Below the pieces are notes generated by a model. It was not told where the DNA came from. It made no database searches and saw nothing but the letters and a program-made list of their open reading frames with translations. 64,000 bases of DNA, taken from contig MGQW01000011.1 in assembly GCA_001798885.1 (NCBI GenBank), forward strand, positions 44,953 to 108,952. The letters are read 5' to 3'. This DNA is from Deltaproteobacteria bacterium RBG_16_64_85 (lineage in GTDB: Bacteria > Desulfobacterota > Deferrimicrobia > Deferrimicrobiales > Deferrimicrobiaceae). Below are positions 1 through 64,000 of this stretch, one piece after another. The position numbers were made by a program, and so were the translations under genes. Every line of letters begins with the position of its first letter. Position 1 is the first letter of the stretch.

Positions 1-1471
1 GTTCACCTACAGGGACGGGGGATTCGAACTCTCCGGAAAAGGGATCTCGGCGCAGCTGTCCACGGAGGGGATCCGCTGGGCGGGGGGCGCCCTCACGGCA
101 GCGGGCCACCCGTTGAACGTGTCGGGAAAGGTTTCCTGGAAAGGGGATCTCGACGTCCACATGGAGGGAAAGCTGCCGGCTGCCGCAATCCGCCTCGTCA
201 CCGACGTCTTCGACCGGCTGGACGGCACGATGCAGCTCGACCTGAGGCTAACGGGAAAGTGGGACGACCCCTCGATCGTGGGGACCGGTCGCCTCGACAG
301 CGGGGTCTTCTCCTTCCGCGGGTATGCCCAGTTGTTCGAGGAGATGCGGGCGGATGCGGTCATCAGCCGCGAAAAGCTCATCTTCGAGCATTTCGAGGGA
401 AGGAGCGGCGGGGGATACCTCGACGGAAGAGGAGAGCTTCCGCTCCGCTTCAACGCTCACCAGAGGCTGTTTTTTTCCGTGGATTTTTTCGACATGCGGT
501 TTCCTTACCCCGAGGATTTCCGTCCCGTCCTGCAGGGGCACGTGGAGCTCCTGGGCCCCTACGACGATTTCCTCGTGACGGGGGACGTCGAAGTGCAATC
601 CGCGCGGTACACCAAGACGCTCCGCCCGGAAAAGGTGCTCGTCGACTTCCGTAAGCGCCTTGCGGATGTGACGGCGCGCCGGGAAACGTCCGAATTCCGG
701 GTCCGGCTGGATGTCAACGTGATTACGGACGGGACGATCAAAATAAAAAACAATCTCGCCGACGCGGACGCGAAGGGAGAGTTCAAGGTCGTCGGGGACA
801 TCTACCGGGTCATCGTTCTCGGGGCTTTCGAGGTCACCGAGGGAACCGTCGAATACCAGGGGAACCGATACGACCTGAAGCGGGTCAGCGTGGAGTTCCA
901 GGATCCTCGGCGGAACAATCCGAGGCTGGACGCCCGCGCGGAAACGAAGAAGGGGAACGTGACGGTCACCGTGAGTGTGACCGGGACACTCGAAAAGTAT
1001 GAAGTGGACTTTACGTCGGACCCCCCGCTCAGCAAGAACGACATCGTGAGCCTCCTGTCCCTGGGGGTGACCTCGCATGCGCTGGCCGGGTCCGAGGGGG
1101 CCGTCGGGGCGGGGGTAGCCTCCACTCTTGTTCTCGGCCCTTACAAGGGGAGAGTCGAGGAGGGGATCCAAGGGATCGTGAGGCTGGACAAGTTCGCGAT
1201 CGAGCCGGGGTTTTCCGCCTCCAGCAAGTCCTTCGAGCCGAAGTTCATCGTCGGCAAGTCCTTCGGGGACCGGTTTTCGGTTTCGGTTTCCACGGGCTTG
1301 GGGACTACCTCCGAGAGCAGCGCGACCGCCGAGTACAAGCTTCTGGAGAACGTGTTTCTCTCGGGCGCCTGGGAAGGCGCGACCACGACCACGGAAGGCG
1401 ACCTTGGCGCCGATGTCAAGATCCGCTACCGCTATCGACAGTTCAAGGATTTCCTGAGTGGCCGTGATTAG
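1..1471 (+). CDS. tamB: TamB-like translocation/assembly module protein, C-terminal part (DUF490); the ORF is open to the window start, so the N-terminus lies upstream
   Basis: Frame 2 is open from base 1. The C-terminal motif 'PPLSKNDIVSLLSLGV' and a Gly/Ser-rich beta-rich tail are typical of the TamB DUF490 domain. It overlaps the downstream Omp85 gene by 14 nt. Confidence 0.75.
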   Translation, partial: FTYRDGGFELSGKGISAQLSTEGIRWAGGALTAAGHPLNVSGKVSWKGDLDVHMEGKLPAAAIRLVTDVFDRLDGTMQLDLRLTGKWDDPSIVGTGRLDSGVFSFRGYAQLFEEMRADAVISREKLIFEHFEGRSGGGYLDGRGELPLRFNAHQRLFFSVDFFDMRFPYPEDFRPVLQGHVELLGPYDDFLVTGDVEVQSARYTKTLRPEKVLVDFRKRLADVTARRETSEFRVRLDVNVITDGTIKIKNNLADADAKGEFKVVGDIYRVIVLGAFEVTEGTVEYQGNRYDLKRVSVEFQDPRRNNPRLDARAETKKGNVTVTVSVTGTLEKYEVDFTSDPPLSKNDIVSLLSLGVTSHALAGSEGAVGAGVASTLVLGPYKGRVEEGIQGIVRLDKFAIEPGFSASSKSFEPKFIVGKSFGDRFSVSVSTGLGTTSESSATAEYKLLENVFLSGAWEGATTTTEGDLGADVKIRYRYRQFKDFLSGRD

Positions 1472-4223
1472 GCGACTCCTGGCAGCAGTGGCGGCGGGGA
1501 TCCTCCTCGCGGCTTCCTTGGCCCCGGGTGAAAGCGTCGCTGCCGAAGGCAAGAGGGCTCCCGTCGTCGGTTCGGTGCGTTTCCAGGTTTCCTCTCCCTA
1601 TCTCATTTCCTACGCCGAGCTTGCCGGCCTCGTTACGATCCGCCCGGGGGTTCCCCTGACGGAAGAGGCGGTGCGGGATTCCATCCGCGGCCTGTACGCC
1701 AAGTCCATCTTCCGGGAGGTTGTCGCCTATGCACGGGAGGAGGGGGGGAAGACGGACGTTCTTTTCTACCTCCATCCCTCGCCGGCGATCAGCGAAATCG
1801 AGGTTGCGGGGGCCAGGAAGGTGCCCTCCGCCCAGGTGTTGGCGGCATCCCGCATCCGGCGCGGAACTTCCCTGGAAGAGCGCGACTTCCGGGAGGCCGA
1901 GGAGTCGGTGAAGAAGATTTTGCGGCGGAAGGGGTTCACTTCTGCCGCCGTCTCCGTTTCCGCCACCTGCAATCTGGAAAACGGCGCCGGAAAGGTGCGG
2001 ATCGACGTGCGGGAGGGGCCTCCCGCCGTGGTGCGCAGTGTCAGCCTCCCCGGGGCCGTTTTCTTTACGCAGGACAAACTGCGCGAAATGCTCGAGGCAT
2101 CCCGCGGATCCCCCTTCGATTATAAACGTTGGGAGGACGGGATCCGGAAGCTGCGGGTCGCTTATAAGAAATCGGGCTTCCTCACCGTGCACATTTCCGA
2201 GGCGGATGTCGTCTGCGAGGACGGCGAGGGTTTCTGCCTTTCCGCCCGTGTCGAAGAGGGGCCGAGGTACAGCGTGCTGTGGGAAGGGCCAAAGCGAATC
2301 TCGGTCTCAAGACTGGAAGATGCGTGCGGGATCTACGGGGACGAGGAAACGACCGAGGGTGGGCTGGTGCACGACTTGCGCGACCGTCTGCTTGCTTTCT
2401 ACCGGGAGCGTGCGTTCTTGCGGGCGGAGGTGGAGGTCGACGTCACGGAAGGAGGCGATGGCTTTCGCCAGCTGAAGATCACGGTGCGGGAAGACTTGAC
2501 AGGCTACCTGAAGAAGATCCGGTTCGCAGGGAATGCGAACCTGTCCGACCAGCAGCTTCGGAAGCAGATGACGTCCGAGGAGAAGGGGATCTTTTCCTTC
2601 CTCACGGGCTCGGGGAAACTCCGCGAGGAGGAGTGGAACGACGACCTGAACGCCCTGGTCGGGCTCTACCAGAAGGAGGGGTTCGTCCGCGCCCGTATCA
2701 ACGCCGTCGACAACCAATGGGATGAAAGCGGCGGCATCACCGAGACGATCCGCATCGAGGAAGGCGCCCGCTACCTCCTCCGGGAGATCCGTTTCCGCGG
2801 AAACGACCATTTCCTGCGGAACGAGCTGATGGCTCACGTCGACAACCGGGAGGGGAAATTCGTCGACTACGTGGGTCTCGAGAAGGATCAGGAGGGCATC
2901 GCGGCACATTACCGGGATTCGGGATACCTGGATGTCCGGATTACGACGCAGCTCCTCTTCGACGAGGGGAAGGATACGACGGTGGCCCAGTTCGGCATCG
3001 AAGAGGGGCCGCGGTACCGGCTGGGGAAGGTCGTGGTCCAGGGGAACCTGCTGACCGACCCGGTGGTGGTCTTTCGTGAAGTCGGCATCGCCGAGGGGTC
3101 ACCTGCCGGAGAGAAGGACCTGCTGAAATTCCAGCGGGCGGTCTTCGGGACGGGATTGTACAAGAGCGTACGGATCCAGAAGGTAAAGCGGCCGGCCGAG
3201 GGGATCCTGGATCTGGTCGTCGAAGTGGAGGAGACGTTCTTTTTCGAAATCGAGTTCGGGGCGGGGTATGGAACCGATACGGGGGTGAGGGGATTCGTCG
3301 GCGCCAAAAACCGGAACCTCGACGGGAAGGGGCGGTCGTTCTCGTCCCGAGTTTCCGCCAGCCAGAAGGAGCAGAAGTACATCGGGGACCTGCGGGAGCC
3401 CTGGATCTTCGGAAACCGGTGGAAATGGGAGGGTGGCCTCACCGCCTACTACCAGGAGGCGGAGCGCATCAGCTTCAGCCTCCGGAAAGCCAGCATCATC
3501 GCGAGCATCACCCAGACCTTCTTCGAGCGGTCCTCCCTGTCCTTCCAGTACGAAGTCTCGCGGGACCACGTCTTCAACGTGGCGGCCGGCGCCATCCTGT
3601 CGCCGGAAGACCAGGGGAGTGCCAACATCGCGGCGGTGCGTACGCTCGCCGTCCTCGATTTGCGGGACGATCCCTTCAACCCGCGTCACGGATCGTTCAA
3701 TTCGGGCACCGCCGAGCTGGCCTCCTACTATTTCGGGTCCGAGGTCGATTACTACAAGCTGACGGGACAGTCCAGCTGGTATTTCCCGGTCCTCCGGAAG
3801 AACACGTTCGTCGTGTCCGGGCGGGGGGGATACATCCGGCCCCTCCGCGACACCGTGGAAGTCCCGATCCAGAAGAGGTTCTTCCTCGGGGGGCGGACGA
3901 CGGTCCGCGGGTTCAAGGAGGAATCGCTCGGCCCCCAGGCCGCTGACGGAACGGCCATCGGCGGGAATTACATGGTGAACCTCAACACGGAGTTCCGGCT
4001 CCCGCTGCAGTACGGATTCAACGTGGCCCTGTTCGTCGACGCCGGAAGCGTGTGGCTCCACGGAATCCCGAACGCCGGCTTCGACCTCAGGAAAAGCGCG
4101 GGTCTCGGCCTCCGGTACGTGACCCCCATTGGGCCGATCGCCCTGGACAATGGATGGAAGCTCGACCGCCGGGATGGAGAATCGGAATCCGAATGGCACT
4201 TTACGATCGGAGCCGTTTTCTGA
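1458..4223 (+). CDS. bamA: Outer membrane protein assembly factor BamA (Omp85 family, POTRA repeats plus C-terminal beta-barrel)
   Basis: 921 aa. Signal peptide 'MAVIRRLLAAVAAGILLAASLA', repeated POTRA-like modules, and a C-terminal surface-antigen/D15 barrel ending in an aromatic residue (…TIGAVF). GTG start. Confidence 0.88.
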   Translation: MAVIRRLLAAVAAGILLAASLAPGESVAAEGKRAPVVGSVRFQVSSPYLISYAELAGLVTIRPGVPLTEEAVRDSIRGLYAKSIFREVVAYAREEGGKTDVLFYLHPSPAISEIEVAGARKVPSAQVLAASRIRRGTSLEERDFREAEESVKKILRRKGFTSAAVSVSATCNLENGAGKVRIDVREGPPAVVRSVSLPGAVFFTQDKLREMLEASRGSPFDYKRWEDGIRKLRVAYKKSGFLTVHISEADVVCEDGEGFCLSARVEEGPRYSVLWEGPKRISVSRLEDACGIYGDEETTEGGLVHDLRDRLLAFYRERAFLRAEVEVDVTEGGDGFRQLKITVREDLTGYLKKIRFAGNANLSDQQLRKQMTSEEKGIFSFLTGSGKLREEEWNDDLNALVGLYQKEGFVRARINAVDNQWDESGGITETIRIEEGARYLLREIRFRGNDHFLRNELMAHVDNREGKFVDYVGLEKDQEGIAAHYRDSGYLDVRITTQLLFDEGKDTTVAQFGIEEGPRYRLGKVVVQGNLLTDPVVVFREVGIAEGSPAGEKDLLKFQRAVFGTGLYKSVRIQKVKRPAEGILDLVVEVEETFFFEIEFGAGYGTDTGVRGFVGAKNRNLDGKGRSFSSRVSASQKEQKYIGDLREPWIFGNRWKWEGGLTAYYQEAERISFSLRKASIIASITQTFFERSSLSFQYEVSRDHVFNVAAGAILSPEDQGSANIAAVRTLAVLDLRDDPFNPRHGSFNSGTAELASYYFGSEVDYYKLTGQSSWYFPVLRKNTFVVSGRGGYIRPLRDTVEVPIQKRFFLGGRTTVRGFKEESLGPQAADGTAIGGNYMVNLNTEFRLPLQYGFNVALFVDAGSVWLHGIPNAGFDLRKSAGLGLRYVTPIGPIALDNGWKLDRRDGESESEWHFTIGAVF

Positions 4224-4356
4224 CGGCGGCCCGGGTTTACGCCCGCGCGGGCACCGCTTCCTTCTGTTTTCCGCCTTCCTCGTCATGCGGAAATCATGGT
4301 AACTTGCACCTGACGCGGGCAAAGCACAGGGGAGAAGGAACCGTCCACTGGATTCA

Positions 4357-5757
4357 ATGATTCGTTGGAGATTTCCGTTCGTGGCCATGGTGCTGGGGGT
4401 GATCGCCTGCACCCTCCTGGCCGGCCGTTTCCTTTCCGCGGGAGCGTTTTCTGCGGGATCCGGGCTGTTGCCGGCCGTCCTGGGGGAACTGCTCATGGGC
4501 GGCGGTCTGTACCTGTTCCTGGAGTACAGGGTCTTCCGGCCCGCGGAACGCTGGAGGGAAAAAGTTTCCACTGCGGGAATGAATCCGATTCCCCTCGAGG
4601 CGGGCATTCTCAGTCCTCTCGCCGCGGTTGCGGCGGAGAGATACGGCCGGGCGCTCGTGGAGCTGGAACGGGGGATCGGCGAAAGGGAGGAAAAGCTTCG
4701 CCAGGTGGAGATGCTCCGGCGCGACCTGGAAGAGACCAAGGTCCATCTCGAGTCCAAGATCCAGGACCTGCACACCATCTACGACGTGTCCACCGCCATC
4801 GCAGGGACGCTCGACGCCGAGGAGCTCTTCCGGATCCTTCCTGAACGGGTCATGCGGACCCTGGGGCTCAACGACTTCGCCATCCTTCTCTACAACCCCG
4901 ACACCCGGATGCTGACCTGCCGGGCGGGGGCAGGGATGGCCTCGGACCTTGCCGGAGAGTTCGAGATCGCCACCGGCGAAGGCGTTTCGGGAAGGGTGTT
5001 CGAGACGGGGGAGCCGATTTACCTCCCCGATGTCCGCTCCTCTTCCGAGTTCCTCTATTACGGAGGCAGGAGGATGGACGTGCGCTCCTTCATGTGCGTG
5101 CCGCTCCTGTCCAAGGGGAGGGCGATCGGTGTACTGAACGTACACCAGCCGTTGCCGAACGCATTTGACGCCGAATCGCTTGCGACGATGCGCGTACTCG
5201 CTTCCTACCTGGCGATCGCCATCGAGAACGCCGACCTGTTCCACTTCGTCAAGACGCTTGCCGAGAAGGACTCCCTCACCCTGCTGTACAACCACGGAGC
5301 ATTCCATGAAAAAATCCAGATCGAGCTGGAAAGGGCAGCGCGGTACGGGCGTGCGCTTTCCGTCATCATGCTCGACCTGGACGGCTTCAAGGGGATCAAC
5401 GATGCCTACGGGCATGTGGTGGGGGACCGGATCCTCCTGATGACGGCGGGGGTGCTCTGCGCGCACCTGCGGAAAAGCGACATCGCGGCGCGGTACGGGG
5501 GGGACGAGTTTGCCGTGATCCTCCCGGAGACGGACCTGGTGGCGGCCACCACCATCGCAGGCCGGATCGCGGCGGGGATTTCCGAGGTCCGGATGGACAC
5601 CGGGAAGGGGAGCGCGATCACGTTCACCGCGAGCATCGGATATGCGGCCTGCCTGCCCGATTCCTCCGGGCGCGAGAACATTTTGAACGTCGCGGACCGG
5701 CTGATGTACGAGTCGAAACGCCGGGGGCCCGGGGGAGTGCTGGGCGAGCAGCTGTGA
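4357..5757 (+). CDS. Membrane-anchored GAF-GGDEF diguanylate cyclase
   Basis: Two N-terminal TM helices, a coiled coil, and a GAF domain. The GGDEF domain has an intact 'RYGGDEF' active site and an RxxD I-site (RKSD). Confidence 0.85.
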   Translation: MIRWRFPFVAMVLGVIACTLLAGRFLSAGAFSAGSGLLPAVLGELLMGGGLYLFLEYRVFRPAERWREKVSTAGMNPIPLEAGILSPLAAVAAERYGRALVELERGIGEREEKLRQVEMLRRDLEETKVHLESKIQDLHTIYDVSTAIAGTLDAEELFRILPERVMRTLGLNDFAILLYNPDTRMLTCRAGAGMASDLAGEFEIATGEGVSGRVFETGEPIYLPDVRSSSEFLYYGGRRMDVRSFMCVPLLSKGRAIGVLNVHQPLPNAFDAESLATMRVLASYLAIAIENADLFHFVKTLAEKDSLTLLYNHGAFHEKIQIELERAARYGRALSVIMLDLDGFKGINDAYGHVVGDRILLMTAGVLCAHLRKSDIAARYGGDEFAVILPETDLVAATTIAGRIAAGISEVRMDTGKGSAITFTASIGYAACLPDSSGRENILNVADRLMYESKRRGPGGVLGEQL

Positions 5758-5775
5758 TCCCGACGGGAGAAAACC

Positions 5776-6465
5776 ATGGATAGGAACAAGGTGGAAAACT
5801 ATCGCCTCTCGCTCTTCGGGCGGATGGTGATGGGAGTTTCGCACGAGGTCGACAACTACCTGAGCGTCATCCTCGGCTTCTCTGAACTGATCCAGATCTC
5901 GGGCGGAGGCGAGAAGAAGACGCTGGACAGTGTCGGCAAGATCCTCAACGCGGGGGAAAAGATCAACAGCCTCATCCGGTATTTCTCCCAATACGTCCGT
6001 CCCCACGATCCCGTCCGAGAGCGGTTCTCACCCGCGGAGGCGCTGCGGGAAAGTCTCGTTTTCTCCCGCTACGACCTGGGGCGGAACAACGTGGCCCTGG
6101 CCTTGCCGGAAAATTTCCCCCGGGGTCTTATAACCGCCGACCGCAGGGATTTTGCCCTTGCCTTGCTCGCCCTGATGTTCAACGGGTCGGAGGCGATGGC
6201 GCCTGGAGGGGGGACTCTCCGACTGGAGGTTTCCCTGCGGGATGGGGGGTGGGAATTCGCCGTGACCGATGAGGGGCCGGGAATTCCCCCCGAGATCGCC
6301 CAGCGGATCTTCGAGGAGGGTTTCACGACGAAGAAAGGGTCTCTACACGCCGGCATGGGTCTCCCCCTTGCGCGGTACCTGGCGGCGGAAATGGGAGGGA
6401 CGGTCTCCGTGGCCAATCCGCCGACGGGCGGCTGCGAGGCCGTTCTCAGGATCCCCGGGAACTGA
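5776..6465 (+). CDS. Small cytoplasmic sensor-less histidine kinase (DHp + HATPase_c only)
   Basis: H-box 'GVSHEVDNYLSVI' and G-boxes 'DEGPGIP' / 'GMGLPLA'. 229 aa, with no TM or sensor domain, 19 nt after the GGDEF gene. Confidence 0.75.
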   Translation: MDRNKVENYRLSLFGRMVMGVSHEVDNYLSVILGFSELIQISGGGEKKTLDSVGKILNAGEKINSLIRYFSQYVRPHDPVRERFSPAEALRESLVFSRYDLGRNNVALALPENFPRGLITADRRDFALALLALMFNGSEAMAPGGGTLRLEVSLRDGGWEFAVTDEGPGIPPEIAQRIFEEGFTTKKGSLHAGMGLPLARYLAAEMGGTVSVANPPTGGCEAVLRIPGN

Positions 6466-6506
6466 AACCCCCGGGAGAAAAGAAGGGAGCGACCGTTGTT
6501 CTGGTC

Positions 6507-6848
6507 ATGCATCCCGCGGCGACGGGAGAATCCCTGGAATGCGGCTGCTGCAGACGGAGGTATACCGTGAAGAAAATCGGCATGCAGATCCGCGACAAGG
6601 TGCTCCTCTACGGAACCATCTGCCCGGAGTGCGTCCTTCGGGGTCCGAAAGGAGCTGCCAAAAGACTGAACGATCGGCTCCTGGCCCGGATGGACGAACC
6701 GTCGGGCGCGTTGCGGCGAAGCGGCTGGAAGAAGATCGGCAGACTTCAAGTGCTGACGGCCCTGAAAGTGGCGGCCCTGGAGGAGACCGATTCGTTTCCG
6801 CTGGAGGCCAGGCAGGCCGCCGTAAGGGAGTTGAGGGAAAAGAGATAG
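6507..6848 (+). CDS. Hypothetical small Cys-containing protein (CGCC…CPEC, possible zinc ribbon); the true start may be the internal Met (MQIRDK…)
   Basis: ORF with an RBS-like 'AGAAGGGAG' upstream. I could not recognise a conserved domain. Confidence 0.3.
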   Translation: MHPAATGESLECGCCRRRYTVKKIGMQIRDKVLLYGTICPECVLRGPKGAAKRLNDRLLARMDEPSGALRRSGWKKIGRLQVLTALKVAALEETDSFPLEARQAAVRELREKR

Positions 6849-6974
6849 ACCGAAGAGGAAATTTCCCGTAAGTATCCCAATCGATAACCGATCGGTCACT
6901 TCCTGGTCGAGGACTTTACCCTGGGGGTGATTCTCTGCCACCCGGATTGCAATTCATGGAGAGAAAGGCTTGCG

Positions 6975-7757
6975 ATGAATCGACTCCTCCGAGTATTTCT
7001 TGGCCTGGTCCTGTTGTCCTTCCCCCTCGGACAGCAATGTCTCGCGGATGAAGTCTCGTCGATTTCCCGGGCGCTCGAAACCGTTAAAACGGACATCGGG
7101 AATTTTTATCTGGATCGCACGAACCTGATCGTGCTGGGGATCGGACTCGGAGGCGCAGCGATCGTCGCCAATACGGCGATCGATCGGGAGATCCGCGACA
7201 AGTACCAGGAAAACATTCGAAGCAAAGGAACGGACGATGCGGGGAAAATTTTCAAGGTGCCTGGAACCGCGCTTGTTGCCGTACCGGTCTACATCGGCAC
7301 CTATGGAACCGGCTTGTTGCTTCGAAATCCGACGGTGGAGGAATGGGCTCAAAAATCGTTCAGGGCGACAGTTGTTGGCGCCCCTGCTCTCTTGTTCTTC
7401 CAGGAGGCAACAGGGGCAGACCGGCCGACAGAGGGAGATTCCCATTGGAGGCCGTTTCGCAATTCGCATGGGGCCAGCGGTCACGCGTTCATTGGCGGTA
7501 TCCCATTTATCACTGCCGCGAAGATGAGCGAAAACACCTATAGGAAGGGGGTCTTTTACGGGCTGTCGACTTTGGCGGGGATGTCCCGGATCAACGACGA
7601 CGAGCACTATTTTTCCCAGGCGGCATTGGGGTGGTATCTTGCATATTTGAGCAGCGCCGCTGTCGAAAAGGGAGATGATCGGCGGGAAGGAAAGATACAT
7701 GTCGGGATTATTCCCGTCTCGAAGGGCGTGGCGTTCACTGCTCAAAAAAACTGGTAA
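6975..7757 (+). CDS. Secreted PAP2 (phosphatidic acid phosphatase type 2 / haloperoxidase)-like protein with a degenerate catalytic motif
   Basis: Signal peptide 'MNRLLRVFLGLVLLSFPLG'. Motifs RP…ASGH…SRx5Hx3Q resemble the PAP2 signature KX6RP-PSGH-SRX5HX3D, but the Lys and the final Asp (->Gln) are missing. GC content and GC3 are clearly lower than in neighbouring genes. Confidence 0.5.
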   Translation: MNRLLRVFLGLVLLSFPLGQQCLADEVSSISRALETVKTDIGNFYLDRTNLIVLGIGLGGAAIVANTAIDREIRDKYQENIRSKGTDDAGKIFKVPGTALVAVPVYIGTYGTGLLLRNPTVEEWAQKSFRATVVGAPALLFFQEATGADRPTEGDSHWRPFRNSHGASGHAFIGGIPFITAAKMSENTYRKGVFYGLSTLAGMSRINDDEHYFSQAALGWYLAYLSSAAVEKGDDRREGKIHVGIIPVSKGVAFTAQKNW

Positions 7758-7777
7758 ATCGAAAACCCCGGAATCCT

Positions 7778-7798
7778 TGGTGCCGAAGGGGGGATTTG
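7778..7798. repeat. 21-bp direct repeat identical to the 3' end of tRNA-Leu (att-like half-site)
   Basis: TGGTGCCGAAGGGGGGATTTG at 7778-7798 is identical to 7954-7974 (the tRNA 3' end, including the CCA complement). A degenerate third copy (GACCGAAGAGGAAATTTCC) lies at 6848-6866. Confidence 0.55.
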
Positions 7799-7953
7799 CC
7801 CGATGAGCCTCGTGCGATCTCGCACTTACCCCTCCGGAGATAGCGAGCGGGGTACCCCAGGGAGCGCACTTCGTCCGGGAGTGGGGCTGGCCTCACGGCA
7901 GCTCGCGTTCAAATCCCCAGTAATGGCAATGGTTGTGGGATAAAGCCTGGTTG

Positions 7954-8040
7954 TGGTGCCGAAGGGGGGATTTGAACCCCCACGTGGTTGCCCACACTAG
8001 ACCCTGAATCTAGCGCGTCTGCCAGTTCCGCCACTTCGGC
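7954..8040 (-). tRNA. tRNA-Leu (anticodon CAG), type II with a long variable arm
   Basis: Reverse complement reads GCCGAAGUGGCGGAACUGGCAGACGCGCUAGAUUCAGGGUCUAG…GGGGGUUCAAAUCCCCCCUUCGGCACCA. It has a 7-bp acceptor stem, anticodon loop UUCAGGG, a T-loop, and a CCA end, and is very similar to E. coli tRNA-Leu(CAG). Confidence 0.9.
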
Positions 8041-8102
8041 ACTCGAACCGCGGACATAGGATTATAGCAAATCGCTATCCGTGTTTACCGGCAAAATGTA
8101 GG

Positions 8103-10358
8103 ATGAAAGGGATGCAATTGAAGAATAAGGAATACTGGGAGGAATGGCTCCGGCGGAACGCCGAAGCCCTTCGCGCCACGGTTTCCAACGTCCATGACTG
8201 GTACAGGCTTGCGGGTGTTTCCAAGGGGGAGCGCCGGCTGTTCCGGGGCGCGCTGAAAAGCGTGGGCGAAGGGTACGGCCGGCGGGGGAAGGGGAAGTTC
8301 CGGCGCAGCCCCGCGCCGGAAGACTCCGGGCGGCCTGAAACCCCGTACCGCGCCCCTTCCCGCCCGGGGGAAAAGGAGCACGCCGGGCCCGTCCGGGAGG
8401 GACGCCTGCGATTTACGCGCGAGGGGAGACCCCTCGTCATTCCCGATGCTCCCGACGAGCCGGCGATCCGCATCCCCGGTCATGCACTCTCGGGCGCCTG
8501 GCCCAAGGACCGTGTCCGTGTCCGGCTGGAGCGTCGAAGGGGCGGCGCCCCCCCCTACGGGCGGATCGTACAGGTCCTGGAGCGAGGGATCCGCGCCTTC
8601 GTGGGAAGGTACTCCCCGATCGGCGAGCGGGCGTTCATCCGGTTCAGGGACCGCGAGGCAGACCTTCACCTTCCCGTGACGATTCCCCATGCCTTGAAAC
8701 CTGGGCCGGGGGATCTGGTCCTCGCGGAAATCGACCGGTACCCGGGCAGAGGGGACGAGGGGCGGGCCCGGATCCTCCGTGTCCTCGGGAAGGACCACAC
8801 CATGGAGACGATCTTTCTCGCCGTCTCTTGTGCGCGGGACCTGCCCGTGGAGTTCTCGGACGGGGCGCTTCGGGGAGCGGAGGAGATCCCGCAGACGGTC
8901 CGGTTCCCCGGCGAGCGCCAGGGGGAAGGCGGGAGGTGGGACGGCCTCCAGCGGATCGACCAGCGGGCCCTTCCTTACGTTACCATCGACGGTGAAGATG
9001 CGCGCGACTTCGACGACGCCGTCTGTCTCGTGGAGGAGCGCGGGCGTACTCGTCTTCTCGTGGCCATCGCGGACGTCTCCCATTACGTAACGATCGGGTC
9101 GAAGATCGACCGTGACGCCTACGCGCGTGGCACCAGCGTCTATTTCCCGGATCGAGCCGTCCCGATGCTTCCCACCGCGCTCTCGGAGGGGGTTTGCAGC
9201 CTGAAACCGGGGGTCAACCGCTTCACGATGACCGTGGAGATACCTCTCGATCCGCAGTGCCGTCCCGGCCGGGCTTCCTTCTATCCCTCCGTCATCCGGA
9301 GCCGCGCAAGGCTAACCTACGAAGAGGTCCACGCATTTTTCGGCGGTTCTTCGCCACGCCTCGGGAGGGGGAAGATCTCCCCGGACGTCGGGGAGATGCT
9401 TCGGCGGATGGAGATCGCGGCCGGCCGGCTGACCCTCGCCCGCATGGACCGCGGGGCGCTCGACTTCGACCTTCCCGAGGCAAAGGTCGTGGTGGACGGC
9501 GGCCTTCCCGTGAAGGTGGAGGCGGTCCCCCGCCGGGAGTCCCACCGGCTCATCGAAGAGTTCATGCTGGTTGCGAACGCCGCAGTGGCGGAGTTCCTCT
9601 CGGAGAAGGGACTCACGTTCCTGTCCCGAATCCACGAGCCTCCGACCGAAGATCGGATGGAAGAGTTCGAGGAGACCGCCGCACGGTTGCTTCGGCGGGT
9701 GAAGGCCGTCGAACGTCGCGACGTCTCTTCCCGTCTGCAGGGCTGGGCAGAGGCTGCCCGCGGGGGAAAATACGAGAAAACCATCAACCTTTTGATGCTG
9801 CGCAGCTTGATGCTGGCGCGATACGACCCCGAGCAGCTGGGTCATTTCGGGCTGGCGCTGTCCCGGTATACGCATTTTACCTCTCCCATCCGCCGGTACC
9901 CCGACCTGATCGTCCACCGGGTGCTCAGGGCCGCGCTGGGAGAGAAGAGCCTGTCTGCCTACGCCGCGGCGCTCAAGGAAAAGGGGGACGAGATCGGCCG
10001 GCACATGAGCGCCCGGGAGCGGGCAGCAATGGACGCGGAGCGCGATGTCGAGCAACGCGCCAAGGCGCTCTATCTTTCGACGAGGGTGGGGGAAACCTTC
10101 ACCGGAGTGATCTCCTCCATCCTGGCCTTCGGGTTCTTCGTCGAACTCGTCGAATGCTATGCGGAGGGATTCATCCATATCTCCACGCTTCGGGATGACG
10201 ATTACCGGTATTCCGGGGATCGCGGGGAGTGGGTTGGCGCTCTCCGGAAAACCCGGTTTTCCCTTGGGGACCGGCTCCGGGTGAGGGTCCGGCGCGCCGA
10301 CGTGGACCGAGGCGAAATCGACCTTGTTTTCATTGAAAAACTGCCGGATTCCTCCTAG
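8103..10358 (+). CDS. rnr: Ribonuclease R (RNB family 3'-5' exoribonuclease with C-terminal S1 domain)
   Basis: RNB signature '…HFGLALSRYTHFTSPIRRYPDLIVHRVL', a cold-shock/OB N-terminal region, and a C-terminal S1 domain. 751 aa. Confidence 0.9.
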   Translation: MKGMQLKNKEYWEEWLRRNAEALRATVSNVHDWYRLAGVSKGERRLFRGALKSVGEGYGRRGKGKFRRSPAPEDSGRPETPYRAPSRPGEKEHAGPVREGRLRFTREGRPLVIPDAPDEPAIRIPGHALSGAWPKDRVRVRLERRRGGAPPYGRIVQVLERGIRAFVGRYSPIGERAFIRFRDREADLHLPVTIPHALKPGPGDLVLAEIDRYPGRGDEGRARILRVLGKDHTMETIFLAVSCARDLPVEFSDGALRGAEEIPQTVRFPGERQGEGGRWDGLQRIDQRALPYVTIDGEDARDFDDAVCLVEERGRTRLLVAIADVSHYVTIGSKIDRDAYARGTSVYFPDRAVPMLPTALSEGVCSLKPGVNRFTMTVEIPLDPQCRPGRASFYPSVIRSRARLTYEEVHAFFGGSSPRLGRGKISPDVGEMLRRMEIAAGRLTLARMDRGALDFDLPEAKVVVDGGLPVKVEAVPRRESHRLIEEFMLVANAAVAEFLSEKGLTFLSRIHEPPTEDRMEEFEETAARLLRRVKAVERRDVSSRLQGWAEAARGGKYEKTINLLMLRSLMLARYDPEQLGHFGLALSRYTHFTSPIRRYPDLIVHRVLRAALGEKSLSAYAAALKEKGDEIGRHMSARERAAMDAERDVEQRAKALYLSTRVGETFTGVISSILAFGFFVELVECYAEGFIHISTLRDDDYRYSGDRGEWVGALRKTRFSLGDRLRVRVRRADVDRGEIDLVFIEKLPDSS

Positions 10359-10382
10359 AATGGTGGGCAATTCGGAGGGCCC

Positions 10383-11480
10383 ATGGGGAAAAGGATACTT
10401 CTTGCCGAAGACAGCCTGACGATCCGGAAGGTGTTCGAGCTGACCTTTGCGCAATCGGACATCTCCCTGACGACGATCGACAACGGCAACGACGCCGTCC
10501 GGCTCGCGGAGGAGACCGCTCCCGATCTCGTTGTGGTCGACGTGACCCTGCCCGGCAAGGACGGATTTCGGGTGGCGCAGGAGCTAAGGGCTTCCGAAAA
10601 AACCAGGGCGTGCCCCGTCCTCATCCTTTGCGGGATGCTCTCTCCCTTCGACGAGGGGAGGTACAAAGAGAGCGGCGCAGGGGGGGTTCTCTTCAAGCCG
10701 TTCGAATCCCGGGAACTGATCGACAAGGTGCAGGAACTTTTTAGGAGCACGGAAGAGACCGCCCGGAAGGAAAAGGGGGAGGCCGCTCCTGCTGCCGAGG
10801 AACCATGGGACTTCAGCGACGTCCTGGAGGAGGTGGAACAGGTGAGCGGGAAGGAGGTCTCGACTGCCGCGGCGAAGCAGGGCGAGGATCTCCTGCCTGG
10901 CGTCTCCGTGACGGCGGGGAAGACGGAAGGAGGCCTGTCCCTGGGGGAATTCGACGTCTCCCTGGAAGAGCTCGAGGAAACTCCAAAAGAACCCCCCCAG
11001 GAGGCCTTCCTGGAAGCTCCCCCGGAGCCGGCGCCGACGGTTGCGCACATCGAGGGGGAACCATTCACCGACGCCCCGGGGGCCGTGACCGACCTGTCTC
11101 AGGCGATCGAGTCGGTCGAGGAACTAGAGGAACTCGAGGACCTGGAGGAGGTGGAGCAGTTGCAGAAGGAATCCGAGCGCCCCATCACGTCAGAAGTTGT
11201 CGCATCCCCCATCGGTCCCTCCGCAGCGGCCGGAATGGAGAGCGCGTTGCGGGAGCAGTTCTCCGCCCGTGCGCAGGAAATCTTTGAAAAAGTGGCTGCG
11301 GAAACCGTGGAAAAGGTCCTTTGGGAACAGATGGACCGCATCGTGGCGGAATTTTCCGCGAAGATCCGGGAGTCCGTCGAGGCGGTGGCGTGGGAAGTCA
11401 TTCCCTCGACCGCGGAGATGCTGATCCGCGAGGAGATCTCCCGGATCCGCGAGCAGACCGAAAAAAAACCCCCCGGATGA
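10383..11480 (+). CDS. Orphan response regulator: CheY-like receiver + long acidic/Pro-rich linker + helical C-terminal domain, with no DNA-binding domain
   Basis: Receiver motifs 'LLAEDS', 'DLVVVDVTLPGKDG', 'KP'. An acidic stretch 'EELEELEDLEEVEQ'. The stop overlaps the valS start (ATGA). Confidence 0.8.
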   Translation: MGKRILLAEDSLTIRKVFELTFAQSDISLTTIDNGNDAVRLAEETAPDLVVVDVTLPGKDGFRVAQELRASEKTRACPVLILCGMLSPFDEGRYKESGAGGVLFKPFESRELIDKVQELFRSTEETARKEKGEAAPAAEEPWDFSDVLEEVEQVSGKEVSTAAAKQGEDLLPGVSVTAGKTEGGLSLGEFDVSLEELEETPKEPPQEAFLEAPPEPAPTVAHIEGEPFTDAPGAVTDLSQAIESVEELEELEDLEEVEQLQKESERPITSEVVASPIGPSAAAGMESALREQFSARAQEIFEKVAAETVEKVLWEQMDRIVAEFSAKIRESVEAVAWEVIPSTAEMLIREEISRIREQTEKKPPG

Positions 11481-14125
11481 CAGGTCAGGAACCGGATAAG
11501 GCCTACGACCCGAAAGGGATCGAGGAGAAGTGGTACGCCTACTGGTTGAACAGGAGGTTATTCCACGCCGACCCGGCCCGTCCGGGTGAATCGTATTCGA
11601 TCGTCATTCCCCCGCCCAACATCACCGGTTCCCTGCACATGGGACACGCGCTGAACGTCACGCTCCAGGACGTGCTCATCCGCTATCATCTCATGCTGGG
11701 TCACAACGCCCTCTGGCTGCCGGGAACCGACCATGCCGGGATCGCCACGCAGAACGTGGTCGAGCAGTTGCTTGCCAAGGAGGGAATCCTCCGCCAGGAC
11801 CTGGGGCGGGGGAAGTTCGTCGAACGGGTTTGGAAGTGGAAGGAGGAGAGTGGCGGCGTCATCCTGCGGCAGTTGAAGCGCCTGGGTGCATCCTGCGACT
11901 GGGAGCGGGAGCGGTTTACGATGGACGAAAGACTCTCCCGCGCCGTCCGGGAGGCCTTCGTCCGGTTGTACCGGAAGGGGCTGATCTACCGCGGACGCTA
12001 CATCATCAACTGGTGCCCCCGCTGCCTCACGGCCCTCTCCGACATCGAGGTGAGCTACGAGGAGACCCGCGGGGCCCTTTACTACATCCGCTATCCGGAG
12101 CTGTCCGGCCGCCGCAGCGTGGTCGTGGCGACGACCCGTCCCGAAACGATGCTGGGCGACACCGCCGTTGCCGTGAACCCCGCGGATGAGCGGTTTGCCG
12201 GCCGCGTCGGGGCGACGCTGCGTCTTCCGCTCATGAACCGGCCCATCCCCCTCATTTCCGACAAAATGGTCGACCGGGAGTTCGGGACCGGGGCGGTGAA
12301 GATCACTCCCGCTCACGACCCGAACGATTTCGAGGTGGCCAGGCGCCACGAGCTCCCTTCCGTGCGGGTCATCGACGAGTCCGGGAGGATGACGGACGAG
12401 GCGGGGGCCTTCGCCGGGATGGATCGGCTTGCCTGCCGCGAAGCCGTCGTGGAAAAGCTCAAGGCGGAAGATCTCCTGGTGAAGGAGGAGCCGTACCTCC
12501 ACAACGTCGGCCACTGCTACCGGTGCCGGACGGTCGTCGAGCCCGCGGAGAGCATCCAGTGGTTCGTCCGTGCGAAGCCCCTGGCGGAGCCGGCGATCCG
12601 CGCCGTGAGGGCCGGAGAGACCCGCATCATCCCCCCCCAGTGGGAGAAGACCTATTTCGACTGGATGGAGAACATACGCGACTGGTGCATCTCGCGGCAG
12701 ATCTGGTGGGGACACCGGATCCCCGCGGTTCACTGCGCCGACTGCGGCCATACGACGGTCGAGGTGGAGACGCCGGACCGCTGCGTCTCCTGCGGCTCCC
12801 GGAGCCTCCGGCAGGAGGAAGACGTCCTCGACACGTGGTTCTCGTCGGCTTTGTGGCCGTTCTCGACGCTGGGATGGCCGGAAGCGACCCCCGACCTCGC
12901 GCGGTACTATCCGACTTCCGCCCTCGTGACCGGGTTCGACATCCTCTTCTTCTGGGTCGCGCGAATGATGATGATGGGGATCGCGTTCACCGGGAAGGCC
13001 CCCTTCCGCGACGTCGTGATCCATGCCCTCGTTCGGGACGCGAGGGGGGAGAAGATGAGCAAGACCCGGGGAAACGTCATCGACCCGCTCGAGGTGATGG
13101 ACCGATACGGGACCGACGCCTTCCGCTTCACGCTGGTGGCGCTGGCGGCGCAGGGGCGCGACATCCGGATGTCCGACGACCGTGTGGAAGGATACCGCAA
13201 CTTCATGAACAAGATCTTCCAGGCCGGCCGTTTCGTGCGGATGCACGTCGACGGGGAGACACCGAGGGAACTGCCGGAGGGTCTTCCCGTTGTGGATCGA
13301 TGGATCCTCTCCCGCCTCCAGCGCGTGATCGACGAGATCCGGCGGGGGATCGAGGAGTACCGTTTCAACGACGCGGGCTCGGCGTTCTACCAGTTCACGT
13401 GGCACGAGTTCTGCGACTGGTACGTCGAGATGATCAAGCCGTCCCTTTCCCAGGAGGCCGACCCGCTCGCCCGGCGGAACCAGCGCTCGGTCCTTCTCCG
13501 GGTGTTCGAGACGATCCTCGCCCTTGGGCAGCCGTTCATCCCGTTCCTCACGGAGGAGATCTGGCAGTCGCTGCCCGGGAAGCGGGACAGCATCCTCCGG
13601 CAAGGCTACCCCGCCGTCGACACGGAGAAAACCGACGTCGACGTCGAGGAGAACATGGGGCATCTCATGGAGGTGATCCGGGCGGTGCGCAATATCCGCA
13701 GCGAGCTGAACGTCTCCCCCGCGAGGAAGGTGGAGGTCCGGCTCAAAGGCCAGGTGGAAGAGCTCGCGTTCCTGAGGGAACACGAGGAGATCCTGCGACG
13801 CCTGGCACGCGCGGAAACGGTGACGTACAAGGATGCCGACTACATCCCCGTTCAGGACGCGACTGCGGTCGTGAACGACATCGAGGTCTGCCTCCCCCTG
13901 GCGGGGCTCATCGATTTCGACCAGGAGGCCAGGCGTCTGCGCAAGGAGATCGACCGGGCAGGTGCCGAGCATTCCGTCGTCACGGGGAAGCTTGCCAACG
14001 AGAAGTTCGTGGCGAACGCGCCCGCGGATATCGTCGAAGCCCATCGCACGCGGAAGGACGACCTCGAGGAGAAGCTTTCCAAGCTGTCCCAGAACCTGGA
14101 ACTGGTGACCCGGTACCTTTCGTGA
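11477..14125 (+). CDS. valS: Valine--tRNA ligase
   Basis: HIGH motif 'PPNITGSLHMGHAL', KMSKS motif 'KMSKTRGN', and a C-terminal coiled coil. 882 aa. Confidence 0.95.
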   Translation: MTGQEPDKAYDPKGIEEKWYAYWLNRRLFHADPARPGESYSIVIPPPNITGSLHMGHALNVTLQDVLIRYHLMLGHNALWLPGTDHAGIATQNVVEQLLAKEGILRQDLGRGKFVERVWKWKEESGGVILRQLKRLGASCDWERERFTMDERLSRAVREAFVRLYRKGLIYRGRYIINWCPRCLTALSDIEVSYEETRGALYYIRYPELSGRRSVVVATTRPETMLGDTAVAVNPADERFAGRVGATLRLPLMNRPIPLISDKMVDREFGTGAVKITPAHDPNDFEVARRHELPSVRVIDESGRMTDEAGAFAGMDRLACREAVVEKLKAEDLLVKEEPYLHNVGHCYRCRTVVEPAESIQWFVRAKPLAEPAIRAVRAGETRIIPPQWEKTYFDWMENIRDWCISRQIWWGHRIPAVHCADCGHTTVEVETPDRCVSCGSRSLRQEEDVLDTWFSSALWPFSTLGWPEATPDLARYYPTSALVTGFDILFFWVARMMMMGIAFTGKAPFRDVVIHALVRDARGEKMSKTRGNVIDPLEVMDRYGTDAFRFTLVALAAQGRDIRMSDDRVEGYRNFMNKIFQAGRFVRMHVDGETPRELPEGLPVVDRWILSRLQRVIDEIRRGIEEYRFNDAGSAFYQFTWHEFCDWYVEMIKPSLSQEADPLARRNQRSVLLRVFETILALGQPFIPFLTEEIWQSLPGKRDSILRQGYPAVDTEKTDVDVEENMGHLMEVIRAVRNIRSELNVSPARKVEVRLKGQVEELAFLREHEEILRRLARAETVTYKDADYIPVQDATAVVNDIEVCLPLAGLIDFDQEARRLRKEIDRAGAEHSVVTGKLANEKFVANAPADIVEAHRTRKDDLEEKLSKLSQNLELVTRYLS

Positions 14126-14946
14126 CCCACCGCCTCGAATTCGAAGAATTGGTCCGTGCGGCGCTGCACGAGGACGCGCCCTTCGGAGATCCCTTCGGCG
14201 CTGCTTTTCAGGGGCCTGGCCGCGGGATTTTTCTCGCGGGAGCGCCGGGTCTTTTTTGTGGCGGCCCCGTGGCTGCGGAGGTCTTCCGCCAGATCGACCC
14301 GAAGGTTTCGGTGACGTTTGCGGAGGAGGGACGTGGCCTATCGGCAGGGGAGCGGGCGGGCGAGGCCAGCGGCCCCGTAAGTTCCCTGCTTCGTGGCGAG
14401 CGGGTGGCGCTGAACTTTCTGCAGCGGCTCTCCGGCATCGCCTCCGTGACGGCGAGGTTCGTGGAAAAGGTGGCCCCTTACGGCACCCGCATTCTGGACA
14501 CCCGAAAGACCACCCCCCTGCATCGGGCGCTGGAGAAATACGCCGTGCGGGTGGGCGGCGGCGCCAACCATCGCTTCTCCCTCTCCGACGGCATCCTGAT
14601 CAAGGAGAACGGCATCCGCGCGGCGGGGGGGATCCCCGAGGCAGTGGCTGCCGCGCGGCGGGTTGCCCCTCCCCTGATCCGCGTGGAGGTCGAGGTGGAA
14701 AATCTGGACGACGCCGAGACGGCGGTGGGGGAGGGAGTCGACGCGATCCTCCTCGACAACATGTCCCCCGAGGCGGTCCGCGAGGCGGTACGACGCTTCG
14801 GCGGCAGCGTTTTCCTCGAGGCCTCCGGTGGGATCCATCTCGGCAACGTCGAGGAATACGCGCGGACCGGCATCGCCGCGATTTCGATCGGCGCGTTGAC
14901 GCATTCCGCGCCGGCGCTGGACCTTTCCTTCGAGCTGTTGCGGTGA
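14122..14946 (+). CDS. nadC: Nicotinate-nucleotide diphosphorylase (quinolinate phosphoribosyltransferase)
   Basis: Typical NadC sequence '…[40 protein letters not shown]…'. GTG start overlapping the valS stop (GTGA). Confidence 0.88.
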   Translation: [274 protein letters not shown]

Positions 14947-15572
14947 TGCGGACGATCCTTCTGGTTTGCATTCTCCTGACGCTCTCCGTCACGTGCGCGG
15001 CCGACCCCGAAGGATACCGGAGGATCGAGTCCGTGGCGGCTTCGGTCAACGGCGAGGTCCTCTTCCTGTCGGACGTTATACGAGAAGCCTGCTTTTACCG
15101 ATGCGGGACGGTTCCGGGGCAGGCGCCGCAGGAGATGTCGCTTTCCCGCGCCAGGGAAATGCTCATCGCCGACACGCTGGTCCTCCAGGAGGCGAAGAAG
15201 CTGGGCCTGGGCGCGGTGGACAACGAGGCGCTCGCATCCTCGACGGCGGAAGCGCTTTCCAGGACGGGAAAATGCACGTCCCCCTGCGCGGCGTCCCTCA
15301 CGGAGACGGAGGTGAGGGAGCTCCTTTCGCGCAGGCTGCTGGTGCGGGATTTTCTGGAACGGCGCATCGCGATCTTCATCGAGGTCAACGACGGGGAGGT
15401 GCGGCGCGAGACCGCGCAGCGCTCCCGCGCGGGCTTGCCCCCGGAGGAGCTCTCCGAGGAGAAGGTCCGGAAAAGCCTTTCCGAGGAAAAAGCGGCGGCC
15501 GAGATCCGAAACTGGTTCGCCCGGTCGACATCCAAATCCAGGATCGTGCTCTCCCCTTTGCCGGAGCCATGA
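14946..15572 (+). CDS. Periplasmic SurA N-terminal-domain-like chaperone protein (no PPIase domain)
   Basis: Signal peptide 'MRTILLVCILLTLSVTCA', then 'SVNGEVLFLSDV…' resembling the SurA N-terminal domain. ATGA overlap with nadC. Confidence 0.45.
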   Translation: MRTILLVCILLTLSVTCAADPEGYRRIESVAASVNGEVLFLSDVIREACFYRCGTVPGQAPQEMSLSRAREMLIADTLVLQEAKKLGLGAVDNEALASSTAEALSRTGKCTSPCAASLTETEVRELLSRRLLVRDFLERRIAIFIEVNDGEVRRETAQRSRAGLPPEELSEEKVRKSLSEEKAAAEIRNWFARSTSKSRIVLSPLPEP

Positions 15573-15952
15573 AGATGGAGGTATACACCCTGACCATCCG
15601 CTCCTCGTTCTCCGCGGCCCACCGCCTGCGGGAATATGGAGGGAACTGCGAGCGGCTGCACGGCCACAACTGGCAGGTGGAAGTGACCGTCGAGTCGGAG
15701 AGCCTGGACGAGCAGGGGATGGCGATGGATTTCCGGGAGATGAAGGAAAGACTCCACGACATCCTTTCGGGGATGGACCACAGGTACCTGAACGAGATCC
15801 CGCCGTTCGACGTGCAGAACCCGTCGTCCGAGAACCTCGCACGCTACATTTTCGGCGAAATGGAAGGGAAGATCCCCGCGCCGGCGCGCCTTCGCCGGGT
15901 CACCGTCGGGGAGTCCGACGACGCCCGGGCTTCGTTCACCCGCCGCGCCTGA
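15569..15952 (+). CDS. queD: 6-carboxy-5,6,7,8-tetrahydropterin synthase (QueD / 6-pyruvoyl-tetrahydropterin synthase family)
   Basis: QueD signature 'CERLHGHNW' (CxxxHGH). 127 aa. ATGA overlap with the upstream gene. Confidence 0.85.
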   Translation: MKMEVYTLTIRSSFSAAHRLREYGGNCERLHGHNWQVEVTVESESLDEQGMAMDFREMKERLHDILSGMDHRYLNEIPPFDVQNPSSENLARYIFGEMEGKIPAPARLRRVTVGESDDARASFTRRA

Positions 15953-15959
15953 AGCGACG

Positions 15960-16190
15960 TCACGGCTTCAGCGATTCATTCAACCGTTTCAGAAATTCTT
16001 CGAGGTTGATTCCGTGGACCTTGGCGCCGTGTTCGAGGTTCTCGAACTCGGAGAGCTGACACCCGGCGCAGTCGATCCCGAAACGCTCGAAGACCGGGAT
16101 CGTCCGGGGGAATTTCCGAACGACGTCCTCGATCTTCATGTCCTTGTGGATCATGGCGGCCCTCCCGGCGGGATGGACCCATTTTATCAC
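15960..16190 (-). CDS. DUF1858-like small redox-associated protein
   Basis: 76 aa. The Cys pair 'DCAGCQLSE' and overall sequence resemble DUF1858 proteins associated with hybrid-cluster/disulfide oxidoreductases. Confidence 0.5.
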   Translation of the reverse strand: MIKWVHPAGRAAMIHKDMKIEDVVRKFPRTIPVFERFGIDCAGCQLSEFENLEHGAKVHGINLEEFLKRLNESLKP

Positions 16191-16199
16191 GGCGGCCGG

Positions 16200-17033
16200 T
16201 CAGGGAAGTTCGAGGAATCGGAGGGGGGGCTCCGAGGGGATCCGCCCGATCTTCTTCGCAAGACGGTAGAACTTCACGAGTCCCTGCTTCTCCTCCTTCA
16301 GGTCGTAGGAGAGATTTCTCCAGTAGGCCGTGCGCATTTCCTTCGGCATCCAGTCCGGGCCGATCAGGAGATGTTCGGGGCGGGTCAGGGATTCCCGGGC
16401 GATCCGCTTGGCGGTGAGCAGCGTCCGCGCGAATCCGAGAAGGGCCTCCCGTCGCCTGGAAAGCGCCTCGCGGGAGACGATCCAGAGGGCGAAGACGAAC
16501 GGCGTCCCCGTTTCGCGTCGCCACCATTCACCCAGGTCGGTCACATGCTTTGCGGTTCCGGAGATCCTTGCCTGCAGCGCTTCGTCCCCGATGGCGAGGT
16601 AGGCGGGGTAATGGCGCAACGCCTTCCCCGGCGGGAACTCCGTCCGGACGAGGCGGTTCCGTTTCCCCAGGGATTCCCGAAGCAGGATCTCCAGAAGAAC
16701 GACCGAGGTGTCCGACGCACGTGTGACGGCGATGGGGCCGTCCGGGATCCTCGAAAGCGGGTCGTTCGAGAGGAGGAGCACGCTCATCACCTTCGAGCGG
16801 GAGGCGATCGAGATGTCCGGGCAGAGGAGGTACCGGTCCGGATGCTTCGCATACTCGATCGAGGAGGAAGGGGAGATGTCCAGTAGCCCCGAGCGCAGTT
16901 TCCGGTTGAGCTCCGACGGGGTTCCGGAGACGAAACGGACGTCCTCGAGCGAGAAGTGGGTGGTGAGGGCGTGGAAGATCGGGACCAGGTTCGCGTAGGG
17001 GATGCGCCCTACGCGCAGCGACGGGTTCGTCAT
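16200..17033 (-). CDS. mqnA: Chorismate dehydratase MqnA (futalosine pathway of menaquinone biosynthesis)
   Basis: 'LRVGRIPYANLVPIF' and the periplasmic-binding-protein-like fold are typical of MqnA. The likely start is the internal Met (MTNPSL…) overlapping the upstream permease stop (ATGA). Confidence 0.7.
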   Translation of the reverse strand: MTNPSLRVGRIPYANLVPIFHALTTHFSLEDVRFVSGTPSELNRKLRSGLLDISPSSSIEYAKHPDRYLLCPDISIASRSKVMSVLLLSNDPLSRIPDGPIAVTRASDTSVVLLEILLRESLGKRNRLVRTEFPPGKALRHYPAYLAIGDEALQARISGTAKHVTDLGEWWRRETGTPFVFALWIVSREALSRRREALLGFARTLLTAKRIARESLTRPEHLLIGPDWMPKEMRTAYWRNLSYDLKEEKQGLVKFYRLAKKIGRIPSEPPLRFLELP

Positions 17034-18235
17034 TCGTATCTCAGCGCCTCGATGGGGTGCAGCGTGGCCGCTTTCCGCGCCGGGTAGACCCCGAAGAAGA
17101 TACCGACAAACACGGAGAAGGTAAAGGCCAGGACGACGGCCCATGGCGGGATCGCCACAGGGAGCTTGGGGACCAGGATCCGGATGACGCCCGCCCCCAG
17201 CGTCCCGACGAGCACGCCGAAAAACCCTCCCGCCGCGGACAGGGTGGTCGACTCCATCAGGAACTGGATGAGGATGTCGCGGTTCCGGGCTCCCACGGCC
17301 TTCCGGATCCCGATCTCGTTCGTCCGCTCCTTCACGGTCACCAGCATGATGTTCATGATGCCGATTCCGCCGACCAGGAGCGAGATGGCCGCGATCCCGC
17401 CGAGGACGTAGGTGAGCGTGTCCAGGATCGTGAACAGCGAGGAGAGGATGGCCGCCTGGTTGGTGATCGTGAAGTCCTCGTGACGGTTGTGGTTCTTGAA
17501 CAGGAGCGACCGGGCGAGCTCCTTCCCGGAGTCGATGTCGTTCTTGTTCCGCACGGAGATGAGGATCTCGACGAGGGCGTCGGTATCGAAGATGTCCATG
17601 GCCGACCGCACCGGGATGAAGACGATGTCGTCGATGTCGAATCCCAGGCTCACCCCCTTGCGTTCCATGATCCCCGTCACGCGGAACCGCGCCCCCGAGA
17701 TCTTGACCACCTCGCCCAGCGCGCTGGCGTTTCCGAACAGCTCGCGCTTGACGGTCCGGCCGAGCATGCAGACCCTCCGCTTCGCCTCCACGTCCGCGTC
17801 CGTGACGAAGCTCCCGACCTCGACGTGGATGTTGCGGACCGGGGAAAAATCGGGGGTTACTCCCAGGACGGTGACGTTGCGGGACCGGGACCCGAGGCGC
17901 ACCTCCGACGTGCCGAACACCACCGGAGCGACCCCGCCGAAGAGGTATCCCTTCTTCTCGAGGATTCTCGCGTCGTCCAGGGTCAGCTTGTGCCGCGCCG
18001 CCCCGATGATGGGCGGCCCTCCCTTGGTCTCGATCTTGCCGGGCGTGACGATCAGGATGTTGGCCCCCAGCCCCGCGAACTGCTCCTCCACGTAGTTCTT
18101 CGTCCCCTCGCCCAGCGAGACGAGGAGAATGACGGCGGCCACTCCGATGATCACTCCGAGCATCGTAAGGGCGGACCGGAGCCGGTTGGTGCGCAGCGCA
18201 TCGAGCGCAACGGAGAGGAATTCCCGGGGGGTCAT
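17030..18235 (-). CDS. ABC transporter permease, FtsX/MacB-LolCE family (4 TM with a large periplasmic domain)
   Basis: N-terminal TM helix, a ~200-aa periplasmic domain, then three C-terminal TM helices. FtsX family. Confidence 0.85.
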   Translation of the reverse strand: MTPREFLSVALDALRTNRLRSALTMLGVIIGVAAVILLVSLGEGTKNYVEEQFAGLGANILIVTPGKIETKGGPPIIGAARHKLTLDDARILEKKGYLFGGVAPVVFGTSEVRLGSRSRNVTVLGVTPDFSPVRNIHVEVGSFVTDADVEAKRRVCMLGRTVKRELFGNASALGEVVKISGARFRVTGIMERKGVSLGFDIDDIVFIPVRSAMDIFDTDALVEILISVRNKNDIDSGKELARSLLFKNHNRHEDFTITNQAAILSSLFTILDTLTYVLGGIAAISLLVGGIGIMNIMLVTVKERTNEIGIRKAVGARNRDILIQFLMESTTLSAAGGFFGVLVGTLGAGVIRILVPKLPVAIPPWAVVLAFTFSVFVGIFFGVYPARKAATLHPIEALRYE

Positions 18236-18948
18236 CCGCGCAGCTCCCGGTACTCCTCCGGCGTCACCAGACGGCCGTCGACGATGTAGACGATGCGCCT
18301 GGCGTTCCGGGCGATGGCGAGGTCGTGCGTGACCAGGACGATCGTCGCACCTTCGGCGTTGAGACGGGTGAGGATTCCCAGCAGCTCCTCGCCGGATTTC
18401 GAGTCCAGGTTCCCCGTCGGCTCGTCGGCCAGCAGAAGGGAGGGGCGGTTCACGAGCGCGCGGGCGATGGCGACCTTCTGCTTCTGGCCGCCGGAGAGCT
18501 GGTTGGAGAGGTGGTTCTTCCGGTCCTCGATCCCCACGGCCCGCAACGATTCGAGCGCCCGACGGGAGCGTTCCTCCCGCCCGACGCCGGCATAGAGCAG
18601 GGGGAGCTCCACGTTTTTCAGGGCGGTGTAGCGGGGTAGAAGGTGGAACACCTGGAAGATGAAGCCGATCTCCCGGTTCCGCATCTCCGCCAGGGATTCC
18701 TGAGACAGCCGGGTCACCGGAGTCCCCTTGATCTCGTAGGTCCCGGAAGTGGGGACGTCCAGGCAGCCCAGGAGGTTCATGAGGGTGGACTTGCCCGATC
18801 CCGACGGGCCCATCACGGCGAGGAAGTCGCCGGGGAAGATGTCGAGGTCGACCCCTTCGAGCCCGACGACGGGCTGCTCCCCGCCCTCGTAAATCTTGCC
18901 GACTCCCCTCAGGCGGAGGAGGGGCTCACTTCCGGCTGCGGATCCCAA
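18232..18948 (-). CDS. ABC transporter ATP-binding protein (MacB/LolD-type)
   Basis: Walker A 'GPSGSGKST', ABC signature 'LSGGQKQKVAIARAL', Walker B 'LLLADEPTGNLD'. Confidence 0.9.
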   Translation of the reverse strand: MGSAAGSEPLLRLRGVGKIYEGGEQPVVGLEGVDLDIFPGDFLAVMGPSGSGKSTLMNLLGCLDVPTSGTYEIKGTPVTRLSQESLAEMRNREIGFIFQVFHLLPRYTALKNVELPLLYAGVGREERSRRALESLRAVGIEDRKNHLSNQLSGGQKQKVAIARALVNRPSLLLADEPTGNLDSKSGEELLGILTRLNAEGATIVLVTHDLAIARNARRIVYIVDGRLVTPEEYRELRG

Positions 18949-20158
18949 CGCGGCTCCCGGGGGTGAGGTTCTTGATCTCCAGGGAAGTGATGATCGCTTC
19001 TCCCGGGGAGATCCCGACGAGGATCTCCGTCCAGTCCCAGTTGGAGATCCCCGTGGTCACGTCCCTGCGGACGGCCCTCCCGTCCGCGACGACAAGGACG
19101 AACTTCCGCCCCTCCCGCTCCATCACCGCCGCGGAGGGGGCGAGGAGGACGTTGTCCTTTCCGCCCGTCAGCACCTCGACGTCCGCCGACATCCCGAGGC
19201 GCAGCGGCTTGGGGGGCTCGATCGGAAGGATCCGGATCGTGTTGGCCCGGGAGACTTCCTTGGAGACCTCGACGACCGGCTTGATCTCGGAGACCTTCCC
19301 GGCGAACGTCTCCCCCAGGTAGGCGTCGGGGAACAGCTTCACCTTCTGGCCGACCTTGATCTTGGCCGACTCCGACTCGTCGATGGGCGCTTCGATGTAA
19401 AGGTCGCCGGGGTCGGCCAGGGCGAAGAGAGGGGCGCCGGGAATCTTCGTCTCCCCCACCTCTGCCGTCTTCCGGATAACGATGCCGGCGTAGGGAGCCG
19501 TGATCCGCAGCTTCGCCCGGCGGCCCTCAAGGGATGCGGCCTTGGCTCTTGCGGAGACCACCCGCGCCTTCAGGGACTCGATCTCCCGGTCGACCGCCCG
19601 GACAGCCGCTTCTCCGGCATCCGCGATCTTCGCCTCTTCCTCGGCGTTGGCGAGGCGGGTTTCCGCCTGCTCCATCTCCGCCTTGGAGAGGAACCCGCGG
19701 CGGAACAGCCCGGAGGCCCGCAGGTGGTCATCCCTCGCCTGGCGCAGGTTGGCCGCCGCGCGAGCGGACTCGGCCCGGTATCTCCGATCGGCTTCGTCCC
19801 GCTTCGCCTCCGACTGCCGGAGCCCTTCCTGAGCCGAGAGGACGTCGGCCCGGGCGGCGTCCACCTGCCGGTCCAGTTCCGGATCCGCCAGAACCGCCAG
19901 CAGGTCGCCCTTCCGAACCGGGGTCCCTTCGTCGGCCGAGATCCTGGCGATCCGGCCCCCCACCTCGGCCGAGAGCGTGGACTCCTGCCGGGACTTCACC
20001 GTGCCGGCGGAAACCGAGGTGACGATCTCGTCGATCGGGCCCTTCCTCGCCTCGAAAACGTCGACCGTGAGCACGGAGGCGCTCCGGTAGAGGGCGAACG
20101 CGGCTGCGGCAAGGACGAGGGCGATCCCCCCGAGAATCGCCTTGGTGCGCATCTTCAT
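18926..20158 (-). CDS. Efflux periplasmic adaptor protein (HlyD/MacA family membrane-fusion protein)
   Basis: N-terminal TM anchor, a long coiled-coil hairpin, lipoyl/beta-barrel domains, and 'APYAGIV' motif regions. Confidence 0.85.
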   Translation of the reverse strand: MKMRTKAILGGIALVLAAAAFALYRSASVLTVDVFEARKGPIDEIVTSVSAGTVKSRQESTLSAEVGGRIARISADEGTPVRKGDLLAVLADPELDRQVDAARADVLSAQEGLRQSEAKRDEADRRYRAESARAAANLRQARDDHLRASGLFRRGFLSKAEMEQAETRLANAEEEAKIADAGEAAVRAVDREIESLKARVVSARAKAASLEGRRAKLRITAPYAGIVIRKTAEVGETKIPGAPLFALADPGDLYIEAPIDESESAKIKVGQKVKLFPDAYLGETFAGKVSEIKPVVEVSKEVSRANTIRILPIEPPKPLRLGMSADVEVLTGGKDNVLLAPSAAVMEREGRKFVLVVADGRAVRRDVTTGISNWDWTEILVGISPGEAIITSLEIKNLTPGSRVGIRSRK

Positions 20159-21696
20159 CGGACGGCGATTCCTTCCCGGTCGAAAATCGTTCCCGCGGCC
20201 CTCCGCAGGCGGGTCTCCGCGGCGTAGGCGTCCGCCTGCGCGCGGATCTCGGCAAGGCGCGCCTCGGACAGGTCCTTCTGGAACCGGAGGACCTCGACCG
20301 TGGTGGATCTTCCCAGGTCAAGCATCTGTTCTTCCGCTTCCAGCTTCTTCGAAGCCGCTGCGACCGTGACGCGGGAAGCGGTGATCCTTTCCCGGGCCGA
20401 CTCGAGATCCCGCGCGGCTTTGCGTACCTCCGTCCGGATTTTGAGGAACAGCGCCTCCTCCAGGAGGCGCTGTTCCTCGAGGGCGGAACGGGCCTTCGCC
20501 CATTCCGCCTTCTCCCGGTCGAATCTCCAGGGAATCTCCGACTTCAGCCCCGCGAACCAGTTGTAGTACCGGCCGGAAAACAACTGGTCGATGCTGTCCC
20601 CGTAGTTCCCCGCGAACGCCGTCGAGGAGACGGGGAACAACGGGTTGAGGATGGGATTGGGAGACCCCGCCAGGCCGGAGAGTCCGGCGGAGACGGTGAG
20701 GTCCAGGGAGGGGAGCGTCCGGTTCCTGGCGACGGCCTCCTGGATCTCGGCCTGCCTCCTTCGCTCGGCCTGGGCGGCGACCTCCGGGCGTCGCCGGACC
20801 GCCTCCTCGAACGATTCGTCGGCTCCTGGAGGGGAGACGTCTCCCTGCGGCGGGACGGGGGTGAGCCGCTCCTCCCATTCGCGGTCGAGGCGCAAGCCCA
20901 GGAGGTACTTGAGATCGTCCTCCGAGCCCCGCGCCGCCGCTTCGGCGCGGATCAGTTCCTCCTTCCGCGCCGCCGCCGCCGCTTCGGCGGGGAGCCGGTC
21001 CATGGGAGCCGCCGCGCCGGCCTCGATCCGGGCGTCGGTCTGGGCCATCAAGCGGTCTGCCAGCTCCAGGGCCTCCCTTCGGACCTCCACTTCACGGCTG
21101 GCCGCGTAAAAGGAGAGGAACGCGGACCGCGCAGCGGCGACGATATCCATCGCCTTTGCCTTCCATTCCTCCGTCCTGGCCGCGGCACCGGCCCGGGCGA
21201 TCCGGAGCGGCCCTTCGGTGACCTGCCGGCCCCGGTTTTTCAGGAGCGGCTGCTGCGCCGAGAGGGTCAGCGCCGTGGTGTATTGCGGCGAGAGCAGGGC
21301 GATCGAGGTGCCGGTTTCCTGTCGCTGGTTCTCGAAGGCGAGCGTCAAGGCCGTGCCGGTGCGAAGCAGCTCCTCTGCCCCCAGGTCGAGCTTGTAGGCC
21401 CGCTGGTCGAGGGAGAGGCTCCCGTCGAGCGCCGAGCCGCTGGGGGTGATGGACCGGGAGGCGCCCAGGTCACCGGTGAACCTCGGAAGGAAGGCGGCTT
21501 CCTCGATCGGTACGCCGAAGGCCGCGATGTCCCGCTCGGTGCGGGAAACCGCGATGTCGATGTTGCCCCGGAGAGCGATCTCGACGCATTCCCGCATGGA
21601 GATTTCCCGCGGGGCGTCGTTATCCCTGGCCGGGAAGGCGGAGGAGGCAGGCACGAGGAGGGCCAGCAGGACGATGAGCGTAGAGGGCGTCTTCAT
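20155..21696 (-). CDS. TolC-family outer membrane efflux protein
   Basis: Signal peptide 'MKTPSTLIVLLALLVPASSAF' and two TolC repeats with coiled-coil segments. The start is taken at the internal Met, because the upstream part of the ORF has no signal peptide. Confidence 0.8.
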   Translation of the reverse strand: MKTPSTLIVLLALLVPASSAFPARDNDAPREISMRECVEIALRGNIDIAVSRTERDIAAFGVPIEEAAFLPRFTGDLGASRSITPSGSALDGSLSLDQRAYKLDLGAEELLRTGTALTLAFENQRQETGTSIALLSPQYTTALTLSAQQPLLKNRGRQVTEGPLRIARAGAAARTEEWKAKAMDIVAAARSAFLSFYAASREVEVRREALELADRLMAQTDARIEAGAAAPMDRLPAEAAAAARKEELIRAEAAARGSEDDLKYLLGLRLDREWEERLTPVPPQGDVSPPGADESFEEAVRRRPEVAAQAERRRQAEIQEAVARNRTLPSLDLTVSAGLSGLAGSPNPILNPLFPVSSTAFAGNYGDSIDQLFSGRYYNWFAGLKSEIPWRFDREKAEWAKARSALEEQRLLEEALFLKIRTEVRKAARDLESARERITASRVTVAAASKKLEAEEQMLDLGRSTTVEVLRFQKDLSEARLAEIRAQADAYAAETRLRRAAGTIFDREGIAVR

Positions 21697-21782
21697 CGGT
21701 GTCCTTTGGGCGGCAGCCGGGAGATAGTTTATCACGTCCGCCGGAGGGATATGGGTGCAAGGAACCGGCTGTCCTTTAGGGC

Positions 21783-21811
21783 CTGATCCGCCTTGACGCG
21801 GAGCCCCGAAA
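21783..21811 (+). promoter_or_regulatory. Candidate sigma70 promoter for fba (TTGACG-17 bp-AATAAT)
   Basis: -35 TTGACG at 21783-21788, a 17-bp spacer, and -10 AATAAT at 21806-21811, about 40 nt upstream of the fba ATG with a GGAGG RBS. Confidence 0.35.
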
Positions 21812-21850
21812 TTCCAATAATGATGGGGCAATCTCCCTGGAGGTCGTTGA

Positions 21851-22939
21851 ATGAACTGGACGGCGTTGAAGAAGTTCGTGCCGCCGAACGCCGCGGCCAA
21901 GGTTCCACGGGACCATCCTGCCTGTCCGCTCAACGGGCGCGACGTCTTCAAGGCCCTTTCCCCGCACAAGGGGATCGTGATGGCGTGCAACATCCGCATC
22001 CCCTCGGTCATCCCGGGAATCATGAGGGCCGCCGACGAGCTGGGCGCGGTCGTGGCGTTCGAGCTTGCGAAGACGGAAGGAAACGTGGACGGGGGCTACA
22101 CGGGGATGAACCCGGAGACCTTCGTCCACACGATCCTCTCCCATGCGGAGAGGGTGAACTTCTCCGTTCCGTTCGTCATCCACGGAGACCATATCACCGT
22201 CAAGAACACCTCCGCCAAGGAGATCGACGAGGCCCGCGCCCTGATCGCGGCAGAGCTTTCCGCCGGGTACACCTCCTTCGCGATCGACGCCTCCTTCAAC
22301 CCGATCCCGGAGAATGCCCGGATCACCGCCTTGCTCTCCGCCCCGATCCGGGAGCGGAAGCTGGGGCTGGAGGTCGAAGTGGGGGAGATCAAATCCGCGG
22401 GGAGCGAGTCCACGCTGTCCACCGTGGAAGAGGCCGTCGAACTGATGGAGCGGCTCTCCGCCGCAGGGGTCGCAGCCGATCTTCTCGCCATCAACAACGG
22501 CTCCAAGCACGGCAACTACCTGGAGGGGGAGAAGATCTTCATCGACCTCGAGCGGACGGGGCAGATCCACGCGGCGGTCCACGCCCGGTTCGGTGTCGAT
22601 ATCGCGCAGCACGGGATCACCGGCACGCCGCTCCACCTGATCGGCCGGTTCGCCGACTACGGCATCCGCAAGGGGAATGTCGGCACGCAGTGGCAGAACA
22701 TTGCCCACGAGGGGCTGCCCACCGCGCTGATGCAGAAGATGCGCGACTGGGCAAAGGGCGTCGGCAAGGACATCAAGTTCGCGACGAAGCCGTTCAAGCA
22801 GGAGATCGACGCGATCCCGGCCGAGTACGCGGAGAAGATCGAGAAGGCGGCCTACCGGGAAGCCCTCCAGCTCTTCCGGGCGTTTCGCGCCGAGGGGACC
22901 GCAAAGATCGTCGCCGATTCCCTCGCCGTCAAGGTCTAA
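21851..22939 (+). CDS. fba: Class II fructose-bisphosphate aldolase family protein
   Basis: 362 aa. Metal-binding His motifs 'HGDHI', 'NNGSKHGNY', and 'GTPLHLIG' are typical of class II FBA/ketose-bisphosphate aldolases. Confidence 0.78.
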   Translation: MNWTALKKFVPPNAAAKVPRDHPACPLNGRDVFKALSPHKGIVMACNIRIPSVIPGIMRAADELGAVVAFELAKTEGNVDGGYTGMNPETFVHTILSHAERVNFSVPFVIHGDHITVKNTSAKEIDEARALIAAELSAGYTSFAIDASFNPIPENARITALLSAPIRERKLGLEVEVGEIKSAGSESTLSTVEEAVELMERLSAAGVAADLLAINNGSKHGNYLEGEKIFIDLERTGQIHAAVHARFGVDIAQHGITGTPLHLIGRFADYGIRKGNVGTQWQNIAHEGLPTALMQKMRDWAKGVGKDIKFATKPFKQEIDAIPAEYAEKIEKAAYREALQLFRAFRAEGTAKIVADSLAVKV

Positions 22940-22947
22940 GAGAACGT

Positions 22948-23499
22948 TTGCGGATCGTCGCGGGGAAATGGCGGGGGAGGACCCTGCGAGCCCCGAGAGG
23001 CTTGGCTGTTCGGCCTACGTCGGACCGGGTGAGGGAAGCGATCTTCGACATCCTCGGGGAACGGGTGTACGGCATGGCCGTCCTCGACCTTTTCGCCGGA
23101 AGCGGGGCCCTGGGCCTGGAGGCGCTCTCCCGGGGGGCGTCACAGGCGGTATTCGTCGAACCCGATCCGACCGCATTCGGCTTTTTACGGAAGAACATCG
23201 AATCGCTGGGGGCCGGGCAAGCGGAAGGCCATCTCCTGGATTACCGGCAGGCGTTGCGCCACCTGCGGGCACGATCGATGCGGTTCGGCCTCGTGTTTCT
23301 CGACCCCCCGTACGGGAAGGGGCTGGCGGCGGATTCCGCGGCGGGACTTTCCCGGGCGGGCCTTCTCCAGCCGGAGGGCACGGTCGTGGTGGAGGAAGCG
23401 TTTCGGGCGCCCGAGGCTGCATTTCCGGAGGAGTGGGAGCTCTCCGTAGACCGGCGGTACGGCGGCACGAGGGTGAGAATGTTCAGGGTTTCCTCCTGA
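22948..23499 (+). CDS. rsmD: 16S rRNA (guanine966-N2)-methyltransferase RsmD
   Basis: 'VLDLFAGSGALGLEALSRGA' SAM motif and 'DPPY' motif. TTG start assumed. Confidence 0.75.
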   Translation: MRIVAGKWRGRTLRAPRGLAVRPTSDRVREAIFDILGERVYGMAVLDLFAGSGALGLEALSRGASQAVFVEPDPTAFGFLRKNIESLGAGQAEGHLLDYRQALRHLRARSMRFGLVFLDPPYGKGLAADSAAGLSRAGLLQPEGTVVVEEAFRAPEAAFPEEWELSVDRRYGGTRVRMFRVSS

Positions 23500-23533
23500 A
23501 CGCGAATGCGATGATTTCGAAGAGGGAGACAAG

Positions 23534-24022
23534 ATGAGGACGATCGCGGTGTACCCAGGCTCGTTCGATCCCCCGACCTTCGGGCACCTCGACATCATTG
23601 AACGGTCGTCGCGGGTGTTCTCGCAGGTGATCGTCGCGGTGGCCAGCAACCTCCGGAAGAACGTCATGTTCACCCCGGCGGAGCGGGGGGCCATGCTGCG
23701 CAAGCTCACGCGGCCCTATTCCAACGTGAAGGTCGACTCCTTCCGCGGGCTCCTGGTCGATTACGCCCGGGACAAGGGGGCCCACGTGCTGGTCCGGGGC
23801 CTGCGGGCCATTTCGGATTTCGAATACGAGTTCCAGATGGCGCACATGAACAAGAAGCTGGCGCCCGAGATGGACACGGTCTTCATGATGACGGGGGAGC
23901 GGTACTCCTACATCAGCTCCAACATCGCCAAGGAGATCGCCGCCTTTGGTGGAAAGATCGACGACCTGGTCCCCGCGCTGGTCCGGGAGAAGGTCCTTTG
24001 GAAAATCAGGAAGAGCAGGTAG
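23534..24022 (+). CDS. coaD: Phosphopantetheine adenylyltransferase
   Basis: 'AVYPGSFDPPTFGHLDII' (T/HxGH nucleotidyltransferase motif). 162 aa. Confidence 0.92.
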   Translation: MRTIAVYPGSFDPPTFGHLDIIERSSRVFSQVIVAVASNLRKNVMFTPAERGAMLRKLTRPYSNVKVDSFRGLLVDYARDKGAHVLVRGLRAISDFEYEFQMAHMNKKLAPEMDTVFMMTGERYSYISSNIAKEIAAFGGKIDDLVPALVREKVLWKIRKSR

Positions 24023-24055
24023 CCAACGATCCGCATCCGTGGAAAGGAGCGAAGC

Positions 24056-25255
24056 ATGATGAAGCTTGCAGGCAGGGTGGGGAAAATCAAGCCTTCACCG
24101 ACGCTGGCGATCACGAGCAAGGCGAAGGCGATGAAGGCGCAAGGGGTCGACGTGGTCGGCTTCGGAGCGGGGGAGCCGGACTTCGACACTCCCGATCACA
24201 TCAAGGAGGCCGCGAAGAAAGCTTTGGATGAGGGATACACGAAATACACCCCCGTCCCCGGTTCGCCGGAGCTCAAGGACGCGGTCATCGCCAAGCTCAA
24301 GCGCGACAACGGCCTCGAGTACGGGCGGGAGAACATCATCGTGTCGCTGGGCGCCAAGCATTCCATCTACAACGTTGCACAGGCGTTCTTCGAGAGGGGC
24401 GACGAGGTCATCATCCCGGCCCCGTACTGGGTCTCCTACCCGGACATCGTCCTGCTGGCCGGCGGGACGCCCGTGATCGTCGAAACGACGCAGAAGAACG
24501 GGTTCAAGATGACCGCCGCGCAGCTCAACAAGTCGATCACCTCCAAGACGAAGTGCGTGGTGCTGAACAGCCCCTCCAACCCCACGGGATCGGCCTATAC
24601 CCGGCCTGAACTCAAGAAGCTGGCGGACGTGATCGTCCGGCGGGATATCACCGTCCTCTCCGACGAGATCTACGAGAAGATCGTCTACGACGGGTTCGAG
24701 TTCTCGAGCATCGCCTCGTTCGGCCCGGAGATCAAGAAGCGGACGATCCTGGTGAACGGGCTGTCCAAGGCGTTCTCGATGACCGGCTGGCGGATCGGCT
24801 ACGTCGCTGCGGACAAGGACCTCGTGGCGGCGATGAACAACATCCAGAGCCAGAGCACGTCCAATCCCGTCTCCTTCTGCGACAAGGCGGCCATCACGGC
24901 GCTCAACGGGCCGCAGGACTTCATGAAGACGTGGGTGGAGGAGTTCGACAAGCGGCGCCGCTACATGGTCGACCGGCTGAACAGCATCCCGGGCGTGTCC
25001 TGCCTCCTGCCGCAGGGGGCGTTCTACGTCTTCCCGAACTTCTCGAAGCTGTACAGGAAGAAGACTCCCTCGGGGAAGAAGATCGGCAACTCGACCGAGC
25101 TGGCGGCGTACCTGCTGGAGGAGCACAAGGTCGCTGCGGTGCCGGGAGTGGCGTTCGGCGCGGACGCCTGCCAGCGACTGTCGTACGCGATGTCGATGGC
25201 GAACATCGTCAAGGGGATCGACCGGATCGAGGCCGCCGTCCAGGCGCTCCGGTAG
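24056..25255 (+). CDS. aspC: Aspartate/aromatic aminotransferase (class I PLP-dependent)
   Basis: 399 aa with the class-I aminotransferase fold and the PLP-lysine region 'NGLSKAFSMTGWRIGY'. Confidence 0.85.
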   Translation: MMKLAGRVGKIKPSPTLAITSKAKAMKAQGVDVVGFGAGEPDFDTPDHIKEAAKKALDEGYTKYTPVPGSPELKDAVIAKLKRDNGLEYGRENIIVSLGAKHSIYNVAQAFFERGDEVIIPAPYWVSYPDIVLLAGGTPVIVETTQKNGFKMTAAQLNKSITSKTKCVVLNSPSNPTGSAYTRPELKKLADVIVRRDITVLSDEIYEKIVYDGFEFSSIASFGPEIKKRTILVNGLSKAFSMTGWRIGYVAADKDLVAAMNNIQSQSTSNPVSFCDKAAITALNGPQDFMKTWVEEFDKRRRYMVDRLNSIPGVSCLLPQGAFYVFPNFSKLYRKKTPSGKKIGNSTELAAYLLEEHKVAAVPGVAFGADACQRLSYAMSMANIVKGIDRIEAAVQALR

Positions 25256-25705
25256 CCTGCATCGGGGAGGCGTCGCCGCCGCGATGCCCCCCCGGCCGCG
25301 TTACTCGTAACGGAAGGCGCTGCGCCTCCTCCTTCGGCGGCTCCGCCGGACCCTCCTATGACATGCGCCTTTCGTTAGGTGCGCGTACCGCCGCGGGTGC
25401 AAGTTTCCTTCCCTGCTGTGGCAGCGAAGCAGGTAACGCTTGCATCGGAGCAAGCGACCATGGATCCGCGGCCGCCGCAGGAGTCCCCCTCGCGAGGAGA
25501 CGCAGGCGGAATCGGCGAAAGGCCCCGCGTCCCTGGCAACCGAAAAGCCTGGCGTACTGAATCGGGTGACCGAAGGCCGGGGAAAGGACCTTGGGGCACG
25601 CTTGCTGGACGAAGCCGGGGAGACAAGGCGGAACGCGACGGGGGAGCTCCGGAGGCGTAGCCGCGGAGCTCCCATAGCTTGCCCTACGAAAAAAGGCCTG
25701 CGGCT
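25256..25705. other. 450-nt GC-rich, highly structured non-coding region between convergent aspC and nudix genes (candidate sRNA and/or bidirectional terminators)
   Basis: No ORF with credible codon bias. Several perfect hairpins, e.g. CGUUAC-UC-GUAACG and a 10-bp stem GGGAGCUCCG…CGGAGCUCCC. Confidence 0.3.
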
Positions 25706-26119
25706 TTACAGCGGACGCTCGCCGGTCCTCTTGAAACGGAAGTAGTCGGCGAGGATCTGCGCGTGGTCGAAGGCGAGCGGCGTCGGGAGGTCGTGCTCCG
25801 GGAAGAGCCGCGCCTCCACGGCGTCGTCGGCCCCTGAAGGCGTTCCTTCCGCTTTCCCCATGTAAACCGTTGAAATCGTGTGCCTGCGGGAGTCGCGGGC
25901 GGGGTCGGAATAGACGCCGAGCAGCCCCGTCAGGGTTACCCGCAGGCCTGTCTCCTCCAACGCTTCGCGGACGGCCGCGTCCTGCGCCCTCTCCCCCGCG
26001 TCGATGAACCCGCCCGGGATGGCCCACCCCGGCGGGGGGTGCTTGCGCCGGATCAGCACGATCCGGTCTTCCACTTCGATGATCACGTCGACGGTGGGGA
26101 CGGGTGGCGCCGGTTTCAT
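25706..26119 (-). CDS. NUDIX hydrolase
   Basis: Nudix box '[24 protein letters not shown]'. 137 aa. Confidence 0.82.
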
Positions 26120-26137
26120 GCGGGATCTCCCTATTTA

Positions 26138-26148
26138 TGCTATAAAAT
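26138..26148 (+). promoter_or_regulatory. Extended -10 element (TGCTATAAAAT) placed to give a leaderless lysE-family transcript
   Basis: TGn-TATAAA is followed 7 nt later by the ATG at 26154, in a locally AT-rich stretch unusual for this genome. Confidence 0.35.
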
Positions 26149-26153
26149 TGTAT

Positions 26154-26834
26154 ATGAATTTCACGAATCCCGCCGCCATCTTCGTGTCTTCCTTCATCAT
26201 CGCGCTCTCCGGGGCGCTGATGCCCGGGCCGCTCCTTGCGGTGACCATCCGCGACACTACCCGCCGCGGTTTTATCGCTGCGCCGCTGCTCGTGCTCGGC
26301 CACGGGATCCTGGAGCTGGGGCTCCTGGCGCTCCTTATGCTGGGTCTCGCGGAGTGGTTGAAAGGGGAGGCGGCGACGACCGTCATCGCGCTGGCCGGCT
26401 GCAGCGCGCTTTTGTGGATGGCGGTCGGAATGGTGCGCGAGGTCCGTTCCCTCCGGTTCGACCCCGGCGCAGGGGCTTCGAATGCCGCCGGTCCCGATAC
26501 GGGGAATGCCCGCAACCTCTGGCGTCCCGTGGCGGACGGCATCATCGCCTCGATCTCCAACCCCTACTGGTCGCTGTGGTGGGCGACGATCGGGCTGGGA
26601 TACCTGGCGCTCTCCAGTGGGCAGGGGCTCACCGGCGTGGCCTTCTTTTTCGCCGGCCACATTCTGGCCGACATCGCCTGGTTCCTGTTCGTCGGCCTGA
26701 CCGTGTCCGCGGGGCGGGGACGGTTCACCGACCGCATCTACCGCGGGATCGTCGGCGTCTGCGCCGGCTTCCTTTTCTTCTTCGCGCTGTCGTTCGGGTA
26801 CTTCGGGGTGACGAAGCTGTTCCGCCTGCTGTGA
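26154..26834 (+). CDS. LysE/RhtB-family amino-acid exporter
   Basis: Six predicted TM helices. N-terminal 'ALSGALMPGPLLAVTI' is the LysE-family motif. Confidence 0.72.
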   Translation: MNFTNPAAIFVSSFIIALSGALMPGPLLAVTIRDTTRRGFIAAPLLVLGHGILELGLLALLMLGLAEWLKGEAATTVIALAGCSALLWMAVGMVREVRSLRFDPGAGASNAAGPDTGNARNLWRPVADGIIASISNPYWSLWWATIGLGYLALSSGQGLTGVAFFFAGHILADIAWFLFVGLTVSAGRGRFTDRIYRGIVGVCAGFLFFFALSFGYFGVTKLFRLL

Positions 26835-26862
26835 GACGGAAACCATCGCAAGGAGGCCGATC

Positions 26863-29361
26863 ATGAAGGCTGTCGTGATGGCCGGGGGATTCGGGACGAG
26901 GATGCGCCCGCTGACGGAGAAGCTGCCCAAGCCGATGGCGTACGTGGCCAACCGCCCCATGATGGAGCACGTGGTCCGCCTGCTCGCCAAGGGGGGGATC
27001 CAGGACCTGGAGGTCCTGCTCTATTTCTACCCGGAGAAGATCACCTCCTACTTCGGCGACGGCTCCCGGTGGGGGGTGAGGATCAACTACATCGGCGCGG
27101 AGGCGGATTACGGAACCGCCGGGGCGGTCAAGAACGCCGAGGAGCTCCTGGACGGCACCTTCCTCGTCATCAGCGCCGACATCCTCACGGACTTCGACCT
27201 CTCCAAGGCGTTCGAGTTCCACCGGGAGCGCAAGGCGGCCGCCACGATCGTCCTCACCCGGGTGCCCAATCCTCTCCAGTACGGGATCGTCCTGACGGAC
27301 GAAGACGGCCGGATCGTCCGGTTCCTGGAGAAACCGTCCTGGGGGGAGGTCTTCTCCGACACGATCAATACGGGAATCTACATCTTCGAGCCCGAAGTGC
27401 TCTCCCTGATCCCGGAGAAGAAGAACTTCGACTTCAGCAAGAACCTCTTCCCGGCGATGCTCTCCCGGGGGGACCGCCTGCTGGGGTACATCGCGGAAGG
27501 GTACTGGAAGGACGTGGGGAACCTCTCCGAGTACCTGAACGTGCACCTGGACATCCTGGCGGGGAAGGCGGCAATCGAGTTCGAGGGGAAGAGGGCCGGC
27601 ACCGGGAACGTCTGGATCGGCGAAGACACGCACATCGAATACACCGCCGAGCTGAAAAACGTCGTTCTCGGAAAAAACTGCGCCATTTATGGCGAGGCCG
27701 TCGTGGAAAACTCCGTGCTCGGGGACGGGTGCATCGTGGAGGACGGCACCGTCATCCAGTCGTCGGTGGTGTGGCCGCGAACCACAATCCACAAGGGCGC
27801 GCGGCTCCTCGAGAACATCATCGGATCGGACTGCGAGATCCGGGGCCACGCCTTCCTCGCCGAGCGCGCGGTCATCGGCGACCATTGCCGCATCGGCACC
27901 GGGGCGGTGGTCAAGGCGAACGTGAAGGTCTGGCCCCACAAGGTGGTCGAGGACGGCGCCGTCCTCTCTTCCTCGCTCATCTGGGGAGAGAAGTGGGCGC
28001 GCTCCCTGTTCGGCGCCTACGGCATCTACGGCCTGGCCAACCTGGAGATCTCGCCCGAGTTTGCCGCCAAGCTGGGCGCCGCCTACGCGGCGACGTTCGG
28101 CAAAAAGGTGGTCCTCTCCACCAGCCGGGACAGCCACAAGGCCTCCCGGATGATCAACCGGGCCATCATGACCGGGATGCTCTCGGTGGGCGTCGACGTC
28201 CATGATTTCGGGGTGACTCCGCTGCCCGTGGTGCGGTTCCTCGCCCGGGGTCACCGGGATGAGCGCGGAGGGGTCCACACCCGCAAGAGCCCCTTCAATC
28301 CCAAGTTCATCGATATCAAGTTTTTCGACGATACCGGCCTCGACCTTTCGATGGCGCTGGAGAAGAACATCGAGTCGCTCTTCTTTCGGGAGGATTTCGT
28401 TCGAGCCGACATCGAGGAGACGGGGCAGATCACCTTCCCCGTCGGAGGGTTCGAAACCTACGTTGACGGCTTCCTGAAATCCGTCGATACAAAGGCGATC
28501 CGCGGACGCGGGTTCAACATCGTGATCGATTACTCCTACGGCGCCTCCGCCCTGATCTACCCCCGCATCCTGGGGCGGCTCGGGGTCGAGACGGTGGCAC
28601 TGAACGCCATGCTGGACCCGGAAAAGATCACCAGGACGCAGGAGGAGTTCGACAAGGGGCTCCATCACCTGTCCGCCATCGCGCGGTCCCTTTCGGCCAA
28701 CTTCGGCGTGATGATCGACACGGGCGGAGAGAAAATCTTCCTGATCGACGAGAAGGGGGACGTCCTCTCCGACTGGGTGGCCCTCCAGATCTTCTGCCTC
28801 CTGGTCTGCCGGCAGAACCGGAAGGGGTTGGTGGGAGTGCCGGTGACCGCCTCCCGCAACATCGAAAAGATCGCGGCGAGGTTCGGAATGGCCGTCGTCC
28901 GCAGCCGGACCCTGCCGCGCTCCCTCGTGGAAACGGCCGCGCGGGAGGGGGTGGAGTTCGTCGGCGACGGCAACGGCGGGTACGTCTTCCCCCGATTCCA
29001 GCCCGCGTTCGACGGGATGTTCGGGATCGTCAAGCTGATGGAGCTTCTGGCGGGCGAGGAGCGCGCGCTCTCCGACGTCCTCCGGGAGATTCCCCCGACG
29101 GTGTTCGTCCAGAAGAAAATCCCCTGCGCCTGGGAACACAAGGGGGCCCTGATGCGCGTTCTGGCGACCCACGCCAAGGGGAAGCCCAGCCAGTTCATCG
29201 ACGGCGTGAAGATCTTCCACGGCGAGGACTGGGTACTATTCTACCCCAGCCAGGACGAGGCCTACTTCCACCTGTGCGTCGAAGCGGAGGATCGGCGGAA
29301 CGCCGAGGGTCTCTTGGTGCACTACACGGACCTCTTCTCCTCGTGGAGCAAAGGGCTTTGA
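26863..29361 (+). CDS. Bifunctional sugar-1-phosphate nucleotidyltransferase (N-terminal, with LbH) / phosphoglucomutase-phosphomannomutase-like (C-terminal) protein
   Basis: N-terminal 'MKAVVMAGGFGTRMRPLT' (NTP_transferase) and hexapeptide repeats. The C-terminus has PGM/PMM domains I-IV. The catalytic Ser loop reads 'GGVHTRKSPFNP' instead of the consensus TASHNP. Confidence 0.8.
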   Translation: MKAVVMAGGFGTRMRPLTEKLPKPMAYVANRPMMEHVVRLLAKGGIQDLEVLLYFYPEKITSYFGDGSRWGVRINYIGAEADYGTAGAVKNAEELLDGTFLVISADILTDFDLSKAFEFHRERKAAATIVLTRVPNPLQYGIVLTDEDGRIVRFLEKPSWGEVFSDTINTGIYIFEPEVLSLIPEKKNFDFSKNLFPAMLSRGDRLLGYIAEGYWKDVGNLSEYLNVHLDILAGKAAIEFEGKRAGTGNVWIGEDTHIEYTAELKNVVLGKNCAIYGEAVVENSVLGDGCIVEDGTVIQSSVVWPRTTIHKGARLLENIIGSDCEIRGHAFLAERAVIGDHCRIGTGAVVKANVKVWPHKVVEDGAVLSSSLIWGEKWARSLFGAYGIYGLANLEISPEFAAKLGAAYAATFGKKVVLSTSRDSHKASRMINRAIMTGMLSVGVDVHDFGVTPLPVVRFLARGHRDERGGVHTRKSPFNPKFIDIKFFDDTGLDLSMALEKNIESLFFREDFVRADIEETGQITFPVGGFETYVDGFLKSVDTKAIRGRGFNIVIDYSYGASALIYPRILGRLGVETVALNAMLDPEKITRTQEEFDKGLHHLSAIARSLSANFGVMIDTGGEKIFLIDEKGDVLSDWVALQIFCLLVCRQNRKGLVGVPVTASRNIEKIAARFGMAVVRSRTLPRSLVETAAREGVEFVGDGNGGYVFPRFQPAFDGMFGIVKLMELLAGEERALSDVLREIPPTVFVQKKIPCAWEHKGALMRVLATHAKGKPSQFIDGVKIFHGEDWVLFYPSQDEAYFHLCVEAEDRRNAEGLLVHYTDLFSSWSKGL

Positions 29362-29390
29362 ACAAAGGGCAGACGGTACGCGTTCACGTC

Positions 29391-30011
29391 ATGGAGGTGG
29401 GACCGCTTGCGGTGAGCTGCTACATCGTCGAGCATGTTTCCACCCGCAAGGCGGTGGTGATCGACCCGGGGGACGACGGCGAGGCGATCCTCGGGGAGAT
29501 CGGGAGGCTGGGACTGGAAGTGGACAAGATCCTGCTCACGCACGGCCACTTCGACCACGTGGGAGCGGTCGGGCTCCTCCGCAAAAAATCGGGTGCGAAG
29601 GTCCACCTCCACCCCGACGACGTCGAGCGGATGAAGACCGCCCGGCGCCAGGGGCTGATGTTCGGCCTGTTGATACCGAACACCCCATCGCCGGACGTTC
29701 TCGTGGGGGAGGGAGATCGAGTCCCGTTTGCAGACCGGGAGTTCCGCGTGTCGCACACTCCCGGGCACACGCCGGGCTGTGTATCCTACATCATGGAAAG
29801 CGAGAAAATGGCGTTCGTCGGGGACCTGATCTTCGCCGGGTCGATCGGCAGGACCGACCTGCCCGGGGGAGACTACGACGCGCTGATCCGGGCGGTGCGG
29901 GAGAAGATCTTCGTCCTCCCCGACGATACCGTACTGTTCCCGGGGCACGGACCGGCCACCACGGTCGGCGGGGAGAAGCGGTCCAATCCATTTTTCACGG
30001 GGGGCGGGTAG
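29391..30011 (+). CDS. MBL-fold metallo-hydrolase (hydroxyacylglutathione hydrolase-like)
   Basis: 'LTHGHFDHVGAV' (HxHxDH) zinc-binding motif. The start could be a few codons upstream. Confidence 0.72.
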   Translation: MEVGPLAVSCYIVEHVSTRKAVVIDPGDDGEAILGEIGRLGLEVDKILLTHGHFDHVGAVGLLRKKSGAKVHLHPDDVERMKTARRQGLMFGLLIPNTPSPDVLVGEGDRVPFADREFRVSHTPGHTPGCVSYIMESEKMAFVGDLIFAGSIGRTDLPGGDYDALIRAVREKIFVLPDDTVLFPGHGPATTVGGEKRSNPFFTGGG

Positions 30012-31214
30012 ATGGGCATCTTCTCCGGCAGGGAGGTGGTCCTGGGGGTGACGGGCGGAATCGCCGCCTACAAGGCGTGCGAGATCGTCCGGGAGCTCCG
30101 GAAGGAGTCGGCGAACGTCCACGTGATCCTCACCGCTTCGGGGGCCCAGTTCATCACGCCGCTGACCCTGCAGACCCTGGCCAGGAACCCGGTGGTGACG
30201 GATCTGTTCAACCTCATCTCCGAGTCGGAGATCGGGCACATCTCCCTCGCGCAACGGGCCCACCTGCTGCTGATCGCCCCGGCGACGGCGAACATCCTCG
30301 GGAAGATCCGAAACGGGATCGCGGACGACATGCTTTCGACGGTCGTGATGGCGACGACGGCGCCGGTGCTGATCGCCCCGGCGATGAACTCGCAGATGTA
30401 CGCCTCCGCGGCGGTGCAGGAAAACCTTTCGGTTCTTTCGGCGCGGGGTTTCCACTTCGTGGAGCCGGACGAAGGCGAGCTCGCCTGCGGGACGGTGGGA
30501 CCCGGGCGGCTTGCGGACGTCGGGAAGATCCTCGAAATGGCCCGGATCCTCCTGTCGGAGAAGCCCCTGGCGGGGAAGAGGGTGGTCGTGAGCGCCGGCC
30601 CGACGGCAGAGCCCCTGGATCCGATCCGCTTTCTCTCGAACCGGGCCTCGGGCAAGATGGGATTCGCGATGGCCCGCGCCGCGCGCCGTCTCGGGGCGCA
30701 GGTGACGCTGGTGTCCGGCCCGACGGCCCTGCCCGACCCCCTTTTCCTGACGACCGTCCGCGTCCGGACGGCGGAGGAGATGTTTTCCGCCGTCTCCCGC
30801 GCGGCCGAGGATGCCGAAGCCGTCGTGATGTGCGCGGCGGTCGCCGATTTCAAGGCCAAGAGGTCCGCGCCCGGCAAGATCAAGAAGGAGAGCTTCGACT
30901 ACCGCGTGGAGCTTTCTCCCACGGTGGACATCCTGGAGTGCCTGGGAAAGAAAAAGGGGAACCGGGTCCTGGTCGGGTTCGCGGCGGAAACCGACGACCT
31001 CGCGCGGAACGCGCGGGAAAAGATGCGGCGGAAGAACCTGGACGCGATCGTGGCAAACGACGTTTCGCGGACCGACATCGGCTTCGAGTCAGACGACAAC
31101 GAGGTCCGGATTTTCTTCCCGGACGGCGAGGTCCGGGAACTTCCGCTGACCACCAAGGACGGAATCGCGGTGGGGGTCTGGCTGGCGCTCAACGGGAAGC
31201 TGTTCCGCCGATGA
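30012..31214 (+). CDS. coaBC: Bifunctional phosphopantothenoylcysteine decarboxylase / phosphopantothenate--cysteine ligase
   Basis: N-terminal flavoprotein domain 'VLGVTGGIAAYKA' and C-terminal CoaB domain. 400 aa. Confidence 0.9.
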   Translation: MGIFSGREVVLGVTGGIAAYKACEIVRELRKESANVHVILTASGAQFITPLTLQTLARNPVVTDLFNLISESEIGHISLAQRAHLLLIAPATANILGKIRNGIADDMLSTVVMATTAPVLIAPAMNSQMYASAAVQENLSVLSARGFHFVEPDEGELACGTVGPGRLADVGKILEMARILLSEKPLAGKRVVVSAGPTAEPLDPIRFLSNRASGKMGFAMARAARRLGAQVTLVSGPTALPDPLFLTTVRVRTAEEMFSAVSRAAEDAEAVVMCAAVADFKAKRSAPGKIKKESFDYRVELSPTVDILECLGKKKGNRVLVGFAAETDDLARNAREKMRRKNLDAIVANDVSRTDIGFESDDNEVRIFFPDGEVRELPLTTKDGIAVGVWLALNGKLFRR

Positions 31215-31903
31215 CGAGACGCCCCTCGCCGAAAATGGTCGCCGCCTACCTGCGGGAGATCGGGATCGACTACATCCTCGTTCCGCCACCTGCCGAAAGG
31301 CCGGCATCCGCCGCGAAATCCGCCGCTGCAACGGTTACGGGCACCGAGGCGGGGGAAACCTTGGAAGAGATCCGGAAGGAGCTTCTTTCGTGCCGCGGGT
31401 GCCCGCTGTGCAACGGGCGAAGGACCGTCGTCTTCGGAGTGGGCAATCCCCTTGCCCGGTTGATGTTCGTCGGCGAGGGACCCGGGGAGGAAGAAGACCG
31501 GCAGGGCGAGCCGTTCGTCGGGGCCGCCGGGAGGCGGCTCAACCAGTGGATCGCCCGCCTGGGCCTCCGGCGCGAGGACGTCTACATCGCCAACATCGTC
31601 AAATGCCGGCCGCCGGGGAACCGGGCCCCCTTCCCGGAGGAGGCCGCTTCCTGCCTGCCGTACCTCAAGCGGCAGATCCGGGCGATCCGGCCGGAGGCGG
31701 TCTGCACGCTGGGTGCCGTCGCCCTGCAGTACCTGCTGGGCACGAACGAGAAGATTACGCGGGTGCGCGGGAAGTGGCGGGAGGTCGACGGCATCCCGGT
31801 GCTGCCCACGTATCATCCGGCATTCATTCTTCGCAACCAGACCCGGGAAACGGAGGCGTTCGCCGATTTCGACCTCCTCGCGGAGCGACTCCATCTCAAG
31901 TGA
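31211..31903 (+). CDS. Uracil-DNA glycosylase, family 4
   Basis: 'CRGCPLC…GEGPGEEEDRQGEPFVGAAG' and 'HPAFILRN' are family-4 UDG motifs. ATGA overlap with coaBC. Confidence 0.85.
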   Translation: MTRRPSPKMVAAYLREIGIDYILVPPPAERPASAAKSAAATVTGTEAGETLEEIRKELLSCRGCPLCNGRRTVVFGVGNPLARLMFVGEGPGEEEDRQGEPFVGAAGRRLNQWIARLGLRREDVYIANIVKCRPPGNRAPFPEEAASCLPYLKRQIRAIRPEAVCTLGAVALQYLLGTNEKITRVRGKWREVDGIPVLPTYHPAFILRNQTRETEAFADFDLLAERLHLK

Positions 31904-31904
31904 T

Positions 31905-33098
31905 ATGGGCGCGCCGCTGCCGATCGTGGGGGTGAGCCGGAAGGGGGAGGAGCGGCTTCGCTCCGGCCACCTCTGGGTCTTCGGGGACGACCTCCGCGAC
32001 CTTCCGCGGGAGCTGCCGCCCGGATCCTGGGTGCGGGTCCTCTCCCGGGCGGGAGAACCCCTCGGGACGGGAACCTTGAATCTTGCCAGCCGCATCGCGC
32101 TGCGGGTCGTCTCCCGCGGGGTGGTGAGCCCGGGGAAGGCGTTCTTCCGCGAGCGGCTCGAGGAGGCGTGGAGGAGGCGGACCGAGGCGGGGCTGGGGGG
32201 AGAGCGCGCCCTCCGTCTAGTGTATTCGGAGGGGGATTTCCTCCCCGGCCTGATCGTCGACCGGTACGGCTCCATTCTGAGCGTCCAGATCCTGACGGCG
32301 GGGATGGAGGCCGCACGAGAGGATATCGTCGAATCGCTCGCGGAGAGGTTCCCCTGCCGTCTCCTCCATGAACGCTCCGAAGGGGGCGGCAGGAAGCGGG
32401 AGGGGCTTCCTGAAAGCAAGGGGCCGTTGCGCGGCGGGGGCGAACCCCGGGAGGAAGTGGAAATGGACGGCCTGCTGTTCCTCGTCGACGTGGAAACCGG
32501 GCCCAAGACGGGGTTCTTCCTGGACCAGCGGGAGAACCGCCGGATCGTTCGGGACCTCTCCCGGGGGAAACAGGTGTTCGACGGGTTCTGCTCGACCGGG
32601 GCCTTCGGGCTTTATAGTCTCGCGGGAGGGGCCGGGAGCGTCCTTGCGATCGACTCCTCCGGTCCCGCCGTGTCCGCCGCGAGGGAAAACGCCGCGCGGA
32701 ACGGGTTCACCGCGCGCTGGGAGGGGAAGGCGGCCGATCTCTTCACGGAACTGCGCGAACTGTCCGTGTCCGGACGGCGGTTCGACCTCGTCGTCCTGGA
32801 CCCGCCCTCTTTCGCCAAGTCCCGGGAAGGCCGGGAGGGAGCGATGCGAGGATACCGGGACATCAACCGTCTGGGGCTCTCCGTTCTTGCACCGGGAGGG
32901 ATCCTCGCGACGGCTTCTTGCACCCAGCGGGTCGATATGGCGAAATGGAAGGAGGCACTGAGGGCGGCCGCCGCCGATGCGCGGGTGGACCTGCAACTGC
33001 TGGTCACAGGCGGGCAGCCTCCCGACCACCCGGTCCTGCTCGGGGTGCCGGAAACCGAGTACCTGAAATTCGCCGTCTATCGGAAGAGGTCGTCGTGA
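31905..33098 (+). CDS. rlmI: Class I SAM-dependent rRNA (cytosine-C5) methyltransferase, RlmI-like (PUA-like N-terminus + methyltransferase)
   Basis: 'FLDQRENRR', '[11 protein letters not shown]', and 'DPPSFAKS' motifs are typical of RlmI/RlmK family methyltransferases. Confidence 0.78.
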
Positions 33099-34411
33099 CG
33101 CTGCGGTCTGCCCGACAGGGGATCCTTTTCGTGCTCCTCCTTCTCGTCGCCGTCCTTCCCGCGCGCGCCGTCTCCGCGGAAGCGCCCCACGGAGCGGTGA
33201 TCGCGACGATCGCCACCTCCATCAACCCCGTCACCGCCGATTATCTGTCTTCCGTCATCGAAAAGGCGGAAGAAGCGGGAGCCGCCCTGATCGTCCTGGA
33301 GCTGGACACCCCCGGCGGCCTCGACAGCGCGATGCGGCAGATGGTCCAGGAGATCATCAGGACCCGGATCCCCGTGGTCGTCTACGTCTCGCCATCGGGC
33401 GCCCGCGCGGCCTCCGCCGGGGTTCTCATCACCCTTGCGTCGGACGTCGCCGCCATGGCACCCGGCACGAACATCGGTGCGGCCCACCCGGTGAGCATCG
33501 GGGGCGGCGGGATGGACAACACCATGACGAGAAAAGTGGAGAACGACGCCGCCGCGTACGCCCGGTCCCTGGCGGAGAAGAAAGGGCGCAACGCGGACTG
33601 GGCGGAGAGCGCCGTCCGGGAGAGCACCTCCCTCACGGAAAGGGAGGCCCTCGAGAAGCACGTCATCGACCTGGTCGCGCCGTCGCTTGGCGACCTGCTT
33701 TCCAGGTTGGACGGGAAGGAGATCCGCAAGGGGGAGGAGGCGATCGTCCTGAGCACGAAGGGGATCCAGGTGACCCGGGTCCCCATGGGGATCCGCCATC
33801 GCATCCTGTCCTCGCTGGCCGACCCCAACATCGCCTACATCCTGATGATGATCGGCATCTACGGGATCTTCTTCGAGCTCTCCAACCCCGGCGCCGTCTT
33901 CCCGGGGATCGTCGGCGGAATCTCCCTGATCCTGGGGTTCTACTCCCTGCAGACGCTCTCGGCCAACTACGCCGGATTCCTCCTCATCGCACTGGCGATC
34001 CTCCTCTTCATCCTGGAGGTCAAGGTACACTCTTACGGCGCACTGACGATCGGGGGAATCGTATCGATGCTCCTGGGGAGCCTGATGCTCTTCCGCGCCT
34101 CCGCGGATCCGTACCTGCGGATTTCGTGGGGGGTGCTGCTGTCGATGGTCGGAGCCTCGGTGGTCTTTTTCACGACGGTCATCACGCTGGCGGTGCGAAG
34201 CCAGTTGCGCAGGCCCGTCACGGGAGCGGAGGGGATGATCGGGGAAACCGGGGAGGCGATGGAGGACTTCGCGGGAGAAGGCAAGGTGTTCGTCCTCGGG
34301 GAGTGGTGGAACGCCCGGTGCGGCGTCTCCCTGAGGAAGGGAGAAAAGGTGACCGTCGTCGGCCGGGAGGGGATGACGCTCCTCGTCGAGCCCAGGAATA
34401 CGCGCAGCTGA
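33095..34411 (+). CDS. NfeD-family membrane-bound serine protease (ClpP-class), partner of stomatin
   Basis: Signal peptide, a ClpP-like domain (GGLDSAM…SAG), multiple TM helices, and a C-terminal OB-fold domain. GTGA overlap with rlmI. Confidence 0.8.
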
Positions 34412-34449
34412 AAGGGATTCCTCGGAGAATCCCGGAAGGAGGGAATGGA

Positions 34450-35247
34450 ATGGTTCCTTACTTAGCGCTGGTGATCATCGCGATCCTGTTCCTGTACAGC
34501 GCCATCAAGATCCTCAACGAGTACGAGCGGGGGGTGATCTTCCGGCTGGGCCGTGTCATCGGGGCCAAGGGGCCGGGGCTCATCCTGCTTATCCCCGTCA
34601 TCGACAAGATGGTCCGGGTGGACCTGCGCGTCGTGGCGATGGACGTTCCCGCGCAGGATGTGATCACGCGGGACAACGTCACGATCAAGGTGAGCGCCGT
34701 GTTGTACTTCCGCGTCCTGGACCCCAACCGGGCGATCATCAGCGTCGAAAACTACCTGTACGCCACCTCCCAGCTGGCGCAGACGACCCTCCGGTCGGTG
34801 TGCGGGCAGGCCGAGCTGGACGACCTCCTCTCCGAGCGCGAGAAGATCAACGCGCACCTCCAGGAGATCCTCGACAAGGACACGGAGCCGTGGGGCGTCA
34901 AGGTCGCGAAGGTGGAAATCAAGAACATCGACCTGCCGCAGGAGATGCAACGCGCCATCGCCAAGCAGGCCGAGGCCGAGCGGGAGCGGCGCGCCAAGGT
35001 CATCGGCGCCGAGGGGGAGTTCCAGGCGGCGCAGAAGCTCGCGGACGCGGCGCAGATCATCGGTGCCCAACCGATTGCACTGCAACTGCGCTTCCTGCAG
35101 ACGCTCCGGGAAGTGGCGTCCGAGAACAACTCGACCACCATCTTCCCGGTTCCGATCGACCTGTTCACCCCCTTCATGGAGGTCGCGAAGGCCATGAAAG
35201 CCACCCTCCCGCCGGCCGGCGACCGTCCCCCGCAGGGGGGAGCGTAA
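34450..35247 (+). CDS. SPFH/band-7 stomatin-like protein
   Basis: N-terminal TM helix and an SPFH domain 'GVIFRLGRV…DLRV…'. The coiled-coil C-terminus '[24 protein letters not shown]' is classic for prokaryotic stomatin. Confidence 0.85.
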
Positions 35248-35318
35248 AACCGACGTCGATGGGGAGGAGCCGCCGTTCATCGGGGAGCGACGTGGTCGCG
35301 CCGGCTCACGCTCACACG

Positions 35319-36653
35319 ATGCCAGGTGTCACTGCGCCGGCCGCCTCGGGGCCTGCCGCGCTCGCCGTCGCTCGCGCTTTTCCTCCCTATCCGGTCGGCG
35401 GCCCCTCGGAGCTCGAACCCTCCCCCCGTAACCGTAGGGTCGGGCTCTCGCTCCTTCTCTTTTCCGTTGGGGTCGCTTTCCTTTTCGGAGGGTGCGCCGG
35501 CGCGCCGCCGCGTGCGAAGCTGCCTCCCGCCCCCCCGCCGGCAGTCCCCCCTCCGCCGGTTCCACGGCCGCAGGCGCCGCTCCCGTACGTTCACACGGAG
35601 TCCGCGTCCGTACGCCCCGTGCGCGTTCTTCTGGGAGGGACGCAAAAGGAGCTTTCGGTCACGGGGGAATCGATCCGGGCCTGGAGCTTCGCCGGAGCCC
35701 TGGTGGCCGAGGGAAACGGGGCGGTGAACCTTTCCGTACGCGGCGAGAAGATCCTGTGGAGCGGATGGAAAACGCTTTCCTCGCCGATCGACATCGCCTC
35801 GCCTTCCGGTTTGCGGCTCGGCGGGAAACAGCTCGTCGGAAGGATCCGGGTTTCGGCCCACAAGGGTCAGCTGCTGGCCGTGGCGGTCGTCCCGTTGGAG
35901 GAGTACGTCACGGCGGTCGTCAGCCGGGAAGCCCCCCCGTCCTTCCATCCGGAGGCGCTCTCCGCCCTGGCGGTGGCGGTGCGGACCTACGTCCTGATGG
36001 CGATGGAGAAGCCGCGCGATCCCACCCACGATGTCGCCGCAGGGGTGGAAGATCAGGTCTTCGAGGGAATGGACAACGTCGCGGAGGTCTTCCGGAAGGC
36101 GGCCGGCTCGACGAGAGGCGAGGTCCTCGCCTTTCAGGGGGCTCTCGCGCGCGCGGCGTATCATTCCACCTGCGGGGGAAGGACCGAAACCGCGAAGGGC
36201 GCCTGGGGGACCGACGTGCCGTATCTGCAATCCATTACGTGCGATGACTGCCGGGACAGCCCCGCGTTCCGTTGGGATTACCGGATGACGGCGAAAGAGG
36301 GGAAGCGGATTGCGCATTCGCTGGGAGTGAGAGCGATCGACGACCTGAGGATCGAAGTCGCGGGGCGCACCTCCACGGGCCGCGCGCTCCGTGTGCGGCT
36401 TTCCTCGGGAAGGGTTTCCCGGGAGGTTTCCGCCGCCGTATTCCGGCGGGAGGCCGGTTACGCCCGTGTCAAAAGCCTGAAGATGGAAATCGTTCCGGTA
36501 GGGAACGGGTGGGTGTTCGCGGGGCAGGGGTACGGCCACGGCGTGGGAATGTGCCAGTGGGGGGCCGACGGCATGGCCAAGAGCGGGAAGGCGTACCGGG
36601 AGATCCTGACGCGTTATTACCCGGAGACCGCTCTTGCCCGGAGCTCCCCCTGA
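35319..36653 (+). CDS. SpoIID/LytB domain protein (amidase enhancer-like) with a lipoprotein-type signal
   Basis: C-terminal 'YHSTCGGRTE…GHGVGMCQWGA' is the SpoIID/LytB signature. N-terminal 'LLLFSVGVAFLFGGCAG'. Confidence 0.75.
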   Translation: MPGVTAPAASGPAALAVARAFPPYPVGGPSELEPSPRNRRVGLSLLLFSVGVAFLFGGCAGAPPRAKLPPAPPPAVPPPPVPRPQAPLPYVHTESASVRPVRVLLGGTQKELSVTGESIRAWSFAGALVAEGNGAVNLSVRGEKILWSGWKTLSSPIDIASPSGLRLGGKQLVGRIRVSAHKGQLLAVAVVPLEEYVTAVVSREAPPSFHPEALSALAVAVRTYVLMAMEKPRDPTHDVAAGVEDQVFEGMDNVAEVFRKAAGSTRGEVLAFQGALARAAYHSTCGGRTETAKGAWGTDVPYLQSITCDDCRDSPAFRWDYRMTAKEGKRIAHSLGVRAIDDLRIEVAGRTSTGRALRVRLSSGRVSREVSAAVFRREAGYARVKSLKMEIVPVGNGWVFAGQGYGHGVGMCQWGADGMAKSGKAYREILTRYYPETALARSSP

Positions 36654-37702
36654 GGACCGCGGATCTCGATTACCCGCTGCCGCAGGACCGGATCGCCCAG
36701 GTCCCGGCGGAAAGGCGACGCGACGCGCGCCTGATGGCGGTGTGCAGGGAAACGGGGGAGATTCGCCACCTGCGGTTCCCGGACCTCGTCGGTCTCCTGC
36801 GCCGGGGCGATCTCCTCGTGCTGAACGACACGAAGGTGATCCGGGGCCGCCTGCGCGCGAGAAAGGCGACCGGGGCGGCGGTCGAGATCTTCCTGCTTGC
36901 CCCCCTCGATGGGCGGGAGCCCGGAGGAGAAACGTGGGAAGCCCTGGCCCGGCCGTCGAACCGGCTCAAGGAAGGAATGCACTTCCGGGTGGGAGGGGAT
37001 CTCTCCGTCCTGCTCTTGCGCCGGTTGGGGGAAGGGCGGTGGTCGGTGCGTCTTTCCGCCCGCGGGTCCGTCCACGAGGTCCTTGAGCGTACGGGGGAGG
37101 TCCCCCTCCCGCCCTATATCCGAAGAAGGGCGGGGGATCCTCTGCTTTCGACGGACGCAGAGCGGTACCAGACGGTGTACGCGCGGCGCCCGGGCTCCGT
37201 CGCGGCGCCCACCGCGGGGCTGCACTTCGATGGGAAAATGCTCGCGGAAATCGCCGGCGTCGGCGTGTCGACGGCCACGGTGACCCTGTCGATCGGGTAC
37301 GGGACGTTCTCCACGATCCGCGCCGCGGACGTGGAGCACCACGAGATCCACCCGGAGGAGTACCGCCTGGGGAGCGAGACGGCGGCCGCGGTCGCCGCGG
37401 CGAGGAACGGCGGGGGAAGAGTCGTGGCGGTGGGGACGACGAGCGTCCGGACCCTGGAGTCGTGCGCGGGACCGGACGGACGGGTCGCGCCGTCCGAAAG
37501 TACGACGCGTCTGTTCATCACACCCGGGTACCGGTTCCGCGCCGTCGATGTCCTCCTGACCAATTTCCACCTCCCCCGGTCGAGCCTGCTGGCGCTCGTG
37601 ATGGCGTTCGGCGGCGTGGAGCTGATCCGGGAGGCCTACCGGAAGGCGGTTTCGGAGCGGTACCGGTTTTTCAGCTACGGCGACGCCATGCTCGTTTTTT
37701 AG
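36650..37702 (+). CDS. queA: S-adenosylmethionine:tRNA ribosyltransferase-isomerase
   Basis: 'DLDYPLPQDRIAQ', 'LVLNDTKVI', and 'TTSVRTLES' are strongly conserved QueA motifs. The only in-frame start near the conserved N-terminus is CTG at 36650, overlapping the spoIID stop. Confidence 0.85.
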   Translation: MRTADLDYPLPQDRIAQVPAERRRDARLMAVCRETGEIRHLRFPDLVGLLRRGDLLVLNDTKVIRGRLRARKATGAAVEIFLLAPLDGREPGGETWEALARPSNRLKEGMHFRVGGDLSVLLLRRLGEGRWSVRLSARGSVHEVLERTGEVPLPPYIRRRAGDPLLSTDAERYQTVYARRPGSVAAPTAGLHFDGKMLAEIAGVGVSTATVTLSIGYGTFSTIRAADVEHHEIHPEEYRLGSETAAAVAAARNGGGRVVAVGTTSVRTLESCAGPDGRVAPSESTTRLFITPGYRFRAVDVLLTNFHLPRSSLLALVMAFGGVELIREAYRKAVSERYRFFSYGDAMLVF

Positions 37703-37730
37703 GGACCGCTCCGGTTTTTAGGAGTCACGA

Positions 37731-38840
37731 TTGCCGATTTCCTTTACCGTGACCGCCCGCGATCCCGGGACAGCCGCCCGGACCGGGACGGTTTCGAGCG
37801 AGCACGGAACGTTTTCCACGCCGGCGTTCCTGCCGGTGGGAACCGCGGCCGCGGTCAAGGGGGTATGGCCCGGCCAGCTGACGGAAATGGGGTATGGGTG
37901 CGTCCTGTCCAACACCTATCACCTGTACCTGCGGCCAGGGCACGAACGGGTCCGGCGGCTGGGCGGACTGCACCGGTTCATGGGATGGGATGCCTCCCTC
38001 CTGACCGACAGCGGGGGGTACCAGGTGTTTTCCTTGAGCTCCCTGCGAAAGGTGACGGACGACGCGGTGACCTTCCGGTCCCACATCGACGGCTCGCTTC
38101 ATGTCCTGTCGCCGGAGCTCGCCGTTTCGGCGCAGGAGGCGCTGGGGTCGGATATCCGGATGGTCCTGGACGAATGCGTCGAGTACCCGGCGGGGCGCCG
38201 CGAGGTGGAGGAAGCGGTGCGGCGGACGACCGGGTGGGCGCGCAGGAGCCTTGTCGCCAACCGCCGCGAGGAGGGAGGGTTGTTCGGGATCGTCCAAGGC
38301 GGGATGTTCCCGGACCTGCGAAAACGCAGCGTGGAGGAGATCTGCTCGCTGGATTTCCCCGGCTACGCCATCGGTGGGGTGAGCGTCGGAGAAGGGAAGG
38401 AGCTCCAGCGGGAAATGGTGGCCCTCGCCGCCCCGCTTTTGCCCGCGGAGAAACCGAGGTATCTGATGGGCGTGGGGACGCCGGCCGACATCCTCTTTGC
38501 CGTCTCCTGCGGTGTGGACCTGTTCGACTGCGTACTGCCCACCCGCAACGCACGCAACGGGATGCTGTTCACTTCGGCGGGACCGCTCGTCATCAAGCAG
38601 GCGCGCTACGCCGAAGACCCCCTCCCTCCCGACGGGAAGTGCGGCTGCCCGACCTGCCGCTCCTTCTCCCGGGCCTATCTGCGCCATCTCTACCTGCAGA
38701 AGGAGATCCTGTCCTCGATGCTTTTAACCGTACACAACCTGCACTTCTACGCCCGGTGGATGGAGAGGATCCGCCAGGCAATTTTGGTTGGAAATTTCGG
38801 GGAATTTATGAAAGAATCACACGGTTCCGGCAACGATTAG
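37731..38840 (+). CDS. tgt: Queuine tRNA-ribosyltransferase
   Basis: 'FSTPAFLPVGT', 'DSGGYQV', and the zinc site 'CGCPTC' are conserved. TTG start. Confidence 0.9.
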   Translation: MPISFTVTARDPGTAARTGTVSSEHGTFSTPAFLPVGTAAAVKGVWPGQLTEMGYGCVLSNTYHLYLRPGHERVRRLGGLHRFMGWDASLLTDSGGYQVFSLSSLRKVTDDAVTFRSHIDGSLHVLSPELAVSAQEALGSDIRMVLDECVEYPAGRREVEEAVRRTTGWARRSLVANRREEGGLFGIVQGGMFPDLRKRSVEEICSLDFPGYAIGGVSVGEGKELQREMVALAAPLLPAEKPRYLMGVGTPADILFAVSCGVDLFDCVLPTRNARNGMLFTSAGPLVIKQARYAEDPLPPDGKCGCPTCRSFSRAYLRHLYLQKEILSSMLLTVHNLHFYARWMERIRQAILVGNFGEFMKESHGSGND

Positions 38841-38858
38841 TCCCTCGCGGAGGTCACG

Positions 38859-39206
38859 ATGATGCTCGTACTCGGTGTTGCGTACGCAATGGGATCGAAG
38901 GGCGTGGGAGGAGGCGGTGGAATCGAGGTCCTCGCCCTGCCCTTGCTCTTTTTCGGGATCTTCTACCTTCTGGTCTTCCGCCCCCAGCAGAAGCAGGCGA
39001 AGAAGCAGCGCGAGTTCCTGCAGAACATCAAGGTCGGAGACCGCGTGGTGACGAGCGGCGGACTGCACGGAGAGATCACGGGGCTGACCGACACGACGAT
39101 CACCCTGGAGATCGCCGACAGGGTGCGCGTCAAGGTGACCCGTTCCGCGGTGACGGGAAAGAGCCAGGAGGCGGCGGCCCCGGAAGCCAAGACGGCCAAG
39201 GGGTAG
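38859..39206 (+). CDS. yajC: Preprotein translocase subunit YajC
   Basis: Single TM helix plus 'VGDRVVTSGGLHGEI'. 115 aa, upstream of secDF. Confidence 0.85.
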   Translation: MMLVLGVAYAMGSKGVGGGGGIEVLALPLLFFGIFYLLVFRPQQKQAKKQREFLQNIKVGDRVVTSGGLHGEITGLTDTTITLEIADRVRVKVTRSAVTGKSQEAAAPEAKTAKG

Positions 39207-39237
39207 GTATCAGGACGAAAGGAGCGATTCAAGGGAG

Positions 39238-40833
39238 ATGTGGAAGAGCATCCGGTGGAGGACCACGCTCATCGCCGTGTTGACCGCGGTCTCCATCGCG
39301 GCCGTGCTGCCGAGCCTGACGGACAACCTGCCGGACACCTGGAAGAAGATGCCCAAGATCCACCTGGGGCTGGACCTCCAGGGCGGGGTTTTCCTCCGGC
39401 TGGCCGTGGAGATCGAAAAGGCCATCGAGAACACGACGCTGCGGTACGCCGACGACGCGCGCGCGATCTGCCGGGAGAAGGGGATCCCCGTTCTGGGGTG
39501 GCAGAAGGAAGGATCGGACGGGTTCTCGCTCAAGTTCCCTCCCGGCGACTTCGCGGGACGGGCCATGACCGTGCTGAAGGACGAGCTGGGTTCCCTCGAC
39601 TTCGCGCTCGGCGAGACGAAGCCCGAGGGCGCGACGATCATCGGCCGGATGAAGCCGGCCGAGGTCCAGGCGATCCGTGCGAACGCCGTGGGGCAGGGCG
39701 TCGAGACGATCCGAAACCGCATCGACCAGTTCGGGGTGCGCGAGCCGCAGATCGTGGCGGAAGGCGAGGACCGCATCGTCGTCCAGCTCCCGGGGGTCAA
39801 GGACCAGCAGCGCGCCATCGAGCTGGTGGGCAAGACCGCGCTCCTCGAATTCAAGCTGGTGGACGAAGGGGCGAGCGTCGAAGAAGCGCTGAAGGGGAAT
39901 ATCCCCGAGGACGACGAGATCCTCTACCAGAGAGCCGTGGACCCGCAGACCGGGCGGACCAGCAAGACGCCCCTGCTGGTGAAGAAACGGGCCGTATTGA
40001 CCGGGGACACGATCAAGACGGCCAAGGTGAACTTCGGATCGCAGCGCGGGGGGGGCGCCTACGTTTCGATCTCTTTCGACGCGCGGGGCACGAAGATCTT
40101 CGACCGGGTCACCGCCGAGAACGTGAAACGCCGGCTGGCGATCGTCCTCGACGGCACCGTCTATTCGGCCCCCGTCATCCAGGAGCGGATCTCCGGCGGA
40201 GAGGCGCAGATCACCGGCGACTTCACCGCCGAGCAGGCCTCCGACCTGGCGATCGTCCTGCGGGCGGGGTCGCTGCCCGCCCCCGTCAAGGTGATACAGA
40301 ACGTCACCGTGGGCCCGTCGCTGGGGCTGGACTCCATCCAGAAAGGGGTGCGCGCGGCCCTCATCGGCGCATTCCTCGTGGTGGCCTTCATGGCGGTCTA
40401 CTACCGCTTCGCGGGGCTGGTGGCCAACTTCGCCCTGATCTTCAACATCCTCTATCTGCTGGCAGGGATGGCGCTCCTGGAGGCGACCCTCACCCTTCCG
40501 GGAATCGCCGGCATCATCCTGGCCATCGGGATGGCGGTCGACTCCAACGTACTGATCTTCGAGCGCATCCGGGAGGAGATCCGGACGAAGAAGACGGTTC
40601 GGGCGTCGATCGACGCGGGCTACGAAAAAGCGTTCTGGACGGTGGTCGACTCCCACGTGACGACGCTCATCACCTCGATGATCCTGTTCCAGTTCGGGAC
40701 CGGCCCGATCAAGGGGTTCGCCGTAACGCTCTCCATGGGCGTGGCGATCAATCTCTTCACGGCGCTCGTGTGCACCAAGGTGGTGTTCGACTACCTCAAC
40801 GCCCGGCGGCCGATGCAGGCGCTGAGCATCTAG
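39238..40833 (+). CDS. secD: Protein translocase subunit SecD
   Basis: 531 aa with N-terminal TM helix, a periplasmic domain, and six C-terminal TM helices. Conserved SecD sequence. Confidence 0.92.
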   Translation: MWKSIRWRTTLIAVLTAVSIAAVLPSLTDNLPDTWKKMPKIHLGLDLQGGVFLRLAVEIEKAIENTTLRYADDARAICREKGIPVLGWQKEGSDGFSLKFPPGDFAGRAMTVLKDELGSLDFALGETKPEGATIIGRMKPAEVQAIRANAVGQGVETIRNRIDQFGVREPQIVAEGEDRIVVQLPGVKDQQRAIELVGKTALLEFKLVDEGASVEEALKGNIPEDDEILYQRAVDPQTGRTSKTPLLVKKRAVLTGDTIKTAKVNFGSQRGGGAYVSISFDARGTKIFDRVTAENVKRRLAIVLDGTVYSAPVIQERISGGEAQITGDFTAEQASDLAIVLRAGSLPAPVKVIQNVTVGPSLGLDSIQKGVRAALIGAFLVVAFMAVYYRFAGLVANFALIFNILYLLAGMALLEATLTLPGIAGIILAIGMAVDSNVLIFERIREEIRTKKTVRASIDAGYEKAFWTVVDSHVTTLITSMILFQFGTGPIKGFAVTLSMGVAINLFTALVCTKVVFDYLNARRPMQALSI

Positions 40834-40857
40834 GAAGGACAGGGAAAGCCAGCAGCC

Positions 40858-41772
40858 ATGATGGAGCTCATCAAAAACACCCGCATCGACTTCATGGGGA
40901 TCAGGAAGTACGCGTTCGCCTTCTCGTGCGTGCTGGTTCTGCTCGGGCTGTTCGGCGTCGTCCAGATCTACCGGGGGCACGCCAACTTGGGGATCGACCT
41001 GGCGGGCGGTACCTCCATACAGCTGAAATTCGGGAAGCCCGTGTCGATGGACCGGATCCGCCAGCTGCTGGCGGGGGCGGGGCACGGGGAGGCGAACCTG
41101 CAGGAGGTCCCGGGGGAGAACATCCTGATCATCAAGGTGGGGGCGAGGGGCAAGGAGGAGAAGATGATCTCCGACCAGGTGGTGAACCTTCTCCGCCAGA
41201 AGTTCCCCGACAACCAGGGCACGGTGGAGAGCGTCGCCGAGATCGGGCCGGCGATCGGCAGGAAGCTTCGCTCGGACGCGATCCTGGCGCTGGCGGTATC
41301 CGCGCTGGCGATCATCGTGTACCTCGCGTGGCGGTTCGAGTTCAAGTTCGGCGTCGCCGCGGCGGTCGCAACGTTCCACGACGTGGCGGCCCTCGTGGGG
41401 ATTTTCTACCTGCTCGGGAAGGAGATGGACCTCCTCTTCATCACGGCCCTCCTGACCATCGGCGGCTACTCGCTCACCGACACGGTCGTGGTCTTCGACC
41501 GGATCCGGGAGAACATCCGCCTGAGGAAGAAAAAGACCTTCTCCGAGACGATCAACCTGAGCGTGAACGAGGTCCTGAGCCGCACGATCGTCACCTCCCT
41601 GACGGTGTTCCTGACCTGCGTCGCGCTGCTCTTCTTCGGCGGCGTCGTCCTGAAAGAGTTTGCGCTGGCCCTCACGATCGGGGTGGTCGTGGGGACCTAC
41701 TCTTCCATCTTCGTCGCCAGCCCGATCGTCGCGATCTGGCGGGGGGAGAAGATGGTCGAGGTGAAAAGGTAA
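40858..41772 (+). CDS. secF: Protein translocase subunit SecF
   Basis: 304 aa. SecF fold, immediately following secD. Confidence 0.92.
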   Translation: MMELIKNTRIDFMGIRKYAFAFSCVLVLLGLFGVVQIYRGHANLGIDLAGGTSIQLKFGKPVSMDRIRQLLAGAGHGEANLQEVPGENILIIKVGARGKEEKMISDQVVNLLRQKFPDNQGTVESVAEIGPAIGRKLRSDAILALAVSALAIIVYLAWRFEFKFGVAAAVATFHDVAALVGIFYLLGKEMDLLFITALLTIGGYSLTDTVVVFDRIRENIRLRKKKTFSETINLSVNEVLSRTIVTSLTVFLTCVALLFFGGVVLKEFALALTIGVVVGTYSSIFVASPIVAIWRGEKMVEVKR

Positions 41773-41775
41773 GGG

Positions 41776-43536
41776 GTGGAGGAGCGAACCCGACGAGAGT
41801 GGGCGCTCCGGACCCCTGACCGATCGCTCGTCCGGGAGATCTGCGGTAAAACCGGGCTTTCTCCCACCGCGGCCAAGATCCTGGCCAACCGCGGGATCGC
41901 CGGCGACGGCGAGACCGACCGCTTCCTCTCCGGGACCCTGCGGGACATTTCTTCTCCCTGGTTGATGAAGGACCTCGAGAAAGCGGCGCTGCGCCTGATC
42001 GAGGCGGGCCGACGGAAGGAGCCGGTGCTGATCTACGCCGATTACGACGTGGACGGCGCAACCGGCGCCGCCTGCCTGTTCCTCTTCCTCCAGGAGGCCT
42101 TCCCCGGGCTCCCGGTGCGGATCCACCAGAATCACCGGGTCGTGGACGGCTACGGGCTGCGTCCCGAGCACCTGGACGCCGCCGCGGCCTCCGGGGTCAA
42201 GCTCGTCGTGACGGTCGACTGCGGCATTTCCGACATCGAGGCGATCGGGCGCGCGGCCGCGCGCGGGGTGGATGGGATCGTGACCGACCACCATCTCCCG
42301 GGCCCGGCGCTTCCTCCGGCGGTCGCCGTCCTCAATCCCAAGCGGCGCGATTGCGGGTTCCCGGAGAAGGATCTGGCCGGCGTGGGGGTGGTGTTCACGC
42401 TGCTGCGCGGCCTCCGCGCGCTGCTGCGCGGCGACGGATCGCACGCGGGAGAGGCGGACGCAGGCCTTCGCCGCTTTCTCGACCTCGTTGCGCTGGGCAC
42501 CGTTGCGGATATGGTCCCCTTGCGGGGGGACAACCGCATCCTCGTGAAGGAGGGGATTCACGAGATCCGGGAGCATCCCCGCGCGGGAGTGACCGCCCTC
42601 CTGTCGGTGGCGGGCATCGATCCGGGAACGGCGAACGAGTCCGACCTGGGATTCCGGGTCGGACCGAGGCTGAATGCGGCCGGCAGGGTGGGGGAATCCC
42701 GCCGCAGCTCCGACATTCTGGTCACCGGCGACCGCGACGAAGCCTGTCGGATTGCCGCCGAGCTCAACGTCGACAACTCCCGCCGGCAGCGGGAGGAGGA
42801 GCGGATCCTGCGTTCCGCCGAGGCGGCTCTCCTTTCGGGCCCTCCCGCCTCCGGCCTGGGCGCCATCGTGCTGGCCGATCCGGACTGGCATCCCGGGGTG
42901 CTGGGGATCGTGGCCTCCAAGCTGGCGGAGAGGTTCTTCCGCCCCACGGTCCTCCTGCGGCTGGAAAACGCGGAGGCCAGGGGGTCCTGCCGCAGCGTCG
43001 ACGGCTTCCCGTTGGTGGACGCCCTCGAGGAGCTGTCCGCCCTCCTCTTCCGCTACGGGGGGCACAGCCAGGCGGCGGGCCTTGCCCTCCCTGTGGAGAA
43101 CCTGCCCGCGTTCCGCGAGGGGATGAACCGCATCGCCCGCGGTTACGCCTCGATGCGGGGGGGCGCTCCCGGCAAGCCGGTGGACGCGCAGGTCGGGCTC
43201 GGCGACCTCACCCCGGGATTCATGGAGGAGCTGGAGCGCATGCGCCCGTTCGGCATGGGGAACGAGGAGCCGGTCCTCCTCGCGCGAAGGCTCCGGGTCA
43301 CGCGGAAAAAATCGTTCGGGGCCAGCGGGCAGCATCTAAAATTCGAGGTGGCGGACGACAACCGGAGGTTCGAGGTGGTGGCGTTCCACCACCCGGCGCT
43401 TTCCGTGGGGCCGGAGGGGTACGTGGACCTGCTGTTCACCCCCCAGAGGGTCTATTTCCGGGGGAACAGGAGCTTGCGCCTTCTCCTCCGCGACGTCCGC
43501 CCGTCGGGCGGAGACACTCCTCAACGAGGGACTTGA
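41776..43536 (+). CDS. recJ: Single-stranded-DNA-specific exonuclease RecJ
   Basis: DHH motifs 'YADYDVDG', 'VTDHH' and a DHHA1 domain. GTG start. Confidence 0.9.
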
Positions 43537-43572
43537 TACAGGGATGTCCCCCAGGGGAATGTCCCCTGTGGG

Positions 43573-44058
43573 ATGTCGCCCGCCATACGGGTGAGGGGGA
43601 GAGGGGAAGTGCTGGGCTGGGGGAAGATCCGAGACAAGCTCCGCGAGGCATTCTCGGGGGAGATGGACGAGAAGGCGCTGGCCGCAGGCTTCGCCGTGGG
43701 GGTCTTCTTCAGCTTCTCGCCGCTGGTTTCCCTTCACACCGTCCTGGCGCTCCTGGTGGCGTTGATCTTCCGGCTCAGCAAGATCGCTGCGGCCGCCGGC
43801 GTGTGGGTGAACAATCCCTACACGATGCCCTTCGTGTTCTACGGCTGTCTCCGGCTCGGCGAGTGGATGCTGGGCAGCGGCTTTCACCCGCTGGCGTGCG
43901 AGCGGTGGACGCTCGACGCCATCCTCCGGGCGGCCATGCCCTGCATCGCCCCGCTGATGCTGGGAACCACGGTCGTCGGGCTGATCGCCGCTGTGGTCGC
44001 TTACGGGATTGTCTATCGGATCGCCGTCAGGGTAAAATCTGCGCGGCGGAACACATAA
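43573..44058 (+). CDS. DUF2062-family small membrane protein
   Basis: Two-TM topology with '[12 protein letters not shown]' and '[11 protein letters not shown]' segments, consistent with DUF2062. The true start may be the internal GTG. Confidence 0.5.
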
Positions 44059-44106
44059 GAACCCCGCGTTTTGCGGCGGGCCGCCGTCCGCAAAGGAGGA
44101 CCTCCC

Positions 44107-44997
44107 GTGAAGCCTTACTCGGTCAGTTTCGGAGGGATCACCGACAAGTATTCCTCCTGGAAGAATTCGTCCTTCGCCGTCATCCCGTTCCCGATCGACC
44201 TGACGACCACCTACATGGGGGGCGCCCGCAACGGCCCCCGGGCGATCCTGGAGGCTTCCAGCCACATGGAGCTCTTCGACGAGGAGAACAAGATCGAGCC
44301 GTACCGGGCGGGGATCTTCACCTCCTCGGAATTCCCCCTGTTGACGTCCGGACCGCTCTCCATGCTGAAGCAGGTGGAGCGCAGGTTCCGCTCGGTCATC
44401 AAGGCCGGCAAGTTTCCCGTTCTCCTGGGCGGGGAGCATTCCGGGACCTGCGGCGCCGTGGCCGCGCTCCGGAAGAAATATGGGGAGCTGACGGTGCTCC
44501 AGTTCGACGCGCACGCGGACCTCAGGGACTCCTACCTCGGGACTCCCTGGAACCACGCCTGCGTCGGGCGGCGGATCGTGGACTCCGGCGCGAAGCTCGT
44601 CCAGGTGGGGATCCGCAGCATGTCGGAAGAGGAGGACCGCTTCCTGAAGAAGTCGGAGAGCGTGAAGACGTTCTATGCCTCGGAGCTCAGGGAGAGCCTG
44701 GGCGACGTCACCAAGGGAATCGTCAGCAGCCTTTCCGGCAACGTGTACATCACCTTCGACCTGGACGCCTTCGACCCGGGGATCATGCCTTCCGTGGGGA
44801 CGCCGGAGCCGGGAGGCTTGAGCTGGTTCGAAGCCGTCGACATTCTCCGCGACGTCATGCTGTCCAACTGCAACATCGTCGGGTTCGACATCATGGAGCT
44901 GGCGCCGATCCCCGGGATGATCGCCCCGGATTTTCTCGTCGCCAAGCTGTGCTACCGCATGATGGGTTGGGTCCTCGCGAAGCGAGAGGAAAAATAG
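44107..44997 (+). CDS. speB: Agmatinase (arginase/ureohydrolase family)
   Basis: Mn-binding motifs 'GGEHS', 'DAHADL', 'SFDLDAFDP'. A strong RBS AAAGGAGGA precedes the GTG at 44107. Confidence 0.8.
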
Positions 44998-45026
44998 GGT
45001 CTGCCCCCGCAAAGGAGAATCCGCCG

Positions 45027-45566
45027 ATGTTCGTGCCCTCGAAGATCTTCTTCACCAAGGGTGTCGGGCGACACCGGGAGCAGCTGACCTCGTTCGAGCT
45101 CGCCCTGCGGGACGCCGGGATCGAGAAATACAACCTGGTGCAGGTGTCGAGCATCTTCCCGCCCAAGTGCAGGATCATCAAGAAGGAGGAGGGCTTAAAG
45201 CTCCTCACGTCGGGGGAGATCGTGTTCGTCGTCATGAGCCGGTGCCAGAGCGACGAGCCTCGGAGGCTGATCGCCGCGTCGGTGGGATGCGCGCTTCCCT
45301 CCGACCGCGACGTGTACGGCTACCTGAGCGAGCACCACGCCTACGGACAGACCGAGAAAGTCGCCGGGGATTATTCCGAAGACCTCGCCGCCGCGATGCT
45401 CGCCTCGACGCTGGGCATCGAGTTCGACGAGGAAAAAAGCTGGGATGAGAAGAAAGAGGTGTGGAAGATCAGCGGGAAGATCTACCGGTCCTTCAACATC
45501 ACCCAGTCGGCGATCGTGCGGGACGAGTACACGACCGTAATCGCGGCTGCCGTCCTGGTCATCTGA
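45027..45566 (+). CDS. pdaD: Pyruvoyl-dependent arginine decarboxylase (PdaD)
   Basis: '[16 protein letters not shown]…' with a self-cleavage serine region, about 180 aa, typical of archaeal-type PdaD. Sits downstream of agmatinase. Confidence 0.78.
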
Positions 45567-45585
45567 TCCGTAAATGGGAGGCGGC

Positions 45586-46578
45586 ATGAGAGGAGCGAAA
45601 ATCCTGGGAACCGGCAGGGCGCTGCCCCCGCGGGTGGTGACCAACGCCGACCTGATGAAATGCATGGACACCACGGAGGAGTGGATCGTGCAGCGCACCG
45701 GGATCCGGGAGCGGCGTTTCGTCGACCCGGGGACCGGGACCGCCGACCTGGGGACCGAGGCCGCGCGTGCCGCCGTTGCCCGCGCCGGTCTTTCCCTCTC
45801 CGATATCGATTTCATCGTTTTTGCCACCGTCTCGCCGGATTACTTCTTCCCGGGCGGAGGGGTGTTCGTCCAGGAAAAGCTCGGGCTCCCCACGATTGGC
45901 GCCCTCGACGTCCGGACGCAGTGCACCGGTTTCCTCTACGGGATCTCGGTGGCCGAGGCCTACATCAAAGGCGGGTTCTTCAACCACGTCTTGGTCATCG
46001 GCTCCGAAGTCCAGAGCACGGGTCTGAATCTGAGCACCCCGGCGCGGGATGTCTCGGTCATCTTCGGGGACGGGGCCGGGGCTGCGGTCGTGGGGCCGGC
46101 CGAGGCGGGGAAGGGGATCCTCTCCTCCCACCTTCACGCGGAGGGGAAGTACGCAAAAGACTTGATGTGCGAGGGGCCTTCCTCCATCGAGCACCCGCGC
46201 TTAAGCCACGAGATGCTGGACGCCGGGCGCCACTTTCCGAGGATGAACGGACGGTATGTGTTCACCCACGCGGTGCGGAGGTTCCCCGAGGTGATCCGCG
46301 AGGCGCTCGCGGCGAACGGGGTGTCGATCGCGGACCTGTCCCTCGTCATCCCGCACCAGGCGAACCTGAGGATCACCCAGGCCGTGGCCGGTGCCCTGGA
46401 GGTCCCCGAGGGAATGGTCTACTCGAACATCGAGAAGTACGGGAACACCACCGCCGCCTCGATCCCCATCGCCCTCGACGAGTGCGTCGAGCAGGGGAGG
46501 ATCCGGGAGGGGGACCTCGTGTGCCTCGCGGCCTTCGGATCGGGGTTCACCTGGGCCGCGACGCTGATCCGCTGGTAG
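45586..46578 (+). CDS. fabH: 3-oxoacyl-[ACP] synthase III
   Basis: Catalytic Cys region 'DVRTQCTGFLYG' and His/Asn 'IPHQANLRI…GNTTAASIP'. The start is the second ATG, after GGGAGG. Confidence 0.9.
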   Translation: MRGAKILGTGRALPPRVVTNADLMKCMDTTEEWIVQRTGIRERRFVDPGTGTADLGTEAARAAVARAGLSLSDIDFIVFATVSPDYFFPGGGVFVQEKLGLPTIGALDVRTQCTGFLYGISVAEAYIKGGFFNHVLVIGSEVQSTGLNLSTPARDVSVIFGDGAGAAVVGPAEAGKGILSSHLHAEGKYAKDLMCEGPSSIEHPRLSHEMLDAGRHFPRMNGRYVFTHAVRRFPEVIREALAANGVSIADLSLVIPHQANLRITQAVAGALEVPEGMVYSNIEKYGNTTAASIPIALDECVEQGRIREGDLVCLAAFGSGFTWAATLIRW

Positions 46579-46579
46579 C

Positions 46580-47056
46580 GTGGGGAAGCTTCTGCGCGTC
46601 AGGATCCGGGAGATGGAGCCGGGAGATCTCGACGAGGTGATGGCGATCGAGGAGGTTTCGTTTCCCACGCCGTGGCCCCGCAGGCTCTTCGAGGAAGAGA
46701 TCGTCCGGGAATTTTCGGACGCCCTCGTCGCGGCCCCCGCGGAAGGGGAGGGCGTCCTGGGATACTCGGTCTGCTGGACCGTGGCGGACGAGTCCCACCT
46801 GTTGAACATCGCGGTCCGGCCGGATGTGCGCGAGCGCGGCGTGGGCGGCGCGCTCCTCGGGGCATGCATGCTTCGGTCCGCCCGGGCAGGGGCCGTCCGC
46901 ATCCACCTGGAAGTGCGCGCCGGGAACACTCCCGCCATCCGGATGTATGAGCGGGAGGGGTTTTCCTTCCTGGGGATTCGAAGAGGATATTACGCGGATA
47001 CCGGAGAAGACGCGGTTCTTCTCTCCCGGGAGCTTCGGAGGTCGGATGTCCCATAG
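46580..47056 (+). CDS. rimI: Ribosomal-protein-alanine N-acetyltransferase RimI (GNAT)
   Basis: GNAT motif A 'VRPDVRERGVGGALL' and 'YEREGF'. 158 aa. Confidence 0.8.
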   Translation: MGKLLRVRIREMEPGDLDEVMAIEEVSFPTPWPRRLFEEEIVREFSDALVAAPAEGEGVLGYSVCWTVADESHLLNIAVRPDVRERGVGGALLGACMLRSARAGAVRIHLEVRAGNTPAIRMYEREGFSFLGIRRGYYADTGEDAVLLSRELRRSDVP

Positions 47057-47870
47057 CCGGATGCAATTCGTGGCGGGAAAAATCGTGCGGAACGAGGGGC
47101 ACGGGGAGATCTTCTATCGCCTGGAAGCGGCCGTCCCCGAGCCGGTCGAGTACGAGCCGGGCCAGTTCGCCATGGTCTCCGGCTGGCCGGGGAACGACCC
47201 GCTGCTCCCGCGGCCCCTGGCGATCTTTCGAGCGGGCGCGGCGCCGAAGGGCAAGGGGACGGTCGAGTTCGTCTACAAGGTCGTGGGGCGCGGCACCGCG
47301 CTGCTGTCGGGGATGCACCCGGGAGAGTCGCTGTCCCTCACCCTTCCGCTGGGCCGGGGGTTCGACCTCGCCAAGGACGGGCAGCTGTACTGGCTCGTTG
47401 GCGGCGGCGTCGGGTTCGCGACCGTCTTTCCCGCCGCCGCGGCGCTCGGAAGGCGGCGGGCGGAATATGAAATGTTTCTGGGAAGCCGCACCCGCGAACA
47501 GCTTCCCCCGAAGGAGTGGACGCCCGGCGGCTCATCCCCGGGGCGTGTCCACCTCTGCACCGAGGACGGGACCGCCGGTTATTTCGGGCAGGTCACCGAC
47601 ACCATCCGGGAGCGGATGGCGGCCCTTTCCGATGCCGATGCCACCCGCCTGACGATCCTCGCCTGCGGCCCCCGGGAGATGCTGAAGGAGATCGCCCTGG
47701 CGGCTTCGGTGCGGGGCGCGGAGATGCAGGCGGCGCTCGAAAATCACATGGCGTGCGGGTTCGGCGTCTGCTGGGGGTGCGTCGTTGCCCTGCGGGAGGG
47801 GGAGCAGATCGCCTATCGGCGGGTCTGCAAGGAAGGGCCGGTCTTCGATGCGCGGGAGGTCGTCTGGTGA
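47046..47870 (+). CDS. pyrK: Dihydroorotate dehydrogenase (class 1B) electron-transfer subunit PyrK
   Basis: FAD/NAD-binding domains and a C-terminal 2Fe-2S cluster motif 'CGFGVCWGC'. Confidence 0.85.
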   Translation: MSHSRMQFVAGKIVRNEGHGEIFYRLEAAVPEPVEYEPGQFAMVSGWPGNDPLLPRPLAIFRAGAAPKGKGTVEFVYKVVGRGTALLSGMHPGESLSLTLPLGRGFDLAKDGQLYWLVGGGVGFATVFPAAAALGRRRAEYEMFLGSRTREQLPPKEWTPGGSSPGRVHLCTEDGTAGYFGQVTDTIRERMAALSDADATRLTILACGPREMLKEIALAASVRGAEMQAALENHMACGFGVCWGCVVALREGEQIAYRRVCKEGPVFDAREVVW

Positions 47871-48781
47871 AACCGGACCTCTCGGTATCCCTGGGAAGGC
47901 TGCGCCTGAAGAACCCGGTGATGAGCGCGTCGGGGACGTTCGGGTACGGGCTCGAGTTCTCCCCCTTCTACGACATCTCGCGCCTCGGGGCCGTCGTGGT
48001 CAAGGGGTTGTCGCTTGCGCCCACGCCGGGGAACCCTCCGGGGCGGATCGTCGAGACGGCGTCGGGGATGCTCAACGCCATCGGCCTGCAGAACATCGGG
48101 GTCGAGCGGTTCATCGAGGAGGTCGCTCCGCGCCTTTCGGACGCGGGGGCCACGTTCGCCGCGAACATCTACGGACGGACGGTGGAGGAGTACGAATCGG
48201 TCGCCGTCCGGCTTTCGGAGCTGTCCTCTCTCGCCGCGATCGAAGTGAACGCCTCCTGTCCCAATGTAAAGGAGGGCGGGATGGCGTTCGGCGCGACGCC
48301 GGAGGGGATCTCGCATCTCACCGGCCGGGTGCGGAAGGCGACCGGGAAGTCCCTCTGGGTCAAGCTCAGCCCCAATGTCGCGGACATCGCCTCCGTGGCG
48401 GCTGCTGCGGAAGGCGCAGGGGCGGACGCCGTGTCGCTCATCAACACCATCGTCGGGATGGCGGTGGACCACCGGACGCGCAGGCCGAAGCTGTCCAACG
48501 TGACCGGGGGGCTGTCGGGGCCGGCGATCAAGCCGGTCGCCCTGCGGATGGTGTGGGAAGTGTGCCGGCGCGTGAAGATCCCGGTGATCGGGATCGGCGG
48601 GATCCAGACGGCGGCGGACGCGCTGGAGTTCCTTCTCGTGGGGGCCTCCGCGGTGCAGGTCGGGACGGCCAATTTCCGGAACCCGAGGGCGTGCGTGGAG
48701 ATCCTCGAAGGGGTCGAGACGTTCCTGCGGGAAGAGCGGCTCGCCGGGATCTCGGAGTACCGTGGGAAGCTGCACCTGTAA
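47867..48781 (+). CDS. pyrD: Dihydroorotate dehydrogenase catalytic subunit (class 1B)
   Basis: 'NPVMSASGTFGYG', 'EVNASCPN', 'GIGGI' motifs. GTGA overlap with pyrK. Confidence 0.9.
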   Translation: MKPDLSVSLGRLRLKNPVMSASGTFGYGLEFSPFYDISRLGAVVVKGLSLAPTPGNPPGRIVETASGMLNAIGLQNIGVERFIEEVAPRLSDAGATFAANIYGRTVEEYESVAVRLSELSSLAAIEVNASCPNVKEGGMAFGATPEGISHLTGRVRKATGKSLWVKLSPNVADIASVAAAAEGAGADAVSLINTIVGMAVDHRTRRPKLSNVTGGLSGPAIKPVALRMVWEVCRRVKIPVIGIGGIQTAADALEFLLVGASAVQVGTANFRNPRACVEILEGVETFLREERLAGISEYRGKLHL

Positions 48782-48796
48782 AGAAAAAGAATTGTC

Positions 48797-48826
48797 TTGT
48801 GGGCGATTTACGATTCCTCGTATAAT
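48797..48826 (+). promoter_or_regulatory. Candidate sigma70 promoter (TTGTGG-18 bp-TATAAT) for the rimP-nusA-infB operon
   Basis: Perfect -10 TATAAT at 48821-48826 with TTGTGG 18 bp upstream. Confidence 0.4.
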
Positions 48827-48852
48827 GGGGCCAGGTAGCGGGGAAACTCTGG

Positions 48853-48882
48853 AAAGTGGGCCGTCGCCCACTTTTTTTTTCG
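48853..48882 (+). terminator. Intrinsic terminator-like hairpin (7-bp GC stem, CGUC loop) followed by a 9-U tract and preceded by an A-tract; possible pyrD terminator and/or leader attenuator for rimP
   Basis: AGUGGGC-CGUC-GCCCACU followed by UUUUUUUUU at 48872-48880, 15 nt before the rimP ATG. Confidence 0.6.
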
Positions 48883-48895
48883 ATGTGACAAACCC

Positions 48896-49378
48896 ATGAA
48901 AGCGGACATCGAAAAGATCGAAACCCTGGTCGCCCAGGTGGCGCGGGAAGAGATGGTGGAGGTCTTCGACCTCGCTGTTGCGAGGGAAGGCCCTCGGACA
49001 GTGATCCGCGTCTTCCTGGACCGCGAGGGAGGCATCCGCCTCGGAGAGTGCGAGTCGTTCAGCCGGAAGATGAGCGCGGTGCTCGATGTCAGCGACCCGA
49101 TGCCGGGCCCTTACGTCCTGGAGGTTTCTTCGCCGGGGCTCAACCGGAGGCTTACGAAGCCGGCGCATTTTGCGGCGGTGGCGGGAAGGCGGATCCGGGT
49201 GGCGCTCTCCGAGCCGGTAGAAGGGAGTCGGAACTACCGGGGAACCCTGTTCCGGGCCGACGGGGAGGGCATCGACCTCGAGCGGGACGGCAAGATCTTC
49301 CGGTTCCCCTACCGCGCGGTGCGCAAGGCGAACCTGGAGGTTGACCAGGAAGAACTCTTCGGAAAGGGAAAGAGATAG
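48896..49378 (+). CDS. rimP: Ribosome maturation factor RimP
   Basis: 'VLDVSDPMPGPYVLEVSSPGLNRRL' conserved RimP core. 160 aa. Confidence 0.9.
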   Translation: MKADIEKIETLVAQVAREEMVEVFDLAVAREGPRTVIRVFLDREGGIRLGECESFSRKMSAVLDVSDPMPGPYVLEVSSPGLNRRLTKPAHFAAVAGRRIRVALSEPVEGSRNYRGTLFRADGEGIDLERDGKIFRFPYRAVRKANLEVDQEELFGKGKR

Positions 49379-49380
49379 CA

Positions 49381-50634
49381 ATGATTCTGGACATCGGGCA
49401 GATCATCACGCAGCTGGGCAAGGAGAAGGGGATCGACCGGGTCGTGATCGTCGAAGCGATCAAGGAGGCCCTGGAGATCGCCGCCAGGAAGAAGTACGGG
49501 ATGAACAAGCGGATCGAGGCTACCTACGACAGCGAAACCGGCGAATTCGAGATCCTGGAGTTCCGCACCGTCGTGGAGGAGGTCAAGGACCCCGAGGCCG
49601 AGATCTCGCTCGAAGCCGCCCGCGAGTACGACCCCGAAGCGGTCTACAACGACAACATCGGGTTCCGGATGAGCACCCGCGACCTGGGCCGCATCGCCGC
49701 GCAGACGGCCCGCCAGATCATCATGCAGAAGGTGAAGGACGCCGAGCGGGAAGTGATCTATAACGAGTTCATCGGCCGGAAGGGGGAGATCATCAACGGG
49801 ATCGTGCAGCGCTACGAGCGCGACTGCCTGGTCGTCGACCTGGGCAAGACGGAGGCCGTCATGCCGATGTCGGAGCAGATCCCCCGCGAGCGGTATCGCC
49901 AGGGAGACCGGATTCGGGCCTATATCAAGGACGTCAGCAAGACCCCGCGGGGGCCGGAGATCCTGCTTGCGCGCTCCGACCCGCGGATGATCCTCAAGCT
50001 GTTCGAACAGGAGGTCCCCGAGGTCTACGAGGGGGTCGTCTCCATCCTGAGCGTCGCGAGGGAGCCCGGTTTCCGGACGAAGATCGCCGTCCGCTCGAAG
50101 GACCGCGACGTGGACCCGGTGGGGGCATGCGTGGGGATGAAGGGATCCCGGGTGCAGAGCGTCGTCCAGGAGCTGCGCGGCGAGCGAATCGACATCATCG
50201 CGTGGGACGAAGATCCCGCGAAGTTCGTGTGCAACGCCCTCCAGCCGGCGGAGATCATCCGGGTGCTGGTCAACGAGTCCGAGAAGAGCATGGAGGTCGT
50301 CGTACCCGAGGAGCAGCTCCTCCTGGCGATCGGGAAAAAGGGGCAGAACGTCAAGCTGGCTTCGAAGCTCGTGGGGTGGCACATCGATGTCCGAGCGGAA
50401 GGGCAGGTCGAGGACGCCCTGAAGCGCGCGGAGGGGCTCTTCGCCCCCAAGAAGGCGGACCCGTCGGCGAAGGCCGAGGTTCCCCCGGGCGACGTGCCCG
50501 CTGCGCAGGAGCCCGAACCTTCGGTGGAGCCGCATCCGCAACCCTCCGTTGCGCCGCAGGGCCTGGAAGGCGGTGAGACTCCGCCCGCGGAAGAACCCTC
50601 CCCGGGGGAAGGGGACAGTGAAGCCAAACAGTGA
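49381..50634 (+). CDS. nusA: Transcription termination/antitermination factor NusA
   Basis: N-terminal domain, S1 and KH1-KH2 'GACVGMKGSRVQSVVQEL', and an acidic Pro-rich C-terminal tail. Confidence 0.95.
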   Translation: MILDIGQIITQLGKEKGIDRVVIVEAIKEALEIAARKKYGMNKRIEATYDSETGEFEILEFRTVVEEVKDPEAEISLEAAREYDPEAVYNDNIGFRMSTRDLGRIAAQTARQIIMQKVKDAEREVIYNEFIGRKGEIINGIVQRYERDCLVVDLGKTEAVMPMSEQIPRERYRQGDRIRAYIKDVSKTPRGPEILLARSDPRMILKLFEQEVPEVYEGVVSILSVAREPGFRTKIAVRSKDRDVDPVGACVGMKGSRVQSVVQELRGERIDIIAWDEDPAKFVCNALQPAEIIRVLVNESEKSMEVVVPEEQLLLAIGKKGQNVKLASKLVGWHIDVRAEGQVEDALKRAEGLFAPKKADPSAKAEVPPGDVPAAQEPEPSVEPHPQPSVAPQGLEGGETPPAEEPSPGEGDSEAKQ

Positions 50635-50914
50635 CCGCCGCCTCCCGGAGAGGACGTGCGTTCAGTGCGGAAGCACAGGGAGGAAGGAATCGTTTTTCCG
50701 GATCGCGGGACGGCCCGAATCGGGCTGGGAGCCGGATCCGGGAGGGAGGAAGCCGGGCCGCGGGATCTACCTTTGCCGGGCCGCGGAGTGCGTGGAAGGA
50801 TTCGCGAGGCGGATCCGGACCCCGAAGGGAGCGGCGCGGTGGAAGATGGGGGTCAACGGATCGGTGCTCGCGGACAAGGTTTCCGCCTGGTGGGCCGCTG
50901 AAGAGCGAAAGTAG
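50618..50914 (+). CDS. ylxR: YlxR/DUF448 family RNA-binding protein of the nusA-infB operon
   Basis: 'RTCVQCG…ESFFRI…GRGIYLC' is the YlxR signature. GTG start overlapping the nusA end. Confidence 0.7.
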   Translation: MKPNSDRRLPERTCVQCGSTGRKESFFRIAGRPESGWEPDPGGRKPGRGIYLCRAAECVEGFARRIRTPKGAARWKMGVNGSVLADKVSAWWAAEERK

Positions 50915-50923
50915 GGAGGGTGG

Positions 50924-53428
50924 ATGGAGAAGGTTCGCATTCGGGAGCTGGCCAAGGAACTCAGGATGGAGACGAGCAAGGAGATCCTCGCGTTCCTTGA
51001 GCGGATCGGGCAAAAGGGCAAGTCGGCATCGAGCAGCATCGAGGGAGACGTGATCGAGCGGGTGAAGAATCACTTCCGGAGGACCGCGCCGCCGCCTCCC
51101 CCGAAGCAGACCCTCGTGGTCACGCGCGCCGACGGGACCCTCGAGCGCCGCTCGAGCAGGGTGGTCCTGCGGCGCGGCGCACCGGTGGTCGAGAAGCCCC
51201 CCGCCCCCGAAGAGCCTTCCGCACCGGCACCTCCCGCAGGCGAAGCGGCCGCCGGGGCTCCTTCCGTCGCCGCGGCGCCCGCCCCCGTGGAGTCGGTTCC
51301 GGACGTCGCCAAGGCGCCGGAGGCGGTCCCGGCCGCGGAAACGCCCGGGGCGGAAGCGGAAAGCCGGCAACCGGCGGTAGCTGTTGTCCGGGTGGTGGAA
51401 AAGACGCCCGCCGAGAAGGCCGCCGAGGAGCGGAAAGAGAAGGAAAAGAAGTGGAAGAAAGCCAAGCCCCACGAGAAAAAGGTCCAGAAGGGAGTCCTGA
51501 AGAGAACCATCATCCAGGAAATCGTCGAGGAGCCCGAAGCCCCGAAGGCGCCGGAGAAACCGGCGGCCGAGGCCGAGCCGGTAGTGGTGCGCCAATTCCA
51601 GCCGGTCCGGGCGCTCAAGAAGAGGGGAAAGCCCGTCAAGGAAAAGAAGGCTCCCTCCACCCTTCCGCCGAAGGCCAGCAAGCGCGTGTTCAAGATCGAG
51701 GAGGTCATCACCGTCGGGGATCTCGCGCACCGGATGGGGATCAAGGCCGCCGACGTGATCAAGAAGCTGATCGAGATGGGGATGCCGACCACGGTCAATC
51801 AACTCCTCGACGCCGACACCGCCCGGATCCTGGCCCAGGAGTACGGGTACGAGGTGGAGAACGTCGCGCCCGAGGTGGAGAGCCTCATCGACCAGGAGGA
51901 GGACCGGGAGGAGGACCTCGTTTTGCGTCCGCCCGTCGTGACCATCATGGGGCACGTGGACCACGGGAAGACCACCCTGCTGGACGCCATCCGGCAGAGC
52001 AACGTCACCGACCACGAGGCGGGAGGGATCACCCAGCACATCGGCGCATACGAGGTCGAGCACGGCGAGCGGAAGCTCGTCCTGCTGGACACGCCGGGCC
52101 ACGAAGCCTTCACCTCCATGCGGGCCCGCGGCGCGTCGGTCACTGATATCGTGGTGCTGGTCGTCGCCGCCGACGACGGCGTGATGCCGCAGACGATCGA
52201 GGCGATCGACCACGCCAAGGCGGCGGGCGTGCCCATCGTGGTGGCGGTCAACAAGGTCGACAAGTCCGGGGCGCAACCCGACCGCATCCGGCAGCAGCTC
52301 TCCGAGCACGGGCTCCTCCCGGAGGAATGGGGCGGCCAGACGCTGTACGCCAACGTCTCCGCGAAGAGAAAGACGGGGATCGAAGCCCTGCTCGAGCTCG
52401 TCCTGCTCCAGGCCGACCTCCTGGAGCTGAAGTCCAACCCCAGGAAGATGGCGCGGGGGACGGTCATCGAATCCCGCCTGGAGAAGGGACGGGGTCCGGT
52501 GGCGACGGTTCTTGTCCGGGAAGGGACTTTGCGGGTCGGCGACCCGATCGTCACGGGGATCCACTACGGAAGGGTCCGGGCGCTGGCCAACCACAAGGGA
52601 AAGCGACTCGTGGAGTCTCCACCCGGGACCCCCGCGGAGATCCAGGGGCTTGACGGGCTCCCCGCCGCCGGCCAGAAGTTCGCGGTCCTCAAGGACGAGC
52701 GGACGGCGCGCCAGATCGCACTGCACCGACAGGAAAAGGACCGGGAGAAGACGGTCGCGCGGCCCCGGTTCAGCCTGGAGGATCTCCACCGGCACATCGA
52801 GGTCGGGGACCTGAGGGAGCTGAACATCGTCATCAAGGCGGACGTCCAGGGGTCGATGGAGGCGCTGCAGTTCTCCCTGGGGAAGCTCTCCGGAGAGAAG
52901 GTCAAGGTGAAGGTCATCCATGCCGGGGTCGGCGGGATCTCGGAGACCGACGTGATGCTGGCTTCGGCTTCCACAGCCGTCGTCATCGGCTTCAGCGTGC
53001 GGCCCGAGCCCAAGGCGGCGGAGCTGGCCGAGCGGGAGAGCGTCGATGTCCGGCTCTATTCCGTGATCTACGACGTCGTCGACGACATCCGGAAGGCGAT
53101 GGAAGGGCTGCTCGCGCCGACGTTCCGGGAAGCCTCCCAGGGGCGCGCCGAGGTCCGCAACACGTTCCACATCTCCAAGATCGGGACCATCGCCGGCTGC
53201 TACGTCCTGTCGGGAAAGATCACCCGGAACTCGAACCTCCGCCTGCTGCGCGACAGCGTAGTCGTGTACGAGGGAAAGCTCTCGTCCCTGAAGCGGTTCA
53301 AGGAGGATGTCCGCGAGGTGTCGGAAGGGTACGAGTGCGGGATCGGTATCGAGAACTTCAACGACATTCAGGTAGGCGACCAGATCGAGGCGTACGTGAT
53401 GGAGAAGGTCGCCGGGACGCTCGCGTAG
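50924..53428 (+). CDS. infB: Translation initiation factor IF-2
   Basis: G-domain '[12 protein letters not shown]', 'DTPGHEAF', 'NKVD', and Pro/Ala/Lys-rich N-terminal region. 834 aa. Confidence 0.95.
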
Positions 53429-53432
53429 CGCC

Positions 53433-53735
53433 ATGCTGGTGGCGGTGCTGTTGGCAGAGCTTCTCTTTCCCGACGCCGCTTCCCTCAAAGACAAACGCCG
53501 GAGGCTTTCCGGGCTGACCGGGAAGATCCGTTCCGGGTACCCGGTGTCCGTCGCCGAGGTCGGCTTCCAGGACCTGTGGCAGCGGGGCCGGATCGGCATC
53601 GCGCTGGTGTCGACCGACGCGCGACTGGCGCGGTCGATGCTGGACCGGATCAGCGATTTGGTGGGGCGGGACGGGGAGGTGGAGCTCCTCGACCGCCGGA
53701 TCGAGTTCCTCCGGGTCGATGAGGAGGAGACATGA
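53433..53735 (+). CDS. DUF503 (YlxP-like) protein
   Basis: 100-aa protein in the conserved position between infB and rbfA, with conserved 'SLKDKRR' segment. Confidence 0.7.
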   Translation: MLVAVLLAELLFPDAASLKDKRRRLSGLTGKIRSGYPVSVAEVGFQDLWQRGRIGIALVSTDARLARSMLDRISDLVGRDGEVELLDRRIEFLRVDEEET

Positions 53736-54097
53736 AAGGCCGAGGCGACCGCCCCGCCCGCGTGGCGGAACGGATCCGGGAGGAGGTTTCCCTCATCCTC
53801 CAGAACAGGGTGAAGGATCCCGGCATGGGGGTGGTGACGATCACGGACGTGACGATCACCCCCGATCTCAAGACCGCGCGCGTCCATTATTCCGTCCTGG
53901 GCGGGGACGAGGAGAAGATCGCCGTCCGGGACGCGCTGCGGCGCTCCAAGGGGTTCATCCGGAAGGAGCTCGGACGGACCCTCCAGCTGCGGTACTCCCC
54001 CGAGGTGGCGTTCCTGTTCGACAATACCTATGAAAAGGGTGCCCGGATGGACCGGCTCCTGAGGGAGATCCGGTCGGAGGGCGACGGTGAAAAATAA
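53732..54097 (+). CDS. rbfA: Ribosome-binding factor A
   Basis: 'RVAERIREEVSLIL…VTITDVTITPDLKTARVHYSV' is a classic RbfA sequence. Confidence 0.9.
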   Translation: MKGRGDRPARVAERIREEVSLILQNRVKDPGMGVVTITDVTITPDLKTARVHYSVLGGDEEKIAVRDALRRSKGFIRKELGRTLQLRYSPEVAFLFDNTYEKGARMDRLLREIRSEGDGEK

Positions 54098-55049
54098 CAT
54101 CGAGGCGATCTGCCGCGTCTTCCGGGAGAAGGATCGGTTCCTGATCGCCTCCCACGAAAACCCCGAGGGGGACGCCATCGGCTCCCAGCTGGCGCTGGCG
54201 CTTGCGCTGCGGAAGATGGGGAAGACCGCGACCGTCCTGAACGCCGATCCCGTTCCCGGGAACCTGGCGTTCCTACCGGGGGCCGACAGCGTGGTCTACG
54301 AGGAGAACGGCTCCCGCTACGAGGTGGCCGTCGTGGTGGATTGCGGCTCCTCCGAAAGGACCGGGCGCGTGCAGGCGGAGCTTTGCAAGCCCCCCGTCCT
54401 GGTGAACATCGACCATCACCGGACCAACGGCGGCTGCGGCAATTATTGCCTTGTCGACCCGGAGGCGGCCGCGACGGGGATCCTCATCTACCGGATTCTG
54501 GCGGCCATGAACGTGGAGATCGATTGCGACGTCGCCGTCAACATCTACGTTGCCATCCTGACGGACACCGGCTCCTTCCACTACGCCAACACCTCGCCGG
54601 AGGCCTTCCAAATCGCGGGGGAGATGATCCGGCGGGGGGTCGACCCCTGGGCGGTGGCGGAAAAGGTCTACGAGACCCAGAGCGCCGACCGGCTGCGCCT
54701 GCTGGGGAGGGTGCTCAGCTCCCTGGAGATCGCGGCCGGGGGGAAGGTCGCGGCCGTCACGACAACGAAGAAGGACCTCGCCGACTTCTCCGCCAGGAAG
54801 GATTTCCTCGAGGGGTTCATCAACTATCCCCGCTCGGTGATCGGGGTCGAGGTGGCGGTGGCGTTCCGGGAGGAGGACGCCGGGGAGATCCGGGTGAGCC
54901 TCCGGTCCAAGGGGCGCGTGGACGTTTCCGCGATCTCCCAGGCGTTCGGGGGAGGGGGGCACCGCAATGCCGCGGGATGCAGCCTGCGCGGCCCCCTCGA
55001 TGAGGTGAAGCGCAAGGTCTACGGGGCGTTGGAGGCGGCGCTCCGGTGA
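54087..55049 (+). CDS. nrnA: DHH-family phosphoesterase NrnA (oligoribonuclease / pAp phosphatase)
   Basis: DHH motifs 'ASHENPEGDAIGS', 'VVDCG', 'NIDHH' and a DHHA1 domain 'GGGGHRNAAG'. Confidence 0.8.
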   Translation: MKNNIEAICRVFREKDRFLIASHENPEGDAIGSQLALALALRKMGKTATVLNADPVPGNLAFLPGADSVVYEENGSRYEVAVVVDCGSSERTGRVQAELCKPPVLVNIDHHRTNGGCGNYCLVDPEAAATGILIYRILAAMNVEIDCDVAVNIYVAILTDTGSFHYANTSPEAFQIAGEMIRRGVDPWAVAEKVYETQSADRLRLLGRVLSSLEIAAGGKVAAVTTTKKDLADFSARKDFLEGFINYPRSVIGVEVAVAFREEDAGEIRVSLRSKGRVDVSAISQAFGGGGHRNAAGCSLRGPLDEVKRKVYGALEAALR

Positions 55050-55936
55050 CGGACGGCGTCATCGTCCTGGACAAGCCCGGCGGGATCACCTCCTTCCGCG
55101 CCGTCGAGGAGGTGGGGAGAGTCCTCCGGACGAAGAAGTGCGGGCACGCCGGCACCCTCGACCCGATGGCGACCGGAGTCCTGCTGGTGTGCGCCGGCAG
55201 GGCCACGAAGATCGCCGGATACCTCGCCGCGCAGGAAAAGGAATACGAGGCCCGTTTCCGGTTCGGGGCCGCCACCGACACGGGGGACGTCACCGGCAAG
55301 GTGATCGAAAGCCGGCCGGCCGCGTTTGCGCCTTCGGATGCCGTTGCCGTCGCCGTTTCCGGGCTTGTCGGCACCCGGGAGCAGGTCCCTCCGGCCTTCT
55401 CGGCCGTCAAGGTGGCCGGGACCCGGGCGTACGTGATGGCCCGGCAGGGGAAACCCCTGGAGCTTTCCCCGCGCACGGTGACCGTCGCCGAGGCGCGTCT
55501 TCTTTCATGGTCGGAGGAAGGGTTCGCCGTTTTCTTGCGGTGCTCGAAGGGGTTTTACGTCCGCGCGCTACCGCGGGAGCTGGGCCGGCTGCTGGGCGTC
55601 CCGATGGCCGTTTCGTCGCTGCGCCGGCTGCGGTCCGGCACCTTTCGCGTCGAGGATTCGGTAACGCTCGCGGACCTCGTCGAGGAGGGGAAGCGCGGCG
55701 CGGCGGCGTCCCGGCTGGTCCCGATCGAGAAGGCCCTCGCCGGGTTCCCGCAGTGGGAGATCCCGAAGGAGGCCGTCGTAGCGGTCCGTCACGGCGGCTC
55801 GCCCGCGCCCTGGCTTGCCGGGCGCGATCCGGGGCCCTCGCAAGGCGTGGTCCTGCTGACTCACGGGAAGGAGGGGCCCGTCGCCCTCGTCGAGCGGATC
55901 GGGGAGGGCCGGTGGAGGATCGTGCGGGGCATATGA
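55046..55936 (+). CDS. truB: tRNA pseudouridine(55) synthase TruB
   Basis: 'GVIVLDKPGGITSF', catalytic Asp 'HAGTLDPMATGVL', and a PUA-like C-terminus. Confidence 0.9.
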   Translation: MTDGVIVLDKPGGITSFRAVEEVGRVLRTKKCGHAGTLDPMATGVLLVCAGRATKIAGYLAAQEKEYEARFRFGAATDTGDVTGKVIESRPAAFAPSDAVAVAVSGLVGTREQVPPAFSAVKVAGTRAYVMARQGKPLELSPRTVTVAEARLLSWSEEGFAVFLRCSKGFYVRALPRELGRLLGVPMAVSSLRRLRSGTFRVEDSVTLADLVEEGKRGAAASRLVPIEKALAGFPQWEIPKEAVVAVRHGGSPAPWLAGRDPGPSQGVVLLTHGKEGPVALVERIGEGRWRIVRGI

Positions 55937-56027
55937 ATTTACTTCCCTGCGGGGATATGTTATAAAATAAAAATCCGGCAAATCTGTATGATTTTCTGAT
56001 CCTTTGAAAGGGGAAGGGCGAAGCGAA

Positions 56028-56297
56028 ATGGGCTTGGAGACGGAGAAGAAGAAGGACTTGATCGGCAAGTTCCGGGTACACGAGTCGGACACCGGCTCGC
56101 CCGAGGTCCAGATCGCCCTCCTGACGGAGAGGATCAACGAGATCACGGATCACCTCAAAACGCACAACAAGGACTTCAACACCCGGAGGGGGCTGTTGAA
56201 GCTGGTCGGTCAGAGGCGCCGTCTCCTCGACTACCTGAAGTTGAAGGAATCGCTGCGGTACAAGGCGGTAGTAGAAGCGCTCGGCCTGCGCAAGTAA
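56028..56297 (+). CDS. rpsO: 30S ribosomal protein S15
   Basis: '[50 protein letters not shown]' is classic S15. ATG after a GAAAGGGGAAGG RBS. Confidence 0.92.
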
Positions 56298-56335
56298 TTC
56301 GGGAAACGAACGATATCCACATCATCGCTGCCCCC

Positions 56336-58582
56336 GTGGCGGCACAAGAAGGGAATACAAACAAATTGGGACACGTGTACGAAAAGGAAATATCGGGAAG
56401 AAAACTTTGCATGGAGACCGGCGTGTTGGCCAAGCAGGCGGGCGGCGCCGTGGTCGTTCGGTACGGGGACTCCTTGGTCCTCGTGACGGCGTGCGGCGAC
56501 GAGACGACTCCGCGGCAGGGGATCGATTTCCTCCCCCTCGTCGTCGACTACGTCGAGAAAACGTTCGCGGTCGGGAGGATCCCTGGCGGCTTCTTGAAGC
56601 GGGAGGGGAGGCTCTCGGAATTCGAGGTGCTGACGTCGAGGCTCATCGACCGGCCGATCCGGCCGCTGTTCCCGAAAGGGTTCTACAACGAGACCCAGGT
56701 GATCGCCACCGTCCTCTCCGCGGACAAGGAAAACGACACGAGCATCCTGGCGATGATCGGCGCTTCCGCCGCACTCACCCTCTCCGACCTCCCGTTCAGC
56801 GGGCCGATCGCCGGCGCTCGGGTAGGTCGGATCGACGGGAAGCTCGTCATCAATCCCCGGATCCCCGAGCTGGCCGGCAGCGACGTGAACATCTTCGTGG
56901 CCGGCAGCCGCGACGCCATCCTGATGGTGGAGGGAGAGGCCGGCGAGGTCCCGGAGGAGGAGGTGCTCGACGCGATCCTGTTCGCCCACGAGTCCCTCCA
57001 GCCGATCCTCGAGATGCAGGAACGGATGCGGGAGGAGATCGGCAAGCCCAAGCGCACCTTCGAGAAGAAAGAGCTCTCCGAGGAGGACCTGCGCAAGATA
57101 TCGGAGGTCGCGGAGAACGACTTGCGGGCCGCGTACGGCATCCAGGCCAAGCAGGACCGCCGGAAACGGATCGACGAGATCGCGGAGGCCGTCCGGAACG
57201 CCTTCTCCGAGGAGGAGCGCGTCGAGAAGGCCACCCTCATCGCGGAGACCTTCAAGAACCTGGAAAAGCGGATCGTCCGCGGAAAGATCCTCGCTACGGG
57301 CCAGAGGATCGACGGCCGGCGGCTCACGGACATCCGGCCCATCGAGAGCCGGGTGGGGGTGCTCCCCCGCACGCACGGCTCCGCGATCTTCACGCGGGGG
57401 GAGACCCAAGTGCTCGTCACCGCCACGCTCGGCACCACGCAGGACGAGCAGCGGATCGACTCCCTGCTGGGCGAGTCCTACAAGTCGTTCATGCTGCACT
57501 ATAACTTCCCCCCCTTCAGCGTGGGGGAGGTGAAGATGCTCCGCCAGCCCGGGCGCCGGGAAGTCGGCCACGGCGCGCTGGCCGAAAGGGCCGTCTCCAA
57601 GGTGGTCCCCGGGGAGCAGGAGTTCCCGTACACCATCCGTATCGTCTCCGAAGTCCTCGAGTCGAACGGCTCCTCCTCGATGGCCACGGTCTGCGGCGCC
57701 TCCCTCGCGATGATGGATGCGGGGATCCCCACGGCCGGCGCGGTCTCCGGCATCGCCATGGGACTCATCAAGGAAGGGGACAAGGTCGCCGTCCTCTCCG
57801 ACATCCTGGGCGACGAGGACCACTTGGGCGACATGGACTTCAAGGTGGCCGGGACCGCGAAAGGGGTCACCGCCATCCAGATGGACATCAAGATCGGGGG
57901 GGTTAGCCGGGACATCCTGCTGGCCGCCCTTCGGCAGGCCCGGGAAGGGCGCCTCCACATCCTCGACAAGATGAACGTCGCGCTCGACAAGCCCCGCGCC
58001 GAGCTGTCGCCATTTGCGCCGCGCATTTACGTCATGAACGTGAGGACCGACAAGATCCGGGAAATCATCGGCCCGGGAGGAAAGGTCATCCGCAGCATCC
58101 AGGAGCAAACCGGCGTCAAGATCGACGTCGATGACGACGGGACGGTCAAGATCGCGGCGGTCGACGCCGCTTCCGCCAGGGCGGCCATCTCCATCATCGA
58201 GGGGATCGTCCAGGAGGCCCAGGTGGGGAAGGTCTACGAGGGGAAGGTGCGCAAGATCATGGACTTCGGTGCCTTCGTGGAGCTGTTCCCCGGTACCGAC
58301 GGGCTCCTGCACGTCTCCCAGATCTCCACGAAGCGCGTCCGCTCCGTCTCCAACTGCTTCAAGGAGGGGGACAAGGTCACCGTAAGCGTCCTCGAGGTCG
58401 ACCGCGACGGGAGGATCCGCCTCTCTCACAAGGAGTTCGAGAAGGAGGGGGAATTCCCCGCCACGGCGTTCGTCGGGCCGGACGATCCGGAAGGCCGCAG
58501 CGAGCGGGAACCCCGCGGCGACCGCCCGCCGCGCGACAAGGACCGCGAGCACGGGGGCGGGAGCCGGAGAGGCAGGCGCTGA
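56336..58582 (+). CDS. pnp: Polyribonucleotide nucleotidyltransferase (PNPase)
   Basis: Two RNase PH domains, plus KH and S1 domains 'GKVRKIMDFGAFVEL'. The true start is probably TTG/GTG about 30-40 nt downstream of 56336. Basic C-terminal tail. Confidence 0.9.
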   Translation: MAAQEGNTNKLGHVYEKEISGRKLCMETGVLAKQAGGAVVVRYGDSLVLVTACGDETTPRQGIDFLPLVVDYVEKTFAVGRIPGGFLKREGRLSEFEVLTSRLIDRPIRPLFPKGFYNETQVIATVLSADKENDTSILAMIGASAALTLSDLPFSGPIAGARVGRIDGKLVINPRIPELAGSDVNIFVAGSRDAILMVEGEAGEVPEEEVLDAILFAHESLQPILEMQERMREEIGKPKRTFEKKELSEEDLRKISEVAENDLRAAYGIQAKQDRRKRIDEIAEAVRNAFSEEERVEKATLIAETFKNLEKRIVRGKILATGQRIDGRRLTDIRPIESRVGVLPRTHGSAIFTRGETQVLVTATLGTTQDEQRIDSLLGESYKSFMLHYNFPPFSVGEVKMLRQPGRREVGHGALAERAVSKVVPGEQEFPYTIRIVSEVLESNGSSSMATVCGASLAMMDAGIPTAGAVSGIAMGLIKEGDKVAVLSDILGDEDHLGDMDFKVAGTAKGVTAIQMDIKIGGVSRDILLAALRQAREGRLHILDKMNVALDKPRAELSPFAPRIYVMNVRTDKIREIIGPGGKVIRSIQEQTGVKIDVDDDGTVKIAAVDAASARAAISIIEGIVQEAQVGKVYEGKVRKIMDFGAFVELFPGTDGLLHVSQISTKRVRSVSNCFKEGDKVTVSVLEVDRDGRIRLSHKEFEKEGEFPATAFVGPDDPEGRSEREPRGDRPPRDKDREHGGGSRRGRR

Positions 58583-58593
58583 CGACCCAACCG

Positions 58594-59841
58594 ATGACGG
58601 TCGGCAAAACAGTCCTCGAGAGCGGCGTCACGATCATCAGCGAGCAGGTCCCCTACCTTTTCTCCGCGACGGTGGGGATCTGGGTTTCCGTGGGATCCCG
58701 CGCGGAGTCCCTCCCCGACAACGGCATCAGCCACTTCATCGAGCACATGCTGTTCAAGGGGACCGCCCGCCGGAAAGCCATCGACATCTCCCGCGAGGTC
58801 GAGTCGGTGGGCGGGTCGATGAACGCGGTTACCGATCGGGAGTACACCTTCTTCTTCGCCAAGGCGCTCTCGAAGGATTTCCTCCTGGTCGCCGACCTCC
58901 TCTGCGACATCTTTCTCAACTCCCGCTTCGACGGGGAGGAGCTGGAGCGCGAAAAAGGGGTCGTCCTGCAGGAGATCCTCATGGTGGAGGACAGCCCCGA
59001 GGACTACCTCCACGACTTCTTCCACGAATCGTACTGGGGAGGGCACCCGCTGGGCTTTCCCATCCAGGGGACGCCGGAGAGCGTATCCGCCTTCGACCGG
59101 GAGCGGGTGATGCGGTATTTCGGCGACCGGTTTCGGCGCTGCGGCACGGTCGTGACCGTGGTGGGGAACCTGCCGCACGACCAGGTCGTGGATGCCTTCG
59201 CGAGGGCGCTGGGCCCGCTGGCGCTGGGGGAGCGCCTCCTGCCCGATGCGCCGCCCCCTCCGGAGCGCGGCGTGTTCCTCAAGAAGCGGCCGCTCGAGCA
59301 GCTCCACCTGGCTCTCGGGGCCCCGGCGATCTCCCGGAGAAGCGAGCTCAAGTACGTGGCCTATGTCCTGAACACGATCCTGGGCGGCAGCATGAGCAGC
59401 CGCCTCTTCCAGGAAATCCGCGAGAAGCGCGGCCTCGCCTATTCCATCTATTCCGCCATTTCCGCCTACGAAGATTCGGGGATCCTGAAGATCTGCGCCG
59501 GGACGTCGCGGGACAAGGCGCGCGAAGTGCTGACGGTGACGGGGGAGGTGGTCGATGGGATGCGGGAGGGGCGCTTCGAGGACAGGGAGGTCGCCCTGGC
59601 GAAGGAACTGATCAAGGGAAACATGCTCCTCAACCTGGAGAGCGCCGAGTACCGCATGTCCCGCCTGGCGATGAACGAAATGTTTCTGGGGCGCCTCGAG
59701 CCGCCCGAGGAAGCGCTGCGCCGGGTGGAAGAAGTAACCCCGGAGCAGGTGCGCAAGCTCGCCGCAACGATGCTCGACCGGGAGCGGTTCTCCCTTGCCG
59801 CCGTCGGCGACCTGCCGGCGGGCCCCCGGCTGGCATTCTAG
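58594..59841 (+). CDS. M16-family (pitrilysin/insulinase-like) zinc peptidase
   Basis: Inverted zinc motif 'HFIEH' and the downstream Glu region. 415 aa. Confidence 0.8.
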
Positions 59842-59842
59842 A

Positions 59843-60295
59843 ATGACGGGCGACAGAGTGATTCCCGTCCGGCTCCTCCGCGATGGGGCCGGGGATCTGC
59901 TGCCCGCCTACCAGACCGAAGGCGCGGCCGGGATGGACCTGCGCGCCGATATCGACGAGGAGATCGTGCTTCCGCCGATGGGGCGGGCGATGATCCCGAC
60001 GGGGATCTCCGTGGCGCTCCCCGCCGGCGTGGAGGCGCAGGTCCGGCCCCGCAGCGGTCTTGCGGCGCGGCATGGAGTGACCTGCCTGAACTCGCCCGGC
60101 ACCATCGACTCCGACTACCGCGGTGAGATCCTCGTGATCCTCATCAACCTCGGAAACGAGCCGTTTTCCGTGCGGCGGGGCGACCGGATTGCGCAGCTGG
60201 TCTTCGCGACGTCCCTGCGGGCGTCCCTCCGGGTCGTCGACGACCTCGACGCGACCCGGCGCGGGGAAGGCGGGTTCGGGCACACCGGGGTGTAA
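59843..60295 (+). CDS. dut: dUTP diphosphatase
   Basis: dUTPase motifs 'AGMDLRA', 'RSGLA', '[10 protein letters not shown]', 'GDRIAQL', '[10 protein letters not shown]'. Confidence 0.9.
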
Positions 60296-60313
60296 CACCG
60301 GGAGGAGGGCATC

Positions 60314-61624
60314 ATGATCGAACGGTACACCAGGCCCGAGATGGCGAAAATCTGGGAACCGGAGAACCGGTTCCGGATCTGGCTGGACATCGAGCTCCTC
60401 GCGATGGAGGCGATGGTGAAGAAGGGGTGGATCCCCGCCGCCGCCCTTGCGCGGGTGCGCAAACGCGCCCGGTTCGACGTCTCCCGGATCCACGAGATCG
60501 AGAAGAGGGTCAAGCACGACGTGATCGCCTTTCTGACGTCGGTGGCCGAGCACATCGGGGACGACTCCCGGTTCCTCCACGTCGGCATGACCAGCTCCGA
60601 CGTCCTGGACACCTCCCTCGGCGTGCAGATGCGGCAGGCCCTCACGCGCCTTGTCCGCGAGGCGGAGAAGGTGTACGAGGTGCTTCGGAAGCGGGCTTTC
60701 GAGCACAAGGACACGGTGATGATCGGACGCACCCACGGCATCCACGCGGAGCCGGTAACCTTCGGGCTGAAGATGGCTTTGTGGGCCGACGAGATGCGCC
60801 GGAACGTCGCCCGGCTCAAGCGCGCGCGGGACGTGATCTCCGTGGGGAAGCTCTCGGGGGCCGTCGGGACGTTCGCGAACATCGATCCGTTCGTGGAAGA
60901 GTACGTCTGCCGGAAGCTGGGCCTCGCGCCCGCCCCTGCGTCGACCCAGGTCGTCCAGCGGGACCGGCACGCGGAGGTGTTCGCCACCCTTGCGATCGTC
61001 GGGTCCTCCCTGGACAAGTTCGCCACCGAGATCCGACACCTCCAACGGACGGAGGTCCTGGAGGTCGAGGAATTCTTCTCCGAGGGGCAGAAAGGGTCCT
61101 CCGCGATGCCCCACAAGCGGAACCCCGTGCTGTCGGAGAACCTCTCGGGACTCTCGCGCCTTTTGCGAGGGTACTCCGTCACCGCGATGGAGAACATCGC
61201 CCTCTGGCACGAGCGGGACATCAGCCACTCCTCCGCGGAGCGCGTGATCGCCCCGGATGCCACCATCGTCCTCGACTTCGCCCTCAACCGTTTCCGCGGG
61301 ATGATGGAAAAGCTGCTCGTCTACCCGGACCGCATGAAGAGGAACCTGGAGAGCACCCGGGGGCTCATCTATTCCCAGCGGGTCCTCCTGGCCCTTGCCG
61401 CAAAGGGACTCTCGCGGGAACGGGCCTACGAGGTGGTCCAGAAGTCCGCGATGGAGGCGTGGCGGGGGCAGAAGGAGCTTGCCTCCCTCCTCTGGAAGGA
61501 TCGCGAAGTCCGGGCGCTTCTCCGCAGGGAGGAGTTTGACGAACTGTTCGACATCCGGTATTACCTGAAGAGCGTCGACGCGATATTCGACCGGGTATTT
61601 GGCCGCAAAGGGAGTACGGCGTGA
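60314..61624 (+). CDS. purB: Adenylosuccinate lyase
   Basis: 'MIERYTRPEM', the fumarate-lyase signature 'GSSAMPHKRNP', and a C-terminal ASL domain. Confidence 0.92.
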   Translation: MIERYTRPEMAKIWEPENRFRIWLDIELLAMEAMVKKGWIPAAALARVRKRARFDVSRIHEIEKRVKHDVIAFLTSVAEHIGDDSRFLHVGMTSSDVLDTSLGVQMRQALTRLVREAEKVYEVLRKRAFEHKDTVMIGRTHGIHAEPVTFGLKMALWADEMRRNVARLKRARDVISVGKLSGAVGTFANIDPFVEEYVCRKLGLAPAPASTQVVQRDRHAEVFATLAIVGSSLDKFATEIRHLQRTEVLEVEEFFSEGQKGSSAMPHKRNPVLSENLSGLSRLLRGYSVTAMENIALWHERDISHSSAERVIAPDATIVLDFALNRFRGMMEKLLVYPDRMKRNLESTRGLIYSQRVLLALAAKGLSRERAYEVVQKSAMEAWRGQKELASLLWKDREVRALLRREEFDELFDIRYYLKSVDAIFDRVFGRKGSTA

Positions 61625-61851
61625 AGACGCGTCTTCGTCACCCTGAGAACCAGGGAAGGGCGTTTTTGTCCTGCCCTCCGGAAAAGAAAGCCGCGCTCCC
61701 CGCGACCGCCGCGGAGTTCCGTATTACAATGGAAGAACTGGGCGTGGTGGGATCGGCGATCGAGATCGAGGGAATCGCCCGGGTGGAGGCGCTGGAGATG
61801 AAAAGCGTCTGGGCCGGCGGCTTGGCCGGCGCGCTCGGGTACGGGGGATAA
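61621..61851 (+). CDS. Hypothetical small ORF ending in Gly-Gly (possibly only the last 40 codons, starting at ATG 61732, are real); alternatively a non-coding purF leader
   Basis: The 3' half has genome-typical GC3 codon bias. It is preceded by a 14-nt perfect palindrome GAAGACGCGTCTTC. No recognised domain. Confidence 0.25.
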
Positions 61852-61858
61852 GCCGCGC

Positions 61859-63250
61859 ATGTGCGGAATCTTCGGCGTCATGGGCCACCCGGAAGCGGCC
61901 AATCTGACCTACCTGGGGCTCTACGCCTTGCAGCACCGGGGGCAGGAGAGCGCGGGGATCGCCTGCGCGGACGGCGACGTGATCACCTTCCACAAGGAGA
62001 TGGGGCTGGTCGCGGACATCTTCTCCGAGGAGGTCCTGGCGCGGCTTCCCGGTTTCATCGCCATCGGGCACGTCCGCTACTCGACGACCGGGAGCTCGGA
62101 GCTCAAGAACGCCCAGCCGTTCGTCGTCGATTTCGAGAGCGGCTCGATCGCGGTCGCGCACAACGGGAACCTGGTCAACGCCCACGTGCTGAAACAGGAG
62201 CTCGAGGTGAGCGGATCGATCTTCCAGTCCACGATGGACACGGAGGTCATCGTTCACCTGATTGCCCGCTCCCGACGGGGGCGGATCGAGGACCGGATCG
62301 TCGACGCGCTGGCCCAGGTACGGGGCGCCTACTCGCTCCTGTTCCTGACGCGGGACAAGCTCATCGCCGTGCGCGACCCCCACGGCATACGGCCCATGGT
62401 GCTGGGGAGGATCAAGGGGGGGCATGTCGTCTGCTCGGAATCGTGCGCCCTGAACCTCATCGAGGGAGAGCTGGTCCGGGACGTCGAGCCGGGGGAGATG
62501 ATCGTGATCGACGAGCGCGGGATGCACTCCTCCCATCCCTTTTTCCCCGCGCCGGCGCATTTCTGCGTCTTCGAGTACATCTATTTCGCCCGGCCCGACT
62601 CGATCATGGGCGGGACCAGCGTCTACGAGGTCCGCAAGCGCCTGGGACACGAACTCGCGCGCATGCACCCGGTGGACGCCGACATCGTCATCCCGGTTCC
62701 GGATTCCGGCGTGCCGGCGGCGATCGGCTACTCCGAGGAGTCGGGGATCCCCTTCGAGATGGGGCTCATCCGCAACCACTACGTCGGCCGGACCTTCATC
62801 GAGCCGCAGCAGTCGATCCGGCACTTCGGCGTCAAGATCAAGCTGAACACGGTCCGCGGGATCGTGGAGGGGAAGCGCGTCGTCGTGGTGGACGACTCGA
62901 TCGTGCGCGGGACGACGGGGCGCAAGATCATCAAGATGATCCGCATGGCGGGGGCGAAGGAGGTCCACGTCCGCATCAGTTCGCCGCCCACCGTCTTTCC
63001 GTGCTTTTACGGGATCGACACGCCGCTCCGGCGCGACCTCATCGCGGCCACGCACAGCCTCGAGGAGATCAAGGCCTACCTCACCTCCGACTCCGTGGGC
63101 TACCTGACGATCGACGCGCTGCACACCTGCGTTCCCAAGATGGAAAAGGGAACCTGCGATTCCTGTTTCTCCGGCAATTATCCGGTGCCGCTCGAGGTCC
63201 AGGAGAGCGAGGAGCAGCTTCCGCTGTTCCGGGGCTCCGTACGGATTTAA
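61859..63250 (+). CDS. purF: Amidophosphoribosyltransferase
   Basis: N-terminal nucleophile 'MCGIFGV', a PRTase motif '[13 protein letters not shown]', and C-terminal Cys residues of the 4Fe-4S type. Confidence 0.95.
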
Positions 63251-63286
63251 GATCCACCCATCCTCATCGGGGGAGGCCGAGACGCC

Positions 63287-63862
63287 ATGTCCCACCAGCA
63301 GGCCGCCGCAATCAGCGACCGGGAGCGGTTCCTTGCGCTCCTCAAAGAGAAGAGCTACGAGAAGCGCAAGGTGATCCTCACCTCGGGGCGCGAGTCCGAT
63401 TTCTACATCGACTGCAAGCAGGCCACGCTGACCGCCGAGGGGGCGTTCCTCTGCGGACGTCTTTTCTGCGAAATGCTGGAGAAAGGGAGTTGGCCGGAGG
63501 CGGTCGGCGGGATCACCCTGGGGGCCGATCCCATCGTGACGGCCGTGTCCCTGACCAGCGCCCTCCGCGGCCGGCCGATCCCCGCCTTCATCATCCGGAA
63601 GGAGCCCAAGAAGCACGGCACCGCCCAATGGGTGGAGGGGACGAAGAACCTGAGGCCGGGGATGAAGGTGGCGATCGTGGAGGACGTGGTGACCACCGGG
63701 GGCTCCACCCTTCGCGCGATCGAGCGGGCGGAAGAATTCGGGCTGGCGGTCTCCCGGGTGCTCTGCATCGTCGACCGGAACGAGGGGGGCGCGGAAACCA
63801 TCGCCGGGAGGGGATATCGACTCGAGGCGATGTTCCTGAAGGAGGACGTGGAAAATGCGTGA
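63287..63862 (+). CDS. pyrE: Orotate phosphoribosyltransferase
   Basis: PRPP-binding motif 'VAIVEDVVTTGGS'. 191 aa. Confidence 0.85.
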   Translation: MSHQQAAAISDRERFLALLKEKSYEKRKVILTSGRESDFYIDCKQATLTAEGAFLCGRLFCEMLEKGSWPEAVGGITLGADPIVTAVSLTSALRGRPIPAFIIRKEPKKHGTAQWVEGTKNLRPGMKVAIVEDVVTTGGSTLRAIERAEEFGLAVSRVLCIVDRNEGGAETIAGRGYRLEAMFLKEDVENA

Positions 63863-64000
63863 CCTTCGCCATTGTGCGACAAGGAATGCGCTCGCTCTCT
63901 CCTTCCTCGCGGCGATCTTCCTTTTCCCGGCCTGCGGTACCCGCGTGAGCACCCTGTACGAGAAGGTGCTGGGGTCTCCCACGTACGGCCGGACGACGGA
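63855..64000 (+). CDS. N-terminal fragment of a putative lipoprotein (runs off the window end)
   Basis: ATG at 63855, then a signal peptide with lipobox-like 'LFPACG'. The ORF is open to the window end. Confidence 0.3.
   Translation, partial: MRDLRHCATRNALALSFLAAIFLFPACGTRVSTLYEKVLGSPTYGRTT

Follow-up and report, generated by a model that had tools for sequence, protein, structure and literature searches.

A gene-less, folded and apparently mobile DNA unit bounded by copies of the tRNA-Leu(CAG) 3′ end in Deferrimicrobiaceae

The 155 bp that separate tRNA-Leu(CAG) from a displaced copy of its own 3′ end appear, on the strength of sequence comparison, to belong to a family of folded and seemingly mobile DNA elements that has not been described before. 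Insertion of islands into tRNA genes is textbook knowledge, with tyrosine-integrase islands reportedly residing there (Reiter 1989; Williams 2002), and a short tRNA-end repeat around nothing is usually written off as a scar. In this case, the apparent scar is a conserved, folded, modular element without genes that turns over faster than its flanks and borders a cargo hot spot. Taken as a whole, the locus is best read as a tRNA hot spot at which elements were inserted serially and site-specifically. The features of the window (the entire 64-kb stretch of DNA that was analysed) are as follows; loci in other genomes are given as L numbers.

6507-6848, plus strand: zinc-ribbon-like gene (ORF, 113 aa), conserved backbone
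6849-6868, plus strand: decayed 21-mer relic ACCGAAGAGGAAATTTCCCG, left border of the PAP2 islet (13/17 against CCGAAGGGGGGATTTGC, plus position)
6869-6974, plus strand: AT-rich leader of the PAP2 islet (87% identity to L011, conserved only in part in L012)
6975-7757, plus strand: secreted PAP2-like gene, cargo of the older islet (Pfam PF01569; N-terminal signal-peptide-like sequence)
7778-7798, plus strand: distal 21-mer TGGTGCCGAAGGGGGGATTTG, left terminal repeat of the unit; a tRNA-Leu 3′ end in displaced position that forms an attR-like junction
7799-7953, no strand assigned: interior of the miniature structured unit (covariance model R1, folds)
7788-7798 paired with 7910-7919: closing helix P1 (predicted fold)
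7812-7825: hairpin GTGCGA..TCGCAC (predicted fold)
7826-7887: Y module, common to 26 other distinct copies
7908-7919: right terminus GTTCAAATCCCC, inverted and tRNA-end-like
7920-7953: spacer
7954-7974, minus strand: proximal 21-mer TGGTGCCGAAGGGGGGATTTG, the 3′ 21 nt of tRNA-Leu(CAG) including CCA
7954-8040, minus strand: tRNA-Leu(CAG), intact, CCA encoded (ARAGORN; Rfam RF00005, 53.6 bits)
35291-35440, plus strand: second copy of the unit core, 150 nt inserted in frame in the N-terminal part of the gene for a SpoIID-like lipoprotein

The sequence-only reading had claimed an exact 21-nt repeat of the tRNA 3′ end in an attL/attR-type arrangement, and both points are borne out. The two 21-mers are identical and lie 155 nt apart, and a search of the 64-kb window at up to three mismatches found no site besides these two, with 0 expected by chance. 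Identity between repeat and tRNA stops inside the T loop, between ..GATTTG and AACCCCC, which places the boundary of the duplicated 3′ end in the T-stem region. Crossovers in tRNA genes commonly fall at either of two locations, of which this is one. The T-stem region and the anticodon are the crossover classes tabulated by Islander (PMC4383910). A promoter and terminator scan of 6400-8300 returned nothing that passed the tool's criteria; an extended -10 (TGCTATAAT) 5′ of tRNA-Leu was seen by eye only.

No ORF is present in 7799-7953. The R1 covariance model matched 7778-7932 with 58.1 bits (E 1e-11 to 1e-12), marking the window unit as a diverged member, and its ends fit the CCCGATGAG..GCTCGC subfamily. 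Just the inner 9-11 nt of the terminal inverted repeats are retained (GGGGATTTG / CAAATCCCC), and the minus-strand fold has a z of -2.4. Rfam 15 matched the window only at the tRNA, both when the region was scanned by E-value and when the whole window was scanned at gathering thresholds. The Y module was ruled out as a genome-wide repeat: the window holds one copy, and extra copies elsewhere sit in additional units. The suggestion that the 155 bp are what remained of a larger element after loss of its integrase and cargo was not sustained; they look instead like a complete member of a gene-less miniature family with fixed ends.

The family was surveyed in two ways. A junction-seeded census yielded 58 metagenome loci (~60 contigs), nearly all of them ordered flank, 21-mer, unit, (terminator), tRNA-Leu. 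A census seeded with the tRNA body, and so unbiased towards the unit, yielded 36 loci from Deferrimicrobiaceae MAGs, ~14 with a full unit, ~4-6 with decayed remnants and the remainder without a unit. As far as sampled, the family is restricted to Deferrimicrobiaceae. The units are non-coding and measure 131-342 nt. Their left end is fixed, consisting of the 21-mer (invariant in 27/27 core-type units) followed by MCCG, and their right end is inverted and tRNA-end-like: a perfect inverted 21-mer in L063, L045, L089, L024 and L055, and degenerate in most copies, including that of the window. Optional inserted modules, nested hairpin modules and tandem copies occur, and a tandem array in L011 (6617-6971) has one 21-mer for each unit. 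No family member contains a recombinase gene, no larger parent with unit halves around genes was found among ~110 loci, and no conserved promoter was detected at the units on either strand. An Rfam search of the units in 13 other loci (E<=1) gave no match, the int-alpA RNA matches falling in island flanks. Peptide coding was ruled out by eye, given that start codons and reading frames vary between copies and indel lengths do not follow multiples of three; hammerhead, twister and other ribozymes were weighed by eye for the Y and W modules, without Rfam support.

The fold, which comprises several helices, is conserved by compensatory change. Two figures were obtained for each measure: 96.4% and 95.3% of cells are paired, 12 and 13 pairs carry double changes, and covariation reaches 0.259 and 0.270 compared to 0.075 and 0.086 for shuffles, with 0/500 shuffles as good and slid controls at <=0.093. 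Among 1363 cells, the pairing exceptions comprise 20 G.U pairs on the plus strand, 10 on the minus strand and 54 other mismatches. Core-type units fold slightly better as the minus strand and module-bearing units strongly better as the plus strand (by 8-25 kcal/mol), with no overall preference (Wilcoxon p 0.38). G+U composition could account for the strand difference in folding energy. The conserved fold may act either as RNA or as single-stranded DNA.

Four flank contexts were seen both occupied and empty, and in each the difference is exactly the unit, the spacer and one 21-mer:

Flank 1, kinase (HATPase) gene stop: empty in L079; occupied in L078, L033 and L060
Flank 2, zinc-ribbon stop: empty in L109; occupied in L081 (both MEGAHIT k141 contigs of one MAG)
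Flank 3, GGGATGTACGCCGTAAAA flank: empty in L093; occupied in L075, L047 and L043
Flank 4, island end GYAACCCCTTG..: empty in L076, L096, L100 and L108; occupied in L011, L020, L024 and L087

The 3′ end of tRNA-Leu(CAG) is thus a strain-variable insertion hot spot in Deferrimicrobiaceae, and its earlier designation as an insertion site is confirmed. Synteny and typical composition of the repeat and the PAP2-like gene across relatives had been named as an observation that would argue against insertion. In part this holds: the repeat is syntenic in many relatives, but it is polymorphic among them, which supports mobility rather than refutation. The unit also differs between close relatives. The flanks in the window share 92-96% identity with L011 and 87-90% with L012, whereas in the unit interior the initial 108 nt are unmatched in L011 and the entire interior is unmatched in L012. 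The window unit belongs to a different subfamily from those of its closest relatives, which points to its recent arrival or replacement. At the position of the window's 21-mer, L011 has a decayed longer tRNA fragment, and it carries an additional 3.5 kb of cargo (lipoprotein, YkuD, PhdYeFM/ParE) with a 51-nt anticodon-class fragment. In L012, the distal 21-mer has the family consensus and the resident tRNA a compensated T-stem change, a pattern consistent with crossing over within the acceptor half of the 21-mer. A tyrosine integrase in L020 ends 28 nt from the 21-mer; by tblastn, full copies were found only in L020 and L027 and fragments in L061, L040 and L108. Gene-bearing islets bounded by the same 21-mer are the PAP2 islet of the window and a 2.9-kb islet in L031, which holds uncharacterised ORFs only, one resembling a HEPN-type defence protein; no integrase was recognised by eye in the ORF translations of the latter.

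The older islet of the window is bordered by the degenerate third copy of the repeat. Its core CCGAAGAGGAAATTTCC at 6850-6866 matches at 13/17 positions and not at 14/17 as originally claimed, and shuffled windows contain ~2.9 sites as good per window, so that the score alone is at chance level. The real window, however, has no other site of this grade apart from the two true 21-mers, and the relic lies on the same strand directly past the zinc-ribbon stop, where many related genomes have an intact 21-mer and where chance sites are expected within +/-10 nt at ~5e-4. In L086, L065, L032, L081, L038 and L030, the 21-mer follows the homologous zinc-ribbon C-terminus (..RE.RERR*) by 2-4 nt, and in L109 it is the tRNA itself that follows this C-terminus. 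L011 has the same decayed relic. Judged by uniqueness and by its positional homology to the 21-mers of other genomes, the third copy is a genuine 21-mer relic, and the tRNA 3′ end appears ancestrally to have joined the zinc-ribbon gene at its stop codon.

The cargo of this islet is compositionally distinct. The PAP2-like gene has a GC content of 0.553 and a GC3 of 0.640 (neighbours, 0.62-0.66 and 0.76-0.85), and at ~-3.6 sd it is the window minimum; the stretch upstream of it (6849-6974) has a GC content of 0.516. The atypical composition noted previously is therefore confirmed as the lowest GC in the window, but it is partly a trait of the PAP2 family: homologues in a tRNA-free DUF3943-PAP2-hypothetical context are likewise 3-6 GC points under their neighbours. 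PAP2 occurs at the tRNA-Leu locus in the window clade only; homologues in the tRNA-free DUF3943-PAP2 contexts are 65-71% identical. The protein scored 27.7 bits against Pfam PF01569, barely over the 27.2 gathering cut-off, and has 326 homologues, several named PAP2 phosphatase. The motifs ..RP.., ASGH and SRx5Hx3Q were recognised by eye, the last Asp of the canonical motif being replaced.

With search filters off, two unit copies were found in the 64 kb. The second, in the SpoIID-like gene, matched R1 at 35349-35404 (36 bits, E 2e-7) and comprises the three-way junction Pa-Pb-Pc and the tRNA-like right end, without the 21-mer. L111 and L112 lack the insertion, and L110 has it twice in tandem, each copy 150 nt long. 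A P1-like pairing (GGGGAGG / CCTCCCC) at this copy was rejected as coincidental, since the left arm is part of the start of the SpoIID-like gene and is kept at empty sites. Occurrence of the core module at a non-tRNA site without 21-mers implies that another mechanism of movement exists.

We favour, with moderate confidence, the explanation that the 21-mers are junctions of a structured, gene-less mini-element inserted site-specifically at tRNA-Leu(CAG), in the T-stem-region class. Because such an element would bring along a copy of the tRNA end, insertion would leave the tRNA intact, and the displaced copy would become the distal repeat at 7778-7798. As no family member encodes a recombinase, movement would occur in trans, possibly through the tyrosine integrase of a co-resident island, as for cis-mobilizable elements; the same tRNA end would also take larger islands. 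Two successive events had been proposed, and the data fit this order: the PAP2 islet would have arrived first, being bounded now by the relic at 6849-6868, and the mini-element later, between PAP2 and the tRNA. The crossover would fall inside positions 1-11 of the 21-mer. The predicted empty-site junction, 7777 joined to 7975 onwards, reads ..CCTTGGTGCCGAAGGGGGGATTTGAACCCCC, and the predicted circle or attP junction, 7953 joined to 7778-7799, reads ..GCCTGGTTG-TGGTGCCGAAGGGGGGATTTG-CCCGATGAG. A junction scan of viral contigs for the excised circle or attP gave 0 matches.

Several observations sit uneasily with this explanation. No integrase lies in or near the insert: none was found between the tRNA and its fragments, 6869-7777 holding PAP2 only, and tblastn with the L020 integrase as single query detected no homologue in the 64-kb window. 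Duplex recombination would have to act on a circle of 176 bp, which is very small; precise empty sites would also arise if a unit were lost by homologous exchange between its 21-mers; and a passive att-flanked remnant should not retain a covarying fold. Kilobase cargo mostly lies distal to the unit and seldom between unit and tRNA (L031 is the exception), so that either units must have re-inserted time and again at the regenerated tRNA or the distal 21-mer must have served as a target.

Among other explanations, we considered that the unit is a chromosomal noncoding RNA gene, transcribed either on the minus strand, as the 3′ external spacer of tRNA-Leu, or on the plus strand, where it would serve the convergent gene as 3′ UTR or terminator; the 21-mer would then be an acceptor/T-arm mimic by which tRNA-processing enzymes recognise where the RNA ends, and not a recombination scar. 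The compensatory changes, the z of the window unit's minus-strand fold, the plus-strand advantage of module-bearing units and a minus-strand unit end ..CUUCGGCACCA, which can pair with 5′ GCCGAAG in some copies (L063, L045 and L089), are compatible with this idea. The window has no terminator between tRNA and unit, so that co-transcription is plausible, and the window unit is probably co-transcribed with the tRNA. In many other loci, however, a minus-strand terminator hairpin parts the unit from the tRNA (L012, L021, L047 and others), upstream flanks are unrelated among genomes and show no conserved promoter, G.U pairs are rarer than in typical RNAs with neither strand favoured, and the unit is dispensable, polymorphic and unmatched in Rfam. 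We therefore regard an RNA gene as unlikely. It is likewise unlikely that the 155 bp are a plain remnant of an ordinary tRNA island, left after deletion of integrase and cargo and having no identity or function of its own. Direct tRNA 3′-end repeats with no ORF between them would look like this, larger islands and an integrase are present at the same site in relatives, and units are being eroded by deletions in L083, L084, L085, L094 and L102; yet the same bounded unit with a covarying fold recurs in dozens of genomes, with tandem copies, modular inserts and subtypes that differ between close relatives, and no larger parent was found.

A transposase-driven repeat of the MITE/REP type, in which the 21-mer and its inverted partner are the terminal inverted repeats of an element that came to lie beside tRNA-Leu by chance and the direct repeat is one element end plus the tRNA end instead of a target duplication, is improbable. 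The five perfect inverted 21-mers, the nested modular architecture and the non-tRNA core copy with its absence in relatives and its tandem duplication would be expected of such a repeat. Against it stand the degenerate right repeat of most copies, the want of a consistent target-site duplication, the concentration of nearly all full copies at one locus (with just the two in the 64 kb), the lack of a 21-mer at the non-tRNA copy and the fact that the same 21-mer also bounds gene-bearing islets. That the distal 21-mer is the last piece of a duplicated tRNA-Leu gene is hardly credible. The repeat copies the 3′ end of this very tRNA and lies 176 bp away in the same orientation, but similarity to the tRNA ends exactly at the T loop, with none past the 3′ 21 nt; the adjoining 155 nt are the unit, which exceeds a tRNA in length and has its own fold, and both ARAGORN and Rfam found a single tRNA in this region. 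A tandem pseudogene is thereby effectively refuted.

A more far-reaching, and doubtful, possibility suggested by analogy is that the unit is a structure-specific recombination site acting as folded single-stranded DNA, with tRNA-Leu(CAG) anchoring an integron-like cassette platform. Paired inverted tRNA-end copies would then recreate the final 21 bp of tRNA-Leu in duplex form, and a tyrosine recombinase could place unit-tagged cassettes beside the tRNA; PAP2, toxin-antitoxin pairs and defence genes would be the cassettes. If the fold acts in this manner, structure-specific recombination would extend beyond integrons. If the mini-element is moved in trans, it would be among the smallest integrative elements known, with selection on shape and not on genes; should the fold act as RNA, it would represent a class of tRNA-linked RNA not described before, with an end that mimics a tRNA. 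Whichever holds, the R1 model lets annotators recognise such loci and flag adjoining genes (e.g., PAP2) as accessory, here in Deferrimicrobiota (formerly MBNT15), a poorly known bacterial phylum.

Several known systems share parts of this anatomy. RNAs derived from tRNA 3′ external transcribed spacers, e.g., 3′ETS-leuZ of E. coli, likewise come from directly 3′ of a tRNA-Leu gene, but the unit greatly exceeds them in length, often has a terminator between itself and the tRNA, and is present in some genomes and absent from others. Like MITE, REP, BOX and Rickettsia palindromic elements (RPE), of which the last insert in frame in protein-coding genes, the units are small, non-coding and hairpin-rich, are built of modules, some of them optional, and include one copy that lies in frame in a protein gene. 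Unlike them, they have a low copy number, nearly all full copies lie at one tRNA, and the left end is the tRNA 3′ end; no common junction duplication and no associated transposase were found at the units, and the copies in 64 kb number two. Integron attC sites and the folded CTX phage attP are single-stranded, structure-specific recombination sites, and attC sites have RYYYAAC/GTTRRRY boxes and a length of 57-141 nt. The units resemble these sites in conserving structure over sequence, in their variable length and centre, in arrays of cargo and units beside a fixed anchor (L011, L031 and L055), and in inverted ends whose pairing within one strand would recreate the target site as a duplex. They differ in being longer, in having a tRNA gene as anchor and in the 21-nt direct repeat of each unit, and their ends (..GGATTTGMCCG and GTTCAAATCC) miss the boxes, with C at position 4 of the right box and ATTTGMC as the left box. 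Membership in attC was ruled out by end motifs and length (131-342 nt), and no integron integrase or attI was seen, the window having yielded no integrase homologue to the one query used.

The closest likenesses are to islands and their derivatives. As in tRNA islands described by Islander (PMC4383910), an intact tRNA is accompanied by a direct, displaced 3′ fragment with a T-stem-region boundary, and relatives show 51-nt anticodon-centred fragments, tandem accretion and, in L020, an integrase beside the repeat at the same tRNA, together with variable cargo of toxin-antitoxin genes, defence-like genes and methylase/helicase-like ORFs. By the Islander scheme, the cognate direct 3′ fragment, the crossover-class boundary and repeat-exact polymorphism are present, whereas an integrase between the repeats is absent; the integrase filter would reject the 155-bp insert, as no gene lies inside. 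Unlike an island, the insert is 155 bp without any gene, and it is a conserved, folded family member and not island debris. CIMEs are att-flanked elements that have lost integration and transfer genes and can accrete (PMC5704250). The literature treats them as ICEs or IMEs in decay, mostly of kilobase length and sharing no sequence identity between species. The units, by contrast, measure 150-340 nt and have common ends and a covarying secondary structure throughout a bacterial family, and no ICE or IME parent was found for them. Two exact 21-mers around a stretch with no ORF nevertheless correspond to att sites kept without integration and transfer genes, and the unit shares with CIMEs its att-like repeat bounds, the absence of a recombinase, tandem arrangement with other elements at a tRNA 3′ end and the same logic of accretion.

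The 21-mer TGGTGCCGAAGGGGGGATTTG occurs in two exact copies in the window, and the second copy, with its encoded CCA, is the 3′ end of tRNA-Leu(CAG); in this respect the sequence-only reading was correct. No third site with up to three mismatches was found within the window, and none is expected by chance. The order at this locus is zinc-ribbon gene, repeat relic, PAP2 islet, 21-mer, unit (a gene-less folded element), and tRNA. The features considered here are as follows.

6975-7757: PAP2-like gene with a signal-peptide-like N terminus; the Pfam PAP2 threshold is barely exceeded
7778-7798: first copy of the 21-mer
7954-7974: second copy of the 21-mer
7954-8040, minus strand: tRNA-Leu(CAG)
35291-35440, plus strand: in-frame insertion of exactly 150 nt in a SpoIID-like lipoprotein gene, within its N terminus; the ATG of this gene is at 35259
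35349-35404: match to R1, the covariance model of the unit (36 bits), within this insertion

The 155 bp between the two 21-mers had been interpreted as the remnant of an integrated element. The integration reading held in outline, including its degenerate third repeat copy; however, the supposed remnant belongs to a new family of miniature elements, which are structured, lack an integrase, and sit at a tRNA-Leu hot spot. In the related locus L011 (PAP2 94% identical), PAP2 and the RNase R gene lie 3.5 kb apart. From the PAP2 side, this stretch contains a longer but decayed fragment of the tRNA end, genes for a lipoprotein and for YkuD, and two tandem 177-bp units that each start with the 21-mer. 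A 51-nt tRNA-Leu fragment that stops within the anticodon loop comes next, and then the PhdYeFM/ParE toxin-antitoxin genes, one more unit (the third), and the intact tRNA. In L012 (PAP2 87% identical), PAP2 is followed by the 21-mer, a unit, a minus-strand terminator hairpin, and the tRNA. A metagenome scan seeded with the junction (21-mer plus MCCG) yielded 58 loci, nearly all of which were arranged as flank, 21-mer, unit of 150 to 340 nt, optional terminator, and tRNA-Leu. A census seeded with the tRNA body only, and thus not biased toward the unit, gave 36 loci, every one of them from a Deferrimicrobiaceae-type MAG; a full unit was present in about 14 and deletion remnants in about 4 to 6, and the others had no unit. 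No Rfam family matches the unit. Optional modules sit in its loops, such as the 60-nt Y module (27 distinct copies). The unit of L095 (6790-7120, minus orientation) has a further module inserted, which forms a long hairpin (about 150 nt; CAGTGCCTCAATTCACAAATACGGTC ... GACCGTATTTGTGAACTGAGACACTCG); therefore, the family takes more module types than Y, W, and Z. The window unit matches R1 with 58 bits (E about 1e-11) and retains helix P1, a hairpin (7812-7825), the Y module (7826-7887), and the right end, but the three-way junction has been lost.

The tested structure comprised a hairpin, a three-way junction of helices Pa, Pb, and Pc, and the closing helix P1, in which the inner segment of the 21-mer pairs with the inverted right-end CAAATCCCC. 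It was evaluated on 27 core-type units without extra modules and on 53 units aligned to R1. Standard pairs occupied 96.4% and 95.3% of the cells, respectively, and 12 and 13 pairs were changed on both sides (in 133 cells of the 53-unit alignment). The covariation scores were 0.259 and 0.270, compared to shuffle scores of 0.075 and 0.086 (0 of 500 as high in each) and to slid controls of at most 0.093 and 0.068. The fold may represent a DNA-level structure in use during movement, a stable barrier that acts in both directions between convergent genes and is under selection, or a tRNA-trailer RNA with a tRNA-mimic end. Wobble pairs are rare and single out no strand, and the folding energies are equivocal as to strand. 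A simple RNA gene is a weakened reading, since a terminator insulates many units from the tRNA and no conserved promoter was found for the units.

The comparison of related loci gives evidence that the unit is mobile. Four unrelated left-flank types are each known with the tRNA directly attached (empty) and with the 21-mer and unit interposed (occupied).

Empty and occupied sites by left flank
Kinase gene stop: L079 empty; L078, L033, and L060 occupied
Zinc-ribbon stop: L109 empty; L081 occupied (two k141 contigs, one MAG)
GGGATGTACGCCGTAAAA: L093 empty; L075, L047, and L043 occupied
Shared island end: L076, L096, L100, and L108 empty; L011, L020, L024, and L087 occupied

Because L109 and L081 are k141 contigs, the 21-nt repeat cannot explain their difference as a mis-join. 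Both alleles share one assembly (MAG DASWBR01, SMAG_U2687); the zinc-ribbon stop is followed by the 21-mer, unit, terminator, and tRNA in L081 and directly by the tRNA in L109, and one flank SNP suggests two coexisting strains. Different unit subfamilies are found on one same flank. The three units of L011 are 86 to 92% alike and equally far from those of other genomes. The window flank is 92 to 96% identical to L011 and 87 to 90% identical to L012; of the unit interior, 108 of 155 bases are unmatched in L011 and none are matched in L012, and the unit ends belong to a different subfamily from the units of both. In L011, a decayed longer tRNA fragment lies at the position of the window's 21-mer, so the common ancestor was probably without a unit, with PAP2 adjoining the tRNA.

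The PAP2 gene, regarded in the sequence-only reading as low-GC cargo, is the window's lowest-GC gene (GC, 0.553; GC3, 0.640; neighbors, 0.62 to 0.66 and 0.76 to 0.85). More than 20 metagenome contigs encode the identical protein in unchanged synteny (TamB, BamA, GAF-GGDEF, histidine-kinase-like, small zinc-ribbon, PAP2, tRNA-Leu, RNase R, response regulator, ValRS). A slipin encoded elsewhere in the window has 100% identity to a protein of Deltaproteobacteria bacterium RBG_16_64_85, and homologs bear the names Candidatus Deferrimicrobium or Deferrimicrobiaceae. Distant PAP2 homologs (65 to 71% identity) are found in a DUF3943-PAP2-hypothetical context that lacks a tRNA and are likewise a few GC points below their neighbors; thus, low GC alone is a weak sign of foreign origin. 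Outside the window clade, PAP2 homologs (L014, 2588-5630; L015, 2311-5546) always lie after DUF3943 and before a hypothetical gene of 256 to 276 aa. This order suggests a three-gene envelope module and, for the solitary PAP2 of the window, an origin by detachment from it. In many genomes the 21-mer lies 2 to 4 nt past the zinc-ribbon stop codon, a position occupied by ACCGAAGAGGAAATTTCCCG in the window and L011. It is this position that makes the proposed third copy credible as a 21-mer relic, and not its 13/17 match, which is at chance level when taken alone.

The slot that separates the 21-mer from the kinase or zinc-ribbon genes varies in content by genome. It is empty of cargo in L060, holds small secreted proteins in L024 and a tyrosine integrase (Pfam, 1.4e-15) ending 28 nt from the 21-mer in L020, and contains PAP2 in the window clade only; elsewhere, large islands with methylase/helicase-like, HicB-like, and ORF6N-like genes were recognized by eye from translations. 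The cargo of L011 (4835-7959; coiled-coil lipoprotein, LysM/YkuD L,D-transpeptidase, PhdYeFM/ParE) has a GC content of 0.57 to 0.59 throughout. In L031, an integrase-less 2.9-kb islet (10997-13856) has a decayed 21-mer as one border and the intact tRNA as the other, and a unit is displaced leftward of the islet; by eye only, one ORF of the islet (344 aa) resembles a HEPN-type defense protein. The int-alpA RNA (Rfam RF02996) was matched in island DNA left of the 21-mer (L057, 552-620 and 895-960; L023, 1728-1793; all minus strand), once above the gathering score (43.3 versus 35.8 bits) and outside the proteobacteria in which the motif was described. On the other side of the tRNA, the RNase R gene opens with an N-terminal extension of about 130 aa (8103-8500), which is basic and has a very high GC content (up to 0.73); a weak mir-1225-like Rfam match within it, at 8269-8358 and with a score far under the gathering threshold (E 0.033), is most likely an artifact of a GC-rich hairpin.

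The insertion in the SpoIID-like gene contains the core of the unit and falls in the signal peptide, where it separates the charged n-region from the hydrophobic core. It is absent in two relatives (89 to 91%), while L110, a 97% relative, carries two tandem 150-nt copies (2852-3151), still in frame. Thus, the core module can spread without the tRNA site.

In L012, the distal 21-mer equals the family consensus and the resident tRNA has a compensated T-stem change; under an integration model, this difference would place the crossover within the acceptor half of the repeat. No recombinase was detected in the window with the L020 integrase as the tblastn query, and one is therefore assumed to act on the unit in trans. 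The boundary of the 21-mer lies in the T-stem region; in relatives, the 51-nt fragments are anticodon centered. Islands integrated at tRNA genes have been tabulated in these two classes (PMC4383910). CIMEs, which are gene-less att-flanked elements, are known to accrete with incoming elements (PMC5704250), and we file the new family with the tRNA-targeted integrative elements as CIME-like.

Follow-up and report, generated by a model that had tools for sequence, protein, structure and literature searches.

The window analysed here is a 64-kb stretch of DNA (64,000 nucleotides) from Deltaproteobacteria bacterium RBG_16_64_85, and the site of interest lies on its forward strand between pyrD and rimP. 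The upstream neighbour, a class 1B pyrD (47867-48781), is preceded by pyrK and ends in a TAA stop codon at 48779-48781. [quoted passage not shown] Its predicted product starts with MKADIEK, an N-terminus also seen in homologues. Next come nusA (49381-50634, 417 amino acids; TIGR01953 NusA, E = 1e-124), the product of which is the presumed sensor of the attenuator described below, a ylxR-like gene (DUF448; 50618-50914; Pfam YlxR, E = 1.6e-13) and infB, encoding IF-2 (50924-53428; TIGR00487, E = 2e-251). The distal part of the operon (53433-55936, forward strand) consists of a DUF503 gene (53433-53735), rbfA (53732-54097), nrnA (54087-55049) and truB (55046-55936), so that the full order is rimP-nusA-ylxR-infB-DUF503-rbfA-nrnA-truB. 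The sole tRNA gene of the window is at 7957-8040 on the opposite strand, and none is located near the rimP leader. The gap between pyrD and rimP is 114 nt long and holds, in this order, an A-rich block, a -35 hexamer, a -10 hexamer, about 26 nt of leader, a hairpin, a run of nine T's, a further 15 nt and the ATG of rimP.

The -35 hexamer, TTGTGG (48797-48802), is followed after an 18-nt spacer by the -10 hexamer, TATAAT (48821-48826). A first-pass annotation of this DNA had proposed a promoter with these hexamers and this spacing, and all of its coordinates are correct. It had also called the promoter near-consensus, a description that fits the perfect -10 hexamer but overstates the -35 hexamer, which agrees with TTGACA at just three of six positions. 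Because of this low agreement, a consensus promoter scan from 47500 to 56500 was silent on the rimP-leader promoter, as it was on the rest of that interval, where no site was called. The case for the promoter lies in its uniqueness in the window and in the conservation of its hexamers. The pattern TTG-N21-TATAAT occurs once in the 64 kb and in none of 100 shuffled sequences; the TTGT of the -35 hexamer and the TAnnAT of the -10 hexamer are invariant in relatives. Just 5' of the -35 hexamer is an A-rich block, AAGAA (48787-48791), which is likewise invariant in an alignment with 12 relatives and may be an UP-like element. Transcription is predicted, from the placement of the -10 hexamer, to start at approximately 48833-48834, about 23 nt 5' of the GC core of the hairpin. 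The segment from the predicted start to the hairpin (48833-48852) is variable among relatives, and in the window it carries a 5-nt insertion of the GGGCC type that is absent from them.

The hairpin, AAAGUGGGC / CGUC / GCCCACUUU, occupies 48853-48874 and was identified from its fold, its conservation and its pairing. In the core, GUGGGC (48856-48861) pairs with GCCCAC (48866-48871) around a CGUC loop, and A-U pairs lengthen this stem to 10-11 bp. A tract of nine U's (48872-48880) completes the form of an intrinsic terminator, and the first three or four of these are able to pair with upstream A's. The fold has a predicted energy of -15.5 kcal/mol (z = -4.2), and none of 200 shuffled sequences folded as well. 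Between the U tract and the start codon of rimP is a 15-nt spacer, CGAUGUGACAAACCC (as DNA, CGATGTGACAAACCC; 48881-48895), that is without a Shine-Dalgarno sequence. Hairpin, U tract, 15-nt gap and missing Shine-Dalgarno sequence were all found as previously placed. The spacer includes an AUG-UGA start-stop at 48883-48888.

No GGAGG-like sequence precedes rimP, and such sequences are present before infB, nrnA, truB and pyrD. This feature of the rimP start is also conserved, as none of the relatives aligned has a Shine-Dalgarno sequence at that place. Initiation at rimP would thus be independent of such a sequence and may rely on the unstructured, U-rich leader.

A terminator scan calls the hairpin together with its U tract, although one such pattern in 3 kb compares with 2.2 expected by chance. 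The terminator pattern alone is not rarer than chance, and its significance therefore rests on conservation. A non-exhaustive search of the leader for an antiterminator, by folding and by eye, found none. The hairpin is retained in both the minimum free energy and the centroid folds, and the sole competing pairing seen by inspection, between AGCGGGG and CCCAC, has 3 bp.

RimP homologues assign the window to Candidatus Deferrimicrobiaceae. Conservation was first considered in a close set of 13 Deferrimicrobiaceae-type loci, with RimP identities of 61-96%. A scan of genomes by RimP alignment contributed two close relatives among the matches listed, and the remaining ones came from a scan of metagenomes. 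The arrangement GTGGGC-loop-GCCCAC followed by nine T's is present in all 13-14 close loci. Twelve relatives share the AAGAA block, TTGT and TAnnAT without change and at a fixed spacing, and the sequence between these elements varies. The 5' 20-25 nt of the leader RNA vary even within this set, and the AGCGGGG sequence is kept only where RimP identity is at least 87%. One locus (L085) has the same promoter, from which the leader hairpin is separated by an unrelated hairpin of about 55 nt, and the leader of a second (L086) is similar. In both, the hairpin is about 150-190 nt from rimP, and in L086 this interval contains 51-nt tandem repeats. Two others (L082 and L083) carry about 52 additional nt 3' of the T run. 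Thus, promoter and hairpin behave as two separately conserved modules, and the short distance to the start codon varies. The pyrD-rimP synteny is found in all 13 close relatives and is confined to the Deferrimicrobiaceae-type group.

To extend the comparison across phyla, we assembled 136 rimP loci, 80 of them listed matches in species-representative genomes of many phyla and 56 of them metagenome loci. The exact motif GTGGGC-N3-9-GCCCAC is present upstream of rimP in 45 of the 136, from Nitrospirota, Acidobacteriota, Thermodesulfobacteriota, Myxococcota (Myxococcales), Methylomirabilota, Binatia and several Gammaproteobacteria. In the other loci, the stem is mostly present as a close variant. 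The variant AAGUGGG...CCCGCUU occurs in Clostridia, Eggerthellaceae and a large group of metagenome contigs, and AAUGGGCC...GGCCCAUU occurs in many Gammaproteobacteria. The first-pass annotation had suggested that conservation of the hairpin be checked in the rimP leaders of related genomes; the stem proves to be conserved across the close relatives and in many phyla besides. The hairpin can be as close to rimP as about 13 nt or more than 300 nt away, and in several loci a whole inserted gene separates the two. In all cases, the U run directly follows the stem.

A covariance model was built from 34 non-redundant copies in other genomes and used to search both strands of 93 held-out sources (475 kb). 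Of the 42 matches, 40 precede rimP on its own strand, and two are echoes of such sites on the reverse strand. The site in the window has the best covariance score (43.6 bits) and is the only forward-strand match in the window, the other match there being its own reverse-strand echo. In the alignment of the covariance matches, which is fitted to the model and thus leans towards structure, 99% of cells are paired and compensatory changes occur at five of eight pairs. The pair G11-C35 is invariant in this alignment. One U of the 5' arm is always U, and it pairs with A in 26 sequences and with G in 11. The GGG/CCC core is almost never exchanged for other G-C pairs. This constraint on sequence, which goes beyond pairing, suggests that a protein or the polymerase may read the GGG/CCC core or the 5' arm.

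As a control blind to the motif, a generic finder of hairpins followed by a T run was applied to the region up to 400 nt upstream of rimP and to the rest of the same loci. A 5' arm with TGGG and a 3' arm with CCCR were found in 83 of 136 hairpins upstream of rimP, compared with 10 of 120 elsewhere. Nine of these ten are the same leader with a gene inserted between it and rimP, which leaves 1 of 111. The upstream neighbour is pyrD in only 12 of the 136 loci, and other genes or a tRNA take its place in the others. In most loci, the same stem is thus found before rimP, whichever gene is upstream, and the hairpin is a feature of rimP and not of pyrD.

An element with this description has been published as a family, which the first-pass annotation did not recognise. 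Naville & Gautheret (2010; Genome Biol 11:R97, PMC2965389) ranked rimP first among genes with predicted attenuators and described the rimP-leader, in which the conserved motif is the terminator itself: a GGGc...gCCC stem and a U stretch, with no antiterminator. They placed this terminator 4-130 nt from the start codon, noted that it may encompass the ribosome-binding site, and reasoned that its recognition requires a protein, with NusA as the best candidate and RimP as the alternative (PMC2965389). To these, IF2 can be added as a further candidate reader of the stem. The element in the window shares the position of the rimP-leader, in the 5' UTR of rimP-nusA-infB between the pyrD stop codon and the ATG. 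Its GUGGGC-CGUC-GCCCAC stem carries the GGGc...gCCC signature, with the U tract directly after the stem. The 15 nt to the ATG fall inside the published range, and the region of the ribosome-binding site abuts or overlaps the element. The signature is specific to rimP leaders, as seen from the single site in 64 kb and from the proportions of 83/136 and 1/111 given above. We found no essential difference from the general form; the leader in the window is very short, and the promoter is directly adjacent. In our view, this genome very probably carries a copy of the rimP-leader here, in the form of an intrinsic terminator that would act prematurely, after the promoter of the operon and before rimP, and that NusA may tune. 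The copy is a typical one, and earlier publications already cover the element, where it occurs, its odd sequence signature and the idea of NusA feedback. A small addition is that the block conserved in this lineage and in many phyla outside the Gammaproteobacteria is longer than the published GGGc/gCCC and reads (A)AGUGGGC...GCCCRC, with an asymmetrically conserved 5' arm that contains an invariant U.

The Rfam model of the rimP leader, RF01770, does not match the window, either at the gathering threshold (47 bits) or at E <= 10 on 501 nt and 75 nt around the site. The only Rfam matches around the site at E <= 10 are spurious ones to terminator-type sRNAs, on the wrong strand. The 3' hairpin of RF01770, cUGGGC-loop-GCCC followed by seven U's, is the same motif as in the window. 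However, the model as a whole is a 102-nt gammaproteobacterial composite with an upstream inverse terminator (CCCCG...CGGGG), usually placed after tRNA-fMet, and the window has neither of these. Enterobacterial-type loci used as positive controls were recovered (L064 with 63.3 bits, L070 with 61.8 bits), and clostridial loci gave no rimP match at gathering or at E <= 1. The window is missed because RF01770 models only the gammaproteobacterial two-hairpin composite. That the common single-hairpin form of the rimP-leader is without an Rfam model is a second small addition.

The likely operation of the element can be outlined as follows. RNA polymerase would start at the conserved promoter (-35 at 48797-48802, -10 at 48821-48826) and, after about 45 nt, would have transcribed AAAGUGGGC-CGUC-GCCCAC and then the nine U's. 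A fraction of the complexes would terminate there and release an RNA of about 47 nt, and the remainder would go on to transcribe the genes of the operon. If NusA works as in B. subtilis and E. coli, its binding to elongating polymerase would raise termination at the hairpin. More NusA would then mean less nusA mRNA, a negative feedback, and the terminator would set the amount of transcription that enters rimP-nusA-ylxR-infB-DUF503-rbfA-nrnA-truB. The scan from 47500 to 56500 called no other consensus promoter, and RNA polymerase therefore probably has to pass the terminator to reach the essential genes nusA and infB. Such passage would fit a tunable terminator.

Three better-studied systems provide the analogies. 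In B. subtilis, according to the review PMC12288461 (citing Mondal 2016), nusA is autoregulated by intrinsic termination that NusA stimulates in the 5' leader and that controls transcription into nusA. That operon, ylxS(rimP)-nusA, resembles the one in the window in having a leader terminator and in its gene content (rimP-nusA-ylxR-infB-DUF503(ylxP)-rbfA-truB). It differs in that its leader is about 180 nt long, as opposed to a predicted length of about 47 nt in the window. In E. coli, terminators t1 and t2 precede rimP, and transcripts of the operon increase in mutants with reduced termination by NusA (PMC6511841). The feedback of NusA on this operon in E. coli, cited in the first-pass annotation, is thus documented. 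The metY-rimP-nusA-infB operon of E. coli, which NusA represses, has the same succession of promoter, short non-coding RNA, terminator(s) and rimP. Its leader, however, includes a tRNA-fMet gene, two terminators, RNase III sites and several promoters, and the leader in the window has none of these. A short-leader layout like the one predicted from sequence in the window is found at gbs0413 (rimP) of S. agalactiae, where RNA-seq revealed short and long transcripts from one start site, with termination 31 nt downstream (PMC4448216). Its leader ends in an intrinsic terminator; the host is a Firmicute, and NusA feedback on its operon was inferred from RNA-seq (PMC4448216). The start site, termination and NusA dependence in Deltaproteobacteria bacterium RBG_16_64_85 are predictions. 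A transcription attenuator in the rimP-nusA-infB leader, the central proposal of the first-pass annotation, is supported by comparative data and the literature, and the sensing of NusA in this genome would follow from these analogies. As a counterpoint to tuning by NusA, the hairpin is strong (-15.5 kcal/mol) and the U9 tract is perfect, and for this reason the room for modulation by NusA is doubtful. Terminators that respond strongly to NusA reportedly tend to be weak, a finding attributed to Mondal's work of 2016.

Other explanations of the hairpin were considered. It could act mainly after transcription, as a translational operator bound by RimP, IF2 or another product of the operon, or by stabilising the mRNA as a 5' stem-loop. 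In the window, 15-24 nt separate the end of the hairpin from an AUG without a Shine-Dalgarno sequence, and the conservation of the stem in sequence fits recognition by a protein. The published element can also encompass the ribosome-binding site, and feedback by RimP is considered possible (PMC2965389). This explanation is nevertheless unlikely in view of the variable distance to rimP, from about 13 to more than 300 nt, with a whole gene between hairpin and rimP in several loci, about 52 nt inserted in L082 and L083, and tandem repeats in L085 and L086. Moreover, the U run always stands right after the stem, which is the signature of termination. A post-transcriptional role is not the conserved function, and it may be a dual or secondary role of the rimP-leader in this genome.

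The hairpin could also be a mere terminator of pyrK-pyrD, in which case the TATAAT would be incidental and rimP-nusA-infB would be expressed from elsewhere. The end of pyrD is indeed 72 nt upstream on the same strand, there is no other terminator-like site between pyrD and rimP, and the synteny of the two genes holds in all 13 close relatives. Against this, more than 80 loci in which rimP follows other genes or a tRNA have the same stem before rimP, both hexamers of the promoter that separates pyrD from the hairpin are conserved, and no other consensus promoter was called up to 56500. We consider this explanation very improbable. The first-pass annotation had allowed that the element may serve as the pyrD terminator; the hairpin probably does end pyrD transcripts as well, but with pyrD upstream in only 12 of 136 loci this is not the reason for its conservation.

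An equally slim chance is given to the view that promoter and terminator delimit a separate gene, whose product would be a trans-acting sRNA of about 47 nt. This unit has its own promoter and its own terminator, and a short stable RNA species is made at the equivalent locus of S. agalactiae (PMC4448216). However, the 5' 20-25 nt vary even among relatives, and in L085 and L086 an unrelated hairpin takes the place of this segment or enlarges it. Conservation across phyla is limited to the terminator stem, and the element always stays with rimP. The tiny sRNA of about 45 nt previously suggested for this site is thus unlikely, as the 5' part of the approximately 47-nt RNA is not conserved beyond close relatives. 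Finally, GTGGGC...GCCCAC is a perfect inverted repeat shortly after a promoter, but it is extremely unlikely to serve a dimeric transcription factor as its DNA operator, since the spacing of the half-sites ranges from 3 to 9 nt, GTGGG...CCCGC in many loci keeps the RNA G-U pair and breaks the DNA palindrome (U-A in 26 sequences, U-G in 11), and the T run is always on one strand only.

Throughout the rimP-leader family, from Firmicutes to Proteobacteria, the stem hardly varies in sequence, in addition to keeping its pairing. Autoregulation by ribosomal proteins works by mimicry of rRNA. By extension, the 5' arm, (A)AGUGGGC, might be a recognition element that mimics boxC of rRNA leaders. In Enterobacteriaceae, boxC is UCUGUGUGGG, a nearly invariant sequence with an elusive role, which pairs with its partner via interchangeable Watson-Crick and wobble pairs (PMC10250234). 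The resemblance of the 5' arm to boxC extends over just 5-6 nt, and we regard this idea, which was prompted by the literature, as speculative and unlikely to be correct. The fixed U of the 5' arm, opposite which either A or G is found, and the very rare replacement of GGG/CCC by other G-C pairs are both compatible with the idea. If it were true, a boxC-binding component, NusA or another factor of rrn antitermination, would be common to rRNA and rimP leaders, and expression of the operon that encodes NusA, RimP, RbfA and IF2 would be adjusted to rRNA transcription.

For annotation, the element shows where rimP-nusA-ylxR-infB has its predicted promoter and leader attenuator in Candidatus Deferrimicrobiota, an uncultured phylum. 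The common single-hairpin form is missed by the Rfam rimP model, and gene callers sometimes translate the leader as a false N-terminus of RimP. Some RimP sequences in databases are extended N-terminally by '...WAVAHFFF...', which is the translated hairpin and T run. These false extensions were the first hint that the hairpin is conserved.

Rfam holds a single rimP-leader model, RF01770, which is confined to Gammaproteobacteria when set against the window and the Clostridium loci L010, L015 and L073. The single-hairpin rimP leader is far more widespread than the RF01770 form and lacks an Rfam model, and is thus overlooked by routine annotation. It is specifically recovered by R1, a covariance model of the leader hairpin built from copies in other genomes.

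The surroundings of this hairpin vary among the 136 rimP loci that we compared. A same-strand tRNA-Gly(CCC) gene lies just 5' of the rimP leader, about 100-300 nt upstream of the hairpin, in Thermodesulfobacteriota and Desulfovibrionaceae-type loci (L013, L014, L035, L036, L039, L042, L056, L080, L097, L100, L108-L111 and L136), whereas in Gammaproteobacteria the site is taken by tRNA-fMet (metY; L018, L020, L024, L025, L027, L033, L044, L063, L064 and L070). The order tRNA, terminator, rimP therefore recurs with another tRNA. No tRNA gene occurs at the site upstream of the rimP leader in the window.

In one contig group, a pyrimidine-dimer DNA glycosylase gene, sometimes accompanied by further ORFs, separates the leader hairpin from rimP (L097 1633-1989 and L110 1950-2294, and similarly in L100, L108, L109, L111, L113, L120 and L136). 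The L110 ORF matches Pfam Pyr_excise (E = 4e-26). Because these genes intervene, the putative attenuator lies 460-1400 nt 5' of rimP in this group. The 5' UTRs of some relatives also carry additional sequence. In L086, the region from the leader terminator to rimP is filled by a 51-nt tandem repeat (2350-2493; 2.8 copies, 90% matches), and a similar repeated sequence occupies the same place in L085 (2380-2490). In both loci, the leader hairpin is also separated from the promoter by an additional hairpin of ~55 nt (L085 2252-2310). In the close relatives L082 (381-440) and L083 (117-175), an insertion of ~52 nt separates the T9 run from the conserved GATGTGACA(A/C)(A/G)CCC-ATG segment. The window itself has five extra bases (GGGCC-type, 48827-48831) directly 3' of the -10 hexamer relative to all 11 aligned relatives, and this addition makes its discriminator region GC-rich (TATAATGGGGCC).

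Several RimP homologues in the databases (P0017, P0024, P0075, P0111 and P0118) have false N-termini, because gene calling carried their reading frames 5' through the leader. One such terminus, 'KWAVAHFFFR', is the translated hairpin and T-run. These extensions are annotation artefacts that arise because the rimP start has no Shine-Dalgarno sequence. Also present in the window is a minimal start-stop ORF (ATG TGA, 48883-48888), 8 nt ahead of the rimP ATG (48896), which is kept only in the closest relatives (L001 and L081-L084) and is missing from L087-L091.

Downstream, the gap between nusA and infB is occupied by a ylxR-like gene (50618-50914; Pfam YlxR/DUF448, E = 1.6e-13). Its probable start codon, GTG at 50618, gives a 17-nt overlap with the 3' end of nusA. 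With this gene and a DUF503 gene (53433-53735), the operon gene set of the window equals that of Bacillus subtilis, ylxS-nusA-ylxR-infB-ylxP-rbfA-truB.
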